A DNA stretch of 56,030 nucleotides from Octopus bimaculoides (GCF_001194135.2 NC_069004.1:5859679-5915708); one strand, 5' to 3'; shown: positions 1-56,030, numbered from the stretch's first letter. A program made the numbers and translations. The notes: a model not told the origin generated them from the sequence alone.

Positions 1-51640: not shown

Positions 51641-51706
51641 AGGGTAATGGGTGTACATACTATATTTCGGGGGGTTTTGCCCCTTCATCAGCACCCATCT
51701 AACCCT
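51641..51706 (-). ncRNA. Type I hammerhead ribozyme motif, near-intact
   Basis: AGGGU-UAG-AUGGGUG-CUGAUGA-A-GGGG(CAAAACC)CCCC-GAA-AUAU(AGU)AUGU-A-CACCCAU-U-ACCCU. Stem I is 7+5 bp, stem II 4 bp, stem III 4 bp with one U.G, and the triplet is GUA. Confidence 0.82.
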
Positions 51707-52121
51707 TTAATTCTCAAACATATTGCTTAAATTAAATCAGTGCTTCAAGAATATCTGTAGAGATAACCTCAATAAGTAATGTATATATTTCAATTTCGGT
51801 ATTAATTCTATTGGTCTAAAGTGCCGAACCAGTCACATACTAGGGTCTATGGCATCAACTAACTACTTCTGAGCCTGTTCTGTTGAAGAAATCGCAGAAT
51901 CGTTAGAATGCCATAGAAAGCACAGGCAGTCGTCTGGAGAATGGCAAATTCTATGATAGCATCTGTCAGACCTTCAAGACAAAAGACGAGACTCGTAAAC
52001 AAGTAGAATTGGTGCACGGGGAAAGGAAACACTAAAGGCCAGCCCCAGATTTTAGGCGACGTTTTTATCTTAATTTTTCGTTTTCAGTATTATTTTTTCC
52101 TCTACATTTTGTAATAATGAC

Positions 52122-52720
52122 TTCAAATTTTGGCAAAAGGTCAGCAATTTTAGCGGGTGGGGCAATTTTAGGGGCGGAGTAAGTCGATTATATAGACCGC
52201 AGTGTTAAGCTGTTATCGACGGCGAAAGAATGAAAAGCCAAGCCGAACGCGGCGGTATCTGAACTCAAAACGGAAAGACGGACGAAATGCCGCTAAGCAA
52301 TTTGTCTGAGGTCCTAACAGTTCTGCCAGCTCGCCGCCTTAGGTTTTGGTAATAATAAATTTTACTAATCGAAGATATGAAAAAAAATCTGCTTAAAAAT
52401 ATAAAGAAAAATTAATAAAATTGTATAAATAATTGTGTATAAAGAGAAGGTCCGAATTTCTGTTCTAAAATGTTCATTGTGTGTGCGTGTGTGTGTGTAC
52501 ACGCGTGCGCTAAGGTGAGCTGAGCTGGCAGAATATTTAGCTCTCGAACGAAAATGCGTTGTGGCATTTTGTCTGTCTTTACGTTCCGAGTTTGCATACC
52601 GTCGCGGTCGACTTTACCTTTCGAATTCGATAAAATAAACACAAGTTGTGCACTAGGGCAGGTATATAATCGATTAGCCCCCTCCCTCCAAATTTCAGGC
52701 TTTGTACATATAATAGAATG
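52122..52720. mobile_element. Two divergently oriented SINE family A copies (minus 52122-52340; plus 52512-52720)
   Basis: ttctgccagctcgccgcctt and tgagctggcagaata heads about 170 bp apart. Confidence 0.8.
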
Positions 52721-52934
52721 TATATATATATAAAATTAATCAAGGGACATACGAAGTATGTCTACCTGCTTGAAATAACAGTCAAAACTCGTTATCAAAT
52801 CGCCAAAAATACCAGTGTATGAAACGCGTGTCTGCAAAATTTGTGCCAAAATGACACTCGGATTTCAGTTGCACAAGATCTTGGTTGTGTCGAGAACGTT
52901 AAAACCTAATGCACATAAGTCACCAGGGCAAACA

Positions 52935-53143
52935 AACCAACACAGGTTTTCGAGCGGTGCTGGAGGAAACCACAAACACGTAGACGGGTTTCCGTGCAAT
53001 TTCCGTCATCAAAATTCACTCACAAGGCTTTGATCAACTCTGGGGCGGTATTAGAAAGAACTTGCCAAATGTACTGTGCAGTAATAAACTTGAACCTGAA
53101 ACCACATGGTTACAATGCGAGCTTTTTAAGCACACAACCATGC
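52935..53143 (-). mobile_element. SINE family B, degenerate
   Basis: aaattcactcacaaggctttg...tgaacctgaaaccacatggtt...cacacaaccatgc. Confidence 0.75.
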
Positions 53144-53559
53144 ATATAATCTGAAAATTTGTTTATAAAAATTGAACCTTTTTTTTTTTCAGTAATATCC
53201 TTTAAAATTCTCTTTACTCGTTTTCAACAGAACGGTAATAACAGTAATTAGTCATAAAGAATTTCATATTTCAGTCGTTATAATTAATTTTAGCAGTTTA
53301 ATTAATCACATTACGACAAAATAAAAAAGACAAATTTAAAAAAAGACGAGCATAAACAATATCAATGATTTCCTGTTTAATTATTCACAAAGAACGATGA
53401 AGTTTTTGAATTTAATATTAGTTTCATTATACATGGAGTCTCAATTAAGCGAAGAATAAATAAAAACTTTAGCTTACCTTAAAAAATATTTTCAATGTAA
53501 AAACTCTAGTCAGACGAACTTAGTCTTCTTGCAAAACAAATAAGAATGATAATTCTTCG

Positions 53560-53965
53560 TAATTTTGGCACAAGAAGTTAAAGTTTCAGGGAGGGGCTAG
53601 TGGATTACATCAAACCTCAAAGTTCAAGTGGTATTTATTTTATCGGCTCTAAAATAATGAATGGCAAAGTCCACCACTGCGGCATTTAAGCTTAGAACGT
53701 AAAGACGAAGAAAATTCCGCTAAGCATTGCTGCTTTACAAATAATAATCCTTTCTATTAAAAGCACAAGGCCTGAAATTTGGCGGGAGGGGACCAGTCGA
53801 TTACATCGACCCCTGTGTTTCACTGGTACTCAATTCTATCGACCCCGGAACGGATGAAAGACACTGTCGACCTCGGCGAAATCTGAACTCATAACGTAAA
53901 GCCGGGTGAAATGCTTCCAAACATTCTCCCCGACGTGCTTACGGTCCTGTCAGCTCACCATCTTA
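53560..53965 (-). mobile_element. Two tandem SINE family A copies (53560-53730, 53746-53965)
   Basis: Tails ttttggcacaag and atcctttctattaaaagcacaaggcc; shared body motifs. Confidence 0.82.
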
Positions 53966-54919
53966 AACATTTGAAATATTGGTCACTGTACAGACAAAAA
54001 GTTATATTGGCGTGTGTATATATTATGTAATATACTGTATGTATTACCATGATATCAGCGCCGAGCAGTGATTAGACATGATCGAACTTTAGGTAATTTA
54101 AAATATGTTTGTGACATACCTCAACTTCTAAAGGTAAATTCCCATTGACAACGCTGCATCTAGTAATCCGATAGGGAGCAGCACTGGACAGATATGGTGT
54201 TTTTACACCTTTTTCGTCATAAGAGGGAATTTTTTTTTCTCCACGATAAATGCAGTGACTTTGCCTTTGGAAGCTGAAATATGTCACAAACACATTCTAG
54301 CTAACCAAAAATTGTGTGAGAGAGAAGACAGGTAAATGCATACAGACGTGTGTCTGCTTGGACCACTGTAGATAAACATCTACTTCTTAAAGTCACATCT
54401 TCGAAAAATCAGTACGCGGTTTCAAATAGTATGTTGTACAGAAAGTAATTTAATTTTTGTTTGTTCCGCATTTAAAATATATTTATACTTTTAAAATATC
54501 AAAGAATTACGTTCAATATAATTGCACGGCTATTTCCTTTTAAGATTAAAATATATCTAGACACTATAAAACTAATAATTCGATTTACTGTGTGCATAAT
54601 TTAGACATTTTAGTAATAAAAGAAATTAAACGTGGATAAAAGGAAAGCATAAAATATGTTCTTTCTTCCATAGTTTTTGAAACTTTGCACAAATGCTTTC
54701 AAAATATGATACTTTAAATAACGAATCAAAATAACCCGATGAAATGTCAGACACTAAATGTTGAAATCCATTTCAGAATCTTAAAAAGTTGCTTACCATG
54801 TCTGCATATTCGGTACCTCGGCAACAGCGTGTACCAATAATGGATGGTATATATATATATATATATATAAATAGTGAGGGTGATAAATTGAATATTAATT
54901 TCAATTTAAAACCAGTGGT

Positions 54920-54931
54920 CTATATATATAC

Positions 54932-54967
<36 letters not shown>

Positions 54968-55003
54968 ACACGTATATATATAGGCATATATATATATACA
55001 CAT

Positions 55004-55036
<33 letters not shown>

Positions 55037-55141
55037 CATATATATATACATATAAATATACACATATATATATACACATATATATATACATATATATATG
55101 CATATATATGTGTATATATATATATATATATACATATATAC
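54920..55141. repeat. (TA)/(TACA) compound microsatellite
   Basis: Low-complexity tract running into an N-gap. Confidence 0.95.
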
Positions 55142-55771
55142 NNNNNNNNNNNNNNNNNNNNNNNNNNNNNNNNNNNNNNNNNNNNNNNNNNNNNNNNNNN
55201 NNNNNNNNNNNNNNNNNNNNNNNNNNNNNNNNNNNNNNNNNNNNNNNNNNNNNNNNNNNNNNNNNNNNNNNNNNNNNNNTATGTCGTGGGGGGGCTAACA
55301 TAATTTAGTTATTTTTATGTCACCTTGTCGCAGGAACAGCTTGATCAACTGGTGAACAGTCAACGTTGTTGGAGAGTATAAAAGATTAAATTCGTAGTTA
55401 ATTGAGAAAAAGTTAGCTTACATGGAGGACTGGAAGCCATCTGAATATTGGAAAAAAGTTAACTATATCAGTGGTTGTCAACCGGGGTGGAATCGTCCCC
55501 TTGCGGGCGAAAATCATTTTTTTTATGTGTGTTGGGGAGCGATGAATGCAGTCTTCGATCGACGACTGTACTCACAACAAGCAACCACACATCCTGTGCA
55601 TCATGACAAGAAGGGCTCTTCTCGATTACTGTGGTCAAACCGTAAAACCTACTCTTTGTCTTAATTCAAATACAGTAACTATACGCTTCAATAAGTGCGT
55701 TATCGTCCAGGATTTAGTTCATCGGTTTATAATGGCTAATTCATCACTGAATTTCGTATCCTTGTTACCAT

Positions 55772-55918
55772 GATACTGCGGCTGCGCCTTGAAAAATTTC
55801 TACTCGAATGAATCGACTCGAATACTTATTTGTTTTAAAGTCTGGTACTTAATCTATCTGTCTCATTTGCCTAAACGCTAAGTTACTGGCACGTAAACAC
55901 AGTTGTCAAGCGGTGATG
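55772..55918 (-). mobile_element. SINE family B, 3' module fragment
   Basis: tcgaatgaatcgactc..tacttatt...cgctaagttactggcacgtaaacacagttgtcaagcg. Confidence 0.75.
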
Positions 55919-55950
55919 TGTAAGCCTGCATTATGTATATGTATATTTGC

Positions 55951-55984
<34 letters not shown>

Positions 55985-56030
55985 GCACGTATATATGCTA
56001 TGTAAATATATGCATATATATATATATATA

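What the first reader, a model, noticed from the sequence alone, without database searches (positions are those of the whole stretch)
51641..51706. Near-intact type I hammerhead ribozyme with extended stem I
Seen: complete core (CUGAUGA, GAAA, GUA triplet). Stem I is AUGGGUG/CACCCAU plus AGGGU/ACCCU across a UAG/U internal loop, which could dock loop II. Stem II is GGGG/CCCC, and stem III is 4 bp with a 3-nt loop and one U.G. An extra A follows A9, which I recall as common in Penelope-associated hammerheads. Sixteen Watson-Crick pairs in stems I-II around an exact core make chance unlikely. Predicted cleavage falls between 51654 and 51653. The sequence differs from the other hammerheads here, so three distinct hammerhead families occur within the window.
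Basis: partly seen in the sequence, partly recalled or inferred. Interest (0 to 1): 0.85.

Follow-up and report, generated by a model that had tools for sequence, protein, structure and literature searches.

The report
Solo hammerhead ribozyme motif in octopus DNA
A complete, well-formed type I hammerhead self-cleaving RNA motif sits on the minus strand at 51641-51706 of what is evidently an octopus genome, most likely a lone copy left by a ribozyme-carrying retroelement; this is a known kind of thing in invertebrates, and I could not show that it is conserved or active.

Summary
On the minus strand, 51706->51641 has CUGAUGA, GAAA, an A15.1-U16.1 pair and GUA as the cleavage triplet. Helix I has 5 + 8 pairs around a UA bulge, helix II is GGGG/CCCC, and helix III has 4 pairs with a 3-nt loop. 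An unpaired A follows A9. Predicted cleavage is at 51654|51653.

Chance is unlikely. A loose descriptor hit 5 times in 1500 shuffled windows, and none approached the real match. A consensus-only covariance model ranks it first in the window (20.9 bits, E~5e-4; next hit 11.8 bits).

Curated Rfam hammerhead models do not detect it, although RF00163 scores textbook phage hammerheads at 25-30 bits. A phage-trained model gives only 10 bits.

The window shares repeat families with Octopus bimaculoides. The motif caps a 274-nt, 35% GC, strongly self-paired hairpin (51510-51783). It is single-copy in the window, and no reverse transcriptase lies nearby.

The unpaired base after A9 is a published hallmark of Penelope-like-element hammerheads. 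Best reading: a solo retroelement-derived (retrozyme or Penelope lineage) hammerhead with weak helix III and uncertain activity.

The claim of three hammerhead families is only partly supported, because the other two motifs are incomplete. I could find no homologous copies, since no octopus genome can be searched here by DNA.

The parts
51641..51706 (-). Whole type I hammerhead motif (HHR-A), read 51706->51641
   Evidence: Sequence read. It is the only descriptor hit in the window. It is the top hit of the consensus-only model R2, 20.9 bits, E~5e-4.
51702..51706 (-). Helix I, outer part, 5' strand AGGGU; pairs with ACCCU at 51641-51645
   Evidence: Five Watson-Crick pairs listed; present in the MFE fold.
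51700..51701 (-). UA bulge in helix I (read as a UAG/U internal loop if the G.U pair is not counted); a candidate docking site for loop II
   Evidence: The docking role is inference only.
51692..51699 (-). Helix I, inner part, 5' strand GAUGGGUG; pairs with CACCCAUU at 51646-51653 (7 Watson-Crick pairs plus G51699.U51646)
51685..51691 (-). Core box C3 U4 G5 A6 U7 G8 A9 (CUGAUGA)
51684..51684 (-). Unpaired A between A9 and G10.1
   Evidence: The feature is described for Penelope-like-element hammerheads in PMC4209133.
51669..51683 (-). Helix II GGGG/CCCC (G10.1-C11.1 = 51683-51669) with 7-nt loop CAAAACC; the register is ambiguous because six C follow one another
   Evidence: pairing probability about 0.68.
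51666..51668 (-). Core G12 A13 A14
51655..51665 (-). Helix III: A15.1-U16.1, U.G, A-U, U-A with loop AGU
   Evidence: It is marginal: it adds +0.6 kcal/mol and has about 2% probability in the ensemble.
51653..51654 (-). Predicted scissile bond: after A17 (51654), before C1.1 (51653); the triplet is GUA
   Evidence: Follows from the hammerhead numbering applied; not tested experimentally.
51748..51783 (-). 5' arm (in ribozyme sense) of the outer inverted repeat
   Evidence: the repeat finder pair I2: 36 nt, 86% complementary; alignment.
51510..51545 (-). 3' arm of the outer inverted repeat
51510..51783 (-). 274-nt, 34.7% GC, strongly self-paired hairpin-like element with the hammerhead three-way junction at its apex
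   Evidence: MFE -89.8 kcal/mol, z = -6.5. With the hammerhead fold enforced the energy is -87.2. The plus strand folds equally well, z = -7.6.

Best explanation
HHR-A is a genuine hammerhead by descent. It is a lone (solo) copy of a retroelement-borne type I hammerhead of the metazoan Penelope-like-element / non-LTR retrozyme lineage, lying in an octopus genome.

If the minus strand is transcribed, the RNA can fold into the three-helix junction. Helix I extends into a 274-nt hairpin. The RNA would then cut itself once after A17, between 51654 and 51653, by the usual hammerhead transesterification, which leaves a 2',3'-cyclic phosphate and a 5'-OH.

Only one copy is present, so it cannot excise a unit-length RNA or make a circle from this locus. 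It is most likely a non-mobile offspring of a once-active family. Its activity as a monomer is probably low, because helix III is weak and an extra A sits next to the core.

Shown: the motif, its non-randomness, the host lineage, single-copy status in the window, and the hairpin context.
Inferred: descent from a retroelement, transcription, and cleavage.
For: - All conserved positions and three helices are present at the stated coordinates.
- Shuffles: 5 of 1500 pass a loose descriptor, and none reaches 6/4/3, against the real 8/4/4.
- The consensus-only model R2 gives 20.9 bits, E~5e-4, clearly separated from the next hit at 11.8 bits. The same model finds textbook phage hammerheads at 25-36 bits, including ones I had not selected.
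- The same string, CUGAUGA-A-GGGG-loop-CCCC-GAAA, is followed by CGUC (the minimal Penelope-type form) in about 14 metagenome contigs of 36-45% GC. One of these contigs encodes cadherin domains and is therefore animal DNA.
- The window shares SINE and mariner families with Octopus bimaculoides (40 HSPs at 67-84% identity).
- That genome and this window carry two further hammerhead-like cores, and each also has an unpaired base after A9.
- The surrounding 274 nt are low-GC and highly self-paired. This matches the published description of animal retrozyme RNAs (170-400 nt, GC <45-50%, highly self-paired; PMC7229834).
- Solo 'monomer' retrozymes are reported as common and dispersed (bioRxiv 10.64898/2026.07.22.740005).
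- Two wobble pairs (G51699.U51646 and U15.2.G16.2) form a pair only in the ribozyme sense.
Against: - There is no second copy in the window or in 23 kb of O. bimaculoides, so conservation and covariation are unknown.
- Rfam hammerhead models give nothing even at E<=10, although RF00163 works on controls.
- A model trained on 16 phage hammerheads gives 10.1 bits, E 0.89.
- R2 aligns helices I and III and both core boxes but skips helix II, because of the extra A.
- Helix III has about 2% ensemble probability, and the hammerhead fold lies 2.6 kcal/mol above the MFE.
- Helix I has 7-8 pairs before the bulge, whereas canonical metazoan motifs have 6 (PMC4209133).
- No reverse transcriptase or GIY-YIG ORF was found among the window's long open frames, and there is no tandem arrangement.
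- The five mismatches in the outer inverted repeat show no strand bias (2 wobbles in each sense). That part therefore looks like a DNA-level palindrome rather than a selected RNA helix.
- The coral-type matches were fetched with a pattern taken from this very sequence, so they are a lead, not independent proof.
Confidence: 0.58

Rival explanations
1. Chance look-alike. The locus is a foldback or MITE-like DNA palindrome, and its roughly 40-nt apex happens to spell the hammerhead consensus. There is no ribozyme ancestry or function.
For: - Helix I comes 'for free' from a long inverted repeat that folds equally well on both strands.
- The outer-arm mismatches show no RNA-strand bias.
- It is single-copy with no homologues found.
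- Curated hammerhead models miss it.
- Helix III is marginal.
- By my extrapolation, about 1e-5 such motifs are expected per window. A genome of a few Gb could therefore hold on the order of one by chance.
Against: - The window-level expectation is very low.
- Even given a hairpin, the apex must still supply 11 fixed bases in register, a 4-bp G-C helix II and a 4-bp helix III ending exactly at U16.1-H17. My estimate for this is about 1e-8 to 1e-9 per hairpin (inference).
- The extra base after A9 is the lineage-typical deviation, and it recurs in two other hammerhead-like cores of the same genome.
Confidence: 0.15
2. Host-domesticated cis-acting ribozyme. The hammerhead is kept by selection in an octopus transcript (an intron, UTR or non-coding RNA) and cuts it for processing or regulation, as proposed for the intronic HH9/HH10 hammerheads of amniotes.
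For: - The core is intact.
- Helix III, at 4 pairs, is longer than the 1-2 pairs typical of metazoan repeat-borne motifs (PMC4209133), so it could act as a monomer.
- It is single-copy in the window.
- The long helix I would hold the products together.
Against: - No gene, exon or conserved sequence is identifiable around it.
- The neighbourhood consists of SINE and other repeat copies plus microsatellites.
- No cross-species comparison was possible.
- The Rfam HH9 and HH10 models belong to the hammerhead clan, which gave no hit.
Confidence: 0.07
3. Genomic DNA copy of a small circular, viroid-like or retrozyme RNA that is still active in octopus. The 274-nt quasi-rod would be one unit of a circRNA that is transcribed elsewhere from tandem copies, cleaved by this hammerhead and ligated by a host tRNA ligase.
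For: - The size, low GC and strong self-pairing match published animal retrozyme circRNAs.
- It carries a type I hammerhead.
- The hammerhead fold is compatible with the rod, only 2.6 kcal/mol above the MFE.
- Solo monomers are described as offspring of active tandem families.
Against: - There is no tandem copy here and no other copy in about 79 kb of octopus sequence.
- No transcript data are available.
- The element ends at the open end of the hairpin rather than at the cleavage site.
- The literature held here reports nothing on cephalopod retrozymes.
Confidence: 0.15

Closest known systems
Canonical metazoan type I hammerheads of non-LTR retrozymes and satellite-like repeats (Schistosoma SM-alpha, newt satellite 2, coral and mussel retrozymes; Rfam RF00163)
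   Same: - Type I topology with helix I open.
- Full conserved core.
- A 4-bp helix II capped by an A-rich loop.
- A bulge on the 5' strand of helix I.
- A low-GC, highly self-paired surrounding unit of 170-400 nt.
- An invertebrate host with many retroelements.
   Different: - It is not in a tandem array.
- It has an unpaired A after A9.
- Helix I has 7-8 pairs rather than 6 before the bulge.
- Helix III has 4 pairs with an odd, non-palindromic loop, rather than 1-2 pairs with a palindromic loop.
- The cleavage triplet is GUA, not GUC.
- It scores below about 9 bits with RF00163.
Minimal hammerheads in the pseudo-LTRs of Penelope-like elements (Cervera & de la Pena 2014, PMC4209133)
   Same: [quoted passage not shown]
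- A conserved G10.1-C11.1 pair.
- The same CUGAUGA-A-GGGG...CCCC-GAAA string as in animal (coral-type) metagenome contigs.
- These motifs mostly occur as dispersed single copies.
- They are missed by Rfam models.
   Different: - The Penelope motifs lack helix III or have a tiny palindromic one, and are thought to act as dimers. They usually have a longer helix II (6-8 bp) and a short helix I (4-5 bp).
- Here helix III is a 4-bp hairpin, helix II has 4 bp and helix I is long.
- No RT/GIY-YIG ORF or pseudo-LTR structure is seen in the window.
CChMVd (+) hammerhead with an extra A between A9 and G10.1 (De la Pena & Flores 2001, as cited in PMC4209133; details from my own knowledge)
   Same: It is a natural, active hammerhead that tolerates an extra unpaired A at the same position.
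   Different: It belongs to a plant viroid, has type III topology, and shows no sequence relationship to HHR-A.
Type I hammerheads of phage contigs (L062-L179, e.g. L082)
   Same: The same topology and core. They served as positive controls for the models used here.
   Different: They have a GUC(C)/(G)GAC helix II, a GC-rich helix III of 5-8 bp, a GUC site and a helix I of 5-7 bp. They score 25-36 bits with R2, against 20.9 for HHR-A.

Membership tests
Hammerhead ribozyme, type I | Conserved core C3 U4 G5 A6 N7 G8 A9 and G12 A13 A14 | tested here: met
   CUGAUGA at 51691-51685 and GAA at 51668-51666.
Hammerhead ribozyme, type I | A15.1-U16.1 pair followed by a non-G residue 17 at the cleavage site | tested here: met
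   A51665-U51655, then A51654; the triplet is GUA.
Hammerhead ribozyme, type I | Three helices around the core, with helices II and III closed by loops and helix I open | tested here: met
   Helices of 8(+5), 4 and 4 pairs.
Hammerhead ribozyme, type I | G10.1-C11.1 pair directly flanked by A9 and G12 | tested here: inconclusive
   The pair is available (51683-51669), but an unpaired A (51684) separates it from A9. A run of six C allows other registers. The deviation is known in natural hammerheads (PMC4209133).
Hammerhead ribozyme, type I | Match to the curated covariance model RF00163 (or another hammerhead-clan model) at the gathering score | tested here: not met
   No hammerhead-clan hit at the gathering score or at E<=10. 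In the control, RF00163 scores phage hammerheads at 30.2 and 25.1 bits, against a gathering score of 34.
Hammerhead ribozyme, type I | Significant match to a structure-plus-core consensus, independent of family sequence | tested here: met
   Model R2 (synthetic consensus, random stems) gives 20.9 bits, E~5e-4 with rough calibration, and ranks it top of the window. The shuffle test agrees.
Hammerhead ribozyme, type I | Tertiary contact between loop II and the helix I loop or bulge (helix I of 6 bp and helix II of 4 bp in canonical metazoan motifs) | tested here: inconclusive
   Helix II has 4 bp with an A-rich loop, and a 5'-strand bulge exists. But the bulge lies 7-8 bp from the core, not 6.
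Hammerhead ribozyme, type I | Homologous copies that keep the core and show compensatory changes in the helices | not testable with these tools
   No nucleotide search of octopod genomes is available. There is no copy in the window, in L182 or via ORF look-ups.
Hammerhead ribozyme, type I | Site-specific, core-dependent self-cleavage | not testable with these tools
   This needs in vitro transcription and cleavage assays.
Penelope-like-element minimal hammerhead | [quoted passage not shown] | tested here: met
   A51684; the feature is defined in PMC4209133.
Penelope-like-element minimal hammerhead | Helix III absent or tiny, with palindromic 15.2-16.2 positions and loop (dimeric mode) | tested here: not met
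   Helix III is a 4-bp hairpin with the odd loop AGU, and positions 15.2/16.2 are U.G. A dimer would give 10 of 11 pairs with a central G.G mismatch (my reading of the sequence).
Penelope-like-element minimal hammerhead | Location in pseudo-LTRs flanking an RT plus GIY-YIG ORF | tested here: not met
   No RT or endonuclease domain was found in the ten longest non-repetitive frames of the window. Published motifs are nevertheless mostly solo, away from full elements.
Metazoan non-LTR retrozyme | Head-to-tail tandem repeats of 170-400 bp, each with a type I hammerhead | tested here: not met
   It is single-copy: blastn with word size 7 within the window finds only the element's own inverted arms.
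Metazoan non-LTR retrozyme | Low-GC unit that folds into a highly self-paired RNA | tested here: met
   274 nt, 34.7% GC, -89.8 kcal/mol, z = -6.5. The criteria come from PMC7229834.
Metazoan non-LTR retrozyme | Expression as linear and circular RNA of unit length | not testable with these tools
   No transcriptome data are available here.

The most novel reading that the evidence does not exclude
The 274-nt quasi-rod with the hammerhead at its tip is a unit of a still-active cephalopod retrozyme or viroid-like circular RNA family. Such a family has not been described for cephalopods in the literature available here. Its ribozyme would combine the Penelope-type extra base with a monomer-competent helix III, which would make it an intermediate form between minimal Penelope hammerheads and canonical retrozyme hammerheads.
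Probability: 0.12. Interest if true: 0.55.

Novelty: new member of a known kind. Interest (0 to 1): 0.3.

Why it matters
If it is real, it adds cephalopods to the animals whose genomes carry retroelement-borne hammerheads. It also offers a motif that mixes features of the two known animal classes: the Penelope-type bulged base, and a proper helix III as in invertebrate retrozymes. That mix bears on the recent proposal that animal retrozymes derive from Penelope pseudo-LTRs.

The practical lesson is methodological. Curated hammerhead covariance models miss this motif and the Penelope-type ones, so counts of animal hammerheads based on Rfam are underestimates.

As a single unvalidated locus it does not change any open question.

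Tried and rejected
1. **Rfam scans** gave no hammerhead hit. From, where eight phage loci with textbook hammerheads gave nothing at the gathering score, I first concluded that the library could not report hammerheads. One search showed this was wrong. RF00163 is present, with a gathering score of 34, and scores those phage motifs at 25-30 bits. The negative for HHR-A is therefore real, and it reflects a narrow, Schistosoma-like model.

2. **Covariance model R1**, built from 16 phage type I hammerheads, scored the candidate at 10.1 bits, E 0.89. I rejected it as a fair test because my fetch pattern had fixed helix II (GUC/GAC) and the GUC site.

3. **First MAFFT alignment** of 45 phage hammerheads: the 3' half was misaligned, so I did not use it.

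4. **Homologue hunts:**
   - Exact-product look-ups of two window ORFs found nothing.
   - A protein-space search with the 54-aa frame over 51498-51659 found no candidates. The 35-aa frame across the ribozyme was too short to submit.
   - Contigs reached through mariner and LINE homologues (L180, L181, L183) come from other organisms and share none of the window's SINE families.
   - Only L182 (O. bimaculoides) is related, and it has no HHR-A copy.

5. **Metagenome pattern scan** returned 61 loci. Most are coding-sequence coincidences in bacteria. About 14 animal-type contigs carry the minimal Penelope-type form. None has a helix III like HHR-A.

6. **MITE hypothesis:** the inverted arms end at 51510 and 51783, with no clear target-site duplication and no other copies. 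It remains unresolved.

7. **Link to the mariner fragment at 44.7-45.3 kb:** I found no shared termini.

8. **Bacterial-type promoter/terminator and tRNA scans** are not informative for an animal genome.

9. I tried to parse the 'CGAAACG' boxes at 51452-51468, 51576-51599 and 51375-51383 as minimal hammerheads. They have no valid CUGAUGA box or helix II.

Full report
**What is there.** I read the region on both strands. On the minus strand, 51706->51641 reads AGGGU-UA-GAUGGGUG-CUGAUGA-A-GGGG-CAAAACC-CCCC-GAAA-UAU-AGU-AUGU-A-CACCCAUU-ACCCU. In hammerhead numbering:
- C3-A9 is 51691-51685.
- An unpaired A is at 51684.
- G10.1-C11.1 is 51683-51669, inside a 4-bp G-C helix II.
- G12 A13 A14 are 51668-51666.
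- Helix III is A15.1-U16.1, U.G, A-U, U-A with loop AGU.
- A17 is 51654 and C1.1 is 51653.
- Helix I has 7 Watson-Crick pairs plus a G.U pair, then a UA bulge, then 5 more pairs.

**Is it more than chance?**
- A type I descriptor (CUGANGA, an optional base, helix II, GAAA, helix III starting with A-U, non-G at position 17, helix I) finds this site and nothing else in the window. This holds even when one core mismatch is allowed.
- In 1500 dinucleotide-preserving shuffles, 5 cores passed the loosest setting (helices >=4/3/3). None reached 6/4/3, and the real site is 8/4/4. Extrapolating at roughly 0.37 per additional pair gives on the order of 1e-5 per window; this figure is my inference.
- As an independent Infernal test I built a model (R2) from 60 synthetic sequences. 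They carry only the textbook consensus, with random stems and loops.
  - R2 ranks HHR-A first in the window at 20.9 bits, E~5e-4 (calibration is rough). The next hit is at 11.8 bits.
  - R2 finds textbook phage hammerheads at 25-36 bits, including several I had not selected.
  - R2 aligns both core boxes and helices I and III of HHR-A, but it jumps over helix II because of the extra A.

**What speaks against it.**
- Rfam gives no hammerhead-clan hit at the gathering score, or at E<=10 even in an 88-nt search.
- I first misread a control as meaning that the library lacked hammerheads. One search corrected this: RF00163 is there (45 positions, gathering score 34) and scores two textbook phage hammerheads at 30.2 and 25.1 bits. 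HHR-A is therefore truly a poor match to the curated, Schistosoma-like consensus (helix II GUCC/GGAC, CGUC site).
- Penelope-type minimal hammerheads in animal contigs are missed as well.
- A model trained on 16 phage hammerheads gave only 10.1 bits, but that model inherited the fixed helix II and GUC site of my fetch pattern.
- Helix III is thermodynamically marginal. It adds +0.6 kcal/mol and has about 2% probability in the ensemble. The hammerhead fold of the 66-mer is -20.6 kcal/mol against an MFE of -23.2.

**Where it lies.**
- The window is an animal assembly. It has N gaps, TG/TA microsatellites that dominate weak miRNA-model hits, a mariner transposase fragment, and no tRNA genes.
- A 23-kb locus of Octopus bimaculoides chromosome CM046603.1 shares 40 HSPs with the window at 67-84% identity, covering SINE-like repeats and the mariner. 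Contigs from other organisms that share only the transposon proteins show none of these repeats. The window is therefore from an octopod.
- HHR-A is single-copy in the window.
- It sits at the apex of a 274-nt, 34.7% GC imperfect hairpin (51510-51783), whose outer arms (36 nt each) are 86% complementary.
- The RNA folds at -89.8 kcal/mol (z = -6.5), and at -87.2 with the hammerhead enforced. The opposite strand folds equally well.
- The five outer-arm mismatches give two wobbles in each sense, so the outer arms do not reveal a functional strand. The two wobbles inside the hammerhead (G.U in helix I, U.G in helix III) pair only in the ribozyme sense.
- No reverse transcriptase or endonuclease ORF was found in the window.

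**Relation to known hammerheads.** Cervera & de la Pena 2014 (PMC4209133) describe two animal classes:
- Canonical metazoan type I motifs have helix I of 6 bp, helix II of 4 bp and helix III of 1-2 bp with a small palindromic loop.
[quoted passage not shown] Most copies of these are dispersed singles.

HHR-A has the Penelope hallmark, a canonical 4-bp helix II, and a longer helix III than either class.

A scan of metagenome contigs for CUGAUGA-A-GGGG-(3-9)-CCCC-(0-2)-GAAA returned 61 loci. About 14 are contigs of 36-45% GC in which the match is followed by CGUC, the minimal Penelope-type form. One of them encodes cadherin domains, so it is animal DNA. Because the pattern came from HHR-A, this is a lead rather than independent evidence.

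Animal non-LTR retrozymes are 170-400-nt, low-GC, highly self-paired units with type I hammerheads in tandem arrays (PMC7229834). Solo monomers are common and dispersed, and retrozymes appear to derive from Penelope pseudo-LTRs (bioRxiv 10.64898/2026.07.22.740005). HHR-A meets the unit-level criteria but not the tandem criterion.

**The other 'hammerheads' in the window.**
- A second core with helix II lies at 8243-8212(-): CUGAUGA-A-GGCUGG...CAGCC-GAAAC. It also has an unpaired A, and it sits inside a repeat (8130-8260). A degenerate copy of that repeat lies at 51293-~51415, just downstream of HHR-A on the same strand. I could not find a valid helix I, or a helix III ending in U-H.
- A third family is seen intact in O. 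bimaculoides: CUGAUGA-G-GUCACA-GAAG-UGUGAC-GAAA-GAAC-UC-UGGCC at L182 16554-16596. A second copy at 19149-19107(-) carries an A13G change. The window holds only a 5'-truncated copy, starting close to the predicted cut site, at ~32170-32300.
- So hammerhead-like motifs with the Penelope-type bulged base are recurrent in this genome, which supports a retroelement origin for HHR-A. But only HHR-A is a complete motif here.

**Conclusion.**
- Most likely (about 0.6), HHR-A is a real hammerhead by descent. It would be a solo, probably immobile copy of a retroelement-borne type I ribozyme of the Penelope/retrozyme lineage, able in principle to cut a minus-strand transcript once at 51654|51653.
- Its present activity is uncertain, given the weak helix III, the extra A and the ambiguous helix II register.
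- Chance (about 0.15), a host-domesticated ribozyme (about 0.07) and a unit of a still-active circular-RNA family (about 0.15; this overlaps the main reading) remain open.
- The decisive tests are a nucleotide or covariance search of octopod genomes for copies and covariation, and a cleavage assay against core mutants. Neither could be run here.
- This is a new member of a known kind, of modest interest.

Noticed in passing
window 8212-8243 (-), within repeat 8130-8260; degenerate copy at 51293-~51415 (-): A second hammerhead-like core: CUGAUGA-A-GGCUGG-AGAGUACAU-CAGCC-GAAAC, again with an unpaired A after A9 and a 5-6 bp helix II. I found no valid helix I, and position 17 would be G. The two copies show a compensatory change in a downstream hairpin (UUUGU/ACAAA versus GUUGU/ACAAC).
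   Followed up: partly
L182 (Octopus bimaculoides CM046603.1) 16540-16600 (+) and 19107-19160 (-); window ~32170-32300 (+): A third hammerhead-like family: CUGAUGA-G-GUCACA-GAAG-UGUGAC-GAAA-GAAC-UC-UGGCC, with a 1-bp helix III. The second L182 copy has GAGA in place of GAAA. The window's copy is 5'-truncated a few bases upstream of the predicted cut site, as expected if the retroposed RNA began near a ribozyme-made 5' end.
   Followed up: partly
window 51452-51468 / 51576-51592, and palindrome 51580-51599: A 17-nt inverted repeat, GTATACGAAACGCTTTT / AAAAACGTTTCGTATAC (94% complementary), crosses the main hairpin's arms. A 20-nt near-palindrome, ACGTTTCGTATACGAGACGT, lies nearby. Both contain hammerhead-like 'CGAAACG' boxes, but no CUGAUGA box or helix II could be assigned. 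This is unexplained.
   Followed up: partly
window 51560-51569 and 51689-51698: A 10-nt direct repeat, CAGCACCCAT (AUGGGUGCUG in ribozyme sense), occurs 129 nt apart. The second AUGGGUG could compete for the CACCCAU strand of helix I, giving an alternative inactive fold. It could also be a vestige of a partial second unit.
   Followed up: no
window 52113-52358 and at least 20 other sites (e.g. 18955-19084, 10530-10696, 22540-22667, 36618-36807): A SINE-like repeat family of about 130-200 nt, at 70-84% identity, dense in the window and shared with Octopus bimaculoides (L182 21134-21336). Two copies in inverted orientation form the 101-nt inverted repeat 52232-52332 / 52522-52622.
   Followed up: partly
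window 44757-45326 (-): A truncated mariner/Mos1-type transposase pseudogene (HTH_48 plus the start of the DDE domain). It is 74% identical at the DNA level to a 'SETMAR-like' gene of O. bimaculoides. Products about 80% identical occur in unrelated JGI metagenome contigs, which suggests a horizontally spread family.
   Followed up: partly
window 18427-18883 (+): A fragment of a retrotransposon ORF with no Pfam hit. It has homologues (45-74% amino-acid identity among the 120 listed) in many ENA assemblies and in corals (Montipora, Porites). In L183, copies lie close to ORFs with RVT_1 domains.
   Followed up: partly
window 51848-51915 (+): A separate 68-nt hairpin, UAUGGCAU...AUGCCAUA, about 65 nt beyond the upper end (51783) of the HHR-A element. 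It gave a weak, sub-threshold RAGATH-7-assoc hit (20 bits against 88.5), which is probably meaningless.
   Followed up: no
L082 2403-2452, 2806-2856, 3042-3095, 3828-3881 (+); also L064 and L107: Phage contigs used as controls carry several textbook type I hammerheads in a row on one strand, a few hundred bases apart. All of them score below the RF00163 gathering threshold.
   Followed up: no
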